In this document: positions 1 through 64,000 of the stretch, in pieces
Layout: each line of letters begins with the position of its first letter
Position numbering within the stretch: position 1 is the first letter of the stretch
Assembly: GCA_048213135.1 (NCBI GenBank)
Contig: PS015010.1
Location: 806,001-870,000 of the forward strand
DNA length: 64,000 nucleotides
DNA from: Reclinomonas americana ATCC 50394
Lineage: Eukaryota
Direction: 5' to 3'
Made by a program: the position numbers and the translations under genes
Notes under the pieces: model-generated
The model's database searches: none
Seen by the model: the letters and a program-made list of their open reading frames with translations, nothing else
What the model was told of the DNA's origin: nothing

Positions 1-1
1 C

Positions 2-328
2 AAATATGCAGAGGTATTGGAGCAGGGCCGCAGGTATGTTATTGCCAGGCAGGTATTAAAATCCGGAACAAGTATCGGTGCCAATGTGAGGGAAGCGCAG
101 AATGCGGAGAGCAAGCCTGACTTTACGCATAAATTAAAAATTGCGGCAAAAGAGGCGGATGAAACAGAATATTGGTTGTTACTTTGCAAAAGATCTGAAG
201 GGTACCCGGATTGCGATGACTTATTAAATGATTGCTGTTCTATTATAAAAGTGCTATCCAAAATTATTGCCACATCGAAATCGAACCCATTGGCAGATCA
301 ACAAATTTCCAAATCTTCAAATCAATAA
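2..328 (+). CDS. Four helix bundle protein (23S rRNA IVS-encoded / bAvd-like family), 5'-truncated by the window edge
   Basis: QVLKSGTSIGANVREAQNAESKPDFTHKLKIAAKEADETEYWL family motif; frame is open from position 2. Confidence 0.9.
   Translation, partial: KYAEVLEQGRRYVIARQVLKSGTSIGANVREAQNAESKPDFTHKLKIAAKEADETEYWLLLCKRSEGYPDCDDLLNDCCSIIKVLSKIIATSKSNPLADQQISKSSNQ
294..325. repeat. Degenerate 8-nt tandem array (CAAATYWH x4) overlapping the 3' end of the four-helix-bundle gene
   Basis: cagatcaa caaatttc caaatctt caaatcaa. Confidence 0.7.
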
Positions 329-330
329 TC

Positions 331-1965
331 ATGCAATACGGAGACTTTTATTACCCGATGCCAGTCAACGAACCTGTTCTTAATTATGCACCCGGCAGTG
401 CAGAAAAAAAGCGCCTCAAAGAAGTGCTGAAAGAACTGAAATCGCAGCGTATCGATGTGCCCATGTATATCGGCAATGAAGAAGTGCGTACAGGTAATAC
501 CGTTAGTATCCGTCCGCCGCATGAGCACAAACATATTCTCGGCCAGTTCCATGTCGGCGAAAGTAAACATGTGACCAAAGCCATCAACGCAGCCCTGAAG
601 GCCAAAGACAAATGGGCCGCCATGAGCTGGGAGAACAGGGCCAACATCTTCCTGAAAGCGGCCGACCTCATTGCCGGTAAGTACCGTCCGTATATGAACG
701 GTACCACCATGCTGGGTCAGAGTAAGAACGCTTACCAGGCTGAGATTGACAGTGCCTGCGAAATCATCGACTTCCTCCGCTTCAATGTGCATTTCCTGAG
801 CGATATCTACCGCCAGCAGCCCATCAGCGGGCCGGGCATGTACAACCGCATGGAATACCGCCCGCTGGAAGGTTTTGTATTCGCCCTTACACCGTTCAAC
901 TTTACCGCTATAGGCGGCAACCTGCCCACCAGCGCCGCCATGTGTGGCAATGTGGTGGTATGGAAATGCGCCAACACGCAGGTATTCAGCGCCCAGATGT
1001 TCATGCGCATACTGCGGGAAGCGGGATTGCCCGACGGGGTAATCAACCTTGTATTCGTGGATGGACCTACCATTGGTGAAGTGGTTTTCAATCATCCTGA
1101 TTTTGCAGGTATACACTTTACCGGCAGCACCGGCGTATTCAACCGCATGTGGGAAACCATCGGTAAAAATATGGGTATGTATAAAAGCTATCCCCGCATT
1201 GTTGGGGAGACCGGCGGTAAGGATTTTGTGATCGCTCATAAATCTGCCGACGTAGATGTGGTAGCGACCGCCCTGGCCCGTGGTGCTTTTGAATACCAGG
1301 GACAAAAATGTTCCGCTGCTTCCAGGGCCTATATTCCTTCCAATATAGCGGCAGAAGTGAAGAAGAAACTGGTGGAACAGGTAAAAACGATGAAGATGGG
1401 TACCGTGGAAGACTTCACCAATTTTGTGAATGCCGTGATCGATGAAAAAAGTTTCGATAAACTGGAAGGTTATATCCGCAACGCCCGCAAACGCGACAGC
1501 GGCGCTAAAATATGGGTAGGTGGTAAATGCGATAAAACCGAAGGCTACTTTATTGAGCCCACCATTATTGAAGCCACCGATCCTAAATACGTGACCATGT
1601 GTGAAGAACTCTTTGGGCCGGTACTGACTGTTTACATCTATGATGAAAATAAATATGAAGAAACCCTGAAACTGGTTGACAGCACTTCCGGCTACGCCCT
1701 CACCGGTGCCGTTATCGCCCGCGACCGTGCGGCGGTGGAGCTGGCCACCAACAGGCTGCGCAACAGTGCAGGCAACTTCTACATCAACGATAAGCCTACA
1801 GGCGCTGTAGTAGGTCAGCAGCCATTTGGCGGCGCCCGTGCAAGCGGTACCAACGATAAGGCCGGCTCGCAGCTGAACCTCTACCGCTGGTTAAGCGCAC
1901 GCACCATTAAGGAAACTTTTGTACCACCGGTGGATTACAGTTATCCGTTTATGCAGGAGAAATAA
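331..1965 (+). CDS. pruA: L-glutamate gamma-semialdehyde (P5C) dehydrogenase
   Basis: ALDH fold; ETGGKDF, FEYQGQKCSA (catalytic Cys), GQQPFGGARASGTNDKAG; ATG at 331. Confidence 0.95.
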   Translation: MQYGDFYYPMPVNEPVLNYAPGSAEKKRLKEVLKELKSQRIDVPMYIGNEEVRTGNTVSIRPPHEHKHILGQFHVGESKHVTKAINAALKAKDKWAAMSWENRANIFLKAADLIAGKYRPYMNGTTMLGQSKNAYQAEIDSACEIIDFLRFNVHFLSDIYRQQPISGPGMYNRMEYRPLEGFVFALTPFNFTAIGGNLPTSAAMCGNVVVWKCANTQVFSAQMFMRILREAGLPDGVINLVFVDGPTIGEVVFNHPDFAGIHFTGSTGVFNRMWETIGKNMGMYKSYPRIVGETGGKDFVIAHKSADVDVVATALARGAFEYQGQKCSAASRAYIPSNIAAEVKKKLVEQVKTMKMGTVEDFTNFVNAVIDEKSFDKLEGYIRNARKRDSGAKIWVGGKCDKTEGYFIEPTIIEATDPKYVTMCEELFGPVLTVYIYDENKYEETLKLVDSTSGYALTGAVIARDRAAVELATNRLRNSAGNFYINDKPTGAVVGQQPFGGARASGTNDKAGSQLNLYRWLSARTIKETFVPPVDYSYPFMQEK

Positions 1966-1967
1966 TT

Positions 1968-2049
1968 AAAAAATCAAAGGGAAAAATTAAAAAGGGAGAT
2001 CACCGTAAAAGGAAGTCTCCCTTTTTAATTTTGATTTTTTACTTTTGAC
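1968..2049. repeat. Intergenic inverted-repeat element (17-bp perfect stem 1983-1999/2016-2032), related to 4511-4582 and 44691-44771
   Basis: 2018-2048 matches 44738-44768 at 30/31 positions. Confidence 0.8.
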
Positions 2050-2063
2050 TTAACTATCACCAT

Positions 2064-2573
2064 ATGCAAATCTTACTTACAACCGCACAACTTCATCTTA
2101 CACTTAAAAGACTGGCCCACCAGTTACTGGAAAATGTATCTTCCACCGACGGGCTGGCTTTCATCGGCATACAGCCCCGTGGCGTTAAAGTGAGTGAGCA
2201 ACTGGTAGATATAATCCGGGAATTATCGCCCGGCAGCGTCATTAACTACGGCATACTCGACATTACTTTTTACCGTGATGATGTACGGGAAGAGTTACAT
2301 GTTGCCAGTAAAACGGATATTCCTTTTTCCATTGAAGATAAAAAAGTGATCCTGATCGACGATGTATTGTATACGGGCCGCACCATCCGCGCCGCACTGG
2401 ACGCCCTGCAGGATTTTGGCCGCCCCAGCAAAGTGGAACTTTGTGTGCTGGTAGACAGGCGTTTTAACCGCGAACTGCCCATTCAGCCCGACTATTGCGG
2501 CAAAGCCATCGACACCATCATCTCCCAGAAAGTGAAAGTGGAATGGGAGCGTGAGGAGGTGGTTCTGTATTAA
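2064..2573 (+). CDS. pyrR: Bifunctional pyr operon regulator / uracil phosphoribosyltransferase
   Basis: LDITFYRDD, VILIDDVLYTGRTIRAALDAL, RELPIQPDY; adjacent to pyrB. Confidence 0.95.
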   Translation: MQILLTTAQLHLTLKRLAHQLLENVSSTDGLAFIGIQPRGVKVSEQLVDIIRELSPGSVINYGILDITFYRDDVREELHVASKTDIPFSIEDKKVILIDDVLYTGRTIRAALDALQDFGRPSKVELCVLVDRRFNRELPIQPDYCGKAIDTIISQKVKVEWEREEVVLY

Positions 2574-2603
2574 TTCGTAATTAGTAATTCGTAATTAGTA
2601 ATT
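2571..2603. repeat. 7-nt tandem array TAATTCG/TAATTAG
   Basis: taattcg taattag taattcg taattag taatt. Confidence 0.85.
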
Positions 2604-2609
2604 ATTTTC

Positions 2610-2617
2610 TAGCTTTG
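2610..2617 (+). promoter_or_regulatory. Bacteroidota -7 promoter box (TAgcTTTG) for pyrB
   Basis: Exact TAnnTTTG, 7 nt before the ATG. Confidence 0.6.
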
Positions 2618-2624
2618 CCCCTTA

Positions 2625-3551
2625 ATGCAACTATCTACCAAACATCTATTGGGCATTAAAGACCTCACACCGGAAGACATCTCCCTTATTTTAACCACCG
2701 CCACCCAGTTCAAGGAAGTACTGCAGCGTTCTGTAAAGAAAGTGCCATCGTTGCGGGACATTACCATTGTGAACCTGTTTTACGAGAACAGTACCCGTAC
2801 ACGGATCTCTTTTGAACTGGCGGAGAAAAGGCTCAGCGCGGATACCATTAACTTTTCCGCGGCCGGGTCATCGGCAGCCAAGGGAGAAACACTGCTGGAT
2901 ACGGTCAATAATATCCTGAGCATGAAGGTAGACATGGTGGTGATGCGACACAGCGCCAGCGGGGCGCCGCATTTCCTGGCCAAACATATTCCCGCGGCCA
3001 TCATCAATGCCGGTGACGGTATCAATGAACATCCTACGCAGGCCCTGCTCGATGCCTTGTCCATACAGGAAAAACTGGGCAGCCTGGCCGGTAAGAAGGT
3101 GGTACTCATCGGCGATATCATGCACTCCCGTGTAGCACTCAGCAATATTCACCTGCTCACCAAAATGGGCGCCGAAGTGATGGTGGCCGGCCCGCCAACA
3201 CTGATACCCAAATATATCGGGGAGGCCCTGGGGGTTAAAGTGGAATACAACCTGAAAAAAGCCCTGGAATGGTGTGATGTGGCCAACGTACTGCGCATAC
3301 AACTGGAGCGGCAGAACCAGGTATTGTTTTCTTCCCTGCGTGAATATAACTTAGCCTATGGCGTTAGCCGCCGCCTGCTCGACGGTTTGAATAAAGAAAT
3401 ACTCATTATGCACCCCGGCCCCATTAACCGGGGCGTGGAGATTGACAGTGATGTGGCCGACGGCAACGAATCCATTATACTTCAACAGGTAGAGAACGGT
3501 GTAGCCGTGAGAATGGCCGCCCTTTACCTGCTGTCACCCAAAAGCAACTGA
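2625..3551 (+). CDS. pyrB: Aspartate carbamoyltransferase catalytic subunit
   Basis: FYENSTRTRISFE, HPTQALLD, MHPGPINRGVEI motifs. Confidence 0.97.
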   Translation: MQLSTKHLLGIKDLTPEDISLILTTATQFKEVLQRSVKKVPSLRDITIVNLFYENSTRTRISFELAEKRLSADTINFSAAGSSAAKGETLLDTVNNILSMKVDMVVMRHSASGAPHFLAKHIPAAIINAGDGINEHPTQALLDALSIQEKLGSLAGKKVVLIGDIMHSRVALSNIHLLTKMGAEVMVAGPPTLIPKYIGEALGVKVEYNLKKALEWCDVANVLRIQLERQNQVLFSSLREYNLAYGVSRRLLDGLNKEILIMHPGPINRGVEIDSDVADGNESIILQQVENGVAVRMAALYLLSPKSN

Positions 3552-3574
3552 TCCATCCATTAAAAACACTGCTT

Positions 3575-4057
3575 ATGTCCCGAATCTGTCTCTTTCCCGG
3601 TACGTTTGATCCCGTTACCCTGGGACATACGGATATCATCAACCGGGCGCTGCCCCTTTTTGACCGGCTGGTGATTGGCATTGGCCGTAACAGCAATAAA
3701 ACGCCTATGTTCAGCGAAGAACAAAGACTGGCCTGGTTGCGGGAGATCTATAAAGAAACGCCCAAGGTGGAAGCCATCGCTTATGACGGTCTTACGGTGG
3801 ACTGCTGTAAAAATGTAGGCGCCAATTTTATCCTCAGGGGTATCCGTTATGTAAACGATTTTGAATACGAAAAAGCCATTGCCGACATGAACCGCAGCAT
3901 CGACAAAGGCATTGAAACCATTTTCCTTACCTGCCTGCCCCAGTACACTTCCGTAGCGTCTACGCTGGTGCGTGATGTGCTGCGCTATGGCGGCGATGTA
4001 TCCCAGTTTATACCCGAACTGGTGGTGAATGATATCAAAAAAATGGGCGTCCGCTAA
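3575..4057 (+). CDS. coaD: Pantetheine-phosphate adenylyltransferase
   Basis: FPGTFDPVTLGH, LRGIRYVNDFEYE, ASTLVR. Confidence 0.96.
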   Translation: MSRICLFPGTFDPVTLGHTDIINRALPLFDRLVIGIGRNSNKTPMFSEEQRLAWLREIYKETPKVEAIAYDGLTVDCCKNVGANFILRGIRYVNDFEYEKAIADMNRSIDKGIETIFLTCLPQYTSVASTLVRDVLRYGGDVSQFIPELVVNDIKKMGVR

Positions 4058-4066
4058 TTCCTTGTT

Positions 4067-4495
4067 ATGTCAATCTGGTTTAACCCTTCACTTAGTATCA
4101 ACGACCTCATTCCGCTGGGCCCCCGTACCATGGCCGAACACTTGGGTATGGAATGGCTGGAAGTGGGAGATAACTTCTTAAAAATGCGTATGCCGGTCGA
4201 TGAGCGTACGCACCAGCCTTATGGTTTGCTGCACGGCGGCGCCAGTTGTGCCCTGGCAGAGACCATCGGGAGTGTGGCATCGCATTTTATCATCGATCCC
4301 GGAAAATTTATGTGCGTAGGACTGGAGATCAACGCCAATCATGTACGCAGCGCCCGCAGCGGGTATGTTACCGCCACCTGTACACCTCTTCACATAGGCG
4401 CTTCCACCCATGTGTGGGATATTAAAATTCATGATGAGAGAGAAAAGCTGGTTTGTATAAGCAGGCTTACTGTTGCAGTACTGAAGAAGAAGTAA
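4067..4495 (+). CDS. Hotdog-fold (PaaI/MenI-like) thioesterase
   Basis: QPYGLLHGGASCALAET, GLEINANH. Confidence 0.9.
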   Translation: MSIWFNPSLSINDLIPLGPRTMAEHLGMEWLEVGDNFLKMRMPVDERTHQPYGLLHGGASCALAETIGSVASHFIIDPGKFMCVGLEINANHVRSARSGYVTATCTPLHIGASTHVWDIKIHDEREKLVCISRLTVAVLKKK

Positions 4496-4510
4496 AAAAA
4501 TAAAATTAAT

Positions 4511-4582
4511 AAGTCAAAATTCAAAAGTAAAAAGGGGACCTTAAGGTGGCTTTGTTTTCCATGACCCTTTTTGATTTTTCAC
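4511..4582. repeat. Degenerate copy of the TCAAAA/TTTTGA inverted-repeat element between convergent genes
   Basis: caaaattcaaaagt at 4515-4528 is identical to 44691-44704; right arm ccctttttgatttttca. Confidence 0.6.
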
Positions 4583-4588
4583 CCTTCA

Positions 4589-5218
4589 TCACGGCTCATC
4601 AAAGAACCTGTGCATAATATCCCTGATGGAAGGATAGGTGTCATTCATGGGTTCTTTAATATCCTTCGTTTTCACCCACTTTATCTCGTCGATGTGCTCT
4701 TCCGTTTGCGGTGTCAATTGTTGAGAACCGGTACAGGTCATGTAGAACCAATGCGTTGTTTTGAGGTAATGCTTGCCAAAAGCGTTATAAGTATGGTAGG
4801 TTTCGCCTATCTTTTTTTTCATATGCAGGTTGGTTACACCTGTTTCTTCTTCCACTTCCCGCAGGGCGGCGGCTTCGGCAGATTCCTTTTTTTCGATCTT
4901 ACCCTTGGGCAGGTCCCATTTATCCAGCCGGTGAATGAAAAGGAGCTCTTTCTTGCTGTTCTGTACAATGCCCCCGGCCGCTTCGATCATCGTAAAATGT
5001 TTGAAAAACGCTTTCTTCAGTTTATCCATATCTGCATTCCATAATACCCCGGCATGGAACTCGGGTTTAACGATCTCGTGTAACAGGGATTTGATGGCCG
5101 GGCCCGATATTTCATCAATGAACACCGCGTCGGGATGGTGCAGCACCTTGTTCAGTTCCTGGTCAATATCGGTACAGAGGTATACCGGTTTATCGGCAAA
5201 ATAGATCTTGATGTGCAT
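4589..5218 (-). CDS. NUDIX hydrolase
   Basis: Nudix box GKIEKKESAEAAALREVEEETG; start taken at MHIKIY because the longer ORF overlaps pyrE. Confidence 0.9.
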   Translation of the reverse strand: MHIKIYFADKPVYLCTDIDQELNKVLHHPDAVFIDEISGPAIKSLLHEIVKPEFHAGVLWNADMDKLKKAFFKHFTMIEAAGGIVQNSKKELLFIHRLDKWDLPKGKIEKKESAEAAALREVEEETGVTNLHMKKKIGETYHTYNAFGKHYLKTTHWFYMTCTGSQQLTPQTEEHIDEIKWVKTKDIKEPMNDTYPSIRDIMHRFFDEP

Positions 5219-5273
5219 AGCTGAAATTTGAATTCCGCAACGGAAGCTGACCGCTTTTTCTTTACTTTGCAGC

Positions 5274-5906
5274 ATGACAAATGAAAAGGCCGTTGCCGAA
5301 AAACTATTACAAATTAATGCAATTAAATTGAGTCCGCAACAGCCCTTTACCTGGGCCAGCGGCTGGAAAAGTCCCATCTACTGCGATAACCGCAAGGTGC
5401 TTTCCTTCCCTTATGTGCGTGATTTTGTTAAAAGCGAGATGTGCAGCGTGATCTTTGAACAATACCCCGACGCTGAACTGCTGGCAGGGGTAGCCACCGC
5501 GGGTATTGCCTGGGGTGCCATGGCAGCCGACCAGCTGAAACTGCCTTACATATACGTACGCCCCAAGCCCAAGGAGCACGGACTGGGCAACCAGATAGAA
5601 GGTTTTTACGAGGCCGGGCAGAAAGTGGTGGTGATCGAGGACCTTATTTCAACCGGTAAAAGCAGCCTGCAGGTGTGTGATGTGCTGAAAGCGCAGGGAC
5701 TTGATATCGCCGGTATGGTTTCCATATTCAATTACGGTTTTCCGGTGGCTAAAGACGCTTTTGCCGCGGCGGGAATACCTTATACGTCACTTACGAACTA
5801 CCCAACGCTGATCTCCCTGGCCATTGAAAAAGGACTGGTAACAGCCGAGCAGCAGGAAAGTCTCCTCAGCTGGCAGGAAAACCCGGCCGGTTGGACGGGG
5901 GAGTGA
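5274..5906 (+). CDS. pyrE: Orotate phosphoribosyltransferase
   Basis: FTWASGWKSPIYCDNR, VVVIEDLISTGKSS. Confidence 0.97.
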   Translation: MTNEKAVAEKLLQINAIKLSPQQPFTWASGWKSPIYCDNRKVLSFPYVRDFVKSEMCSVIFEQYPDAELLAGVATAGIAWGAMAADQLKLPYIYVRPKPKEHGLGNQIEGFYEAGQKVVVIEDLISTGKSSLQVCDVLKAQGLDIAGMVSIFNYGFPVAKDAFAAAGIPYTSLTNYPTLISLAIEKGLVTAEQQESLLSWQENPAGWTGE

Positions 5907-5985
5907 TGAGAGAGGATGCCGGATTGAAATCGTTAAAAAATGGGTGGTTCAGCTCCTGAACTGCCGGAAGCCATATCTTTACTTC

Positions 5986-6363
5986 ATGAAGAAATTTCTT
6001 TTTACCGCTATTGCGCTCCTTGGCCTTACCGCGGTTTCCCTGGGACAGATCAAAAAAGTATCCGATAAAGCCGTTATAAAGACGCCCGGGCTACAGGCTG
6101 AGAGCTGTAAAGACCGTATTGAGTTCTTTATCGGTAAAATGGACGGCATTACGTCTGTAAAGGGCGATTTTAAGAAGAAAACGGTGACCGTTACCTGGCT
6201 GACCGACCGGGCCACGCTGGAAGACATTAAAACAGCCATTGCCAACCTGGGTTTTGATGCTGATGATATAGAAGCGGAAGAATACGCGTATAAACGCCTG
6301 CCCAAAGAATGTAAGCGACCGGATACTATTGGCGTTAAAAAGCCTGTATTGGTCAAACCCTGA
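5986..6363 (+). CDS. Exported heavy-metal-associated (HMA) domain protein
   Basis: Signal peptide MKKFLFTAIALLG; HMA-like fold with QAESC in place of CxxC; AIANLGFDAD...LPKECK. Confidence 0.75.
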   Translation: MKKFLFTAIALLGLTAVSLGQIKKVSDKAVIKTPGLQAESCKDRIEFFIGKMDGITSVKGDFKKKTVTVTWLTDRATLEDIKTAIANLGFDADDIEAEEYAYKRLPKECKRPDTIGVKKPVLVKP

Positions 6364-6391
6364 CCTTTTTATAAAACTGAAGAAAACTGTC

Positions 6392-6416
6392 AGCCGGGAT
6401 ATTTCCCGGCTTTTTT
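6392..6416 (+). terminator. Rho-independent terminator
   Basis: agccggga-tatt-tcccggct followed by a T run. Confidence 0.75.
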
Positions 6417-6453
6417 GTGCCCTTTCCTGCCCCGGGCGGGGGGTAGGTTACTC

Positions 6454-6918
6454 TTATTCGTAGATGTTGAACTTCTGTACGCTCTCGTATTTAACGGGGA
6501 AACTTTTGAATACATTGGCCTTTCCAATCTTCACCCGGCCCTCGACCCTTACCAGCACTTCTTTGCCCAGGAGGGTGCCTAAAACGTTCCTGAACGCATT
6601 TTTCATGTCCACCTGCACTTCTATGGGCAGGGTGAATTCTCCTCTTTTCGGGATGCTGATCTGATAATCCTGCGAACTGTGCCCGAAAAAATTATTGTCC
6701 ACGTAAATGTCAAGATCGGTCGTTTTCAGCTGCAAACCGAAATTATTAGGATTGTAATACACCAGGTCCACCTTCAGTACGGTGGAGCCAAAACCGATCT
6801 TGGGTACCGACAGGTTTTTGAAATCGCGGTACTCCAGGTCCTTCGGGGCCCGACAGGATGACAGTAAAAAAAGGAGGGCGGCTATGGCTGCGAAAGAGGA
6901 GAGAGTTTTATACTTCAT
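6454..6918 (-). CDS. LEA type 2 / WHy domain lipoprotein
   Basis: Lipobox LSSC; YNPN motif. Confidence 0.8.
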   Translation of the reverse strand: MKYKTLSSFAAIAALLFLLSSCRAPKDLEYRDFKNLSVPKIGFGSTVLKVDLVYYNPNNFGLQLKTTDLDIYVDNNFFGHSSQDYQISIPKRGEFTLPIEVQVDMKNAFRNVLGTLLGKEVLVRVEGRVKIGKANVFKSFPVKYESVQKFNIYE

Positions 6919-7953
6919 GGCTTTTTTATTCCACGCTAATTTAAGTCAAGAATTCGACCTGCGAAAATCCGCTTTTGGAATGAGGCTTTTTTTGCAGGTA
7001 AAAACTTTAGCAAATGCGGGTGACAGGTTGACAAAGGTTAGAGAAATTAACAACTATTAATTTTAGTATTTATAAAATTACATAAATTATTGTAATAAAG
7101 TAACTTAAGATTATTTATATCAACTTTATATTTTAATAAAAAATATCAAAATTGATCATTTTACCTCCTTTTGCCTGAGTTATGAACAATGCGTAGTATT
7201 TATTCATACTTATTAACTTATTTTATTGGTTTAAAGTTTTTAATAAATATTTATTGAAATTTTATTTCGTTATACATTTCAATTGACAATAAATTGTAAT
7301 TAGTTAAAAGTTAATTTTCTGAAATTCCCCCTATCTCGTTCCTTTTGGAGCCACATGATACCGGAAATCCTCACAGCCAGGGAAACGTCTTAAAATCGTT
7401 TGCTGCAGCCGGCGGTTGCCGGGATGGTTGGCGTGAGACAAAATGGCATTGTTTTTCATTGATGGGCAAAAACTCGTTTCCCGGTTTACAGAGACCGGGG
7501 TGGTGCCGGGAAGTGGGGTAATTTCTTACACCGGGGAGGTATATATAAGACTGCCCGGCCAGGGAACGGGCAGGTGAACGGTAACTGTGGGTAGTGCCTG
7601 GGCTGATCAACGCCCATTACGGAAATTACCATTCTCAGCCTATCGTATTTATACGGGTTTTTACGATGCGTAGAATAAAATAGGGGTATGAAAATGACAA
7701 ATTTGGTGGTAGCTAATCAGTATTTGGGAGGTGTTTATGTCGTTTTTATGACAGTTTTTTGTAGAAAACCTTCGAATTATGATTTTTTGCCAATTTTTTT
7801 TTCACAAAAAATTTCCCCCGTTTGATAGTATTTTTTTAACAAATTAAGCGTTGGTATTTGAAATAATTCAAAAAACAGCTATTCAGGGGGATTTTTACGC
7901 CAAATGCCGTAAAATTACGGTTGAGTAAATTTGCGTTTTTCGAAAACCCGATA

Positions 7954-7961
7954 TATGTTTG
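7954..7961 (+). promoter_or_regulatory. -7 promoter box (TAtgTTTG) for the 8124 gene, implying a ~155-nt leader
   Basis: Exact TAnnTTTG; CCGTA-N4-TACGG palindrome at 7907-7920 upstream. Confidence 0.5.
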
Positions 7962-8123
7962 CATCCGAAACCAGCAATGACCTTTACCTCGGTCATCCTG
8001 AATTTCGAACAAGAATTTCCAACTACCTCTGAAAGTTTCCAATCCGGTAAGGGAGTAATTAACCTGCCCCGGGCTCCAGAAAAGAGCAAAAATTTTCAAC
8101 ACCTCAAATCCACAAAGAAAAAA

Positions 8124-9389
8124 ATGAAAAAGATCTCTACTTTTCAGAAGGTAGTACTATGCCTTGCTTTCATCCTCGTAACCTCTGGCGCAAAAGCCCA
8201 GAATGTTTCCCAGCTTAATTTCAATACTGTTCCCACGCTCATTTCCGGTGTACTGAACCTGGTAAATGCCAAGTACCGTTTCTACAGCGTTAAGAATAAT
8301 GTTGACGCCCTGGTAACCATAGTATCTTCCAGCAATAACGCTAAAATTGACATTTTCGACGATAATGATGTAACCAAACCGGAAGCTTTTTCTCCTAAGA
8401 TCAGCGTACCGGCCAATAAGAACGGCTACGTGGAATTCAAGATCGAATTTGTTCGTCCCATTACCAATGCCGCAGTACCTATGGACAGCATCTTCGCCAC
8501 GGCTATTGATATTGACGGTAATAACCAGGTGAAGGAATTTGACGTGATTGATATGGGCGCTAATTCCCTGGCTTCCTATGCCGCTACCAACCCGGAGATC
8601 AGCCTGACCAAGAGTGGTACTGCCTGGACGGGTACCAACATCGCTGGTATTGAATACGACGGTATCGACAGCAGCGCTAAAAAGGTAATGTTTACCGTAA
8701 AAAACAAGAACGTTAACTATTTTATATACAGGGCAGGGGTGAACAACAGCAGCTCCAGCTCAGTAAGCCGCCAGAAAAGCATCTACTTTAAAGACTTCGC
8801 TTATCCCAACCAGGTGACCCTGCCGGTTAAGTACAGCTCTTTCGACGCTTCAGTGGCCGACAGGAAAGTGACCCTGAAATGGGTAACCGTAATGGAAAGC
8901 AACAATCACCATTTTGAAGTGGAGCGTTCTTTCAACGCTACCAGCTTTGCCACCATTGGCCTGGTACTGGATGCCGAACAGGTATTGGGTAACGACCGCA
9001 CCTACCGTTTTAAGGATGCTTCTGCTGAACTGCAGGGAAAAAGCGTTGCTTACTACAGGCTCCGCCAGGTAGATGTGGATGGTAAAGTGACTTACAGCAG
9101 CACACTGGCCGTAAGGTTACAGTCTGCAGCTACTGATATCGCCGTACAGGCCTCTCCCAATCCTTTTGTTGAGCAGGTAACGCTTCGCTTCAATGCCGAG
9201 GCTAATGCTACAGCACAGGTAAGGATCGTAAATACGAACGGACAAACTTTGTTATCCAAACAATCTGTTATCGCTAAGGGCTATAACAACCTGATGGTTG
9301 ATGGCCTTGGCAAACTGCCGAAAGGCATGTACATCGCTCAACTGCTGATCGACGGTAAGATCGCCGGCAGCCAGCCAGTGGTGAAATAA
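8124..9389 (+). CDS. T9SS type-A CTD secreted protein
   Basis: Signal peptide (MKKIST...AKAQ); LPVKYSSFDA / FEVERS / YYRLRQVDVDG module; ASPNPF...GMYIAQL C-terminal sorting domain. Confidence 0.88.
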   Translation: MKKISTFQKVVLCLAFILVTSGAKAQNVSQLNFNTVPTLISGVLNLVNAKYRFYSVKNNVDALVTIVSSSNNAKIDIFDDNDVTKPEAFSPKISVPANKNGYVEFKIEFVRPITNAAVPMDSIFATAIDIDGNNQVKEFDVIDMGANSLASYAATNPEISLTKSGTAWTGTNIAGIEYDGIDSSAKKVMFTVKNKNVNYFIYRAGVNNSSSSSVSRQKSIYFKDFAYPNQVTLPVKYSSFDASVADRKVTLKWVTVMESNNHHFEVERSFNATSFATIGLVLDAEQVLGNDRTYRFKDASAELQGKSVAYYRLRQVDVDGKVTYSSTLAVRLQSAATDIAVQASPNPFVEQVTLRFNAEANATAQVRIVNTNGQTLLSKQSVIAKGYNNLMVDGLGKLPKGMYIAQLLIDGKIAGSQPVVK

Positions 9390-9532
9390 TTAAAACGGAC
9401 CGCGGGTTTTACCGCCTGCGGTCCTTAACCTTTACCCGGTTAAAACCCTGAACCTTTTAATTAAACCCGATATTCACTGTAAAGCCGCTAAACCAATACC
9501 CATTGCAGAAGACCAATTAAAAAATCATTGCA

Positions 9533-9916
9533 ATGCGTACGATCAAAAAAACAGGCTTCTTCTTATTGGTACTTTTCTCCCTGAGTTGTATGGGAGAAGC
9601 ACAGAACAGGAAGAGCGGGCCCGAAGTGAACATCACCCAATTCAACGTGTATGAAAAGCATAACGAAATTGTTATTGAATGGGCTACAGACGCTGCTGTT
9701 GCCACCAATTACTGGGAAGTACAGCGGAGCGCAGACGGAAAGGAGTTCAGCACCATCGCCCTTGTGCTGGGTCCCGATCCCGGCAAACCCGGCGACACCT
9801 ACCGTTATAAGGAACAGGTAGGGAAGGGGCGCCACCCCGGGAACTATTACCGGCTCTGCCATGTGGCAACCGATGGTACCCGTCAGATCAGTGAAATTAA
9901 TCAACCGGCAAAATAA
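9533..9916 (+). CDS. Small exported protein consisting of a stand-alone Ig/FN3-like module
   Basis: Signal peptide; IEWAT..WEVQRS..FSTIALVL..YYRL resembles the pre-CTD module of 8124..9389. Confidence 0.75.
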   Translation: MRTIKKTGFFLLVLFSLSCMGEAQNRKSGPEVNITQFNVYEKHNEIVIEWATDAAVATNYWEVQRSADGKEFSTIALVLGPDPGKPGDTYRYKEQVGKGRHPGNYYRLCHVATDGTRQISEINQPAK

Positions 9917-10027
9917 TAATATGACCCTGAACAGCGTTTATACCTGGAACCCTCAACAGGACAATACGCTTAAGCTTGGTTTTTAAGATGTTTTCTTTGG
10001 GGGTTACAGAATCGGAAGATTCTTAAC

Positions 10028-10055
10028 AAAGGCCGCATTTCTATGTGGCTTTTTT
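10028..10055 (+). terminator. Rho-independent terminator
   Basis: aaaggccgcat...atgtggctttt hairpin followed by a T run. Confidence 0.6.
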
Positions 10056-10517
10056 GTTTTATACAGGTCCCTCACAATGGCTATGTGCGGAACAATATCC
10101 CGGCTTCTCCGGCAATGGGTTTGAATTAATAAAGGCTTCATTTGAAAATAACACCACCGTAATATACCCGGCAGATATTTGCGGGTAAGATTGAGTGTAT
10201 CCGTCCCTCCTGTGAGAACAAATCCCGCAGTCTGACCCGGTCATTTCCCCGGCAGGGGAAGAGATTTGCAAAACCGGGTTAAACGCCTGTTGCCACCACT
10301 TTATTTTGTGGAAATACAACATATTTTAACAGGTGTATAACAGGCCCTCCTGGGCAATATATGTTTAAATTGCTGATTACCACATCCTTAAATGGAAAAC
10401 GAGGCTATTGTGGGTAACTCGACTTTTTTTCCCCACAGGCTGCATTTTGCTTTTCCTGGGCGTCCTTTTCTCGGTTTTCTTTTTTATATTGCATAACTCA
10501 ATCTTATACCAGGCAAC

Positions 10518-13500
10518 ATGAGAAAATATCTACTGCTCGTAATTATCACAATTACCTCGCTCTCATTATTTTCACAGGACTTCAGTAATAAAGGAAAAGA
10601 CTTCTGGGTAGGTTACGGATACCATGCAGTGATGACCAGTGGCAACCAGCAGGAAATGGTACTGTATTTCGCTACTGACCAGGTCACCAATATTACCATT
10701 ACCATCCCGGGAACGGGTTATACCCAAAACATTACAACGGGAGCGGCCCCCACGGTTACCACTTCGTCGCCCATCCCTAAAAACGGGCTTGGAGATGCCA
10801 GGTTAACAACAGAGGGAGCCAGCAGCAAGGGTATCCATATAGTAAGTGATAAACCGATGGTGGCCTATGCGCATATTTATAACTCCAGCGTATCGGGTGC
10901 TACCATATTATTCCCTACGCCTACCCTGGGTAAAGAATACTATTCCGTTAACTATACCAATATTTCCAATAGTGCCAATGCCAACTGCTGGATGTATGTG
11001 GTAGCCGCCGACCCCGGTACCACTACGCTTGAAATCACACCAAGTGCCAATACGGTTGGAGGCTGGAGTGCCGGTACTACTTATACCGTTACCCTTACCC
11101 AGGGACAGATATATAATGTAATGGCCACTTTCGATAATACGGCACTGAAGGGTGGCGACCTCAGCGGTACACTGGTAAAAAGTATTTCATCCGGTACGGG
11201 AGGTTGTAAAAGGATAGGGGTCTTCTCCGGCAGCGGAAGGATCAGCATTACCTGTAACGGCGCCAGTTCTTCTTCGGATAATTATATGGTACAGTCCTTC
11301 CCCAAATCTGCATGGGGGAAAAAGTACCTGACAGCCCCTACTGCTGGAAACATGTCCAATAATATTTACAGGGTATGTGTACAGGACCCTACCACCGTGG
11401 TAAAGATCAACGGTCTTACTACCCTGTTGCCATTGGTTAATAACTTTTATTATGAACTCCCGGTTACCAACGCACCACAGATGATTGAGGCTGATAAGCC
11501 CATTATTGTAGCGCAGTATGTTACATCGCAGGGAGCCTGCTCCAACGGAAGCCCCGGTGATCCGGAAATGATCTACCTCAGCCCCGTGGAACAGAATATT
11601 GATAAAGTGATCTGGAACGCCACGCCGAACTTTGCTATTACACAGCAATTCTTCAATGTGGTTATACCCAATAAAGGAACGGGTATCAGTTCGTTCAAAC
11701 TGATCGACCAGTTCAATAACGTACTCCCCACCAACCCGTTTGTGGTACACCCGCAGGATGCCAATTATTCTTACCTGCGCCAGCCCCTGCCGGGCAGCGG
11801 TGTTTACCGTATCCAGTCCGACTCTGGTTTTAACGCCATCGCTTATGGTTTCGGCAGCGCGGAATCTTACGGATATAATGCCGGTACCAATATCAAGGAT
11901 CTTTATCAGCAAACCGGTGTATCAACCCAGTATGGTATTGAGCCGGGCAATGTTACCTGTAGCGGTACACAGTTCAGGTTCAAAATGTCGCTGCCTTATG
12001 CCGCCGATTCCATCGACTGGTACCTGGGTGTGCTGCCGGCCTCTACAACGCCATCCGTACCGGCACCCGGTGGTTACGTAAGAACTTTCCCGCCGCCGGA
12101 TTCGATCAAAGTGATCAATGGAAAAAGTATTTACTGGTATTCTATACCGGTTGATTATAATGTAAGTGTTCCGGGAACCTATACTATTCCGATTGTGGCC
12201 TACAACTCTTCCAACCCCAATGGTTGCGGTGTGGAACAGGAATTGGAATTTGTACTGGAAGTAGCGGCGCCACCAACAGCAGCTTTTAATATCACCACGA
12301 TAGGGGGCTGTTATGCGGAACCTTTCAAGTTTGTAGATAATACTACAGGCAGTACGCATCCGACGTATACCTGGTGGTGGGATTTTGGAGATCCTGCCAG
12401 CGGTGGACAGAATAATTCAACAGCCGTAAGTCCCAGCCATACCTTTACAGCTCCCGGCACCTACACGATCAGGTTCTCTTCAATCACCACGCCGGGTTGT
12501 ATTGCTGATACAATCGATTATGTGATCACCGTTCCGGAACTGCCGGAAGCCACTATCGCTGGTAATGCTACGGTATGTATCAATTCTGCGCCGGTGCCCA
12601 TTACCTTTACCGGTTCAAAAGGAACACCGGAGTATGATTTTACTTATACTGTTGATGACGGAACCGGCCCAGGTCCAGCGCAGGTGGTAAGCAGTACAGC
12701 AAATACGAGGATTGTTTACCATAACCCAACAGTTGCTGGTACATTTACTTATACACTTACCAGTGTAAAAAATAAAGGATCCGCCGTTTGCCTTACCAAT
12801 TATCCAGTTGCGGTAGGTACACAGGTGACTATTGTAGTACAACCTGATGCCACCACCACCTTAACTTCAGCACCCGCTACTGCCAACCAAACGGTTTGTA
12901 TCAATACCGCGATCACCAACATCACCTATGCGATAGGAGGCAGTGGAACCGGTGCAACTGTTACCGGTTTACCAACAGGTGTTACCGGAGTCTATGCGGG
13001 TGGAGTGGTAACCATCAGTGGTACACCAACCACAACAACTCCTGGTCCTTATATTTATACAGTTACTCCTATAGGTCCTTGTCAGAAACCTGCCCTTACC
13101 GGCCAGATACTGGTTCAGCAGGATGCGACAATTACTTTAACATCGGCTGCCCCTACAACCAGCCAGACGATCTGTATCAATACGCCACTCACGACCATCA
13201 GCTATTCCGTAGCAGGTGGCGGAACCGGAGGCAGCGTGAGCGGTTTACCGGCAGGTGTAAACGGTACTTATGCAGGAGGAGTGATCACCATCACCGGTAC
13301 ACCTACTGTTGCGGGTCACTTTATTTACACCGTTAATGGTACAGGTCCTTGTTTACCTGCTTCACTTGGTGGTACCATCGATGTTACAGCTGACGCGACC
13401 ACCACCTTAACTTCAGCGCCCGCTACTGCCAACCAAACGGTTTGTATCAATACCCCGATTACCAACATTACTTATGCCATCGGTGGTAGTGGAACCGGAG

Positions 13501-16500
13501 CAACCGTTACAGGTCTGCCTGCAGGTGTTAACGGTGTCTACGCAGGAGGTGTGGTAACCATCAGCGGTACACCAACTACAACAACGCCTGGTCCATATAT
13601 TTATACGGTTACCCCTATAGGTCCTTGTCAGAAGCCTGCACTTACCGGCCAGATACTGGTTCAGCAGGACGCGACAGTTACTTTAACATCGGCAGCTCCT
13701 ACAGCCAGCCAGACGATCTGTATCAACACACCACTGACCACCATCAGCTATTCCGTAGCAGGTGGCGGAACCGGAGGCAGCGTGAGCGGTTTACCGGCAG
13801 GTGTAAACGGTACTTATGCAGGAGGAGTGATCACCATCACCGGTACACCTACTGTTGCGGGTCACTTTATTTATACGGTTAATGCAACAGGTCCTTGTTT
13901 GCCTGCCTCAATTGGCGGTACAATAGATGTTACAGCTGATGCAACGAACACGTTAACTTCAGCGCCTGCTACTGCCAACCAGACACTTTGTATCAATACC
14001 GCGATTACCAACATTACTTATGCCATCGGCGGTAGTGGAACCGGAGCAACCGTTACAGGTCTGCCTGCAGGTGTTAACGGTGTTTATGCGGGTGGCGTAG
14101 TAACCATCAGTGGTACGCCAACAGTGCCGGGTACATTTAACTATACAGTTACCCCGGTTGGTCCTTGTTTCAAACCGGCATTAACCGGGCAGATATTGGT
14201 AAACCAGGATGGTATCATCACACAAACCTCCGCACCGGCAACAGCCAACCAGGAGATTTGTAAGAATACCGCGTTTGTTCCGATCACCTTTACCATTACA
14301 GGTGGCGGTACGGGCGCCAGTGTAAGCCCGGCTCTGCCTGCTGGCGTAACAGGTACTTATGCAGGAGGGGTGTTTACCATTAGCGGTACACCGACTGTTG
14401 CTGTGACGACACCGACCATCTATACCATCACTACTACCGGCGGTTTCTGCGTGCAGAATTCAAGGACAGTGACCCTGACAGTAAACGAGCTGCCAACACC
14501 AGACTTTACTTTCAGCTCACCGCTCTGCCAGACCAGGACCGTTACCTTTACAGATGCGTCGATAGCTAACTCCGGCGTTCTGGACCAGTTCAACTGGACC
14601 TTTGGTGACGCTACTTCCGGAACCGGTACGCCTGTGAGCCATGCCTATGCTACATCAGGTGTTAAGAACGTTACCCTGCAGGTACATACAACCAAAGGCT
14701 GTTTCAATACGATCAGTCATGCGGTTACTATAAACGAAAATCCCAAAGCCGACTTCACCGTTCCTGAAGCCTGTATTTCCGATAACGTGAACTTCCCGGA
14801 TATCAGCACAGCCCCGGCAGGTAACCCCCTTACCCAATGGGAATGGAACTTTGATGATCCCGGCTCCGGTGGTTCCAATACGCAGGTGTACAATACACCC
14901 GGACCAGGTACCCATATCTTCAGCACAACAGGTATACACAATGTGCGGCTGATTGTAACCTCATCTACAGGATGTAAGGATACCATCTTCCATAATATAG
15001 ATATCAACGGTGTACCTACATCCAGCTATACACTTTCCAACACCACCAACCAGTGTTCCAGCGATACGGTGTACCTGACGAATACATCTACCGTTTCTTA
15101 CGGTACCATTCTCAGGCAGGAGATCTACTGGGATAATATCGGTGCACCGGGTACTTTCATTGCAGAGCCTAGTCCGGCTGTGGGTAATATCTACAAACAC
15201 AAATACCCCACGTTGCAGACGACGCAAACCTACGAGATCAAAGTACGCAGCTACTCCGGTACCACCTGCTTTGATGACGAGATCAGGACCCTCACTGTAT
15301 ACGCCACACCTAAGGTACAGTTCAACAATATGCCGGATGTTTGCTACGATGCGGCTCCGTTCCAGATCACGCAGGCATCTGAAATCGGCGGTGTGCCCGG
15401 TACAGCCAGCTATACCGGCCCGGGTGTAAGTCCAACCGGTATTTTCACACCTTCAGTTGCAGGTATCGGTATCCATACCATTAAATACACCTTTACGGCT
15501 ACCGCAGGTGGTTGTATCGATACGCTCAGCAAAACCATCAGGGTAAGGGATACGGCTACGGCTAACTTTGCACCGGCCGCTATCCGTTGCGAAAAATCAG
15601 CGATACAGTTCACTGATAACTCAGGCATACCGGCAGGAGAGGGCACCATCACAGGATGGAGCTGGAATTTCGGCGATCCTGCCAGCGGTGCCAACAACAC
15701 GTCAAATGCACAGAACCCAATACATACCTATGCTGCTTACGGTTCTTATACGGTTACACTCACTGTTCAGACCAGCAATGGCTGCTTCAGCACACAACGT
15801 GTAAACCAGGTGAACGTGGATCCGCTGCCGGCCCCGGGCTTTGCCTTCGATAAACCCAGCTATTGTATCCCGAACGCGATCGTTACTTTCAGCAACAGTT
15901 CTACTATACCGAGCAGTTCCGCATTGAGCTACACCTGGGATTTCGGCGACCTGACCACAGGTTCCGGCCCAACGCCATCGCATCAGTACACCGCGATAGG
16001 ACCATTCAATGTAACACTGACTGCTACCAGCGCGGAAAACTGTTCGAATACGATCACCATACCACTTACCACCATTCACCCGCAACCTAAAGCTGACTTT
16101 GCTACCAGCAAACCAGCCGTTTGTATCGGCGACGCGGTTACCTTCACTGACCTGTCAGATGGCAAAGATGGAGTGATCAACCAGTGGAACTGGAATTTCG
16201 GCGACGCTCAAACAGCCATTACCAACCCGGTAACCCACCTGTATGCCACTGCTCAGGATTACAATGTAAGCCTGTACACCGTGAACAGCCAGGGTTGTAA
16301 CAGTGATACCATTACCAGAGTATTCACCGTGGATCCGTTCCCGGTTGTGAATGCTGGTCCCGACAGGTTCATGCTCGAAGGCGGCCAGATCACACTGGAA
16401 CCGCAGGTAACCGGCGCACACCTGGAATTCCTGTGGACACCGAACGTGAGCATGTCGAACAACAGGGTGATGAACCCCGTGATCAGGAACCTGACCGGCG

Positions 16501-16841
16501 ATATCACTTACAGGCTCACGGTAACGGCTAAAGGCGGTTGCGTAGCCAGCGACGAGGTATTCGTGAAACTGCTGCGTGCACCCAAAATACCAAACACCTT
16601 TACGCCGAATAATGACGGTATCAATGATACCTGGAGGATCGATTACCTGAATACCTATCCCAACAACAGGGTACAGATATTCACCCGTACCGGTCAGAAA
16701 GTGTTTGAATCAAGAGGGTATACCAAGCCATGGGATGGTACGCTTAACGGCAAGCCATTGCCTATCGATACCTATTACTATATCATTGAACCCAATAACG
16801 GCCGCGACCCGATCACCGGTTACGTGACCATATTGAAATAA
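10518..16841 (+). CDS. Large T9SS type-B CTD surface protein: IgGFc-binding-like N-terminus, PKD domains, internal Gly/Thr-rich repeats
   Basis: Signal peptide; SNKGKDFWV N-terminus; repeated WDFGD/WNFGD PKD motifs; IPNTFTPNNDGINDTW...WDGT...YYYII type-B CTD; followed by a PorP/SprF gene. Confidence 0.92.
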   Translation: MRKYLLLVIITITSLSLFSQDFSNKGKDFWVGYGYHAVMTSGNQQEMVLYFATDQVTNITITIPGTGYTQNITTGAAPTVTTSSPIPKNGLGDARLTTEGASSKGIHIVSDKPMVAYAHIYNSSVSGATILFPTPTLGKEYYSVNYTNISNSANANCWMYVVAADPGTTTLEITPSANTVGGWSAGTTYTVTLTQGQIYNVMATFDNTALKGGDLSGTLVKSISSGTGGCKRIGVFSGSGRISITCNGASSSSDNYMVQSFPKSAWGKKYLTAPTAGNMSNNIYRVCVQDPTTVVKINGLTTLLPLVNNFYYELPVTNAPQMIEADKPIIVAQYVTSQGACSNGSPGDPEMIYLSPVEQNIDKVIWNATPNFAITQQFFNVVIPNKGTGISSFKLIDQFNNVLPTNPFVVHPQDANYSYLRQPLPGSGVYRIQSDSGFNAIAYGFGSAESYGYNAGTNIKDLYQQTGVSTQYGIEPGNVTCSGTQFRFKMSLPYAADSIDWYLGVLPASTTPSVPAPGGYVRTFPPPDSIKVINGKSIYWYSIPVDYNVSVPGTYTIPIVAYNSSNPNGCGVEQELEFVLEVAAPPTAAFNITTIGGCYAEPFKFVDNTTGSTHPTYTWWWDFGDPASGGQNNSTAVSPSHTFTAPGTYTIRFSSITTPGCIADTIDYVITVPELPEATIAGNATVCINSAPVPITFTGSKGTPEYDFTYTVDDGTGPGPAQVVSSTANTRIVYHNPTVAGTFTYTLTSVKNKGSAVCLTNYPVAVGTQVTIVVQPDATTTLTSAPATANQTVCINTAITNITYAIGGSGTGATVTGLPTGVTGVYAGGVVTISGTPTTTTPGPYIYTVTPIGPCQKPALTGQILVQQDATITLTSAAPTTSQTICINTPLTTISYSVAGGGTGGSVSGLPAGVNGTYAGGVITITGTPTVAGHFIYTVNGTGPCLPASLGGTIDVTADATTTLTSAPATANQTVCINTPITNITYAIGGSGTGATVTGLPAGVNGVYAGGVVTISGTPTTTTPGPYIYTVTPIGPCQKPALTGQILVQQDATVTLTSAAPTASQTICINTPLTTISYSVAGGGTGGSVSGLPAGVNGTYAGGVITITGTPTVAGHFIYTVNATGPCLPASIGGTIDVTADATNTLTSAPATANQTLCINTAITNITYAIGGSGTGATVTGLPAGVNGVYAGGVVTISGTPTVPGTFNYTVTPVGPCFKPALTGQILVNQDGIITQTSAPATANQEICKNTAFVPITFTITGGGTGASVSPALPAGVTGTYAGGVFTISGTPTVAVTTPTIYTITTTGGFCVQNSRTVTLTVNELPTPDFTFSSPLCQTRTVTFTDASIANSGVLDQFNWTFGDATSGTGTPVSHAYATSGVKNVTLQVHTTKGCFNTISHAVTINENPKADFTVPEACISDNVNFPDISTAPAGNPLTQWEWNFDDPGSGGSNTQVYNTPGPGTHIFSTTGIHNVRLIVTSSTGCKDTIFHNIDINGVPTSSYTLSNTTNQCSSDTVYLTNTSTVSYGTILRQEIYWDNIGAPGTFIAEPSPAVGNIYKHKYPTLQTTQTYEIKVRSYSGTTCFDDEIRTLTVYATPKVQFNNMPDVCYDAAPFQITQASEIGGVPGTASYTGPGVSPTGIFTPSVAGIGIHTIKYTFTATAGGCIDTLSKTIRVRDTATANFAPAAIRCEKSAIQFTDNSGIPAGEGTITGWSWNFGDPASGANNTSNAQNPIHTYAAYGSYTVTLTVQTSNGCFSTQRVNQVNVDPLPAPGFAFDKPSYCIPNAIVTFSNSSTIPSSSALSYTWDFGDLTTGSGPTPSHQYTAIGPFNVTLTATSAENCSNTITIPLTTIHPQPKADFATSKPAVCIGDAVTFTDLSDGKDGVINQWNWNFGDAQTAITNPVTHLYATAQDYNVSLYTVNSQGCNSDTITRVFTVDPFPVVNAGPDRFMLEGGQITLEPQVTGAHLEFLWTPNVSMSNNRVMNPVIRNLTGDITYRLTVTAKGGCVASDEVFVKLLRAPKIPNTFTPNNDGINDTWRIDYLNTYPNNRVQIFTRTGQKVFESRGYTKPWDGTLNGKPLPIDTYYYIIEPNNGRDPITGYVTILK
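12845..14490 (+). repeat. Intragenic tandem repeat with a 546-bp (182-aa) period, about three units, each of two ~91-aa subunits
   Basis: ttaacttcagc at 12861, 13407 and 13953; 13194-13327 is identical to 13740-13873. Confidence 0.9.
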
Positions 16842-16971
16842 TAAAATAATGACCAGCCACAGCGGTGAATGCCGCTATGGTTTTACAGCATTACCTTGCT
16901 GCCGGGACCCTGACAACCGGCAGCATTTTTAACTGAAAATGAAGTCCCTGAACGTGATAAAAGCTGAAAGC

Positions 16972-18003
16972 ATGAAGAAAATCTCTTTACTGGTGTTGGG
17001 AACCTGCTGTTCCCTCCTGGCATTCTCACAAGCCAAGCCTTTTTACACCCAGTATATTCTTAACAACTATATCCTTAACCCGGGTATTACAGGTATCGAG
17101 AATTATACGGATATCAAGCTCAGTTACCGCAACCAGTGGGCGGGTATCAACGGAGCTCCGGTAACTTCTTATCTTACCCTGCATACACCCATTGGTAAAA
17201 AAGACCTGCGTACCAACGCTACCTCTTTCCAGGTGCCGGGGGAGAACCCTGCGGGCAAAATGGCCTGGGACGAATACGCGGTATCACCTGCTCACCATGG
17301 CCTGGGTCTGACCGCCATTAATGATAAGGCCGGCTATATCAACCGCTGGTCAGTGGCCGCCACCTATGCTTACCACAAACCCCTGGGCGTACGTACGAGC
17401 CTGGCAGCAGGCCTCAGCGCAGGTGTAAGCAGTGTAAGCCTTGATCGCAGCAAGATCGATTTTGGTAACCTCGATCCCAATGATCCTGCCATCGGCTACA
17501 ATAATGGCGAACTGAAAAAAGTAAAACCTGAACTGGGTGTAGGGCTCTGGTTGTATTCCGCCCGTTATTTCCTGGGTGTGTCCGCACTCAATATCATACC
17601 CGGCAAAGCCAAATTTGTTAAAAATGACCAGTTCGGGACTTATTTCACCCCGAACTATTTCATAACCGGCGGTTACCGTTTTGCCATTACGGATGACATC
17701 TCGGCCCTGCCTTCTGTGATGGTGCAATACTGGAAACCTGAGTTAACGGCCATTCACGGGAATATTAAGCTGCAGTACCGCGACTTCCTCTGGATTGGCG
17801 CCAGTTATCGCCACGCCGACCTTGTAGGCGGTTACAGCGGTATGATTGGTATGCACATCGGCAATACCTTCAACATCAGCTATGCTTATGAAAATGCCAC
17901 TACATCACGCCTGCAGACCTACACCAAAGGAACGCATGAAGTGGTACTTGGGTTTATACTCGGCAACAAGTATGGCGATTCTTGTCCGAGGAATATCTGG
18001 TAA
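16972..18003 (+). CDS. PorP/SprF family T9SS outer-membrane protein (alternative start 16939)
   Basis: YTQYILNNYILNPGITG, YRNQWAGINGAPVT, GTHEVVLG; directly downstream of a type-B CTD gene. Confidence 0.92.
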   Translation: MKKISLLVLGTCCSLLAFSQAKPFYTQYILNNYILNPGITGIENYTDIKLSYRNQWAGINGAPVTSYLTLHTPIGKKDLRTNATSFQVPGENPAGKMAWDEYAVSPAHHGLGLTAINDKAGYINRWSVAATYAYHKPLGVRTSLAAGLSAGVSSVSLDRSKIDFGNLDPNDPAIGYNNGELKKVKPELGVGLWLYSARYFLGVSALNIIPGKAKFVKNDQFGTYFTPNYFITGGYRFAITDDISALPSVMVQYWKPELTAIHGNIKLQYRDFLWIGASYRHADLVGGYSGMIGMHIGNTFNISYAYENATTSRLQTYTKGTHEVVLGFILGNKYGDSCPRNIW

Positions 18004-18005
18004 TA

Positions 18006-18106
18006 ATGTGTGGATGTGCGAATACGGGAATATGAAAATGTGATGATTTGAAAATTTGAAGATGTGAGGATGTATGAATGCGGAGATATGCAAATGTGCG
18101 GATGAC
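18006..18106. repeat. Degenerate 8-nt tandem array (ATGTGCGA/ATTTGAAA family), ~12 units
   Basis: atgtgcga atacggga atatgaaa atgtgatg atttgaaa atttgaag atgtgagg atgtatga atgcggag atatgcaa atgtgcgg. Confidence 0.85.
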
Positions 18107-18136
18107 GGATATTTTAAGTCAAAAAGTAATTAAGAT

Positions 18137-18163
18137 AAAGACTGCATTTATGTGGTCTTTTTT
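18137..18163 (+). terminator. Rho-independent terminator
   Basis: aaagactgca-ttta-tgtggtcttt followed by a T run. Confidence 0.55.
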
Positions 18164-18324
18164 AATGCTGCTACTTGTCGATCATTTGTACTTGTATGTA
18201 AATGGGAAAGTTCACTTTGTAGAAAATGTTGCTTTGTTAAAATACATCCTCAGACAAAATACACCGGCAGCAAATACAAATACAGCCATTAACCAACGGC
18301 ATTCGTAATTCGTAATTAAAAAAA

Positions 18325-19836
18325 CTACTGCTGATCAGAAGGATACACCGGAACATTCACACTATCCGGTTGAAGAGAAGTATCGGTAGCCCTTTCTTTA
18401 GCGGATACCATCCATTCGGGAACGATCTTCCATTCTCCGTTCTGGAAGGTAGCGCGGTAAACCTTTACAGACGCGGCTTTGGTGCCTGATTGTTCCTCAC
18501 GGATGATGATCTGGCGGCTGTTGTTATCGGTTTCCTGGAAAGCTACGGGTTGAATATATGAACTGGTAATACCTACCTGGCGGATCACGTTTTTGCTGAT
18601 CTCTTCCGCTTTTTCCTGTACTGATTTAAGGAAGGGTTCCATTTCTTTCAGCCTGGCTTCAATAACCGGCTGCTGCCTGGCTACTTCTTTGCTGATGGCT
18701 TCCAGGTTTTCATCGGTAATAATGGATTCAATGTTGTTTGTCCATTCAGCGCCGTCTGTTGTAAACGTGTATTCAGATCCGGCGGGTTTCGCATCAGTCG
18801 CTACCGCGGCTGTTTGCACCATTACGGATTTGGAATTGCCTGAGCGGAAAAGAATGCCGGCTGCCAGTACGCAGAAAAGCAGGAGGGAGGCTACCGGTGG
18901 TATGACGTGCCTGCGCTTGTCCTTTCCAAAACGCAGATCGCCGGTAAAGAACTGTATTCTCTGCAGCAATTGTTTTTTGCGTTCCACTGCTGCCAGGTGA
19001 AAGGCCGGTACCGCTTGTTTAAGACGTTCGGCTTCCAGTAACGTTTGCGCATACAGGAGGGCAGGGTATTCAAAAGCCATGACACTGATGTCGCAGTATT
19101 TTTCCCTTTCCAGCCTGATCTTTCCGGCCAGGGCGTGAACAAAAGGATTAAAGAAGAAGATATTCTCCATGATCACCAGGTACCAGTTGAGCAGGTAATC
19201 GTTGGATCGGATATGAGTGAGCTCGTGTACAATCAGCGTTTCGGCCTGTTCGGTACTGATGCGGTTCACCAGTGCTACCGGCAACAGGATAACTGGTTTA
19301 AAGAACCCGAACGTAACAGGTGTATGAATGGTTTCACTGAACCACAGCTGCACTTTCCTTTTAATGCCGAACAGGAGCGCCTTTTGAGTTGTAAATAATT
19401 TAAGGTCGATGCCGGGCTTCTGTAAGCCTTGCCTGTACTGCTTTTTAAATCGCATCCAGGTATACACAGACTGACCGGTGCGTTGTGCCAGGATAAGCAG
19501 GTAAGCGCCAAATAACCAGGGTGTAACCTGTTTTAAAGTATTCTCCGGCAACAGGCGTTCTGCCATACTGTTAAAAGCGATGGAAGCGGCAGTTTCGGAG
19601 GTATCGGCGAAATAGAACAGCCAGGTACCGGCAAACAGCACCAGTTGGGCGGTCACCAGCAGGAAAAGCAGGTTTCTTTTGGTCAGCGGCGATTGTTTTC
19701 CGGGCAGCAGGGAATTAAACCCCGTATAGAGCAGGAGTAAAGCGGCAGCCTGCCACAGACTGTGCAGCATTGCCATGCAAAAACTGTAGGAAACAGAAGC
19801 CATCGAAACCGGGTTGTTTTGGTGTTGTGTAACCAC
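18325..19836 (-). CDS. M56 family (BlaR1/MecR1-like) membrane metallopeptidase
   Basis: LHSLWQ, PVTFGFFKPVILLP, HELTH zinc motif, EREKYCD; downstream of a BlaI-family gene. Confidence 0.9.
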   Translation of the reverse strand: MVTQHQNNPVSMASVSYSFCMAMLHSLWQAAALLLLYTGFNSLLPGKQSPLTKRNLLFLLVTAQLVLFAGTWLFYFADTSETAASIAFNSMAERLLPENTLKQVTPWLFGAYLLILAQRTGQSVYTWMRFKKQYRQGLQKPGIDLKLFTTQKALLFGIKRKVQLWFSETIHTPVTFGFFKPVILLPVALVNRISTEQAETLIVHELTHIRSNDYLLNWYLVIMENIFFFNPFVHALAGKIRLEREKYCDISVMAFEYPALLYAQTLLEAERLKQAVPAFHLAAVERKKQLLQRIQFFTGDLRFGKDKRRHVIPPVASLLLFCVLAAGILFRSGNSKSVMVQTAAVATDAKPAGSEYTFTTDGAEWTNNIESIITDENLEAISKEVARQQPVIEARLKEMEPFLKSVQEKAEEISKNVIRQVGITSSYIQPVAFQETDNNSRQIIIREEQSGTKAASVKVYRATFQNGEWKIVPEWMVSAKERATDTSLQPDSVNVPVYPSDQQ

Positions 19837-19860
19837 TGCTTTTTAGGCAGTGGAGATAAA

Positions 19861-20244
19861 TTATTTCTCTTTTTTAAGCTGATCGATCAGTGCCTGGATC
19901 TTTTCCAGTTCCTCATCGCTGGCATTATGACCACCCAGGGCCTGCAGCACCAGGTTGGCCGATGAACCGGCAAAAAGCGTGTCGATCATCTTATTAACCA
20001 GCTGTTTTTGTGTTTTTTCACGACTTACGGCTGGTTGGTAAATATGGGTTTTACTGCTGTCGTCGCGGGTTACCAGTCCTTTTTCAAACATGATCTGCAT
20101 CAGTTTGAGGGTAGTGGTATAACCGCTTTCCTTGGTCTTGGACAACTCTTCATGCACCTGGCGTACGGTGGCAGATTGAGCGCCCCACAATACCTGCAGA
20201 ATCTCTAACTCACTTTCGGTAGGCTTGGTCTGCTTACTGTTCAT
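19861..20244 (-). CDS. BlaI/MecI/CopY family transcriptional repressor
   Basis: PTESELEILQVLW...GYTTTLKLMQIMFEKGLV; ATG at 20244. Confidence 0.93.
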   Translation of the reverse strand: MNSKQTKPTESELEILQVLWGAQSATVRQVHEELSKTKESGYTTTLKLMQIMFEKGLVTRDDSSKTHIYQPAVSREKTQKQLVNKMIDTLFAGSSANLVLQALGGHNASDEELEKIQALIDQLKKEK

Positions 20245-20249
20245 TGTAA

Positions 20250-20287
20250 TACGATTTATTTCGTAGCAAAATACGACTTTACTCGTA
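20250..20287. promoter_or_regulatory. Two tandem TACGA-N6-TCGTA palindromes, putative operators of the BlaI-family repressor
   Basis: 20250-20265 and 20272-20287, immediately upstream of the repressor start. Confidence 0.7.
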
Positions 20288-20472
20288 ATTGACAACACCG
20301 TCTGTCAAAATTTTATAAACAATTAACGGATAGCGGGAGTTTGACGACGTACCACAGACGACGTGAGCGGGCTGAATCTGGAAGTATATTTCCTTTATAA
20401 TACCTGATGATTCATTTTTATACTGATTGAAAAAATCATACGCTGGTGGTCAGTGGTCCGTGGTCTGTCGCC

Positions 20473-20503
20473 AAAAAAAGAAAACCCCGCCGAAAGGGCG
20501 GGG
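20473..20503 (-). terminator. Terminator of hppA
   Basis: ccccgcc-gaaag-ggcgggg with an A run on the left (U run on the minus strand). Confidence 0.75.
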
Positions 20504-20528
20504 CTGTCAAATTTTATGCTGAATACGA

Positions 20529-22751
20529 TTACCTGTGATAGGCAACGGTATTATCAGTAGTGCTGGTGGTTTTAGCCGCCTGCATCTCTTTTTTGATCTC
20601 TGGTTTCTTAACGCTTTCGCTGTTGCCCTTTATAGAAGCCAGCGTGGGAGCTATAACCAGGGATACAATACTCATCAGTTTGATGAGGATGTTCATAGAT
20701 GGACCGGAGGTATCTTTAAAAGGATCACCTACGGTATCACCGGTAACAGATGCTTTATGCGGTTCTGATTTCTTGTAGTAAGTTTCACCGTTGATCTCAA
20801 CACCTTTTTCAAATGATTTCTTGGCATTGTCCCATGCGCCGCCGGCATTGTTCTGGAACATACCCAGCAGTACGCCGCTAACGGTAGCTCCGGCCAGGAA
20901 ACCGCCCAGGGCTTCAGCACCCAGTCCGGGCATAAAACCAATGATCAGTGGTGAAATAATGGCGATAGCGCCAGGCAGCATCATTTTCTTAATAGACGCT
21001 TGAGTAGAGATGGCTACGCATTTGTCGTATTCAGGTTTACCGGTACCTTCCATGATGCCGGGGATGGTCCTGAACTGCCTCCTCACTTCTTCCACCATTG
21101 ACATGGCAGCTTCACCTACAGCGCGGATGGCGAGGGAAGAGAAGATGAAGGGGATCATAGCACCTACAAAAAGACAAGCCAGTACATTGGCTTTATAGAT
21201 ATTGATACCCTCGATACCGGCAACGCCCACAAAAGCGGCGAACAGCGCCAGTGCGGTAAGTGCGGCTGAAGCGATGGCAAAACCCTTACCGGAAGCGGCA
21301 GTAGTGTTACCCACAGCATCGAGTACGTCGGTTTTTTCACGAACTTCTTTAGGCAGTTCACTCATTTCGGCAATACCACCGGCATTGTCGGCAATAGGAC
21401 CGAATGCATCAATGGCCAGTTGCATGGCTGTAGTGGCCATCATACCGGCAGCGGCGATAGCCACACCGTACAGACCGGCACATTCGTAAGAGCCCCAGAT
21501 ACCACCTGCCAGTACCAAAGTAGGCAGGAAGGTAGATTCCATACCGATAGCCAGGCCGCCGATCACGTTGGTGGCATGACCTGTAGAAGACTGGCGGATG
21601 ATGCTCATTACCGGTCGTTTGCCCATGGCAGTATAATATTCAGTGATGATGCTCATTAAAGCGCCTACCAGCAGGCCTACGCCAATAGCGCCCAGTACAC
21701 CCCATTTGGTGAAAGGTACACCACGCAGCACCATGTTTTCAGGCAATAACCAGTATACGAGTCCGGCAGCGGCAATAGCCGTAAGAATCATTGATCCCCA
21801 GTTACCCATGTTCAGGGCTTTCTGTACAGTGCCGGTATTGAGACCTGCAGATTCGCTGATGCGAACAAACAGGGTTCCAACAATAGAGAAGAGGATACCT
21901 ACGCCGGCGATCAGCATCGGCAGAACGATAGGAGAGAAGCCTCCCAGTACGTCGGAGCCCTCAATTACGGTTTGCTGACCCAGAACGATGGTGGCCAGTA
22001 CGGTAGCTACATAGGAACCGAACAGGTCGGCACCCATACCGGCTACGTCGCCTACGTTATCACCCACGTTATCTGCAATGGTAGCAGGGTTGCGGGGATC
22101 ATCCTCGGGGATGCCGGCTTCTACTTTACCTACCAGGTCGGCGCCTACGTCGGCAGCCTTGGTATAGATACCGCCGCCAACACGGGCAAACAGGGCGATA
22201 GATTCAGCACCCAGTGAGAAACCGGTAAGTACTTCGATGGTCCTTACCATTTCTTCAGAGTTTACCTGCGCATCGGGAGCGAAAAAATGTTTCAGTACGA
22301 TATAGAGGCCACCCAGTCCGAGTACGGCCAGGCCGGCAACGCCAACGCCCATAACGCTACCACCTGTAAAAGATACATTGAGGGCTTTGCTGAGGCTGGT
22401 ACGTGCCGCTTGTGCAGTGCGCACATTGGCTTTGGTAGCGGCTTTCATGCCAATGTAACCTGCCAGGGCGCTCAGTACCGCGCCAATAACGAAGGCAACG
22501 GCGATAGACCAGTGCGACTGCGGGTTGGCAGAAGCCATTACTGCCAGCAGTATGCCGACGATAACGACGAAGTAACCCAGTATTTTCCATTCCGCTTTCA
22601 GGAAGGCCATGGCGCCTTCAGCGATGTAATTGCTGATCTCTTTCATCCGGTCGGTGCCGGCATCTTGTTTGGAGACCCATGAAAACTTCACGTAAGTATA
22701 CAACAGTCCGATGATACCCATTACCGGAACTGCGTAAATCAATTTGTCCAT
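20529..22751 (-). CDS. hppA: Membrane-bound cation-translocating pyrophosphatase (K+-dependent type, probably Na+-pumping)
   Basis: [46 protein letters not shown] (Ala signature of K+ dependence). Confidence 0.95.
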
Positions 22752-23000
22752 AGATGATAGTTAGTAGATGTTCTGATTTTTTGGACGGCAAAAATAGGGT
22801 AAAAGGCGCAAAAACAGGCATATTTCAACAGGAATTGAGAATGTCGGACTGTGAAAGAAGCATTCTGTTCGCCCGGGTTTGTACCGGACAGGCGCCACAA
22901 ACCGGGAAGGTTCCCGGTTCCGTTAACAGGCGGCTAACACTTTGTATCTGATTTTTAAGTAGTTTTATCCAATCATTAATCAACAAAAAAAGAAAAACTC

Positions 23001-23240
23001 ATGAAAAAACTACTGCTGGTATTTGCTTTCGTTACTGGTATTTCAGCTCTTGCTTCTGCACAAACCGGTAAAGCGGTAAGGCCTCAAAGTAAGGCTACAC
23101 CTGCTGCCCAGCCTGCTACTCCTGCCGGTTTCACCAACGCGGCCGGTAAAGTGCCTTCTACTACGCCAGCTCCTGCCGTTCAGCCTAAACAAAAAGCGGT
23201 GGCTAAGAAAAGCAAAGCTGTTGCGGCCAAAAAAGACTAA
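23001..23240 (+). CDS. Small exported Ala/Pro/Lys-rich hypothetical protein
   Basis: Signal peptide MKKLLLVFAFVTGISALASAQ; A-rich start context; terminator downstream. Confidence 0.75.
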   Translation: MKKLLLVFAFVTGISALASAQTGKAVRPQSKATPAAQPATPAGFTNAAGKVPSTTPAPAVQPKQKAVAKKSKAVAAKKD

Positions 23241-23261
23241 TAATAATATTCTGATTATAAT

Positions 23262-23289
23262 AAAAGCTGCCCTAAACGGCGGCTTTTTT
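23262..23289. terminator. Bidirectional terminator
   Basis: aaaagctgcc-ctaaac-ggcggctttt between convergent genes. Confidence 0.7.
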
Positions 23290-23880
23290 ATTGCCCGTAG
23301 CCCGGGCGAGGAGTTGTTCGTGCAGCTGCGTTACCTGGGGAAGGAGTAACTGTTGTTCATCATTATAAATGACCATATCGCATAACCGCATCTTGATCTC
23401 CTCATTGATCTGCTTGGACATGCGGTCGAGTACGGCTTCACGGGTTACGTGGTCGCGTTGCATTACCCTGTGTATGCGCAGTGCCTGCGGGGCATATACG
23501 CCTATCACCAGGTCCAGTCCCTGCTGCGAGCCGCTTTCAAATATGAGTGCCGCTTCCTTGATGGCGTAGGGGGTATGCTGTGCCTGCATCCAGCCGGCGG
23601 CATGCGCCAGGGTGGCGGGATGCACCAGGCTGTTGAGGAGTTCCAGTTGTTTGGGATCGCGGAAAACGATGCCGGCGATATACTGCCGGTCGAGTCGTCC
23701 GTTGATATAAGCCGCTTCTCCAAATGCCTCCTTTATTTTTTGTTGTAACGTGGCATCGGTATTCATCAGTTCCTTCGCCGCATCATCGGCATAATACACA
23801 GGAATGCCCAGCACGCTGAAGATATGTGCCACAGTGGATTTTCCGCTTCCGATACCGCCTGTGAGGCCAACTTTTAACAT
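23272..23880 (-). CDS. coaE: Dephospho-CoA kinase
   Basis: VGLTGGIGSGKST, LNSLVHP, EAALIFE. Confidence 0.96.
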   Translation of the reverse strand: MLKVGLTGGIGSGKSTVAHIFSVLGIPVYYADDAAKELMNTDATLQQKIKEAFGEAAYINGRLDRQYIAGIVFRDPKQLELLNSLVHPATLAHAAGWMQAQHTPYAIKEAALIFESGSQQGLDLVIGVYAPQALRIHRVMQRDHVTREAVLDRMSKQINEEIKMRLCDMVIYNDEQQLLLPQVTQLHEQLLARATGNKKAAV

Positions 23881-23945
23881 AGTAAAATAAAAAGTCCGGG
23901 ATCGAAGTTAAGCTTCCTCCCGGACCTGTTTATCATTCGAAAAAA

Positions 23946-24287
23946 TTACTTTTTCTCTTCTGCAGCCGGCTTATTGAGGTTAGCCGACCATTCCATGCTG
24001 ATGGCGCTGCGTTCGATCTTGATATAGCTGCCCGGGCTGGTTTCCAGTTCCAGGGTGCTGTCGTCGTTCACTTTGTTCACCTTGCCGTGGATACCGGCAA
24101 TGGTTACCACTTTATCGCCTTTTTGCAGGTTGTTGATGTACTCTTTTTGTTTTTTGGCTTTTTTGGCCTGCGGGCGGATCATGAACATCCAGAACACGAC
24201 GATCATAAGACCCATCATGATCAGTGTAGATGTGCTGCCTCCCTTACCCTGGGGGTCCATCATCAGTAAAGTGCTAAATAATTGCAT
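23946..24287 (-). CDS. yajC: Preprotein translocase subunit YajC
   Basis: FWMFMIRPQ...LQKGDKVVTIAGIHGKV. Confidence 0.93.
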   Translation of the reverse strand: MQLFSTLLMMDPQGKGGSTSTLIMMGLMIVVFWMFMIRPQAKKAKKQKEYINNLQKGDKVVTIAGIHGKVNKVNDDSTLELETSPGSYIKIERSAISMEWSANLNKPAAEEKK

Positions 24288-24398
24288 GTTGTTGTTTTAT
24301 TTCCATGGTCCATAGCCCATGCTGTTCAAAATTGATATCCGGTTTGTCACCCGGCTATGGCCGGAGACGTATGGGTTACAAAAATATTTTCAGCCTGC

Positions 24399-24842
24399 TC
24401 AGTTAGCGGCTTTTACTTCGCCTGTCAGCAGGAGGGAAGGGAAATCGGGCCGGGCATTGGATACTACGGATACATGTTTTTCCGCGTGGCCTGTTCTTCC
24501 CTTGCTGTTGAATACCACTTTGATATAACCGGTTTCGCCCGGCATTACCGGTCTTTCGGGTTTTTGCGGAACGGTACAACCACAGCTGGCGCTGGCATTC
24601 ACCACTACCAGGGGCTTGGTCCCGGTATTTTTAAAGCGGTAATTGTATTCTACTTTTTCTCCGTCTGTCACTTCCCCGAAATTATAACTGCTGTCGATGA
24701 TCTGCACCGAAGTCGAATCTTTCAGCGCCTGTTCATTCAGTTTTGCCATATCATCGGCCATTTTATCCTTTCTCTTCACATCACAGGAAAAAAGGGCAGC
24801 GGGAATGATCAGCAGGGTAATATATCTTTTCAGCATAACCAT
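24399..24842 (-). CDS. DUF1573 domain lipoprotein
   Basis: Lipobox LFSC; FKNTG..PL..ASASCGCTVP; nusB-DUF1573-yajC context. Confidence 0.88.
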   Translation of the reverse strand: MVMLKRYITLLIIPAALFSCDVKRKDKMADDMAKLNEQALKDSTSVQIIDSSYNFGEVTDGEKVEYNYRFKNTGTKPLVVVNASASCGCTVPQKPERPVMPGETGYIKVVFNSKGRTGHAEKHVSVVSNARPDFPSLLLTGEVKAAN

Positions 24843-24858
24843 TTATTGCAAAGTTATT

Positions 24859-25791
24859 TTATAATGTACTGTTCCTGAAATTGGTCTTGTGAATTTTGCC
24901 TTCGGCCGACAGTTCTTTATGGATATTGTCCAGCAACCCGTTTACAAACTGGCCGCTTTGTGCGGTACTGTATTCCTTGGCCAGGTCAATATATTCATTG
25001 ATGGTAACCTTGGTGGGGATGGTCTCAAAATAAAGGAATTCGCAGATGCCCATTTGCAGCAGGATCATATCCAGCGCAGCTATACGGTCGGCATCCCAGT
25101 TCTTCAGTTTGGGTTTGATGAGATCCATGCATACGTCTTTCTTATCAAGAACGGTTTGCAGCAGGTCTTTGGCAAAGTCCCATTTGTCTTTACTTACGAT
25201 CTCACCAAAATTGTGGTGGCCGGGCTTTTGCAGGCAGGCCATCACGAGCTGGCTCATCATTTCCGCGTCATCGTCCCAGTGAATGAAGTGCTCTTCCAGG
25301 TGGCCGATTACATCTTCATTAGGCAGCATGAGGTTGGTAAAAATGAATTCAAGTATTTCTTTCTCCTGTTTTTTATTACGGGAGAGTTCACCGGTATATT
25401 CCTGGTATTCGGGACTGGCTACCAGTTGCTGGTATATTTTCTTGAGGAGTTCGGTGTCGATCGTATGTTCTGCTTTAAAATCATTGACAGCCGTGCGGAA
25501 ACCCGGGGCTTCCATAATTTTCCACAATACTTCGTTACCGGCGATTTTTGTATTTACACTCAGGTCCTCCGCGGAGGGCAGGTGTTTGGATGCACGCTGG
25601 CGGGCGTCTGTTTCGGCATAGCGGGCCACTTCCGTTACAAAATATACGAGATAGGTGAACAGGTGACGGCTTTGTTCCACTTTTTTAGTGAGAATGCTAA
25701 GTGGTTCGCCGGGTTTAACCGCTCCGCTCATACTGTCCAGTGCATAGAGGGTCTGCATCACTTTAACCCGGATATTTCTTCTGCTGATCAT
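24859..25791 (-). CDS. nusB: Transcription antitermination factor NusB (long Bacteroidota type)
   Basis: MISRRNIRVKVMQTLY; IPTKVTINEYIDLAKEYST..FVNGLLD. Confidence 0.93.
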   Translation of the reverse strand: MISRRNIRVKVMQTLYALDSMSGAVKPGEPLSILTKKVEQSRHLFTYLVYFVTEVARYAETDARQRASKHLPSAEDLSVNTKIAGNEVLWKIMEAPGFRTAVNDFKAEHTIDTELLKKIYQQLVASPEYQEYTGELSRNKKQEKEILEFIFTNLMLPNEDVIGHLEEHFIHWDDDAEMMSQLVMACLQKPGHHNFGEIVSKDKWDFAKDLLQTVLDKKDVCMDLIKPKLKNWDADRIAALDMILLQMGICEFLYFETIPTKVTINEYIDLAKEYSTAQSGQFVNGLLDNIHKELSAEGKIHKTNFRNSTL

Positions 25792-25832
25792 TACGAAAGT
25801 AACTTTGTTATGAAGCGGCAAAGGTAACTATA

Positions 25833-25937
25833 CAATTATGAATTACGAATTACTAATTACGAATGTCACAGATTATATCCGGTATCCTGTACCTCATACC
25901 CGGCATCCGGCACCTGGTATCCCATATCCCGTATCTC
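25833..25937. repeat. Paired 7-nt arrays: AATTACG-type (25833-25864) and TATCCGG-type (25876-25937)
   Basis: aattatg aattacg aattact aattacg; tatccgg tatcctg tacctca tacccgg catccgg cacctgg tatccca tatcccg. Confidence 0.8.
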
Positions 25938-26077
25938 CCGCTTAACTGACAAAAAATCTTGTCTTTTAGTCAGTCGGGGGCCGTTTTGGGGCAGAGTGGC
26001 TGCTTTTACCGGTTTGGTACAAAAATGGATTACCTTTGTCGACCAAAAAATACATTCATTTAAAAACGCATACTATT

Positions 26078-26377
26078 ATGGCTAAAGCTAAGAATGCTGC
26101 AGAAAAATTGAGCATTACACCTTTGCATGACAGAGTAATTGTAGAAGCCGCTCCGGCTGAAGAAAAGTCTGCGGGCGGAATTATTATCCCCGATACAGCG
26201 AAAGAAAAACCCCAGCGTGGCACCGTTATAGCAGCCGGTCCGGGTAAAAAAGACGAACCTACCATGGTAAAAGCCGGTGATACGGTATTGTACGGTAAAT
26301 ATGCCGGTACTGAGATCAGCTTCGGCGGAAAAGAGTACCTCATTATGAGGGAAAGCGATATCCTGGCGATCATCTAA
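26078..26377 (+). CDS. groES: Co-chaperonin GroES
   Basis: [31 protein letters not shown]. Confidence 0.98.
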
Positions 26378-26451
26378 TATAATACAAGCACCGGAACAGT
26401 TCATATGACTGTTTTGTTCTCATTTACAACAACCAAATAAAATTGAGTAGT

Positions 26452-28089
26452 ATGTCTAAAATGATATTCTTCGACATAGAAGCAAGAAATAAAATGAAGA
26501 AAGGTGTAGATACCCTTTCCGACGCGGTAAAAGTAACCCTGGGCCCTAAAGGCCGCAACGTGGTGATCGAACGCAAATTTGGCGCACCTTCCGTTACTAA
26601 GGATGGCGTTACCGTTGCCAAAGAAATTGAACTGGAAGACCCTATTGAAAATATGGGTGCACAAATGGTGAAAGAAGTGGCTTCCAAAACAGCGGATATC
26701 GCGGGTGATGGAACCACCACAGCAACCGTACTGGCGCAAAGCATCATTGGCGAAGGCCTTAAAATGGTAGCAGCAGGCGCTAACCCCATGGATCTGAAAC
26801 GTGGTATTGACAAAGCCGTTTCACTGGTAGTGGAAAACCTCATTTCCCAGTCACAGACCGTGGGCAACGACAGCAAAAAAATTCAGCAGGTGGCTACCAT
26901 CTCTGCGAATAATGATGAGACCATCGGTAAACTGATCGCCGAAGCTTTTGGTAAAGTGGGTAAAGAAGGTGTTATCACCGTAGAAGAAGCTAAAGGAACA
27001 GATACTACTGTTGAGATCGTGGAAGGTATGCAATTCGACAGGGGATACATCTCTGCTTATTTCGTTACCAATACGGAAAAGATGGAAGCGGAAATGCAGA
27101 GCCCTTACATCCTCATCTTCGACAAGAAAATATCTACCATGAAAGATATTCTTCCTGTCCTGGAAAAAGTAGCACAAAGCGGCCGTCCGCTGGTAATCAT
27201 CGCTGAAGACCTGGAAGGTGAAGCACTGTCAACACTGGTGGTAAACAAACTGAGGGGCACTATTAAAGTGGCCGCGGTTAAAGCACCTGGCTTTGGTGAC
27301 AGGAGGAAAGAAATGCTGGAAGATATCGCCAAACTGACCGGCGGTAAAGTGATCACAGAAGACCTGGGTCTGAAACTGGAAAGCGTTCAGCTGGCTGACC
27401 TCGGACAAGCTTCTTCCGTAACTATTGACAAAGACAATACCACTATCGTTGGCGGTAAAGGCAGCAAAGCTGATATCAAAGGCCGTGTAGATGCCATCAA
27501 ACAACAGATTGCCAATACCACATCTGATTACGATAAAGAAAAATTACAGGAACGCCTGGCCAAACTGGCTGGTGGTGTAGCTGTACTGTACGTAGGTGCC
27601 GCCACAGAAGTGGAAATGAAAGAAAAGAAAGACAGGGTGGATGACGCTCTTCACGCTACCCGTGCGGCAGTGGAAGAAGGTATTGTACCAGGTGGTGGTG
27701 TTGCTTATATCCGTGCCATCCAGAGCCTGGAACCTAAAGTAAAAGGACAGATTGCTGATGAGCAAACCGGTATGGCGATCGTTCGCCGTGCACTGGAAGC
27801 GCCTATCCGCACACTGACTGAAAATGCAGGTATCGATGGTTCTATCGTGGTACAAAAGATCAAAGAATCGAAAGGTGACTTTGGTTTCAATGCCAGGACA
27901 GAAACTTACGAAAACCTGTTTAAAGCTGGTGTTATCGATCCTACCAAAGTAAGTCGTGTAGCGCTGGAAAATGCAGCTTCAATCGCTGGTATGTTGCTGA
28001 CCACCGAATGTGTGATCGCCGACAAGCCTAAGAAAGAAGAACCGCACAGCCATGGCGCACCTGATATGGGCGGCATGGGCGGATACTAA
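26452..28089 (+). CDS. groEL: Chaperonin GroEL
   Basis: [24 protein letters not shown] tail. Confidence 0.99.
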
Positions 28090-28126
28090 TTTCCGTTATC
28101 ATTACTGCCCGGCAGTATATCCTATT

Positions 28127-28158
28127 TCCCTCCTGTATATGCAGGAGGGATTTTTTTT
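28127..28158 (+). terminator. groESL terminator
   Basis: tccctcctg...caggaggga followed by T8. Confidence 0.8.
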
Positions 28159-28226
28159 ATACGTGCTTGCATTCCCCGTTTTTTTTGATTTTATTTGAGG
28201 ATTCATAACCTAAACCAACTCAACTT

Positions 28227-28598
28227 ATGGCATTAGTACTCATTATTTACCTTGCAATCATGGTATTTCTGATTGCTGCAGGATGGAAAGTCTTTGAAAA
28301 AGCCGGGCGTCCCGGATGGGAGTTCATCGTTCCCATTTACAACTTTTACATCATGGCCAAGATCAGCGGCCAGAAGAACTGGTGGCTGATATTCATCCCG
28401 CTTGCCAATATCTACATTGCGTTCGTTGTTTACATTGCTTTAGCCAAATCTTTCGGAAAGGATACAGGCTTTGGCATCGGACTGGCCCTGCTCGGCATTA
28501 TATTCTGGCCCATACTCGGGTTCGGGGATGCCAGGTATATCGGTCCCAATGGTGTGAATGAACTGAAAGCGGACATTGCCGCGATAGGAAATAATTAG
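28227..28598 (+). CDS. DUF5684-like membrane protein
   Basis: WKVFEKAGRPGW..IVPIYN, LAKSFGK..GFG..LGFG. Confidence 0.8.
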   Translation: MALVLIIYLAIMVFLIAAGWKVFEKAGRPGWEFIVPIYNFYIMAKISGQKNWWLIFIPLANIYIAFVVYIALAKSFGKDTGFGIGLALLGIIFWPILGFGDARYIGPNGVNELKADIAAIGNN

Positions 28599-28667
28599 TC
28601 GAAAGCTATTTTCAGCAAGGAGGTCTTCTTAACGGAAGACCTTTTGTTTTTAACTACAGTTGATCAC

Positions 28668-29108
28668 TCAGGAGTCAATTTCCTCATCATCTACAATGGT
28701 TCCGTAATCAAGGAACAGTTCTTCTCCTGCAGCAATGTCCCTCGTCGTTTCAAAATAGTTTCCTTCATCTATCGAGATGAGGTTAGGCGTATCTGAATGG
28801 TTGATGAAATAGCAGAGATCCATTTTTTTGAAACCCTGTGCCGGAACAAAATAATGCAGCTCGTCGTACAGGCAATAGTTCGTCACCAGGAATTGAGCGG
28901 GAGTGGGGAGTTGTTCCCATTCCTGCCGGGTAATGGTTATCCATTGTTCCGCCGGATCGGGTGCGCTGAATAAAGTACGGCATCCTTTAGGAATATCCCT
29001 GATGGCAAAAACGCCAACACCCTCCACTGGAGAGGGTTTCAGCATGACATAACTGTTCTGCGACAGTTCTTCGAGCAAGCGTTGTTTGGCCGTATTATCT
29101 TTATTCAT
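28668..29108 (-). CDS. SET domain protein (putative lysine methyltransferase)
   Basis: SPVEGVGVFA, FINHSDTPN, DIAAGEELFLDYG. Confidence 0.88.
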   Translation of the reverse strand: MNKDNTAKQRLLEELSQNSYVMLKPSPVEGVGVFAIRDIPKGCRTLFSAPDPAEQWITITRQEWEQLPTPAQFLVTNYCLYDELHYFVPAQGFKKMDLCYFINHSDTPNLISIDEGNYFETTRDIAAGEELFLDYGTIVDDEEIDS

Positions 29109-29153
29109 TCGCGGGAGGTTTGTTTGTAAAAATAATACTACATTCAATGTTAC

Positions 29154-30614
29154 ATGCAAAACCCGCAACAATTCCAGCGCACACTCGGCCTGCCGGCTGC
29201 CATTTCTATAGTCGCGGGCAGCATGATTGGCTCCGGTATTTTTATGCGCCCGGCTGAGATGGCGGGACTGTTGGGTTCTCCCTTGCTCATACTGGCGGTA
29301 TGGGTTATTGCAGGCGTATTCACTTTATTTGCAGCAATGGTGAGTGCCGAAATAGGTGCTATGCTGCCGCAAACGGGTGGTCAGTATATTTTCATGCGGC
29401 ACATGTACGGCCGTTTCTGGAGTTATCTTTTTGGCTGGGCCAATTTCTCTGTCATCAACACGGCAGGTACCGCCGGTATCGCTTTCATCTTTGGCCAGTA
29501 CCTGGAATATTTTTTTAAACTGCCCAGGTTCAGTCCGGCCATGGAACAATCAGTTGTATGGCATGTGCCGATGGTGGGTGATATTTTACCGCTGGAAAAT
29601 ATTGGTGTAAAAGGCATTACCCTGCTGGTGCTGGCTGTTTTTACAACAGTCAATTACATCAGCACCCGTGCCGGCAGCCGCCTGCAGGTTTTCTTTACTG
29701 TAGCCAAAGTACTGGCGATCGTTCTGCTTACCGGCGGACTTTTCCTGTCGGGCAGCGGTTCATTCTCTCATTTTCAACTGGTGCCGGATGGTATGCAGCC
29801 ATCGGGTATTGCGCTGGTAGCGGCTATGGTAGCTGCCTGTAACGGAGCCCTGCAATCTTATGATGGCTGGGGCAATATGGTGATGGTGGCGGGAGAGATC
29901 AAACAACCGGGCAGGAATATACCCAGGAGCCTGGTTACAGGCATTGGCCTTGTCATATTCATTTACCTGGCCATCAGTGCTGCAATGATCTATATGCTGC
30001 CGGTGGACCGTATTGCCGGATCACAACTGGTGGCATCAGATGCCGCGGCTATTGCTTTTGGCAAATGGGGCGCAGGCATCATCGCCATACTTATTTGCCT
30101 GTCGGTACTGGGCGCTACGCAGGGCAGTGTGCTTACACCGCCCCGCATGACCTTCGCCATGGCGGGGGAAGGCAATTTTTTCAAATGGGCCGGCAAAGTA
30201 CATCCCAAACACCGTACACCGGGTAATGCGTTGCTGCTGCATTTCCTGGTAATGACGGTGATGGTATTCAGTGGTTCGTTCTATATACTAACCGATATGT
30301 ACATTTTCGTAGCCTGGCTTTTTAACCTGATGATGATATCGGGCGTGTTCATCCTGCGAAAAAAAATGCCTTACGCGGAAAGGCCTTACCGCGTTTGGGG
30401 TTACCCATGGGTACCTTTAGTGCTGCTGACTTTTACCGCATTCTACCTCGGCTTCACTTTATATAATGACATCAGTGCTTATACGGCCGGCAAGACCAGG
30501 ATCATGAACTCAGTATTGGGATTGGTGCTGACAGCTGCAGGCATACCGTTCTACCTGTATTTCAGGTGGAAATACAAGAATACCCCGGATGAAGAAATAC
30601 AAAAGAGTGAATAA
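29154..30614 (+). CDS. APC family amino acid permease
   Basis: GSMIGSGIF, AEIGAMLPQTGGQY, about 12 hydrophobic segments. Confidence 0.92.
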   Translation: MQNPQQFQRTLGLPAAISIVAGSMIGSGIFMRPAEMAGLLGSPLLILAVWVIAGVFTLFAAMVSAEIGAMLPQTGGQYIFMRHMYGRFWSYLFGWANFSVINTAGTAGIAFIFGQYLEYFFKLPRFSPAMEQSVVWHVPMVGDILPLENIGVKGITLLVLAVFTTVNYISTRAGSRLQVFFTVAKVLAIVLLTGGLFLSGSGSFSHFQLVPDGMQPSGIALVAAMVAACNGALQSYDGWGNMVMVAGEIKQPGRNIPRSLVTGIGLVIFIYLAISAAMIYMLPVDRIAGSQLVASDAAAIAFGKWGAGIIAILICLSVLGATQGSVLTPPRMTFAMAGEGNFFKWAGKVHPKHRTPGNALLLHFLVMTVMVFSGSFYILTDMYIFVAWLFNLMMISGVFILRKKMPYAERPYRVWGYPWVPLVLLTFTAFYLGFTLYNDISAYTAGKTRIMNSVLGLVLTAAGIPFYLYFRWKYKNTPDEEIQKSE

Positions 30615-30639
30615 AAGGAATAAAATAAATGTTACCGGT

Positions 30640-31317
30640 TTATATGCCAGGCTTTAGCAAGATCGTTCCCCGCACAATACAGAACTGCGCCGCACAATAA
30701 GTCAGCATAATCGCTACACCTGCACCGGTAAAGGCCGCGTAAAATTTGTTGATGGCAAGTAAAGAATCGGAGAGTACAAAGAAGAGGGCGCCACCCAGGT
30801 ACAGCATTCCGGATGTACGGTTCACTTTATTAAATACCTGTATGCTGAACAACAACATGGTGCAGATAACAGTGGCATAAACGATAACAGGCAGGCGAAG
30901 ATCGCCCAGTTTGGGATAAAGAAATGCGCCCAGTGAAATTCCGTAAGCCGTTACCAGCAGGGCCAGCCAGGGCAGGCGGCGAAGCAGGGAAGGAGCGGTA
31001 TTGGCAGCGGCCAGTTTCCCGAAATAAATGATGTAGCAGATATGCGTGATGAGAAAACAGATCAGTCCTGCAATAAAGAGTAAGGCATGTTTGTCTTCCA
31101 ATAATAAAGCGATATCGCCCAGCCAGGAAAAGAACAACCCGCACAGCATCAGTCCTTTTGCCGGTACCGTACCGGAATAATACAGCCAACCGATCAAAAC
31201 AGGCATCAGCAAGGGTTTGGCAATCGTGTGTAATATGGGAATGTTCAGCGCAATGCCCAGTATATCGGTACAACACACCAATATGAACAGGATAATAATG
31301 TACCGGTGGCTGCGCAT
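30640..31317 (-). CDS. YhhN family lysoplasmalogenase
   Basis: KPLLMP, FSWLGD, FLITHICY, LFFVLSDSLLAINKF, TYCAAQ. Confidence 0.9.
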   Translation of the reverse strand: MRSHRYIIILFILVCCTDILGIALNIPILHTIAKPLLMPVLIGWLYYSGTVPAKGLMLCGLFFSWLGDIALLLEDKHALLFIAGLICFLITHICYIIYFGKLAAANTAPSLLRRLPWLALLVTAYGISLGAFLYPKLGDLRLPVIVYATVICTMLLFSIQVFNKVNRTSGMLYLGGALFFVLSDSLLAINKFYAAFTGAGVAIMLTYCAAQFCIVRGTILLKPGI

Positions 31318-31341
31318 AAAAGGAAATTTATGAGGACCTGT

Positions 31342-32232
31342 TTATTTCAATTCAATATAAGGATTACCGCCAAACAGTTTCTTCTTTACAGAGTCTTTTA
31401 CCATTGTGGTATCAGACAATGGTTTATAGATGGGCATAGCCACTTTAAAAGTGACAGAGTCGCGGGTATACAACAGTAGCTTGTGCCCGTAACCCGTTAG
31501 CCTGGTATAGGCCTTATTGGCCGCATCATATGAAGGATAATCCTTAAGCACCACTTTGAATACAGAGCTGTCGCCCGGAATAATTGCCGGGGCGGGAAGG
31601 GTAACCGTATTGCTGTCGGGTTTAACCGCCGGAGTATGGGTTGTTGTATCGGCTGCGGGTTCTGTTGTGGCAACCGTTTGCTGTGGTTGTTTGCGCAGGA
31701 ATAAATACCATATGGCTGCAGCGGAAAGGCCCAGTATGACCAGGGCAGCTGCGCCCAGTAATATTTTCCTGTTATTGTTGGAAGGACGGGCAGGGGCGGC
31801 AAAAGAGATGTCATCATCGCCGGCTTTTTCTCTCACCTGCGTGGTTGCGGTTTCCATTTTATGAACCATCGCGTTGCCTTGTGTAAACTGGTACTGACCA
31901 GCCTGGTTCTTTTCCAATACACCCAGTCCTTCAATGCGGAAGGGTTTGCCAATGTGGAGGAACTGGCGTCCCAGGGTAAGATAGGAATCGAGATCGGCGG
32001 AGGCGAGGGGCTTTATTTTGCGGCTTTGCTGAACGATATAATCGATAAGCTCCTCATCTTCTGTAGCCCTCGTATTGTATTCAAAACTGATGGCATTTTC
32101 GGGCATCACGGTTTCCTTGTCATTCTCGCCGGGCAATACAAAATCAGGAGACAGTGTGAAAGTACCTACTCCCTGCAGTGTAACTTTTTTGTGGTTGTAG
32201 AAATGCTGAACGATCAGTTGCTCTATTTTCAT
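31342..32232 (-). CDS. Membrane-anchored protein with an N-terminal HU/CCDC81-like domain and a possible SPOR-like C-terminus
   Basis: KVTLQGVGTF and FRIEGLGVL HU-like motifs; single TM; Pro/Thr linker. Confidence 0.65.
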   Translation of the reverse strand: MKIEQLIVQHFYNHKKVTLQGVGTFTLSPDFVLPGENDKETVMPENAISFEYNTRATEDEELIDYIVQQSRKIKPLASADLDSYLTLGRQFLHIGKPFRIEGLGVLEKNQAGQYQFTQGNAMVHKMETATTQVREKAGDDDISFAAPARPSNNNRKILLGAAALVILGLSAAAIWYLFLRKQPQQTVATTEPAADTTTHTPAVKPDSNTVTLPAPAIIPGDSSVFKVVLKDYPSYDAANKAYTRLTGYGHKLLLYTRDSVTFKVAMPIYKPLSDTTMVKDSVKKKLFGGNPYIELK

Positions 32233-32391
32233 TGCAGAAAGTTGTGGTACAGCAAACCTACAAGATATTATCTATATGGCAAAGAGTATCAATTAACACG
32301 GAATTTTATAACAGCCTTGCAGCGATTGGCCTGTTTTTGCGATCATGGAAGCGTATTACGCCGGTTACCCGGTTTGTTGTAAATTTGTACC

Positions 32392-32724
32392 ATGCTATCT
32401 GAAAAAGATAAGGAATTCATAACCTATTGGGAAGCGGAGCGGGAGCGGCAGTCCGCATTCTCCAGCAAATTGCTGCGGGGCCTGCCTATGGCGATGGTGT
32501 TTGGTTTTCCCATTGTACTCTTTGTAGTAGTGGTTCATCTTTTTTTTCCTGAATGGTATACCCGCATATCGAATACATCTTCCGGAACATTTGTTACCAT
32601 TGTTCTGGCTGTAATCATTTGTATTGTATTTTTTTCTTATTTCCGTATGCACTACAAATGGGAAATGAATGAACAGCTGTACCAGGAACTAAAACAAAAA
32701 CAGGCACAACAATCAGCATCTTAA
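32392..32724 (+). CDS. Hypothetical two-TM membrane protein
   Basis: Two hydrophobic segments; KWEMNEQLYQEL; TAaaTTTG box 4 nt upstream. Confidence 0.75.
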   Translation: MLSEKDKEFITYWEAERERQSAFSSKLLRGLPMAMVFGFPIVLFVVVVHLFFPEWYTRISNTSSGTFVTIVLAVIICIVFFSYFRMHYKWEMNEQLYQELKQKQAQQSAS

Positions 32725-32764
32725 AGCAAAACCGATTTTTCACAATAACTCAATTATTATTACA

Positions 32765-33268
32765 ATGACCCGGAAATTATTCGTTTTGATCTTTGCAACC
32801 GTATTGATGGCAGGGTGCAGCAAGAGCAACGACAGCAACTGCAGCTACACAGAAATCAATGTTACCGTACCGCCTTCTGAAATAGCTACACTCGAGGCCT
32901 GGATCAATACAAACCGCCCGGCAGCCATAAAGCATTCGAGTGGCTTTTTTTACGAGATCGTTACACCGGGCGCAGGTGCTACGGCTAATGTTTGTTCAAG
33001 GATCACTGTGAAGTATGTAGGAAAACTCCTGAATGGTACAACATTCGAGGATACAACCACCGGCAGCGGTGTTAGTTTTTCTCTTGGCGGTGTTATTCCT
33101 GGCTGGCAGAAGAGTATTCCCCTGATCAAGCCCGGCGGATCCATCAACATTTACCTGCCGCCATCCCTGGCCTACGGAAGCCAACCCGTAAAGGACAACA
33201 ACGGTAACGTAGTGATCCCCGGTGATTCTTACCTGATTTTTTCTATTCAGTTGCTTAATGTTCAATAA
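32765..33268 (+). CDS. FKBP-type peptidyl-prolyl isomerase lipoprotein
   Basis: Lipobox [27 protein letters not shown]. Confidence 0.92.
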
Positions 33269-33276
33269 CCAATAGC

Positions 33277-34704
33277 ATGAGCCACGAAGCCATATCGGTG
33301 TTTGACATGTTTAAGATCGGCGTAGGACCGTCGAGTAGCCATACCCTGGGGCCCTGGCGGGCTGCGCAGCGCTTTACCGATTCACTCGAAGCAAAAGACC
33401 TGTTGCAGCAGGTTACTGAGCTCAGGGTGCTGTTATATGGCTCCCTGGCTAAAACAGGCGTAGGGCATGGCACCGATGTGGCTGTTCAGCTGGGCCTTAG
33501 CGGCGATGATCCGGTTACTTTCGCGGTAGACCATATCCATTCTAAAATGGAGGATATCCGGCACATGAAAAAATTATTGCTGGCCGGTCGTCACGAGATC
33601 GGTTTTGATCCCGCGGAAGATATCGAATTCCTTTTTGGCGAGTCGTTGCCTTTTCATCCCAATGCGCTCAGCTTCCTGGTAACACTAGCTGATGGTAACA
33701 ATTTCTCAGAAACGTATTATTCTGTAGGCGGAGGTTTTGTAGTGCAGGAAGGCGAAACGTCGGGAGGTAAGGATGCTGTGGTATTGCCTTTTCCGGTGAA
33801 TACAGCAGGTGATCTGCTGCACTGGTGCATGAAAACCGGCTTGAACATAAGCGATGTGGTGCTGGAAAATGAGAGCGCCTGGCGTTCAGAAGCGGCAACC
33901 CGTTCCGGCGTACTCAATATCTGGCGGGTGATGAAGGAATGTATCTACCGGGGCTGCCATGAAGGGGGAATATTGCCCGGCGGGCTAAGTGTAAAAAGAC
34001 GCGGTGCAGCCCTCAATGCTAAACTTCTTAAAGAACAATCCTACCAGGATTACGACAGCTGGTTACAACTCATCAAATCGGGGGGCAATGACTTTAAATA
34101 CATCCTCGACTGGGTGAGTTGCTTTGCTCTTGCGGTTAATGAAGAAAACGCCAGTTTCGGCCGTGTTGTAACGGCTCCCACCAATGGCGCTGCCGGGGTT
34201 ATACCGGCCGTGTTACAGTACTATATTGCTTTTTGCGGAGGCGACAGCGACGATAAGATCGTTCAGTTCCTGCTTACGGCTTCGGAAGTGGGCAGCATAT
34301 TTAAAAAGGGTGCCACCATTTCTGCCGCTATGGGCGGGTGCCAGGCCGAAATAGGGGTGAGCAGTGCCATGGCTGCGGCAGCACTTACCGAGAGTATGGG
34401 CGGCACACAACGCCAGGCACTGATGGCTGCTGAAATTGCGATGGAACATCACCTGGGTATGACCTGCGATCCCATTGGCGGACTGGTACAGGTACCCTGT
34501 ATTGAACGCAATACCATGGGGGCTATCAAAGCCATTACAGCCAGCCAGCTTGCCCTGCAAAGCTCACCTGATTATGCCAAGGTTAGTCTTGATAGTGTGA
34601 TCAAAACCATGTGGGACACTGCGCTTGATATGAACAGTAAATATAAGGAAACCGCCGATGGCGGACTGGCGGTGAATGTACCGCTGAGCCTGAGTGAATG
34701 CTGA
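33277..34704 (+). CDS. sdaA: L-serine ammonia-lyase (Fe-S, single chain)
   Basis: [46 protein letters not shown]. Confidence 0.96.
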
Positions 34705-34707
34705 TAA

Positions 34708-35145
34708 CTATACGCCGTACCTGCGTTTGATATCGCGGTCGTTCTCCCGTTGTTTGATGGTCTCTCTTTTGTCGTATATCTTTTTACCCTTTCCCAGCCC
34801 GATCTCCAGTTTAGCCAGCCCTTTTTCACTGATGAATACTTTCAGCGGGATGATGCTGTAGCCTTTCTCTTTGATCTTCGACTCCAGCTTGCGCAGCTCC
34901 CTTTTTGTAAGCAGCAACTTCCTTTCCTGCATGGGTTCGTGATTGGTATAGGTGCCAAAAGCGTATTCGGATATGTGTAAGCTCTTTACAAACAACTCCC
35001 CGCGATTAAAAACGCAGTAACTGTCGTTGAAACTGGCTTTGCCGGCACGCAGCGACTTGATCTCTGTTCCGGATAATACAATGCCCGCAACATACGTCGC
35101 TTCAAAAAAATACTCATGATATGCCTTGCGGTTACTGATCTCCAA
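34708..35145 (-). CDS. smpB: SsrA-binding protein (probable TTG start at 35145)
   Basis: NRKAYHEY, AGIVLSGTEIKSLR, GKGKKIYDKRE; the TTG at 35163 lies inside the TAccTTTG box (35168-35161). Confidence 0.95.
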   Translation of the reverse strand: MEISNRKAYHEYFFEATYVAGIVLSGTEIKSLRAGKASFNDSYCVFNRGELFVKSLHISEYAFGTYTNHEPMQERKLLLTKRELRKLESKIKEKGYSIIPLKVFISEKGLAKLEIGLGKGKKIYDKRETIKQRENDRDIKRRYGV

Positions 35146-35210
35146 TGCCTGATTTTTTTGCAAAGGTAGATCAATTGCGAATTACTGATTACAAATTACC
35201 GGTTAGAGGC

Positions 35211-35243
35211 TGATATGTGGTCGCAATTTGCGACCACATATCA
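35211..35243. repeat. Perfect palindrome (16-bp arms, 1-nt centre) overlapping the ORF6N stop codon; second copy at 35545-35571
   Basis: tgatatgtggtcgcaa-t-ttgcgaccacatatca. Confidence 0.9.
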
Positions 35244-35774
35244 TTTCTTAAAACCTATTCGTTGCCTGTTTTCCCAGGATAGGGTTTCCGCTTTTTCATC
35301 CAGCAGACGTTCAAGTGTGTCATACAAGGCACTCAATTGAATGTCATGTTCCCCGATATGTTCTTTCAGGGCCATGATCTGCGAGGCCAGGGCTTCATAT
35401 TCCCTCGCTGCCCTGCGGAGGCTTACGAATGCCCTTACAACCGTAATACTCATACTAATGGCTTTGTCGGAACGAAGAATGCTCGCCAGCATAATAATGC
35501 CATGTTCTGAAAAGGCGTAAGGCAACAGATCGGTATTTCTTTTGTATGCGGTCGCAATTTGCGACCGCATATATTCCCATTCGGGTACGGACAGCCGGAA
35601 CATGAAGTCCTCTGGGAAGCGGTCCTGGTTGCGTTTCACCTGCTCATTCAATCGTTTGGTCGGCACTTCGTATAAAGCGGCAATATCGAAATCGAGCATA
35701 ATCTTTCTGCCCCTGAGGGTGTATATCTTTGGAAGGATGGTGTCTTCCGTTGCGGGAATTGGTAATAATGGCAT
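35241..35774 (-). CDS. ORF6N (KilA-N-like) DNA-binding domain protein
   Basis: IYTLRGRKIMLDFDIAALYEVPTKRLNEQVKRNQDRFPEDFMF, PYAFSEHG, RIGF tail. Confidence 0.92.
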   Translation of the reverse strand: MPLLPIPATEDTILPKIYTLRGRKIMLDFDIAALYEVPTKRLNEQVKRNQDRFPEDFMFRLSVPEWEYMRSQIATAYKRNTDLLPYAFSEHGIIMLASILRSDKAISMSITVVRAFVSLRRAAREYEALASQIMALKEHIGEHDIQLSALYDTLERLLDEKAETLSWENRQRIGFKK

Positions 35775-35844
35775 ACTGTAGTTTTTCTCAAATCACGGAA
35801 GAAGAGACATAAAAGCGATTGCGGGTTCTACGCAGGAAACAAAT

Positions 35845-35874
35845 AAAAAAGCCTTAACAGGAGGGTTAAGGCTT
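35845..35874 (-). terminator. Terminator of fbaA-accD
   Basis: A6-gccttaac-aggagg-gttaaggc. Confidence 0.75.
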
Positions 35875-35895
35875 CAAAAATATAGGTGACTGCGG

Positions 35896-36813
35896 TTAAC
35901 TTTTGAATAATAACAGCAGGCTGGTCATTTTTTGTTTGAGTTCTTTACGGTGAACGATAAAATCGAGGAAGCCGTGCTCCAGCAGGAACTCGCTGCGCTG
36001 GAAACCTTCCGGCAGGTCTTTTTTGATTGTTTCCTTGATCACCCTGGGGCCGGCAAAACCAATAAGGGCGCCGGGTTCGCCACAAATCACATCGCCGAGC
36101 ATGGCAAAAGATGCAGTGGTACCGCCAAAAGTAGGATCGGTACACAAAGAGATATAAGGAATTTTGGCATCGCTCAGTTGCGACAGCTTGCCCGATGTTT
36201 TGGCCAGCTGCATCAATGAAAAAGCGCTTTCCATCATCCTGGCTCCGCCGCTTTTATTGATGATCATGAAAGGAATGCGGTGTTCAATACAATAGTCGCA
36301 GGCCCTTGATATCTTTTCTCCCATCACACTGCCCAAACTGCCGCCGATGAATTCAAAATCCATACAGGCTACCACCAGGTCGTGGCCATTCACCTTACCA
36401 TGGGCTACCGTAATGGAGTCATGGATAGGGGTTTTGGCATAGGTCTCTTCCAGCCGCTGGGCATAGGGTTTAAGATCAACAAATCCCAGGAAGTCTTTGG
36501 AACGGATATTCTCAAAAAGTTCGGTGTATTCGTTGTTGTCAAACAGGATTTCGAAATAATCGTCGCTGCCTATACGGTGATGGTGGTCGCATTTGGGGCA
36601 AACAAAACTGTTCTCCTCCAGTTCGGCGATAGTGCAGGTGTATTTGCACGAAGGGCATTTCACCCACAGGCCTTCCGGGGCGTCTTTTTTATCTTTGGTA
36701 AGGGTAAGGATACCCTTCTTTTTTCTTTTGAACCACCTCGATTTTCCTTCTTCTATATTAGCTTCATCGCCGGTGAGGTTGGCATCAAAATCTTCTTCTT
36801 GTTTCTGGCTCAT
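35896..36813 (-). CDS. accD: Acetyl-CoA carboxylase carboxyltransferase beta subunit
   Basis: WVKCPSC...CPKC zinc finger; [29 protein letters not shown]. Confidence 0.96.
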
Positions 36814-36836
36814 AGTTTGGAATGATGGTGACAAAT

Positions 36837-37904
36837 TTACGCGTTCCTGTTGATACAGTTCAGGTCTTCAAAAGCCACTTCAAGGCGTTTGGCAAAACTT
36901 TCCTCGCCCTTGCGTAACCATACCCTCGGATCGTAATATTTTTTATTGGGTTTGTCAGCTCCTTCAGGATTGCCCAGCTGGCCCTGGAGGTAAGCTTCAT
37001 TCTTTTTATAGTTGTTGAGTATACCTTCCCAGAAAGCCCATTGGAGGTCGGTATCGATATTCATCTTAATGGCACCATAACCAATCGCCTCGCGGATCTG
37101 GTGCTGGGGAGAACCGCTGCCGCCATGGAACACGAAATAAACAGGTTTAGGTCCCGTTTTCAGTTCTTTTTCAATATAATCCTGGCTGTTCTTCAGAATC
37201 TCAGGACGCAATTCCACGTTGCCGGGCTTATAAACGCCGTGAACGTTACCAAATGCCGCTGCCACGGTGAACATATTGCCTACTTTGCTCAGTTCGGTAT
37301 AGGCGTAAGCCACATGTTCCGGCTGTGTGTACAATTTATCATTTTCCACGTCACTGTTGTCAACACCGTCTTCTTCACCGCCGGTAACGCCGAGTTCAAT
37401 TTCGATGCTCATACCCAGCGGGGCCATACGTTTATAGAATTCAACAGAAGTAGCAATATTTTCAGCTATGGGTTCTTCGGAAAGATCAAGCATATGTGAG
37501 CTGTACAGCGGGCGACCTTTTTCCTTGTAAAACTGTTCTCCCGCATCGATCAGACCGCTAACCCAGGGCAGCCACTTTTTTGCTGCGTGGTCGGTATGCA
37601 GCACTACAGGAACACCATAATATTTAGCCACATTATGAATATGCAAAGCGCCGGAAACACCACCAGAAATATTGCCCTGCAACTGGTCATTGGGCATCCC
37701 TTTACCGGCAATGAACTGGGCTCCGCCGTTGGAAAACTGTACAATCACCGGAGAATTCACTTTAGCGGCGGTTTCCAGGGTGGCATTAATGGAGTTGGTA
37801 CCTATTGTATTGACAGCGGGTAAAGCGAAATTATTGTCTTTGGCATCGTTGTAAAGCGCTTCTAACTCGGCCCCGAAAAGGACGCCGGAACTGTATTTAC
37901 TCAT
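36837..37904 (-). CDS. fbaA: Class II fructose-bisphosphate aldolase
   Basis: [44 protein letters not shown]. Confidence 0.97.
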
Positions 37905-37945
37905 ATGGCTGTTTGTTTTTTACAAATGTAAGGATCAATTACTAA

Positions 37946-38728
37946 TTATGAATTACGAATGCCCGGTTCTTCAAGAAGCTTTTTGAAATAGGCGGGAGCC
38001 CACTGCAGGCGGCTGCCATACCAGCTGAACATTTCGCCGTCAACCAGCATGATCCTGGTTTGTGGTAATTGTTCCTGAAGTTCATCAATGTGTTTTTGCC
38101 GGAAAGGGTAAGGTTCGGAAGAAAGCAGCAGCAGTTCGCAATCCCGGTTTTGCAGATCGGTCACAGAGATTTCGGGGTAACGGGAGCGGTCACTGAAAAT
38201 ATTATGAAAACCGCATCGCTGCAGCATATCATGGATAAAAGTATCGTGGCCGGCGGTCATATAAGGCTGGCGCCAGATAAGGTAGGCGGTTTTGAGGGCA
38301 ACGGACTGTTGGGGGATATCTTCAAATGCCAGTTGTATGCGGTGCCGCAATTGCTCCGCCTTCGTCTGTGTGCCTGTGAGTTCACCTATATCTGTGATCA
38401 TGCCCAACGCGTGGGGCAGCGTATGTATATCGCTTACCCATACCGGATAATCCCTTGCAAGATCTTCCACCTGTTCCTTTACATTTTCTTCCCTGTTGGC
38501 AATGATGAGATCGGGGCGGAGGGCATCAACCGCTTCTCTTTTCACTTGTTTGGTACCGCCTACGCGGGGCTTGGTCCTGAACCAGGCTTCGGGATGTATA
38601 CAGAACTTGGTGATGCCGGCAGTTGCGCCGTCAAGTTCCAGGTCATACAGTAATTCTGTCTGGGATGGCACCAGCGACACTATCCTGGAAGGAATATAAC
38701 CCAGTTCGGCTGTGGATTGCAGGATCAT
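37946..38728 (-). CDS. Helical-backbone metal receptor (BtuF-like substrate-binding family)
   Basis: RIVSLVPSQTELL, VGGTK, PDLIIANREEN, LSSEPYPF, DGEMFSWYGSR. Confidence 0.88.
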   Translation of the reverse strand: MILQSTAELGYIPSRIVSLVPSQTELLYDLELDGATAGITKFCIHPEAWFRTKPRVGGTKQVKREAVDALRPDLIIANREENVKEQVEDLARDYPVWVSDIHTLPHALGMITDIGELTGTQTKAEQLRHRIQLAFEDIPQQSVALKTAYLIWRQPYMTAGHDTFIHDMLQRCGFHNIFSDRSRYPEISVTDLQNRDCELLLLSSEPYPFRQKHIDELQEQLPQTRIMLVDGEMFSWYGSRLQWAPAYFKKLLEEPGIRNS

Positions 38729-38755
38729 GCGGCAAAATTAGGCAGGGGAGGCTAT

Positions 38756-38792
38756 AAATAAAAACTTCCATGAGCGTATGATCATGGAAGTT
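38756..38792 (-). terminator. Terminator closing the candidate ncRNA
   Basis: aacttccatga/tcatggaagtt 11-bp stem; U run follows on the minus strand. Confidence 0.7.
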
Positions 38793-39170
38793 AATTTTTT
38801 GACACAACCTAAGCACAAGGTGGTCTTTCAGGATTTGATTTTACTTTTCTTAAGGGGTTAAGTGTAAAAATTAAATCAAAAATGATTTTATCCTGGTTTC
38901 AGTGTTACGGGTTTTTCAGCTTTTTACAGCTAAGGAATTGGTTTTTTGGTTTTCAAGCCATCATCGCTTTTTACGGCATAGGCTAGAATAATGGACTTTG
39001 GTTTTTCGTCGGATAAATATGATCTTAAAACGATATTGGCTTTTAAAATAGAAGTTGACTGATATTGGATCGTTGGTGGTTCTTCACAAACATTGGATGT
39101 AATAACTTGGCTTTATCAGGATTCTTGGATAACGATTGATATTTGAAATCTTATCAATCAACTTCTGACA
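38756..39170 (-). ncRNA. Candidate ~400-nt non-coding RNA with ~8 repeated UCC..UGAAAAACC modules
   Basis: Promoter-like CAtcTTTG (39178-39171), own terminator, 14-bp long-range stem with a U.G pair on the minus strand, only very short ATG-initiated ORFs. Confidence 0.55.
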
Positions 39171-39336
39171 CAAAGATGCGACAGGTTCGACTGCCGGGCA
39201 AGAGCGATATTGCTCTTTTTTGGGGCTGTAGTAATTACTGGCAGAGTCGTATATATTCAGAAAAATGACCCGGGTTCTTCCGTAGTACGATATCGTAAAA
39301 ATACGTAGAACAGCCCTGCGGCTTGTACGATGAACT

Positions 39337-39368
39337 AAAAATGCCGCTTCAGGAGAATGCGGCATTTT
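39337..39368 (-). terminator. Terminator of the CBS-like gene
   Basis: aaaatgccgc...gcggcatttt. Confidence 0.75.
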
Positions 39369-39401
39369 ATTGATTATGAGTATTTTGTGTTTTTCTGTCT
39401 T

Positions 39402-40757
39402 TTACTTGGACAGGCTCTGGATAATGTCATATTTTGTTACAATATGGAAAGACCCGCTGTCGTCCCTGCTCAGCACTGCACCATTCTCTTTGGTGATAAA
39501 AGAGCTTAAACGCTCAACCGGTGTATCAAAAGCCACTTCGGGGTAGGCTTTTTCCATCACATTCCCGATGGGTTGCGCTTTAATGTCCGCGTCAGCCAGT
39601 ATTTTATTGAACAGCCCGCTTTCAGATATGGCGCCCACATTGCTGCCATTGTCAATTACAGGAATATTCTCAATGTCGTATTTCTTCATCAGCGCAATCG
39701 CATCCATTACAGTCTGGTCGGGCGTTACAGTGATGAGTTTTTTAGAACCACGTCCACTAATCACATCCCGGAAGGTCTTCACATCCAGGAAACCCCTTTC
39801 CAGCATCCATTCGTCGTTATACACTTTACCTACATAGCGGCTGCCATGGTCATGGAAAATACATACAACCACATCACCTTCTTTCAGGCTGTCTTTCAGT
39901 TGCAGTAAACCCTGCAAACAGCTGCCGGCACTGTATCCGCAGAACATGCCTTCTTCCTTGGCAATACGGCGGGCCATAACGGCGCCATCTTTATCGGTCA
40001 CTTTTTCAAACTTATCGATGTATTGCATATCGTAGTTCTCCGGCACAAAATCTTCGCCGAAGCCTTCACTGATATAGGGATACACTTCCTTCTGATCCAA
40101 TTCGCCGGTCTCGAAATATTTTTTCAGGAGGGAGCCATAACTGTCAATGGCCCACACTTTAATGTTTGGATTTTTTTCTTTCAGGTATTTGCCGGTGCCA
40201 ATGATGGTACCGCCGGTGCCGGTAGCAACCACCAGGTGGGTCACCTTGCCTTCGGTCTGCTCCCATATTTCGGGGCCGGTTTGTTCGTAATGCGCCAGCC
40301 TGTTGGCCAGGTTATCATATTGATTCACATACCAGCTGTTGGGCACTTCGGTGGCCAGGCGTTTGGAAACAGAGTAGTAACTGCGGGGATCTTCGGGTTC
40401 CACATTGGTAGGGCAAACGATCACTTCAGCGCCTACAGCTTTCAGGATGTCGGCCTTTTCTTTTGACTGTTTATCAGTAGTGGTGAAAATGCATTTGTAT
40501 CCTTTTACACAGGCGGCCAGGGCCAGTCCCATACCGGTATTACCGCTGGTGCCTTCAATGATGGTGCCGCCGGGTTTTATCTTGCCTTCCTGTTCGGCCA
40601 CTTCCAGCATTTTAAGGGCCATACGGTCTTTAATGGAGTTGCCGGGATTGAAGTATTCTACCTTGGCCAGTACAGTGCAGGGCAGGTTTTTGGTGATCTT
40701 GTTCAGTTGAATGAGCGGGGTATTACCGATCGTTTCTAAGATATTATTGAGCCACAT
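39402..40757 (-). CDS. Cystathionine beta-synthase-like PLP enzyme with C-terminal CBS domains (alternative start 40766)
   Basis: IGNTPL, NPGNSIKDR, EGTSGNTG, GTGGT, DHGSRY; CBS pair at the C-terminus. Confidence 0.9.
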   Translation of the reverse strand: MWLNNILETIGNTPLIQLNKITKNLPCTVLAKVEYFNPGNSIKDRMALKMLEVAEQEGKIKPGGTIIEGTSGNTGMGLALAACVKGYKCIFTTTDKQSKEKADILKAVGAEVIVCPTNVEPEDPRSYYSVSKRLATEVPNSWYVNQYDNLANRLAHYEQTGPEIWEQTEGKVTHLVVATGTGGTIIGTGKYLKEKNPNIKVWAIDSYGSLLKKYFETGELDQKEVYPYISEGFGEDFVPENYDMQYIDKFEKVTDKDGAVMARRIAKEEGMFCGYSAGSCLQGLLQLKDSLKEGDVVVCIFHDHGSRYVGKVYNDEWMLERGFLDVKTFRDVISGRGSKKLITVTPDQTVMDAIALMKKYDIENIPVIDNGSNVGAISESGLFNKILADADIKAQPIGNVMEKAYPEVAFDTPVERLSSFITKENGAVLSRDDSGSFHIVTKYDIIQSLSK

Positions 40758-40873
40758 AGCATGCATTTTGGCGCAAAGGTACTGATTTGCACTGAGCCCT
40801 CCTCGGGCAACTGAAAGTTATGATGGCACGATTACTGCCTGACAGCTGTTGCTGATCATACTAAATCTGCATT

Positions 40874-41791
40874 ATGAAAAATATCCTCTGCATGGCGCTG
40901 TTTACCCTTTTCAGTCTGAACCTGGCGGCACAACCCGCAATTGACCTGTTGCGGGAGACGGCTCCGCACTATATTTCAGAAAACGATCTCGCTTCCATCA
41001 ACGATAACCGCGACAGCCTTTCGTATGCCCTCATTGCGGGGGGCAGCAGGGGCATTGGTTTCGCGATAGCCGAAGCGCTGGCCCGCCGGGGTTATAACCT
41101 GGTGCTTGTTGCCCGTGGCATGCCTTCGTTACAGAAAGCAATGGATACGCTGGAGGCCGCTTATGGGGTGAAAGTGGAGATACTGTCATTTGACCTGAGC
41201 AAAGAAGAAAGCGCCCCGGCCATTGGCGAGTGGTGCAGGCAACGTAACCTGAAACTGAAGATGCTGTGCAACGTGGCCGGGTTAGGAGGTGATGAGGATT
41301 ACCTGCAGTTGTCGCTGGACAGTGTGCGGTATATGGTGCGGCTCAACGTGGAATCCTGTATGGCCATGAGTATGGAGCTGCTGCCGTTACTGGAAAAGAA
41401 TGCGCCGGCTTATATCCTCAACGTGGCCAGCATGGCGGGTTTTGCGCCGATACCTTCCAAGAATGTGTATTCGGCCACCAAATCGGCGGTACTGTTTTTC
41501 AGTTATTCTTTACGTTACCAGTTAAAGAAAAAACACGTCAGCGTGAGTTGCCTGGCTCCCGGACCGGTATATACAAAGCCCTCCATCGAAAAAACAACGA
41601 AAGAGCGGTTGGGCTGGATTGGTGACCAGATGGCGGTGAAGCCGGCCAGGGTGGGAGAGATAGCGGTGAAGAAAACACTCCGGAAAAAAATGATCATTGT
41701 ACCGGGAAAGATTGCCGGGTTTTTATCGGGTGTGTTGAGAATATTACCCAAACGATGGGCGGCAGGTATCTACGGTCGCCTGGGCGGTTAA
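40874..41791 (+). CDS. SDR family oxidoreductase with an N-terminal signal-like extension
   Basis: AGGSRGIG, NVAS, YSATK (YxxxK), LAPGPV. Confidence 0.9.
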   Translation: MKNILCMALFTLFSLNLAAQPAIDLLRETAPHYISENDLASINDNRDSLSYALIAGGSRGIGFAIAEALARRGYNLVLVARGMPSLQKAMDTLEAAYGVKVEILSFDLSKEESAPAIGEWCRQRNLKLKMLCNVAGLGGDEDYLQLSLDSVRYMVRLNVESCMAMSMELLPLLEKNAPAYILNVASMAGFAPIPSKNVYSATKSAVLFFSYSLRYQLKKKHVSVSCLAPGPVYTKPSIEKTTKERLGWIGDQMAVKPARVGEIAVKKTLRKKMIIVPGKIAGFLSGVLRILPKRWAAGIYGRLGG

Positions 41792-41880
41792 TAAAATGTT
41801 GAAAAGATCGAAAAGATTCTACAAGAAGATAGTAGGTATTTCTACGTAGTATCTGCTATCAGTGAACTATCTTCATATTA

Positions 41881-42017
41881 CATCTAAGATCTGTATCCTC
41901 TGAACCTGATCCTATATCATTTGAAAGACTAAACCTCCGGGACGTAACAAACGGCCGTTTTACCGGCTCACTTGTAAACGCACTTTTTAGGCCTTCCGCA
42001 AGGGAGGCCTATTTTTT
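41881..42017 (+). ncRNA. Candidate ~135-nt small RNA
   Basis: Variant -7 box TAtcTTCA (41868-41875); plus-strand terminator with a GCAA loop; UCC..UGAAC/UGAAAGAC motifs. Confidence 0.4.
41988..42017 (+). terminator. Plus-strand terminator with a GNRA tetraloop
   Basis: taggccttcc-gcaa-gggaggccta followed by T6. Confidence 0.75.
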
Positions 42018-43601
42018 ATTGAGGATCTCAAGCGACCGGGTAATGGCCGGGTCGGCAGCGTTCAGCACTTCATACAATCCTTCATAACGCCAGAGCATAC
42101 GGGCAAGCGACGACCTGATATTGGTAATGAGGTCATTTTTTTCTTTTGCGCCCACAGTGGCCAGGCTGATGGAATCCTTTGCCGCGGCTGCTGTAAAGCT
42201 TTTCCAGTTGTCTTCTGTAAACGAGAATTGTTTGATGAAATCCGACGGCTGGCTGTATTTCAGCAGTTCATCGCGGTGCTGCAGGTAGAAATTATAGGTG
42301 AACACACCAATGGTGCCTTTGCTGTACAGTTTCGAACTGGCGGAACTGAAGCCCGTGGTGTCGAGCGCCACAAATACATCCGGTGTAATACCGCCACCAC
42401 CATAAACGATCTTACCGGCGTTGGTCTTGAACAGTTTGGTGGTATCGTTGTGAATAGAGTCGGCGGATTGTGTTTCGCCATCGAGGTAACGGTTGGCGAT
42501 CTCGTTGTAATAAGCTTTTCCGCCTTTATCGTAAGGGCGTTGTATGCTCCTGCCAATGGGTGTGAAATAACGGGCAATGGTCAGCCGCAGGGCGCTGCCA
42601 TCGCTAAGGTCGTATTGTTCCTGTACCAGGCCTTTGCCGAAGGAGCGGCGGCCTACAACAGTAGCCCTGTCCCAGTCCTGCAATGCGCCGATAAGAATTT
42701 CACTGGCGCTGGCAGTGCCTTCATCGGCCAGCACAATCAGCTGCCCGTCTTCAAACTGGCCCAGCCTGCGGCAGCGGTATTCCTTGCGTTTGCTGTGTTT
42801 GCCCTCGGTATAGGTAATGAGTTTATCGTCGCTCAGGAATTCATCGGCAATCTCAATGGCTTCGTCCAGTATACCGCCGCCATTGCCCCGCAGGTCGAGG
42901 ATCAGTTTGGCGAGTCCCTGCTTTTTCAATGCCGTCAGCGCTTCCATGAATTCCCGGTAGGTCTGCGAACTGAATTTATTAAGACGGATATAGCCGGATT
43001 GTTTGTCGATCATATAGCTGGCGTCCACGCTGCTCACGGGTATTACGTCGCGGGTAACGCTGAGCACCTGTTGTTTGCCATTGCGGAGAACGGTTACATT
43101 CACTTTGGTTCCCCTGTCGCCCCGCAGCAGTTTACGGTATGTTTCTACCGGCAGTTTCTTACCTGCCACCAGGCTGTCGTTCACTTTCAGCAGTTTATCG
43201 CCGGTGATCAGTCCTGCTTTGAAGCTGGGACCGTCTTTCAGCACATTGGTTACATTGAGGGTATCATCAAAAATATTGTACTCTACACCTATGCCGAAGA
43301 ATTTACCGGCCAGGTCTTCATTTACTTCATCCAGTTCCTCTGCGGGAATGAATACGGAATGAGGGTCGAGGCGGGAAAGGATGGCCTGTATGGCGGTATC
43401 GGCCAGGCTGTCGATCTTCACTTCATCTACATACCTGTTTTCGATCAGGTCCATGATCTCCTGTATGGGCCTGCGTTTTTCGGTATGGAAGAAATTCCTG
43501 CCGGGCATATTGTCCCGCATTTTATAGCCGAAAAACATACCTGCGATAAGCGTAATGCTGAAAAGCAGGGGCAGCCAGACCTGTATCTTTTTGTTATTCA
43601 T
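42009..43601 (-). CDS. S41 family carboxy-terminal processing protease
   Basis: PDZ domain, LDLRGNGGG, TASASEIL, SFGKGLVQ, GGGITPD. Confidence 0.94.
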   Translation of the reverse strand: MNNKKIQVWLPLLFSITLIAGMFFGYKMRDNMPGRNFFHTEKRRPIQEIMDLIENRYVDEVKIDSLADTAIQAILSRLDPHSVFIPAEELDEVNEDLAGKFFGIGVEYNIFDDTLNVTNVLKDGPSFKAGLITGDKLLKVNDSLVAGKKLPVETYRKLLRGDRGTKVNVTVLRNGKQQVLSVTRDVIPVSSVDASYMIDKQSGYIRLNKFSSQTYREFMEALTALKKQGLAKLILDLRGNGGGILDEAIEIADEFLSDDKLITYTEGKHSKRKEYRCRRLGQFEDGQLIVLADEGTASASEILIGALQDWDRATVVGRRSFGKGLVQEQYDLSDGSALRLTIARYFTPIGRSIQRPYDKGGKAYYNEIANRYLDGETQSADSIHNDTTKLFKTNAGKIVYGGGGITPDVFVALDTTGFSSASSKLYSKGTIGVFTYNFYLQHRDELLKYSQPSDFIKQFSFTEDNWKSFTAAAAKDSISLATVGAKEKNDLITNIRSSLARMLWRYEGLYEVLNAADPAITRSLEILNKK

Positions 43602-43627
43602 TCCACGAAGATAATGTGACAATACGA

Positions 43628-43757
43628 GAATGTGCGAATGTGCAGCTATGCAAACAGGTGATAGCAGCTTAATCCTGGGAACGGCCAGGTGATGACAAAA
43701 TTTTCACATTTGTACATTTCAATTTGCATATTTGAACATTCGCATACCTGCATATCC
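43628..43757. repeat. Inverted pair of 8-nt arrays (ATGTGCGA-type left, TCGCACAT-type right)
   Basis: gaatgtgcgaatgtgcagctatgcaa ... ttcacatttgtacatttcaatttgcatatttgaacattcgcatacctgcatatcc. Confidence 0.75.
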
Positions 43758-43829
43758 AAAACTCCTCTTTTAATTTTGACTTCTCAATCCGGCACACTAC
43801 CTTCAACCTGTAATCCTCAAACAACAGAA

Positions 43830-44672
43830 ATGGCTATCCGGTTAATTGCAGACAGTGGTTCCACCAAGGCGGAATGGTGCCTGATCAATGGCAAAACAAA
43901 GAAGACCTTCATTACACAGGGCCTCAGCCCTTATTTCCTTTCCGCGGAACAGATTGAATACATCATGCAGCATGAATTGCGGAACAAAATGAAGAAAGGG
44001 GTGGAGCCGGAAGAAGTGTTTTTCTATGGCACCGGCTGCAGCAATCCCGATAATGTAAAACTGGTGCGCAAAGCCATCCAAAGGGTTTTTCCCGAGGCGG
44101 AAGTAAGCGTGGACCACGACCTCATGGGCGCCGCCAAAGCCCTTTGTGGCAACGAAAAAGGCGTGGCCTGTATTTTGGGTACCGGGTCTAATTCCTGTTA
44201 TTACAACGGCAAGCGCATTATGAAGAACAGTCCCGGCCTGGGATATGTACTCGGCGATGAAGGCAGCGGCGCTTATATGGGCAAAAAAGTGATCCAGTAT
44301 TTCCTGTACAATACTTTTGATGCCGACCTGATGGACCGTTTCAAAGCCAAGTTCAACACCAACAGCGACGAAATATTGTCGGCCGTGTATAAAAAGCCAT
44401 TGCCCAACCGTTACCTCGCTTCCTATGCGATCTTCCTGTCGGAGAACCGGGGGCATTATATGATCGAGAACATTATTGAGGACAGCCTGAACGATTTTTT
44501 CTTCAATCACATTTACAAATACCGGGAAAGCTGGACCATGCCTATTAATTTTACAGGCAGCGTGGCCTACGGCTTCCGCGATGTATTAAAAGACCTTTGC
44601 CACGCATATGAACTGCAACTGGGCAAAGTGATCAAAAAACCTATGGACGGGCTGGTGAAGTTTCATAGTTAA
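43830..44672 (+). CDS. BadF-type N-acetylglucosamine kinase-like protein
   Basis: IADSGSTKAEW, ILGTGSNSC, LGDEGSGA; next to murQ. Confidence 0.88.
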   Translation: MAIRLIADSGSTKAEWCLINGKTKKTFITQGLSPYFLSAEQIEYIMQHELRNKMKKGVEPEEVFFYGTGCSNPDNVKLVRKAIQRVFPEAEVSVDHDLMGAAKALCGNEKGVACILGTGSNSCYYNGKRIMKNSPGLGYVLGDEGSGAYMGKKVIQYFLYNTFDADLMDRFKAKFNTNSDEILSAVYKKPLPNRYLASYAIFLSENRGHYMIENIIEDSLNDFFFNHIYKYRESWTMPINFTGSVAYGFRDVLKDLCHAYELQLGKVIKKPMDGLVKFHS

Positions 44673-44690
44673 TGAGCGAATGTGCCAAGG

Positions 44691-44813
44691 CAAAATTCAA
44701 AAGTGAAAAGTAAAAAAGGCCGCATGTAATTGAAAGTTCCCTTTTTAATTTTGACTTTTTACTTTTGAATTCCTCATCCATAATTCGTAATTTCTAATTC
44801 GTAATTCGTAATT
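44691..44813. repeat. TCAAAA/TTTTGA inverted-repeat element (44691-44771) followed by a TAATTCG 7-nt array (44781-44813)
   Basis: caaaattcaaaagtgaaaagtaaaaaagg ... ccctttttaattttgactttttacttttgaatt; taattcg taatttc taattcg taattcg taatt. Confidence 0.8.
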
Positions 44814-44816
44814 ATT

Positions 44817-45629
44817 TTGTTCGAACGTACTACAGAATCCGCTTCACATTACAGGCACCTCGAAAAGATGTCTGTACAAGAAATACTCACTAACATCAAC
44901 AAGGAAGACCAGACGGTTCCCCTGGCCATTGCCAAAGCCCTGCCGGCCATTGAAGAGCTGGTGCAGGTGCTGGCAGACCGTATGCTGATGGGCGGCAGGC
45001 TGTTTTATATTGGCGCCGGAACCAGCGGCAGGCTGGGTATTGTAGATGCAAGTGAATGCCCGCCCACATTCGGGGTACCGCATGAACTGGTGATCGGCAT
45101 CATTGCCGGGGGGTATAAAGCCATCACCGAGGCCGTGGAATTTGCGGAAGATGATGCGGAACAGGGGTGGAAAGACCTCCTGGAACATAACGTGAATGAA
45201 AAGGATTTCGTGATTGGCATAGCCGCCAGCGGCACTACGCCATACGTGATTGGGGCACTGCAACAGTGCCGGAAACACGGCATTACCACCGGCAGCATCT
45301 CCTGCAATGCCGAAGCGCCCGTGAGCGCCGCGGCAGACCATCCCGTGGAAGTAGTGGTAGGCCCGGAATTCGTTACCGGCAGCACCCGTATGAAAAGCGG
45401 TACAGCGCAGAAACTGGTGCTCAATATGATCTCCACTACGGCTATGATCCAGCTGGGCAGGGTAGAAGACAACAGTATGGTCAATATGCAGCTCACCAAC
45501 GATAAACTGATTGACAGGGGTGTAAAAATGCTGATGGAAAAAATGGGCACTTCCGACTATGAAGCCGCCAAAGCCCTCCTCCTTAAAACAGGAAGTGTTA
45601 AAAAAGCGATTGAAAGCCGTCTTCCGTAA
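44817..45629 (+). CDS. murQ: N-acetylmuramic acid 6-phosphate etherase (TTG start)
   Basis: GAGTSGRLGIVDASECPPTFG, GPEFVTGSTRMKSGTAQK. Confidence 0.96.
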   Translation: MFERTTESASHYRHLEKMSVQEILTNINKEDQTVPLAIAKALPAIEELVQVLADRMLMGGRLFYIGAGTSGRLGIVDASECPPTFGVPHELVIGIIAGGYKAITEAVEFAEDDAEQGWKDLLEHNVNEKDFVIGIAASGTTPYVIGALQQCRKHGITTGSISCNAEAPVSAAADHPVEVVVGPEFVTGSTRMKSGTAQKLVLNMISTTAMIQLGRVEDNSMVNMQLTNDKLIDRGVKMLMEKMGTSDYEAAKALLLKTGSVKKAIESRLP

Positions 45630-45704
45630 AAAATTAATTGGTAGTATTCTTCAATTACAGTAACTTTCGTATATATAGTTATGATCAACTAAAATACTAC
45701 TCTT

Positions 45705-46940
45705 ATGAATGTAAAAACTTTACTATCAACTTCCTTTATTGCGCTCACTTCTCTCGCTTCCTTCGCACAGGATGCCGGTAAGGCTTATGCCATTACCGGT
45801 AAAAAGAACAACAATTTTTTCTGGGCTGATATCAAACAGGTGGATATCAAAACAGGCAAAGTGGAAAAAGTGCTTTTTGAAGCAGATGTGACCCAGTACA
45901 AAACTACCTACCTGGATGGTTCCAAAGCGACCAATCTGCAGGATGCAAGACCAACCGTTTTCGGCGTAGCCGCATGCGCACTCGACACCCGCCACAACAG
46001 GCTGTACTTTGCGCCCATGCATGTGTCCGACATCCGCTATCTCGATCTGAATAAGCCCGGTGCCGAGTTCACCGTAATCAGCAGGAATGTAATACCCGTT
46101 GCTGCCAATGGTGGGTATCAAACCGAAGAAAGCCAGTTGAGCCGTATGGTAATTGGTGCCGACGGTTACGGTTACGCGATCACCAATGATGCCAACCACC
46201 TCATCCGTTTCAATACCGGTAAAAAGAACCAGGTGGAAGACCTCGGTAATATCGTAGACGCCGAAGACAATAAAGGCATGTCCATTCACAACAAATGCAC
46301 CAGCTGGGGCGGCGATATTGTAGCCGATGCTTTTGGTAAACTGGTGATGATCTCCGCCAATCACAACGTGTTTGTGATCGACGTTGATACCAGGATCGCC
46401 ACTTACAAAGGCGCCATCACCGGTCTGCCGGGCAATTACAGCACCAATGGTGCCGTGGTGGATACCGACGGTAAACTGGTCGTGAGCAGTGCCAACGTAT
46501 TCGATGCTTTGTACAAAGTGGATATGAAAGACCTGAAGGCGGAAAGGATGGAAAGCAAAGAAGCGCCATTCAACGCGTCTGACCTGGCCAATGGCAATAT
46601 GCTCAACCAGAAGGAAGCCGATGAAGCCCGCAGGAACACGGTAGGATCAGCCAGCATCAGGCCGCTGGCACAAGCCAACACCGATAACCACGTATTCCCC
46701 AACCCGGTTACCACCAATGAATTTAAAATTCAGTTCGGTGATGAAACACCGGGTCAGTATAACGTAGCCATCACCGATCTTTCCGGCAAAGCCATCACCA
46801 GCAAAGTGATAAGCGTTTCCGGTAAAGGACAGGCCGTACCTGTTCAACTGGCGGGTAAACTCACCAAAGGCATGTACATGGTTAAAGTAACCGATATCGC
46901 CGGTAAATTCATCTTTACCGAAAGAATCATCGTTCAGTAA
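45705..46940 (+). CDS. T9SS type-A CTD secreted protein, probable beta-propeller
   Basis: Signal peptide; VFPNPV...GMYMVKV C-terminal domain. Confidence 0.85.
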   Translation: MNVKTLLSTSFIALTSLASFAQDAGKAYAITGKKNNNFFWADIKQVDIKTGKVEKVLFEADVTQYKTTYLDGSKATNLQDARPTVFGVAACALDTRHNRLYFAPMHVSDIRYLDLNKPGAEFTVISRNVIPVAANGGYQTEESQLSRMVIGADGYGYAITNDANHLIRFNTGKKNQVEDLGNIVDAEDNKGMSIHNKCTSWGGDIVADAFGKLVMISANHNVFVIDVDTRIATYKGAITGLPGNYSTNGAVVDTDGKLVVSSANVFDALYKVDMKDLKAERMESKEAPFNASDLANGNMLNQKEADEARRNTVGSASIRPLAQANTDNHVFPNPVTTNEFKIQFGDETPGQYNVAITDLSGKAITSKVISVSGKGQAVPVQLAGKLTKGMYMVKVTDIAGKFIFTERIIVQ

Positions 46941-46966
46941 ATAAAAATATTCGGGTTAATAAGTCG

Positions 46967-46999
46967 GAGGCTGCCGTAAAAGGCAGCCTCTCTTTTTTT
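46967..46999 (+). terminator. Rho-independent terminator
   Basis: gaggctgcc-gtaaaa-ggcagcctc followed by a T run. Confidence 0.8.
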
Positions 47000-47075
47000 G
47001 TCACACTACCCGTCACACAAACAGGGTATAGAACGGCAGTTGAAAGAACACAGATTTGCAGGTAAAACCACGGTC

Positions 47076-49028
47076 ATGAAAAAGATCTTCCTGTTCTGTT
47101 TCTTCCTGTACACTTCATCATCATCTGCACAAAATCTTGCCGTGAATACAGACGGCAGCGCAGCGGCAGCATCAGCGATGGTGGACATTAAATCCGCCAA
47201 TAAAGGGTTACTTATTCCCCGTGTTGATATCACCGACTTGTCGGTTGCCGCACCCGTGGTGTCGCCGGTGGTATCGCTGCTGGTGTACAACACCAATACA
47301 ACAACCGGCGCGGGTTATTATTACTGGGGCGGAACAGGCTGGATAAAGATGACAAATGCGTCCGACAGTGCGTGGACGCTGAAAGGCAATGCCGGAGCCG
47401 GAGCCGGTCATTTTATCGGAACTACCGATGCGCAACCGTTGCGGTTCAGGGTCAACAATATTCCCGCAGGATTTATTGATGATAACAATGTATCATTCGG
47501 TTCCTTTTCATTAATGACCATTACAACAGGTGTTAACAATACAGCAGTTGGCACAGGATCATTAAAGTTGAATACCGCCGGGATCAACAATACAGCGATC
47601 GGCTTCCAGGCGCTGGATTCCAATACCACAGGTAATTTCGGAACGGCGATCGGTGTCAGTTCCCTGTTCAGGAATAAAACCGGTTTTGCCAATACCGCAC
47701 TCGGCTTCAATGCACTCGGTTCCAATATCGACGGCAACTGGAATAATGCTGTCGGCGCCAATGCGCTTGCCAATAATAAAGATGGCAGTTACAACACCGC
47801 CATCGGGGGTGACGCGTTGATCAGCAATACCAGTGGTGGTGGTAATGTGGCCATTGGCAGCGGTACGCTCTATGATAACACCACGGGCAGCAATAATACG
47901 GCTGTGGGTTATATCGCCCTTGGAAACAACAAAAACGGGAATAATAACAGCGCCCTGGGCTACCTGTCTTTGTACAGCAATACAACAGGCGGCAATAATA
48001 CGGCCATTGGTCACAGCAGTTTATACAATGATACAAGCGGCAGCCATAATACCGCGACAGGCTACCAGAGTATGTTCAATACCACCAACGGGTACAACAA
48101 CACCGCCACTGGTGCGCTTTCCCTGCCCAACAACACAACGGGTTTTGAAAATACCGCGATGGGGTACAGGAGCCTGTACAGTAATGTGGGAGGTGTGGTC
48201 AATACAGCCATCGGGGCTTACGCGTTACAGGCCAACACGCTCGGTAACTTTAATACTGCCGCAGGTTATGAGGCGTTGATCTTTAACAGCGACGGGTATT
48301 CAAACAGCGGCTTCGGCGCACGTACGCTCAGGTACAACTCCTCCGGGCATGACAATGCAGCGGTGGGAGGCTCCGCGCTGGATAACAATACTACCGGCAA
48401 TTTTAATACCGCGATGGGTAACCTGGCGTTCGCTAATAATCAAACAGGCAGCAACAACACGGTGGTAGGTTATAATGCCGGCTCCAATATTGGTCAGAAT
48501 CCCAGTAATTTTTCCGCGTTTGGAAACGGAGCAGGTCATTTAGGCGGCAATTCCAATACCATCGAGATCGGCAACAGCAGTGTGGTATATATTGGCGGAC
48601 AGGTAGGCTGGAGCGTATTCAGTGATCAGCGCATCAAAGACAATATCCGCGATAATGTGCCCGGCCTTGATTTTATCACGAAACTTCGCCCGGTAACTTA
48701 TAACCTCAACATACATCGCCAAAACGACATGACAGGGGCGAAAGACAGTACCAACTGGAAGGGCAAGTATGACATTGAAAACATAACACAAACGGGCTTC
48801 CTGGCGCAACAGGTGGTGGAAGCTGCCGCAGCGGTACACTATGATTTCAATGGGGTAAGAGCGCCGCAAAGCCCGACAGACCTGTACAGCATCCAGTATG
48901 CCTCCTTCGTGGTGCCGCTGGTGAAAGCCGTGCAGGAGCAACAGTCCATTATCGAAGAGCTGAGGAATGAGATCAGGCAAATCAAAACAGCCATGTCAGT
49001 TCAAAATAAAACCCGCAGCGGGAATTGA
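47076..49028 (+). CDS. Exported fibre-like protein with 14-aa NTAxG repeats and a C-terminal S74 intramolecular chaperone domain
   Basis: Signal peptide; KGLLIPRV; more than 20 N(T/S)AxGxxxLxxNxxG repeats; SDQRIKDNI...LRPVTY...GFLAQ...LVKAVQEQ. Confidence 0.85.
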   Translation: MKKIFLFCFFLYTSSSSAQNLAVNTDGSAAAASAMVDIKSANKGLLIPRVDITDLSVAAPVVSPVVSLLVYNTNTTTGAGYYYWGGTGWIKMTNASDSAWTLKGNAGAGAGHFIGTTDAQPLRFRVNNIPAGFIDDNNVSFGSFSLMTITTGVNNTAVGTGSLKLNTAGINNTAIGFQALDSNTTGNFGTAIGVSSLFRNKTGFANTALGFNALGSNIDGNWNNAVGANALANNKDGSYNTAIGGDALISNTSGGGNVAIGSGTLYDNTTGSNNTAVGYIALGNNKNGNNNSALGYLSLYSNTTGGNNTAIGHSSLYNDTSGSHNTATGYQSMFNTTNGYNNTATGALSLPNNTTGFENTAMGYRSLYSNVGGVVNTAIGAYALQANTLGNFNTAAGYEALIFNSDGYSNSGFGARTLRYNSSGHDNAAVGGSALDNNTTGNFNTAMGNLAFANNQTGSNNTVVGYNAGSNIGQNPSNFSAFGNGAGHLGGNSNTIEIGNSSVVYIGGQVGWSVFSDQRIKDNIRDNVPGLDFITKLRPVTYNLNIHRQNDMTGAKDSTNWKGKYDIENITQTGFLAQQVVEAAAAVHYDFNGVRAPQSPTDLYSIQYASFVVPLVKAVQEQQSIIEELRNEIRQIKTAMSVQNKTRSGN

Positions 49029-49057
49029 CACTGCCTGCTTTTCGATACTTTTAAAAC

Positions 49058-51928
49058 ATGAAGTGGCTGACCATCTTTTTACTGGTAACGCAAAACGCAT
49101 GGGCGCAGCAACTCCGGTTCGACAGGTATGATGCCACCACCGGGCTGGTTAGTAACGAGATCAGCCGTATGGTGCAGGGGCCGGATGGGGTCATGTATTT
49201 CGGTACGCCCAACGGGCTGAGTTGTTATGATGGCGGTGGCTTCTTCAATTACAATGGTGGCAATGGTTTTACGGAAGGATTTATCAATCATATCCAGGTT
49301 GCCGGTAAAGACAGCATACTCATCTTCCCGTCATCGGCCTGTTATTACATTTTGAAGGGGCACCAGCTGACAAAACGATCGCTTCCTGTCAGTAGCTACA
49401 TCCGCAGTCTTTGTCCCAATGGCGAACAAGGTTATTATGCCGCCACCCGTGAAGGGCTTTTTACTTTCAGCAATGGACAGATGCAGCGTCTGCCTGTTTA
49501 TAAAGACGATCCGCAACCGGGTGTAATGAAAGTGATACCCTGGCGGGATAGTTTGATCGTAATAGGCAGGGCAGGGAAGTCGCTCGACGTGTTCAACCGC
49601 TGCAACTGGAAAAAGATCGCTTCCTATCCTAAATTATATGTGAGGGATCTTTGTGCTGATGGTAAGGGTAATGTGTGGATCGCATCTATCGGAGAAGGGG
49701 TGCAATGTCTTTCGCCGGCATCTGTACAGGGAGATAACATTGTTTTTGCATCGTTACCAGATGTGCTGAAGCCCTTTTCCGGGCAGGAATTCAGGAGTAT
49801 TGTCACCGACAGGCAGGGCAACCTCTGGATGTCAACCATCAGTTCCGGTATACTTTGCTATAACCCGGGTCAAAATAGTTTCAGGCAGATCAGCACTTCC
49901 AATGGGTTAACCGGCAATACCGTTTTTTGTTTGTACACCGACCGGGAAGATAATCTCTGGATCGGCACCAATAACGGTTTGCAGAAACTCGTGCACAAGG
50001 ACTGGCTTTCCTGGTCTTCAAGAGAAGGGTTGCCTGCCGACCTGGTGCTGGACATTCATCGTAGCGGGACTTATACCTATACAACCGGCTATTATGGTTT
50101 AGGGATCGCGAAAACCAATACGCCCATGCGATCATGGAATCCATTAACCGGCGGTGATTATTTTTCGCAGTTCCTGCAACAGGGAAATACAACCTGGCTT
50201 TTTGCTGAAGAAAAATTGTGGCAAATCAATACTGGCGACGGCAGTTTAAATCCAATAAAAAAGTATGACCTGCGCAAAACGTATACGTTCGCGTTGGTAC
50301 AGGATGATAAAAATATTTTTCTCGCCGGGGATAGCGGCATCGCCCTTTTCGGGGAAGATGGCAGTGAAGCAGTATTGACAAAAGAGCCTGCACATGTGAT
50401 TGCCACGAAAGGCAACCAGCTGTATGCGGCGGGTCCGGATAATATGTACCGCATCTACGACCTGCAGGGTACAGGTACAGCAACCCTGCTCACCAGGACA
50501 AAAGAAATACAATTGGGGGAGATAGGTAAAGTTGATGAATTGTTCACTCTTGTCCCGGTGCCTGGTGGTAGCATGGCCTGTGGCAGTGCGCAACAGGGCA
50601 TTTTTATTATTTCCGGTGATGGTAAAGTGCGCAATATTACAATGAAAGACGGGCTCGGCAGCAATAGTGTAAGGGCTATGTTGTGGTTGAATGACACGGT
50701 TTTGCTGGCAGGCACCGGCGCGGGGATCGATCGCATCATCTTTGGCAGAAATGGTAAATTGGTGGTGAAGAATTCTTCCGCTTATTATGGTTTTTCTTCA
50801 GGGGTCTATTGTTTGCGGAAAGATGAAACGGGCGGGCTGCTGGCAGGCACCGAATCGGGGTTGATCAGTATCAGTAAAGCTGACCTGGTGTATGAGGTGA
50901 AGCCATATGCGCCGGTGATCATTTCTTCTTTTTCATTGCTTAACGGAGGAACCAGCCTGGTAGGTGTGCCGGCAGTCATTGATCTTGATCATAACCAGAA
51001 TGGTTTTGAGGTCCGGTTTGCGAGCCCCTCCTTCATCAACGAAAGAGCCACGCGGTACAGTTACTGGCTGAAAGGCAGCGGGCAGAAGGACTGGAGCCGG
51101 CCGTCGGCAGATCATGTGCTGACTTTTTCAGGATTAGCACCCGGGCGGTATACACTGATGGTAAAAGTTGCCGATGACGCGGAAGGCAAAATAACGAGCC
51201 TCGATATCTGTATACGTCCTCCTTTCTGGCAGCGTTGGTGGTTCTATGGTTTGGCAGTTCTCACTGTGCTGGCACTGGGTTATGCGCTTTACCGGTACAG
51301 GGTAAAACAATTATTCAGGGTGGAAAAAATGCGGCAGAAAATATCTTCCGATCTGCATGATGACATCGGCGCTACACTTACCGGCGTAAGTTTTCTGACG
51401 GAACTGGCCCGTTCTGGAACGATTACTGAAGACACCCGTGATCAGTACCTCGCCAAAGCATCGGAACAAACACGCAACATTTCTGAAAGGCTGGCCGATA
51501 TTGTGTGGAGCATCAACCCGGGCTATGATAAACTCGATATCCTGTTGTATAAAATGCGCCGTTACGCGGGAGAGTTACTGGAAAGTAAGGGCATCAATTA
51601 CCAGGTCAATTTTCCTGAAACCGTGGATGATATCAAGCTGGGCATGGAAAGCCGGCAGCACCTGTATCTTATTTTTAAAGAAGCGCTGAATAATATCGTG
51701 AAGTACGCTTTTGCAACGCAGGTATCCGTTACCGTTACTGTCGAACGGAAAGAACTGGTGATGGTGATTGGCGATAACGGCACTGGTTTCGATGAACAAA
51801 AAACCGTCATGGGAAATGGGATTGCCAATATGAAACACCGGGCGGCATTGGCAGGAGGGAGTTGTACGGTTGTTTCTTCGCCGGGTGCAGGTACGGAGGT
51901 GAGGGCGGCGTTTCCGGTAGGTCATTGA
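49058..51928 (+). CDS. Sensor histidine kinase (periplasmic beta-propeller, Y_Y_Y domain, HisKA_3)
   Basis: DGLxxN propeller repeats, LAPGRYTL, PPFWQRWWF, ISSDLHDDIG, KEALNNIVKY, DNGTGF, GNGIANM. Confidence 0.93.
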   Translation: MKWLTIFLLVTQNAWAQQLRFDRYDATTGLVSNEISRMVQGPDGVMYFGTPNGLSCYDGGGFFNYNGGNGFTEGFINHIQVAGKDSILIFPSSACYYILKGHQLTKRSLPVSSYIRSLCPNGEQGYYAATREGLFTFSNGQMQRLPVYKDDPQPGVMKVIPWRDSLIVIGRAGKSLDVFNRCNWKKIASYPKLYVRDLCADGKGNVWIASIGEGVQCLSPASVQGDNIVFASLPDVLKPFSGQEFRSIVTDRQGNLWMSTISSGILCYNPGQNSFRQISTSNGLTGNTVFCLYTDREDNLWIGTNNGLQKLVHKDWLSWSSREGLPADLVLDIHRSGTYTYTTGYYGLGIAKTNTPMRSWNPLTGGDYFSQFLQQGNTTWLFAEEKLWQINTGDGSLNPIKKYDLRKTYTFALVQDDKNIFLAGDSGIALFGEDGSEAVLTKEPAHVIATKGNQLYAAGPDNMYRIYDLQGTGTATLLTRTKEIQLGEIGKVDELFTLVPVPGGSMACGSAQQGIFIISGDGKVRNITMKDGLGSNSVRAMLWLNDTVLLAGTGAGIDRIIFGRNGKLVVKNSSAYYGFSSGVYCLRKDETGGLLAGTESGLISISKADLVYEVKPYAPVIISSFSLLNGGTSLVGVPAVIDLDHNQNGFEVRFASPSFINERATRYSYWLKGSGQKDWSRPSADHVLTFSGLAPGRYTLMVKVADDAEGKITSLDICIRPPFWQRWWFYGLAVLTVLALGYALYRYRVKQLFRVEKMRQKISSDLHDDIGATLTGVSFLTELARSGTITEDTRDQYLAKASEQTRNISERLADIVWSINPGYDKLDILLYKMRRYAGELLESKGINYQVNFPETVDDIKLGMESRQHLYLIFKEALNNIVKYAFATQVSVTVTVERKELVMVIGDNGTGFDEQKTVMGNGIANMKHRAALAGGSCTVVSSPGAGTEVRAAFPVGH

Positions 51929-52056
51929 ATATTTAAAATTGATTATTGACCACTTAAAATAGATGTGCGAATGTGTAAATGTGTGAGTATGCGAATGAAC
52001 ACTCTTCCTGGTTAAACACATTCATAATCCATAATTCATCATTAATAATTACCGTC

Positions 52057-52692
52057 ATGAAAAAGATCCGCTTATTGATTTATGAAGACAACGATGTTCT
52101 TCGCCAGTCTGTACTGCTCATGATGCAGGGTACGCCCGATATCCAGGTAATGGGCGCTTTCGGCAACTGCAGCGGGGTACGGGAACAGGTAAAGGAATGG
52201 CAACCGGATGTGGTGCTGATGGACATCGACATGCCGGGGCATAACGGTATCTATGGCACAGCCGTCATCAAGCAGCAATCGCCACACATCAATGTGCTGA
52301 TGTATACCGTTTTTGATGATGATGAAAAGTTGTTCGCGGCTCTGGAAGCCGGTGCCGACGGGTATTTGCTGAAGAACACATCCCCGCTTAAAGTATACGA
52401 AGCCGTAAAGGATGTGATCCTCGGCAGTGCACCTTTATCACCCGGCGTGGCGCAAAAAGTATTAAACGTATTTCACCAGCGACCATTAAAAAAGGAACCC
52501 GAGCAGGTTCTCACGGAAAGAGAGAAAGAGATACTTAATTATCTTGTCAAAGGCTATACCTACAAAAGTATTTCGGCGCAATGCGGCATCACACTGGACA
52601 CGGTGAAAACGCATATCAAAAATATCTATGCCAAATTACAGGTAAGCTCCGGGAAGGAAGCTGTGGCCAAAGTAATGAAGTATAATTTTTAA
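52057..52692 (+). CDS. NarL/FixJ family response regulator
   Basis: PDVVLMDIDMP, GADGYLLK, LTEREKEIL...TVKTHIKNIYAKL. Confidence 0.95.
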   Translation: MKKIRLLIYEDNDVLRQSVLLMMQGTPDIQVMGAFGNCSGVREQVKEWQPDVVLMDIDMPGHNGIYGTAVIKQQSPHINVLMYTVFDDDEKLFAALEAGADGYLLKNTSPLKVYEAVKDVILGSAPLSPGVAQKVLNVFHQRPLKKEPEQVLTEREKEILNYLVKGYTYKSISAQCGITLDTVKTHIKNIYAKLQVSSGKEAVAKVMKYNF

Positions 52693-52760
52693 CCGCTTTT
52701 TTACGCATCATTTGCTTTCCAAAGCATATTCCTTTTTAATTTTGCAGAAAAGAACACCCT

Positions 52761-53327
52761 CTGCAGGATATAGAACCATATTATAACTGGCGTCATATGT
52801 ATACCGCTGAAGAAGATGAAAAGTCTCCTTTCTTTGGCCGTACATACAGTGAATTTGAATTTTCCCAAACCGTTTACAACTATTATATCCACCCCCAGTG
52901 GGACGATTTTGGCAGCCGTACCCTGTATATGAAACTGCTGTTTGCCGATTACGAACAGAGTTATGCCATCATTGAACTCATCGGCGAATGGAATGATGCC
53001 ATAGAAAATGATATTATGACCCTCCGCCGCGATGTGACGGATGAGTTGTACAAAGAGGGCATCACCAAATTCATACTCATCGCCGAAAATGTACTCAACT
53101 TCCACAGCAGCGATGACCTGTATTATGAAGAGTGGCGTGACCAGTTGTCGGACGATGGCGGGTGGGTGGTCATCCTCAACATGCCAACACAGAGCCAGTA
53201 CGATTTTAAAAAAGCCAGGCTTACCCGTTATATCGAATTGATCGACTATCCGCAATGGCGGATCTTAAAACCTGAATTGCTCTTCCAGCAGATCGACAAT
53301 ACGATGCTGCGCAGGCTGGATGGCTGA
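52761..53327 (+). CDS. Conserved Bacteroidota hypothetical protein (possible CTG start at 52761; first ATG at 52797)
   Basis: YNYYIHPQWDDFGSRTLY, IGEWNDAIENDIM; frame open back to a stop at 52737. Confidence 0.8.
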   Translation: MQDIEPYYNWRHMYTAEEDEKSPFFGRTYSEFEFSQTVYNYYIHPQWDDFGSRTLYMKLLFADYEQSYAIIELIGEWNDAIENDIMTLRRDVTDELYKEGITKFILIAENVLNFHSSDDLYYEEWRDQLSDDGGWVVILNMPTQSQYDFKKARLTRYIELIDYPQWRILKPELLFQQIDNTMLRRLDG

Positions 53328-53412
53328 TTGTCACAAAAAAGTCCTTAAACCGGTTTTTTTAACAATCCTGTTGTATTTTTGTAAGACCAATATTAACTAC
53401 AACACCTTCTAT

Positions 53413-54132
53413 ATGACCTGGAAACAGTTTTTCACTTCTTCAATTGGAAAAAAATTCACGATGGGCCTCACCGGCCTCTTTCTGATCAGCTTCCTGGTCG
53501 TGCATGTTGGGCTCAATGCCATGATCTTCTTTAATGATGGCGGACAAACCTTCAACCACTGGGCGCATTTCATGGGGGCCAACCTCATCATCCGCACCAT
53601 GGAAATAGGCCTGTTCCTGTTCCTGATCCTGCACATCGTTCAGGGCCTCATGCTCTGGTCGCAGAACAATAAAGCCAGGCCCGTAAAATATGCAGTGAAC
53701 AATGCCGCTTCCAACAGTAAATGGTACAGCCGCAGTATGGGCCTGCTCGGTACACTCATACTCCTGTTCCTGGTGCTGCACTTATATCATTTCTGGACGC
53801 CTTCCCGTTTGGGTGGTGTGGGCAACATCCATTCCCTGCAGGAGACCGTACTGGTAGGGCAGGAGTACAACAACCAGCCGGTACACGACCTGTATGCCGA
53901 AATGGGCATCGTATTCCAGGACCTGTGGGTGGTGATCGTTTATGTGCTGGGTGTGATCTCCCTGTGCTGGCACCTCATACACGGCTTCCAGAGCGCTTTT
54001 CAAACATTCGGTATCAATCATAAAAGATATACACCCATCATTAAAGCGGCCGGCTGGGCTTACTCCATCATTGTATGCCTGCTTTTCGCGCTGATGCCGC
54101 TGGCCTTCTATTTCAAATGGATCGATTACTGA
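53413..54132 (+). CDS. sdhC: Succinate dehydrogenase/fumarate reductase cytochrome b subunit
   Basis: SSIGKKFTMGLTGLFL, conserved His residues, HGFQSAFQT; operon context. Confidence 0.93.
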   Translation: MTWKQFFTSSIGKKFTMGLTGLFLISFLVVHVGLNAMIFFNDGGQTFNHWAHFMGANLIIRTMEIGLFLFLILHIVQGLMLWSQNNKARPVKYAVNNAASNSKWYSRSMGLLGTLILLFLVLHLYHFWTPSRLGGVGNIHSLQETVLVGQEYNNQPVHDLYAEMGIVFQDLWVVIVYVLGVISLCWHLIHGFQSAFQTFGINHKRYTPIIKAAGWAYSIIVCLLFALMPLAFYFKWIDY

Positions 54133-54194
54133 TCTGTTGCAACACACAGGTGTATACCATTAACTGATTAACTCAAAAAATAACAGACCATCCC

Positions 54195-56171
54195 ATGGCT
54201 TTAGATTCTAAGATCCCACAGGGCGAAATGGAGAAAAAGTGGACCGATTACAAAGGACACGTAAAGCTCGTTAACCCCGCCAACAAACGTAAACTGGAGA
54301 TCATCGTTGTAGGCACCGGCCTGGCAGGTGCTTCGGCGGCCGCAGCACTCGGTGAAATGGGGTACAAGGTAAAAGCTTTCTGTTTCCAGGACAGCCCGCG
54401 CCGTGCACACAGCATCGCGGCACAGGGTGGTATCAATGCCGCCAAAAATTACCAGAACGACGGTGACAGTGTCTTCCGTCTTTTTTATGATACGGTAAAG
54501 GGCGGCGACTACCGTGCCCGCGAGGGTAACGTACACCGCCTGGCCGAAGTGAGCGCCGCCATCATCGACCAGTGTGTGGCACAGGGTGTTCCCTTCGCTC
54601 GTGAATACGGTGGCCTGCTCAGCAACCGCAGTTTTGGTGGTACACAGGTACAGCGTACTTTCTATGCAGCCGGGCAAACAGGTCAGCAACTCCTGCTGGG
54701 TGCCTACAGCGCGCTGGAAAGGCAGGTGGCCCTGGGCAACGTGGAAATGTACAGCCGCCACGAAATGCTCGACGTAGTGATGATTGATGGAAAGGCGAGA
54801 GGCATCATCGCCCGTGACCTGGTAAAAGGTAAACTCGAACGCCATTTCGGGCACGCGGTACTGCTGTGCTCCGGTGGTTATGGCAACGTTTTCTATTTAA
54901 GCACCAACGCCATGGGCAGTAATGTTACCGCCGCATGGAAAGCACATAAAAAGGGCGCCTTCTTCGGCAACCCCTGTTTTACACAAATTCACCCTACCTG
55001 TATCCCCGTTAGCGGCGATCACCAGAGCAAACTCACGCTTATGAGTGAGAGCCTGCGTAACGACGGACGCATATGGGTACCCAAGGCAAAAGACGACAAA
55101 CGCAAAGCTGCCGATATACCTGAAGAGGAAAGGGATTATTACCTGGAAAGAAGGTATCCCGCTTTCGGTAATCTCGTACCCCGCGACGTGGCTTCCCGTG
55201 CTGCCAAGGAAAGGTGCGACGCCGGTTATGGCGTGGGTACCACCAAAATGGCCGTTTACCTCGATTATGCCGATGCGATCAAACGTTATGGCAAGATAGA
55301 GGCCAACAAAGCCGGCAACCACAATGCCGATATGGACACCATCATCAAACTGGGTAAGGGGGTTGTGGAAGAAAAGTACGGCAACCTGTTCGAGATGTAT
55401 GAAAAGATCACCGGTGAAAATCCTTACGAAACACCGATGCGCATTTACCCCGCGGTGCACTACACCATGGGCGGACTGTGGGTGGATTACGAACTACAGA
55501 CCACCGTTCCAGGGCTGTATGCACTGGGTGAAGCCAACTTCAGCGATCATGGTGCCAACCGTTTGGGTGCATCAGCACTCATGCAGGGCCTGGCCGACGG
55601 CTATTTCGTGATACCTTATACCATTGGTAATTACCTGGCCGATGAGATCCGCACCGCGGCCATACCTACCACGCATCCTGCATTTGAAGAAACGGAAAAA
55701 GCGGTGAGCGACAGGATCAATGTGCTGATGAACATCAAAGGCAAACAAAGCGTGGAAAGCTTTCACAAACGACTGGGTAAGATCATGTGGGACAAATGCG
55801 GCATGGCCCGTAATGCGCAGGGACTACAGGAAGCCATCAAAGAGATACAGGACCTGAAAAAAGAATTCTGGAGCGACCTGCGTATACCCGGCGACATCAG
55901 CGAAATGAACCCCGAGCTCGACAAAGCCGGACGGGTAGCCGATTTCATTGAACTCGGCGAACTGATGTGCAGGGACGCCCTGAACAGGAATGAAAGCTGC
56001 GGCGGCCACTTCCGCGAGGAAAGCCAGACAGAGGACGGCGAAGCCAAACGCGACGATGATAATTTCAGTTATGTGGCGGCATGGGAATATAAAGGGGACA
56101 GCGACTGGATTCTGAACAAGGAAATACTGAATTTTGAGATCGTGAAACCAACGCAGCGCAGTTACAAATAA
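54195..56171 (+). CDS. sdhA: Succinate dehydrogenase/fumarate reductase flavoprotein subunit
   Basis: [39 protein letters not shown]. Confidence 0.97.
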
Positions 56172-56200
56172 CCCATTAATCAACGCAACAAATTAGTTCT

Positions 56201-56965
56201 ATGGAACACTACAATATGAACCTCACGCTGAAAGTATGGCGTCAGAAGAACAGCAGCAGTACAGGTAATTTCGATAATTACCAGGTGAAGGATATTTCTT
56301 CGGAAATGTCTTTCCTCGAACTGTTTGATGTCCTCAATGAGCAGCTGATCGCGGAAGGAAAGGACCCCATCGCTTTTGATCACGATTGCCGTGAAGGTAT
56401 CTGCGGTGCCTGCAGCATGTACATTAATGGTAAAGCGCACGGCCCGTGGGAAAAGAACACCACCTGCCAGCTGCACATGCGTGCTTTCAAAGATGGAGAT
56501 ACTATTGTAGTGGAACCCTGGCGCAGCGTGGCTTTCCCGGTTATCAAAGACCTGATGGTGGACCGCACCGCGTTCGACCGTATCATACAGGCGGGTGGTT
56601 ATATTTCTGTCAACACCGGTAATGCGCAGGATGCCAACGCCCTGCCCATCGATAAAAAAGACGCCGACGAAGCCTTTATGGCGGCAGCCTGCATCGGTTG
56701 CGGCGCTTGCGTGGCGGCTTGCAAGAACGGCAGCGCCATGCTGTTTACCAGCGCAAAAATTTCACAACTCGCTTTACTGCCGCAGGGCCAGCCCGAAAGG
56801 GAATCGCGTGTGCTCAACATGGTAGCGCAAATGGATAAAGAAGGGTTCGGCAACTGTACCAACACCTATGCCTGCGAAGCAGAATGCCCGAAAGGTATTT
56901 CTGTCGCCAACATCGCCCGGATGAACAGGGAGTATATGAAAGCGGGGTTGAGTACGGAGCAATAA
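56201..56965 (+). CDS. sdhB: Succinate dehydrogenase/fumarate reductase iron-sulfur subunit
   Basis: [32 protein letters not shown]. Confidence 0.97.
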
Positions 56966-56989
56966 TGAATATAGAATAACAACATATAG

Positions 56990-57013
56990 ATCCGGCCGCT
57001 GGCCGGATTTTTT
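56990..57013 (+). terminator. sdh operon terminator
   Basis: atccggcc-gct-ggccggat followed by a T run. Confidence 0.75.
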
Positions 57014-57059
57014 ATTACCGCAGAGAACAGGACTACGCAGAGGATGTTATCAGGATTTT

Positions 57060-57136
57060 ACATTCGCACATCCACATATCTGCACATCCACATATTCATT
57101 CATCCGCACATTCGCATATTCACACATCGCACATCC
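57060..57136. repeat. Degenerate 8-nt tandem array (TCGCACAT-type)
   Basis: tcgcacat ccacatat ctgcacat ccacatat tcattcat ccgcacat tcgcatat tcacacat. Confidence 0.85.
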
Positions 57137-57209
57137 AAAAGTTTTCATATAACAAAAATGCAACCATCACCGGTTGCATTTTTTCATATCCTGCCTGTAG
57201 TCCCTTGTA

Positions 57210-57956
57210 TTATGCGGTTTGTCCTCCGTCTACATTAAGTGTTGTACCGGTAATATAAGAAGCCTCCGGGCTGGCGAGGAAAGCCACAGCGGCGGCTACT
57301 TCTTCCACTTTGCCATAGCGGCCCAGCGGGACCTGTGATTTGATCGCGGCGGCAAAATCACCATTATCAGGGTTCATATCCGTATCGATAGGACCGGGCT
57401 GTACCGTATTCACGGTAATGCCTTTGGCACCGAGATCACGGGCCCAGCCGCGGCTGTAAGTAGCTACAGCAGCCTTGGTAGCCGCATAATCGGCCATACC
57501 CTGGAAGGGAACGGTATCGGCTACTGATGACCCGATGGAGATTACCCGTCCGCCAAAACCCAGGTACTTGGTGGCGGCCCTTACGGCTGCAGCCACACCA
57601 TTCACGTTTACGGCATATTGGCGGTCAAATGTGCTGATGTTATTATCGGGGCTGTCTACCGAGCCCATGGCAAATAAACCGGCATTGTTCACCAGGATGT
57701 CCAGTTGTCCCCAGCTCTTTACGGTTTGTTCCACTGCTGAAGCTATGGAAGCCGGGTCGCCGCTGTCGGCTTTAATGGCCAGGGCCTTGCCGCCGTCTTT
57801 TTCAATGGTGGTAACCAGTTCCGCTGCTTTTTCAGGAGAACTGATATAAGTGAAAGCTACGCTGGCGCCTTCTGCTGCCAGCCTTTTTACGATAGCGGCA
57901 CCTATACCACGGCTTCCGCCGGTTACCAGGGCCACTTTGTTGTTCAAGCGTGTCAT
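57210..57956 (-). CDS. SDR family oxidoreductase
   Basis: TGGSRGIG, NNAG, YAATK, QPGPIDTDMNP, VDGG. Confidence 0.93.
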   Translation of the reverse strand: MTRLNNKVALVTGGSRGIGAAIVKRLAAEGASVAFTYISSPEKAAELVTTIEKDGGKALAIKADSGDPASIASAVEQTVKSWGQLDILVNNAGLFAMGSVDSPDNNISTFDRQYAVNVNGVAAAVRAATKYLGFGGRVISIGSSVADTVPFQGMADYAATKAAVATYSRGWARDLGAKGITVNTVQPGPIDTDMNPDNGDFAAAIKSQVPLGRYGKVEEVAAAVAFLASPEASYITGTTLNVDGGQTA

Positions 57957-57992
57957 TGTCGTTGTTGTTTGATTGATTGTTTTTGATTGTTG

Positions 57993-58625
57993 TTAGTTGA
58001 ATTCAGTCAGGAGTTCGGATAAAGGCTTTCGCACTTTTTTCATTTTCAGCGACCAGTCATTCTCTGCGTCGCGGTAGCCCAAAGCCAGCAGGGTAGTGCT
58101 TTTCAGGCCTTTCGCAGAAAGGTTCAGCAGTTCGTCGAGTGCTTTAGGGTCAAAGCCTTCCATGGGTGTGGCATCCACTTCTTCAATGGCAGCCGATACA
58201 ATGGAGAAACCCAGCGCGATGGCGGCTTGTTTCTCCGCATGACGGAATTGCAGCTCCGGGCTTTTGGATGTGAGGTAAGCGATGGTATTCTGGCGGGCCA
58301 CTTCGGTAGCAGACGCGTCCAGGTTGCGTTCCCGGTTGTTCCTGTCAAATACCTCGTTGATGCGTTCCTCGGTGTAAGCATCCCAGGCGGCGAAGACCAG
58401 GACATGGGAAGCCTGGCCCACCTGGGGTTGGTTGAAAGCCACCGCCTTCAACTTTTCTTTGAGTTCCTTATTGCTGATGGAGAAGATCTCGAAAGGCTGG
58501 ATATTGGCTCCCGTAGGCGCCAGGCGGGCCGCTTCAATGATACGGTTCACTTTTTCCTGTGGCACCCTTTCACCGTTCATTTGCTTGGTGGCATAACGCC
58601 AGTTCAATGTGTCTATAAGGTTCAT
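57993..58625 (-). CDS. NAD(P)H-dependent nitroreductase (NfsB-like)
   Basis: WRYATK, LAPTGANIQP, DATPMEGFD, LALGYR, KKVRK. Confidence 0.92.
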   Translation of the reverse strand: MNLIDTLNWRYATKQMNGERVPQEKVNRIIEAARLAPTGANIQPFEIFSISNKELKEKLKAVAFNQPQVGQASHVLVFAAWDAYTEERINEVFDRNNRERNLDASATEVARQNTIAYLTSKSPELQFRHAEKQAAIALGFSIVSAAIEEVDATPMEGFDPKALDELLNLSAKGLKSTTLLALGYRDAENDWSLKMKKVRKPLSELLTEFN

Positions 58626-58765
58626 TCTCGTTGTTTTTTTGATGAGTAAGTAAAAAATCGTAACTTTGTTACTCAAAGATACTAACGTTAGTTACAAAAA
58701 GTTACTTAAAGCAAAAATACTGGTAACCCAGAGGTAACTAACGGGTGCATATAAATGGAATCTTT

Positions 58766-59143
58766 ATGACACACGAACTTTTTTTATCGACCAATTGCGC
58801 CATGACCCGCACCATGGCCATCCTGGGCACCAAATGGAAGCCCATCCTCATTTATACGATAGGAAAGAAGACGATGCGTTTCGGGCAATTGTCGGCCCAG
58901 GTGGAACTCATATCCCGTAAGGTGCTGACTGAACAGTTGAAAGAACTGGAAGACGATGGCATATTGGTGAGGCAGGCTTTCAGCGAAATACCGCCCCGCG
59001 TGGAATACCACCTCAGCGAGAAGGGCCTGGCCCTGTTGCCTATCCTGGAGGAGATGTGTACCTGGAACCGGAAATTCGATACCCGGGCTGAGGCCAATTG
59101 CAAGCTGGAAAAGGAAGCCCTGCTGAAAAAAAAGAAAGTGTAA
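58766..59143 (+). CDS. HxlR/DUF24 family winged-helix regulator
   Basis: N-terminal Cys, GTKWK, LTEQLKELEDDGI, EIPPRVEYHL; divergent from the nitroreductase. Confidence 0.92.
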   Translation: MTHELFLSTNCAMTRTMAILGTKWKPILIYTIGKKTMRFGQLSAQVELISRKVLTEQLKELEDDGILVRQAFSEIPPRVEYHLSEKGLALLPILEEMCTWNRKFDTRAEANCKLEKEALLKKKKV

Positions 59144-59207
59144 GGATTTTACCGGGAGAGGACAATCAAAATCCCGGGAAAAAACTAGATTTGTAAAAAA
59201 TACAGAT

Positions 59208-59684
59208 ATGAAGAAAACAATAGTATCCTTTGTTGTCCTTTTCTTTTCCGCGGCCATCGCTATGGCGCAGCCACCTGCCGGGCCGGTAAAAGTGGGCGAC
59301 AATTACGGCGCTGTTATCACTGCCGATAAAGCCATACCTACCGAAGACCTGCCGGGCCTGCTGAAAGGCGATAAACCTGTACAGGTAAAAGTAATGGGTA
59401 CCGTTACCGACGTATGCTCTAAAAAAGGCTGCTGGATGACACTGGAAACCCCGGATAAGACCAAGGTTTTCGTAAAAATGAAGGATTATGCTTTCTTCGT
59501 TCCCGTTGAACTCATCGGCAGGAGCGTAGTACTGGAAGGCGAAGCCAAAATGAAAGTAACTTCTGTTGAAGAACTGAAGCACTATGCACAGGATGCTAAA
59601 AAATCCAAAGAAGAGATTGCTGCCATCAAAGAGCCGGAAAAAGAGATCCGTTTCATGGCCAACGGTATTAAGGTGACACAATAA
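59208..59684 (+). CDS. DUF4920 family exported protein
   Basis: Signal peptide; VCSKKGCWM, KDYAFFVP, ELKHYAQDA. Confidence 0.88.
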   Translation: MKKTIVSFVVLFFSAAIAMAQPPAGPVKVGDNYGAVITADKAIPTEDLPGLLKGDKPVQVKVMGTVTDVCSKKGCWMTLETPDKTKVFVKMKDYAFFVPVELIGRSVVLEGEAKMKVTSVEELKHYAQDAKKSKEEIAAIKEPEKEIRFMANGIKVTQ

Positions 59685-59706
59685 ACCGGTACCGGTCAAT
59701 ATATTG

Positions 59707-59736
59707 AAAGGGTAAAGCAGGTCTTTACCCTTTTTT
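59707..59736 (+). terminator. Rho-independent terminator
   Basis: aaagggtaaag-caggt-ctttacccttt followed by a T run. Confidence 0.75.
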
Positions 59737-59823
59737 ATTGTCCTTCCCGTGTTTTGCGGCAGCATATAGCGGGTTTTACCCGTCTAGCCAATAAGTACTA
59801 TTTTTAGGTATTACTAATTCTAA

Positions 59824-62800
59824 ATGCGGTTGAAGTTCAAAAGGATATACGTGCTGGTTGCCTGCCTTTTTCTATGGCCCTGCGTACAGGCGCAGGTTGG
59901 TTCCCCGCTCTCCAATATGCACCGCAAACTGGTCAGCACTAAGGCAAAGACCACCCGCCTCGATTCATTAAGTCTTATCCCCAATACCGTTGTAATAGAT
60001 GATGTACTCCCGTTCACGTACAAGGTCGATGAAGTAAATGCCACCATCACCTGGCTCACACAACCCGCCAGGGACAGCGTATGGATCACTTACCGCGTTT
60101 TTCCCTACCGGCTCAATGCTATGACACGGCGGCTCAATTACGACAGTATTAAGAACAACTTCCTCAGCAATCCCTTCACCTACCGGTACGATAACAAGGC
60201 CAATAACCCGCTCATGGACTTTGGTACGGTGAAGGCCGAGGGCAGCATCGGCCGGGGTATCGCATTCGGCAACAGCCAGGACGCGGTGGTCAACTCCAGT
60301 CTCAATATGCAGCTGAGCGGCTACATCGGCGACAGCCTGGAACTGACGGCTGCCATTACCGATAACAACATTCCCATTCAGCCCGACGGCAATACACAGG
60401 ACCTGCGTGACTTTGACCGCATCTTCCTGCAGGTGAAGAAAAAGAAATGGCAGGTGAACCTGGGTGATATCGATATCCGGCAGAGCCGCAACTATTTCCT
60501 CAACTTCTACAAACGGTTGCAGGGCATTTCCGTTATTGCCGACAGCCGTATTACTAAGAACATCAACAACTCCCTGCTGCTGAGCGGGGCCATTGCTAAA
60601 GGCAAATTCACCCGCAACATTCTGGAGCCCCTGGAAGGCAACCAGGGCCCTTACCGTTTGCGTAGCGCCAACGGGGAACTGTATTTCGTGATACTGGCCG
60701 GTACAGAAAGGGTATACATGGACGGTGAATTGCTGCAAAGGGGAGAGGACCAGGACTATGTAATCAACTACAATACAGCAGAACTAACGTTTACGCCTAA
60801 ACGACTGATCACGAAAGACAAACGAATACAAGTGGAATTTGAATACGCCGACCGGAATTTTCTCAATTCGCAGATCTATGTGAATGATGAGGTCAGTTTT
60901 AACAACCGGTTGTTTGTCAGCCTGGGTTTTTACAACAATTCCGACGCGAAAAATTCCAGCATCAACCAGGTGCTCGACACCAAACAAAAACAGTTCCTGG
61001 CCGGGGTAGGCGATGGTATTGATACGGCTTATTTCGTTAACGCGATCAAAGACACTTTTGCCGTTGGAAAAATATTATACAAGAAAAAAGATACGTTGTA
61101 CAACGGCACCATACACGATTCTATTTATATGCTGTCTGCTAACCCGCTGGACACCTTATACAACCTCGGTTTCACGTACCTGGGGCCGGGCAAGGGCGAT
61201 TATATGCCTTTGCTGAACGGAACCAATGGCAGAGCTTATTACTGGATACAACCCGATGCCAATAATGTAAAGCAGGGTGAATGGGCGCCGGTAACCCTGC
61301 TGGTGACACCCAAGCGCCAGCAAATGGTGACAGTCGCTGCGGAATACCTGGTCACCAAACATGCCCGTGTGAAAGCCGAAGTGGCCATGAGCCGCTATGA
61401 TATCAACCTGTTCTCCCGGCTCGATAAAAGCAATGACCAGGGCTTTGCCACCAGGCTGCAATTCCAGGGCGACAGTACCAAACTGCGCCTGCTTGGCCGG
61501 CCCATGCGTATGCAAACCCGCCTGGGGTACGAGTATGTGCAAAGCCGCTTTAAACCACTGGAAAGATTACGCAATATTGAATTCCTCCGCGACTGGAGCC
61601 TGCCCTATGATGTGGCGGCTGCCGATGAACACCTGGCCACCGGCGGTGTACAATTATCTGACCTGAAAGGCAACTACCTGCGCTACGAACTTACCAGTTA
61701 CAACCGGAGCGATAAATACAACGGCCTGCGGCAAACACTGGATCATTATACGATGATCCGCGGATGGAAACTTACCGACAGGGTGAGCTACACCACGGTA
61801 AGTGGCGCTGTGCAAAAAGGATATTTCCTTCGTCCTTATATCGACCTGAGCAAAGAATTGACGAAGTGGCGCAAAATGCAGCTGGGCTTCAATTACAGCA
61901 GTGAACACAACGAACTGAAAAATACGGTTGCCGATACACTGAACGCGACCAGTTTTGGGTTCAGTATCTTCCAGGTATACCTGAAATCAAACCAGGAGAA
62001 GCCCAATCGCTGGGGCGTATCTTACTTTACCCGCAGCGACCGCCTGCCGCAGGGATCTAAACTGCAGAAAGCCGACAGGAGCGATAACTACAACCTGTTT
62101 ACCGAGCTCACCAAAAGCGAGAAACACCAGTTGCGTTTGAACATCACTTACCGCAAACTGCATGTGCTCAACAGCGGCGTAAGCCTGCAAAAACCTGATG
62201 AAAGCCTTATCGGCAGGGTAGAATACGCGGTGAATGAATGGAGAGGATTTTTACAGGGCAACATCCTGTATGAGTTGGGCGCGGGACAGGAGCAGAAAAG
62301 GGAATACACTTTTGTTGAAGTACCTGCCGGGCAAGGGGAGTATACCTGGATCGATTACAACGGAAACGGTATTCCTGAACTGAATGAGTTTGAGATCGCC
62401 GTTTTCCAGGACCAGAAAAAGTACATCCGTGTATTTACACCCAGCAACCAGTATGTGAAAGCCAACTATGTACAGTTCAACTACAGTGTCGCCCTTTTCC
62501 CAAAGAGCCTGATGAAACCCGGACCACTGAAGGGTTTCCGCAAACTGCTGGCGAAGTCAAGTACCAGTTCGGCATTGCAGATCAATAAAAAAGATATTTC
62601 AACAGGTAAGTTTCAGTTCAACCCGTTTACCAAAAAATTGGTAGATACCACGCTTATTACGCTGAGTTCTTTTTTATCGAATACATTCTATTTCAACCGC
62701 AGTGATATCAAATGGGGCTTCGATATTACACACAGTCTTAACAATGGCAAGTCGCTGTTGTCGTATGGCTTTGAAAGCCGCAAACTGCGTACGTTGCAGG

Positions 62801-63321
62801 GAAAACTGCGCTGGAATATCAACCGCAACATCGCCACCAACCTCACAGTTCGGCAGGTGAGGAACGAACTCAATACCAGCGGCCCTAAATTTGATAACCG
62901 CAATTACCTGGTGATGCAGAATGTGATTGAGCCTTCGGTAAGTTATATCTACCGCTCTACCTTCATTGCCAGCCTGTCGTACAGTTTTGCTGATAAACGC
63001 AACCGGATTGATTCTATGGAAAAATCGGTGAGCCATGCGTTGTCGCTTGACGTTCGTTACAACATCTTATCCAGCAGCAGTGTGAATGCCCGGTTTACAT
63101 TGAACCGCATCAACTTCACTGCTTACCCCGGTGCCGCCAATACAACAGTGGGCTATATCCTGCTCGACGGGTTGCTGCCGGGCCAGAACTATTTATGGGG
63201 ACTGGAATATACCAAGCGGCTGGCTGGTAATATCGAAATGAGTATCCTCTATGAAGGAAGAAAACCCGGAGACACCAGGATCATACATGTGGGGAGAGCG
63301 AGTATAAGAGCTATCTTCTAA
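59824..63321 (+). CDS. Large hypothetical outer-membrane protein (probable beta-barrel)
   Basis: Signal peptide; alternating beta-strand pattern; C-terminal Phe (IRAIF). Confidence 0.75.
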
Positions 63322-63385
63322 AATTACGAATTACGGATGAGCATTACCATTCGTTCATTTTTCATTCTTTCCTTCCTTCATTCAA

Positions 63386-64000
63386 TTAACTGAACCATCC
63401 TCCCTTTTTCAAACTCCTTACACCTTCACCGATCTTGAACCCGTTGTTGTAGATCTCTATTTTGTATTCGCCAATGGTGAAGTCGGAAGCCTGCTTCCAG
63501 TCGAAGCTGAGCGTTTGCCGTTGTCCCTGTGTGTATTTGAAATCGATCTTTTGCGTAAAGATTTTTTCAACGCCCTCGCGGGTGCTGAACTTGCCTGAGC
63601 CCAGTTCCGGTGCGGAAACGGGATTACCATTGGGGCCGGTAATGCATACGTAAATATCTTTAGGGCCCGATTCCGCGATCCTGTTCTCATCTATATCAAA
63701 AGAGATGCGGAGTCTATCCACTCGTTTGGCCGTACTTGTTTCCTTACCCTTTTCATTGATACCCCGTATAGAGAAGTTGGAAGCGTGAAGGGTAGAGCCT
63801 ACATCCAGCAGGGCGTCCTTTACTTTGATCACGTTATTGGCAGAGTCGAAATCGCGGATCACTTTATCGCGTTGTTGTGTTACCAGTTCTTTCTCCTGTT
63901 TCAATACCAGTTTTTCTCCCTGCAGTGTTTCTATCTGTGTTTTGAATCCTTCTATATCGCCTTTGAGTGAACCAATAAGGCTGGCGGCTTCTTTCAGTTC
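63386..64000 (-). CDS. Coiled-coil hypothetical protein, 5' end outside the window
   Basis: Frame open to the window edge; heptad pattern followed by a beta-rich C-terminal domain. Confidence 0.75.
   Translation of the reverse strand, partial: ELKEAASLIGSLKGDIEGFKTQIETLQGEKLVLKQEKELVTQQRDKVIRDFDSANNVIKVKDALLDVGSTLHASNFSIRGINEKGKETSTAKRVDRLRISFDIDENRIAESGPKDIYVCITGPNGNPVSAPELGSGKFSTREGVEKIFTQKIDFKYTQGQRQTLSFDWKQASDFTIGEYKIEIYNNGFKIGEGVRSLKKGGWFS

Follow-up and report, generated by a model that had tools for sequence, protein, structure and literature searches.

Base-pairing sponge RNAs of Proteobacteria include SroC, which is directed against the small RNA (sRNA) GcvB, 3'ETS-leuZ against RyhB and RybB, and the chbBC spacer against ChiX. 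The known Proteobacterial sponges offer one or very few sites and require Hfq, and most of them arise as by-products from mRNAs or precursors of tRNAs. CsrB, CsrC, RsmX, RsmY and RsmZ as well as CrcZ and CrcY are titrating RNAs of ~100-400 nt that consist of repeats of a short single-stranded motif and are present at high level, sometimes from several gene copies; CsrA sponges expose GGA in hairpin loops and Hfq/Crc sponges A-rich stretches. Outside bacteria, ciRS-7/CDR1as serves as a multi-site microRNA decoy and plant IPS1 as a target mimic for miR399 whose unpaired centre prevents cleavage. In Caulobacter, CrfA pairs with the SisA sibling sRNAs (available part of PMC12559287). The available part of PMC11697453 describes the Bacteroides sRNAs FopS and GibS, built of a single-stranded 5' seed and a terminator hairpin and present as many paralogues in an Hfq-less lineage, and RbpB of B. 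thetaiotaomicron, which binds single-stranded RNA and multicopy sRNAs; a dedicated FopS sponge was not found in this part. Since Bacteroidota lack the classical chaperones and sponge RNAs, little is understood of their RNA regulation.

The large noncoding RNA reported here and its ~62-nt partner sRNA are two unlisted RNA families, neither of which was found in a literature search or in Rfam. The large RNA is, in our judgement, probably an abundant multi-site base-pairing decoy (sponge) for the sibling sRNA family. Its predicted job corresponds to that of SroC, 3'ETS-leuZ, the chbBC spacer and CrfA, namely to occupy the seed of a trans-acting sRNA by base pairing, thus keeping this sRNA away from other targets. 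Unlike the Proteobacterial sponges, the large RNA has a dedicated gene, frequently in tandem, carries 6-11 predicted two-part sites and occurs in bacteria with Hfq-less relatives. With the CsrB/Rsm/Crc RNAs it shares the repeat-built architecture of a titrating RNA. It differs from CsrB, RsmY and RsmZ by the lack of GGA enrichment and of an Rfam match and by the lack of CsrA (found in 0/4 relatives), from CrcZ and CrcY by the corresponding result for Hfq (0/4), and from both groups by a motif that has an exact RNA complement. The presence of many sites on one abundant noncoding RNA and the unpaired duplex centre are reminiscent of ciRS-7/CDR1as and IPS1, a resemblance of function only, between different domains of life and, with Argonaute lacking here, different machineries. 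Like CrfA, the large RNA has several sibling sRNAs of one family as its predicted partner (available part of PMC12559287). This partner is built like FopS and GibS (available part of PMC11697453) but has no sequence or Rfam relationship to them and a different taxonomic range, the sRNA model R2 matching 6/151 sampled genomes of the class, four of these from the Chitinophagaceae sample.

Transcription unit and conservation

The gene lies on the minus strand of the window, i.e. the whole 64-kb stretch of DNA that was analysed. A preliminary description had placed here, in a spacer insulated from both neighbours, a stand-alone minus-strand transcription unit and had interpreted it as a titrating RNA for a protein. 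All sequence features listed in it were recovered at their positions; the spacer is indeed insulated by the terminator of one flank and the -7 box of the other, and the unit possesses its own promoter and intrinsic terminator. The features of the locus are the following:

39402..40766, minus: upstream flanking gene, PLP enzyme with CBS domain, cystathionine beta-synthase-like
39368-39338, minus: the upstream gene's own terminator, perfect 10-bp inverted repeat (39368-39359 with 39347-39338)
39231..39238, minus: upstream promoter element GTAATTAC at ~-70, family consensus GTAAATAC, conserved block in 29 aligned upstream regions
39199..39222, minus: A-run and GAGCAATATCGCTCTTG, (near-)invariant columns in alignment A1 and the 29 upstream regions
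39171..39178, minus: -7 box CATCTTTG of the TAnnTTTG type, 20 nt past the -33 TTG
39167-38756, minus: noncoding RNA gene, ~412 nt, conserved as a unit, covered by RNA-library contigs, Rfam-negative
39152..39166, minus: P1 5' arm AGAAGUUGAUUGAUA, 15 predicted pairs, 3 with compensatory changes
39134..39141, minus: UAUCAAUC, can pair locally with the P1 5' arm instead, in a mutually exclusive hairpin
39050..39064, minus: P1 3' arm UAUCAGUCAACUUCU, with a U-rich run behind it
38956..38984, minus: insert hairpin AGCC-UAUGCCGUAAAAAGCGAUGAU-GGCU, situated inside a module
38931-38918, minus: mini-hairpin AGCUGUAAAAAGCU, splitting module 6
38888..38904, minus: conserved block CACUGAAACCAGGAUAA, containing the UGAAACCA of the preliminary description, not a predicted seed site
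38756..38792, minus: intrinsic terminator, 11-bp stem (38792-38763), 8-nt loop, U run to 38756
38740-38733, minus: the downstream gene's -7 box TAATTTTG, 4 nt ahead of its ATG
37946..38728, minus: downstream flanking gene, TroA-like/Peripla_BP_2 protein

The 5' end of the noncoding RNA was deduced from promoter geometry, whereas the terminator served to deduce the 3' end. The last three letters of GCTCTTG are the -33 TTG (39201-39199). The promoter-like CAtcTTTG at 39178-39171 is assigned to the TAnnTTTG type, which we take to be the -7 consensus of Bacteroidota, and is conserved in relatives: AT.TTTGT is invariant in 16/16 aligned units, and the consensus over 29 upstream regions reads TAt.TTTGT. 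The GTAATTAC element further upstream is a possible regulator site. The 11-bp terminator with its U run, anticipated at 38792-38756, is also kept in relatives, with a conserved position and covarying stems in alignment A1. Read on the plus strand, 39199..39222 has the appearance of a weak terminator-like hairpin.

The strand had been left in doubt owing to nine GGA motifs on the plus strand. These are present, but plus is the non-RNA strand: the fold z-score is -4.58 for minus versus -1.33 for plus, a U.G pair of P1 is kept in 27/28 copies, and the conserved promoter and terminator belong to minus. An RNA on the plus strand was rejected, as it would fold more weakly, lack the conserved promoter and contain C.A where minus has U.G. 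A coding function was rejected as well. The 93-aa ORF at 39365-39084 begins within the upstream gene's terminator, runs across both the promoter and a stretch that is not conserved and is without a match in Pfam, and the length of the unit changes in module-sized steps. With respect to Rfam membership, an issue raised in the preliminary description, no known family was matched at gathering score in the 64-kb window, and 38650-39450 gave only noise at E up to 10. A 6S-like RNA was discarded on the basis of the absence of 6S or 6S-Flavo matches in the window and of its wrong shape, a 15-bp stem closing a ~85-nt loop followed by an unstructured tail as compared with the rod-like 6S; the 6S models had zero matches anywhere in the related genomes G001 and G002, a weak test.

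Comparison of the relatives' spacers, as envisaged earlier, showed the spacer to be conserved as a ~520-nt unit. R1, a model of the large RNA's 5' domain, matched 22/80 loci fetched via the upstream gene, with 30 copies that are all on that gene's strand and with 2-3 copies in loci L004, L006, L007, L010, L012 and L016. Among the 151 sampled Chitinophagaceae genomes, 49 are R1-positive with 1-7 matches each, often as tandem units.

Metatranscriptome contigs span 38808-39357 at a depth of 1193-4673 in two runs of one study, in which the upstream gene's contig has a depth of 16-21 and the downstream gene's one of 2-4; these values suggest that the large RNA is highly abundant, with the reservation that contig depth is a poor measure of expression, that contigs carry neither strand nor ends and that short contigs over repeated modules add up the depth of several copies and organisms. 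The contigs contain 1 mismatch within the RNA part 38942-39167 and 9 within the 190 nt upstream. Since one RNA contig reaches 39357, 190 nt beyond the presumed start, the start at ~39167 retains the status of a deduced position. In run X6 no listed contig lies over 39064-39548, uncovered parts being uninformative, and runs X10 and X11 hold just one 260-nt contig (38892-39150); the latter two agree in contig size, depth and longest record and may therefore be duplicate entries of a single data set. The adapter remnants at 38808, 39011 and 39015 point in both directions and thus yield no strand information.

Repeated modules and RNA structure

The noncoding RNA carries repeated UCC...GAAAAACC modules, and their recurrence, a central claim of the preliminary description, is beyond chance both against shuffles and, independently, in 28 homologues. 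In the window RNA, a motif of the type GAA[AG]A(0-2)[AG]CC was seen 6 times versus 0.39 expected (0/1000 dinucleotide shuffles reach 6) and ATCC 6 times versus 2.5 expected (28/1000 reach 6), and plain TCC is unenriched (9 versus 7.5; 290/1000 reach 9), these patterns having been picked post hoc with the data already seen. Support independent of the post hoc patterns is provided by the 28 homologues of other genomes, in which ATCCAA, TCCAAT, AATCCA and AAAACC are the top over-represented 6-mers, ATCCAA occurring 122 times versus 7.7 expected and 0 times on the opposite strand. An antisense partner was also sought for the block CACUGAAACCAGGAU; matches lay on both strands in 5 genomes and followed no recognisable pattern.

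The RNA is poor in G (55 of 412 nt) and mostly unstructured from P1 to the terminator. P1 itself, announced as a 14-bp stem, comprises 15 bp between 39166-39152 and 39064-39050 with one U.G. The competing UAUCAAUC pairing is preserved via G.U in the GAUG/CAUU variants of L017, L018, L025 and L033. Two small hairpins sharing GUAAAAAGC are located, as expected, at 38984-38956 and 38931-38918. Among 29 aligned copies of the insert hairpin the outer stem covaries, with CG to UA changes in 6 and 5 copies; 94.6% of the cells are paired, and the covariation score is 0.272 versus 0.129, reached by 0/500 shuffles.

In the alternative interpretation as a protein sponge, an RNA-binding protein, e.g. a Bacteroidota RRM-1 protein, would be titrated by the UCC...AAACC modules in their single-stranded form, and the sRNA would be a second ligand of this protein or a competitor. 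A G-poor RNA, largely unstructured between P1 and the terminator, would be suitable for this purpose, the high contig depth and the tandem copies suit stoichiometric titration, RRM_1 proteins were found in 4/4 relatives, and the invariant P1 arms together with the conserved inner insert hairpin look like protein-recognition features; the decoy model does not explain the near-invariance of both P1 arms. RbpB sets a precedent in Bacteroidota (available part of PMC11697453). On the other hand, CsrA (PF02599) and Hfq (PF17209) were each found in 0/4 related genomes, in searches that gave matches in control genomes, and GGA is unenriched on the RNA strand (2 versus 1.76 expected; 612/1000 shuffles reach 2). 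Moreover, according to the available part of PMC11697453, the in-vitro RbpB motif is GUAGGAUA, which resembles the module's complement and not the module, and a C/U-rich motif is unbound; further RbpB motifs in the supplementary figures of PMC11697453 may bear on the matter. In its pure form, protein titration also fails to predict that another gene family should contain the exact complement over 21 nt. The search for CsrA and Hfq in 4 relatives identified no protein partner, and we regard a protein sponge as unlikely, although a protein such as RRM-1 may also bind the modules.

A predicted partner sRNA family

The reading as an sRNA decoy builds on a second RNA family. A search of G001 with the complement of a 10-mer half-module produced 38 matches versus 9 for a control, and the intergenic matches have an exact 21-mer in common, of which 3-8 mismatch-free copies exist in each of 4 genomes (control 0). 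The 21-mer constitutes the 5' end of a predicted ~62-nt sRNA with 1-13 dispersed copies per related genome; its sequence, GGUUUUUCAUAGGAUAUUGGA, is the exact complement of the canonical module, and the 11 nt outside the query fit the module's second half. As the sRNA was found via the complement of a module half, complementarity to that 10-mer is given by construction, and independent support derives only from the remaining 11 nt, from an anatomy resembling that of genes and from the co-occurrence described below.

On the strand opposite to the module, the sRNA loci consist of a -7 box, 4 nt, GG, the 21-nt seed, a hairpin and, last, a U run. Of 53 distinct copies, 51 agree fully in the seed, 25/28 strict -7 boxes sit exactly 4 nt ahead of GG, and the hairpin covaries with compensatory changes at 4 pairs. 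A conceivable alternative dispenses with pairing and considers the dispersed hairpin and 21-mer elements as 3'-UTR tails of the module strand, read by a protein in common with the large RNA. At least 10 of 20 examined loci have an ORF on the module strand whose end lies 5-110 nt ahead of the element, A and U runs flank the hairpin such that termination is possible both ways, and for 14/53 hairpins the module strand gives the better fold, the energy being lower on the sRNA strand in the other 39/53. Against this stand the -7 box on the sRNA strand exactly 4 nt before GG (39/53 copies with TAnnTT at the fixed place; a recognisable box is missing there in 14/53), the T content past the hairpin (8.5 of 10 versus 3.8 on the other strand), the conservation, which begins exactly at GG, and the consideration that a transcript of the module strand would place the 21-mer after the terminator. 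The 3'-UTR explanation thus appears very improbable to us, and the elements are treated as sRNA genes in the following.

Rfam gave no match at the positions of 12 sRNA loci at E up to 0.1, with sub-threshold noise around the loci. The 64-kb window contains no sRNA copy. The 5 closest relatives have 5-11 R2 matches each; the source organism of the window presumably also has the sRNA, which is probably expressed. For mRNA targets, a 13-mer over the AUG-like centre with up to one mismatch yielded 34 matches in G001 (control 24) and 31 in G002 (control 18), the perfect matches being almost all the sRNA genes themselves, and a scan of the 64-kb window with the sRNA seed gave only background sites outside the large RNA. 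No mRNA target is proposed.

Predicted pairing and co-occurrence

Seven non-overlapping seed sites with energies of -15.8 to -23.8 kcal/mol were predicted in the large RNA, and they coincide with the modules of the preliminary description:

39108..39130, minus: seed site 1 in module 1, -17.9 kcal/mol
39077..39098, minus: seed site 2 in module 2, -23.8 kcal/mol, the strongest in the 64-kb window on both strands
39037..39070, minus: seed site 3 in module 3, -17.1 kcal/mol, overlapping the P1 3' arm
38999..39016, minus: seed site 4 in module 4, -16.5 kcal/mol
38974..38996, minus: seed site 5 in the left part of module 5, -15.8 kcal/mol
38909..38942, minus: seed site 6 in module 6, -16.4 kcal/mol, split by the mini-hairpin AGCUGUAAAAAGCU
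38821..38838, minus: seed site 7 in module 8, -16.7 kcal/mol

An iterative count at a threshold of <= -14 kcal/mol resulted in 6 sites compared with 0.59 +/- 0.72 in dinucleotide shuffles (0/300 reach 6), while the opposite strand has 0 sites and shuffled seeds give 0.25 (0/300). In the 28 members from other genomes the mean is 6.64 sites versus 0.70 in shuffled sequences and 0.07 on the opposite strand, and 26/28 have at least 3 predicted sites. The predicted duplex is interrupted in a characteristic manner: across 192 sites, nt 1-7 and 12-20 of the seed are paired in 63-100% (most in 85-100%) and nt 9-11 in 41-53%, full pairing being found in just 3/192. When hairpin-insert modules were co-folded with the seed, a three-way junction was formed in 3/4 tested cases with ddG values of -15 to -21 kcal/mol.

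R2 matches 110/151 sampled Chitinophagaceae genomes and is present in 49/49 R1-positive ones (hypergeometric p 3.5e-9, relatedness ignored). The lack of CsrA and Hfq in 4 relatives, the exact complement in the sRNA and this complete co-occurrence make an sRNA sponge likelier than a protein sponge. From the preliminary description, the titrating architecture is hence retained and the protein partner is not, the modules being complementary to the invariant 21-nt end of the sRNA; the large RNA probably soaks up sRNA rather than protein.

Complementarity and co-occurrence apply equally to a reversed logic, in which the large RNA is the effector, a scaffold or regulator acting via P1 or the 3' domain, and the sibling sRNAs mask it or trigger its decay. 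The strongly conserved P1 and 3' domains, superfluous for a simple sponge, fit such a role. However, the sRNA is found in 110/151 genomes as compared with just 49 for the large RNA, so that the sRNA must also function where the large RNA is missing, and the 21-nt seed is invariant also in genomes devoid of the latter, which implies other conserved targets. We therefore consider the reversed logic quite unlikely. For the sponge model, the distribution fits a wider sRNA family with other targets, to which the sponge would have been added in a sub-clade. A divergent sponge may exist in R1-negative genomes; in 5 of them, a search with a strict module pattern for a sponge devoid of P1 found almost only sRNA genes, and R1 with laxer filters was gained by 0/40 R2-positive, R1-negative genomes.

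Proposed mechanism

What was observed is the RNA family with its strand and conservation, its coverage by RNA libraries, the family of sRNA genes, and the complementarity and co-occurrence of the two; from this we infer that the two RNAs would pair in cells and that the large RNA would be the titrator and not the target. In this scenario, the sRNA would expose a single-stranded 5' seed, GGUUUUUCAUAGGAUAUUGGA, followed by the terminator hairpin and U run. The left half of a module, UCCAAUAUCC-like, is predicted to pair with seed nt 12-21 and the right half, GAAAAACC-like, with nt 1-7, the central CAUA of the seed staying mostly unpaired. At this centre, the clade to which the window belongs has an inserted hairpin that covaries, such that sRNA and module would form a three-way junction. 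The central gap presumably guards the duplex from double-strand RNase. One large RNA might hold ~6 sRNA molecules, a capacity that would be greater in relatives with tandem copies of the gene, and the conserved promoter region of the large RNA would set the level of free sRNA for other targets.

We see about even chances that, with the large RNA, a natural equivalent of the multi-site microRNA sponges is found in bacteria for the first time, namely a dedicated, very abundant and tandemly amplifiable RNA with 6-11 interrupted sites, in one clade with hairpin three-way junctions, in a phylum without Hfq, ProQ-type and CsrA chaperones. If this is true, Chitinophagaceae would at once gain two RNA families and a level of sRNA control that are new. 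A literature search found no bacterial multi-site sponge, although one may already be in print. The array of interrupted sites would then mean that bacteria evolved the multi-site target-mimic design of animal and plant microRNA decoys, and it could serve as a natural template for synthetic sRNA sponges. Both unlisted families are widespread in Chitinophagaceae, which are common in soil, freshwater and activated sludge, and the locus supplies a concrete, directly testable pairing rule between them. Close relatives vary in the number of sites and of gene copies, which suggests a fast evolutionary tuning of sponge capacity. In G049, G097, G146 and G001 the genes of the sRNA and of the large RNA are located ~70-670 nt apart from each other.

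Locus and strand of the large RNA

The spacer between two minus-strand genes contains the large RNA, a ~412-nt noncoding RNA (39167-38756, minus strand) with a closing stem (P1) and repeated UCC-containing units (modules). The sequence features listed for it in the preliminary description were all recovered in place.

Features of the spacer and its flanks (window positions)
39402-40766, minus: upstream neighbour, PLP enzyme with CBS domain
38729-39401: spacer, 673 nt, separating the two minus-strand genes
39368-39338, minus: terminator of the upstream gene, hairpin and U run
39238-39231, minus: GTAAATAC-like element near -70
39201-39199, minus: TTG part of GCTCTTG, among the most conserved upstream columns
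39178-39171, minus: CATCTTTG promoter box of the large RNA
39166-39152 paired with 39064-39050, minus: P1, 15-bp long-range stem with one U.G
Module region, minus: two small hairpins, both containing GUAAAAAGC
38792-38756, minus: large-RNA terminator, 11-bp stem and U run
38740-38733, minus: TAATTTTG box of the TroA-like gene, 4 nt ahead of its ATG
37946-38728, minus: downstream neighbour, TroA-like Peripla_BP_2 protein

Several lines of evidence agree in predicting transcription of the large RNA from the minus strand, as proposed earlier with the strand flagged for confirmation. The minus-strand fold has a z score of -4.58, equalled by 0 of 100 shuffles; that of the plus strand (z -1.33) does not stand out from its shuffles in this way. 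Both P1 arms are nearly invariant among the copies, compensatory changes occur in 3 of the 15 pairs, and the U.G is retained in 27 of 28 copies. Apart from P1 the large RNA is G-poor (55 G in 412 nt). The most conserved columns in an alignment of the upstream regions are GCTCTTG and, 20 nt on, A-T-n-T-T-T-G-T, whose spacing and form we take to be those of the Bacteroidota -33/-7 promoter type. Rfam yielded no match, either for the whole window at gathering score or for the spacer at E up to 10. A coding role of the spacer was rejected: the sole sizeable ORF (93 aa, 39365-39084) begins inside the upstream terminator, runs through a part that is not conserved, and is unmatched in Pfam.

The P1 5' arm has an alternative local pairing with 39141-39134 (minus). 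Directly 3' of the P1 3' arm lies a U-rich run (39050-39037), UAUUUU here, UUUUUU in many members and found at the same place in most homologues; P1 and this run could form an early terminator, giving a ~120-nt short isoform beside the full-length RNA. Just upstream of the -33 box a conserved GAGCAATATCGCTC element gives, on the plus strand (39196-39215), a 6-bp hairpin and then TTTTTT, which could halt antisense transcription or serve as a regulator's dyad site; covariation in its stem is not clean. The TAATTTTG box 4 nt before the ATG of the TroA-like gene (38726-38740) implies that its mRNA may be leaderless, and the 260-aa protein shows no signal peptide by eye, despite its membership of a periplasmic-binding family.

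Conservation and modular build

Of 80 loci carrying the upstream PLP/CBS protein, those closest to the window come from MAGs of Chitinophagaceae and Ferruginibacter, and these keep the spacer as one ~520-nt unit (equivalent to 39260-38750). The entire unit, including its own promoter and terminator, is tandemly present two or three times in several relatives, so that stretches free of ORFs above ~160 aa extend for up to 2.8 kb in L004 and at least 4 kb in L012. The covariance model R1 of the large-RNA 5' domain picks out 30 copies at 22 of these 80 loci, each in the same orientation as the upstream gene, and matches 49 of 151 sampled Chitinophagaceae genomes (1-7 matches per genome, at dispersed loci). 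Among the 30 best R1 loci, 21 have the PLP/CBS gene upstream and 14 the TroA-like gene downstream; judged by these shared neighbours, the copy in the window is thus the ancestral, syntenic one. In 11 of 30 loci the large RNA or the TroA-like gene is followed downstream by a conserved ORF of ~330-400 aa that neither Pfam nor NCBIfam matches (e.g. L087:1699-2886; homologues in L089, L102, L105 and L108).

Enrichment of the modules holds for some patterns, but not for plain TCC, which is at background in the window RNA. There, the GAAAAACC-type motif occurs six times versus 0.39 expected (0/1000 shuffles) and ATCC six times versus 2.5 (28/1000), both patterns having been picked after the data were seen. 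In an unbiased k-mer count on 28 members, all taken from other genomes, ATCCAA, TCCAAT, AATCCA, AAATCC and AAAACC were the top 6-mers, with ATCCAA observed 122 times versus 7.7 expected and the reverse complements only 0-3 times. Distant members retain the promoter and P1, followed by 200-500 nt of RUCCAAnRUCC...GAAAAACC repeats. Hairpin inserts are confined to the clade of the window; their outer stem covaries over 29 copies (94.6% of cells paired; score 0.272 versus 0.129, reached by 0/500 shuffles).

In distant members the U-run terminator is replaced by a long conserved 3' hairpin, ACCGUCUGC...CCCUCCUGCUAA-loop-UUAGCAGGAGG...GCAGCGGU, seen ~250-450 nt past the R1 match in L088, L091, L092, L095, L097, L098, L102, L103, L105, L107, L108, L109 and L112. 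It pairs AGGAGG with an anti-Shine-Dalgarno-like CCUCC, and in L091 a GTG frame 8 nt past AGGAGG reads into the TroA-like gene.

A predicted partner sRNA family

A search of the related genome G001 with the complement of the half-module TCCAATATCC gave 38 matches versus 9 for a control. The intergenic matches have in common a longer exact 21-mer, TCCAATATCCTATGAAAAACC, whose 11 nt outside the query correspond to the second half of the module; it occurs 3-8 times without mismatch in each of four genomes (control 0). Read on the opposite strand, these loci have the anatomy of sRNA genes and are predicted to encode an sRNA: a TAnnTTT(G/A) box and, after exactly 4 nt, GGUUUUUCAUAGGAUAUUGGA, then a short linker of U and A, a hairpin with compensatory changes in four pairs, and 6-9 U. 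Over 53 distinct copies (L134-L184), the seed, i.e. the 5' 21 nt, is identical in 51, and a TAnnTT box stands at the fixed place in 39, in strict form in 25; of 28 strict -7 boxes found, 25 lie at the 4-nt distance from the sRNA start. A rival remains in which the module strand is the transcribed one at the dispersed 21-mer elements, and pairing would not occur. On the sRNA strand the T content past the hairpin is 8.5/10, versus 3.8 on the other, and 39 of the 53 hairpins are stabler. The sRNA family has no Rfam match. Its covariance model, R2, matches 110 of the 151 family genomes (1-13 per genome) and only 6 of 151 in a class-wide sample, four of them also in the family sample.

Some sRNA genes form short tandem arrays of three copies ~330 nt apart or two copies 154-199 nt apart (G150:C1:413614-414297; L151:743-962; L135, two copies, spacing 154 nt). 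Several sRNA genes adjoin small ATACCC...GGGTAT hairpins with T runs behind them, placed upstream of the sRNA promoters (L138, L142, L144, L149 and L153) in tail-to-tail or head-to-tail order. These are probably terminators of convergent genes, which would place the sRNA genes in very tight intergenic slots.

Predicted pairing and proposed function

The seed is predicted to pair with the window RNA at seven non-overlapping sites (-15.8 to -23.8 kcal/mol), with which seven of the eight modules first described coincide. Iterative masking left six sites at or below -14 kcal/mol, versus 0.59 +/- 0.72 in 300 dinucleotide shuffles (0/300 reach six), 0 on the opposite strand and 0.25 for shuffled seeds (0/300 reach six). 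The strongest seed site on both strands of the entire 64-kb window is 39098-39077. The 28 members from other genomes average 6.64 sites each, their shuffles 0.70 and their opposite strands 0.07, and 26 of them have at least three. Across 192 sites both seed ends are paired in most, nucleotides 9-11 in just 41-53%, and only three sites are fully paired; the insert hairpin, where present, is located exactly in this central gap. Co-folding of four hairpin modules with the seed (ddG -15 to -21 kcal/mol) predicted that three keep the hairpin with both half-sites paired, as a three-way junction.

All 49 genomes with R1 matches are among the 110 with R2 matches (hypergeometric p 3.5e-9, relatedness ignored). 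An sRNA gene adjoins the large-RNA gene in G049, G097, G146 and G001, and each of the window's five nearest relatives has 5-11 R2 matches; the 64-kb window itself contains no sRNA copy. Laxer filters gained no R1 match in 40 R2-positive, R1-negative genomes, and in five such genomes a strict module pattern found almost only sRNA genes. The sRNA is thus the wider family and probably older than the large RNA.

The most economical interpretation is that the large RNA acts on the sibling sRNAs as a multi-site decoy. The decoy would be abundant, amplifiable via tandem duplication and run from its own conserved promoter region, each molecule offering ~six interrupted sites; the central interruption might, like that of plant target mimics, shield the duplex from a double-strand RNase. 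A rival with the roles reversed remains: the large RNA would itself be the effector, and the sRNAs its antagonists. Target searches in the 64-kb window and in two related genomes (G001 and G002) found no mRNA target of the sRNA.

Another remaining rival is that a protein reads the modules, as in the protein sponge originally proposed. The repeated-module build is indeed of the titrating type, but neither Hfq nor CsrA was found in four related genomes (control genomes were positive), and a protein partner was not found. Each of the four encodes 1-3 RRM-1 proteins. RbpB of B. thetaiotaomicron is reported to bind three GUAGGAUA repeats, not a C/U-rich motif, and to associate with multicopy sRNAs in which a terminator follows a single-stranded 5' seed (PMC11697453).

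The predicted decoy would work like base-pairing sRNA sponges. In build the large RNA is similar to CsrB and CrcZ, but its motif is a different one, it matches none of their Rfam models, and their partner proteins were not found in relatives. The partner sRNA shares its layout, though not its sequence, with FopS/GibS of Bacteroides. Our literature search turned up neither RNA family, nor any multi-site sponge for sRNAs in bacteria; the nearest parallel found is Caulobacter CrfA, reported to be a sponge for sibling sRNAs (PMC12559287). We rate the large RNA and the sRNA as two new RNA families.

Presence in RNA libraries

Four RNA-library runs were compared with the window, all as contigs, which show neither strand nor ends. 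Two biofilm metatranscriptomes, both from a single study, have contig depths of 1193-4673 across 38808-39357, with 16-21 for the upstream-gene contig and 2-4 for downstream-gene contigs; contig depth is a poor expression measure, and short contigs on repeated modules merge several copies. The organism in these two runs is a relative, its upstream-gene contig having 64 differences in 1362 positions; the large-RNA part (38942-39167) shows one difference only, and nine fall in the 190 nt that precede the inferred start. Since one contig continues to 39357, we infer the 5' end at ~39167 solely from promoter geometry and the conservation boundary. The two other runs, possibly one data set filed twice, gave a single 260-nt contig (38892-39150) with zero differences. 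Low-depth contigs at 38906-38994 skip 50 nt or step back 34-45 nt in the module region, which looks like module-number variation between co-occurring strains.
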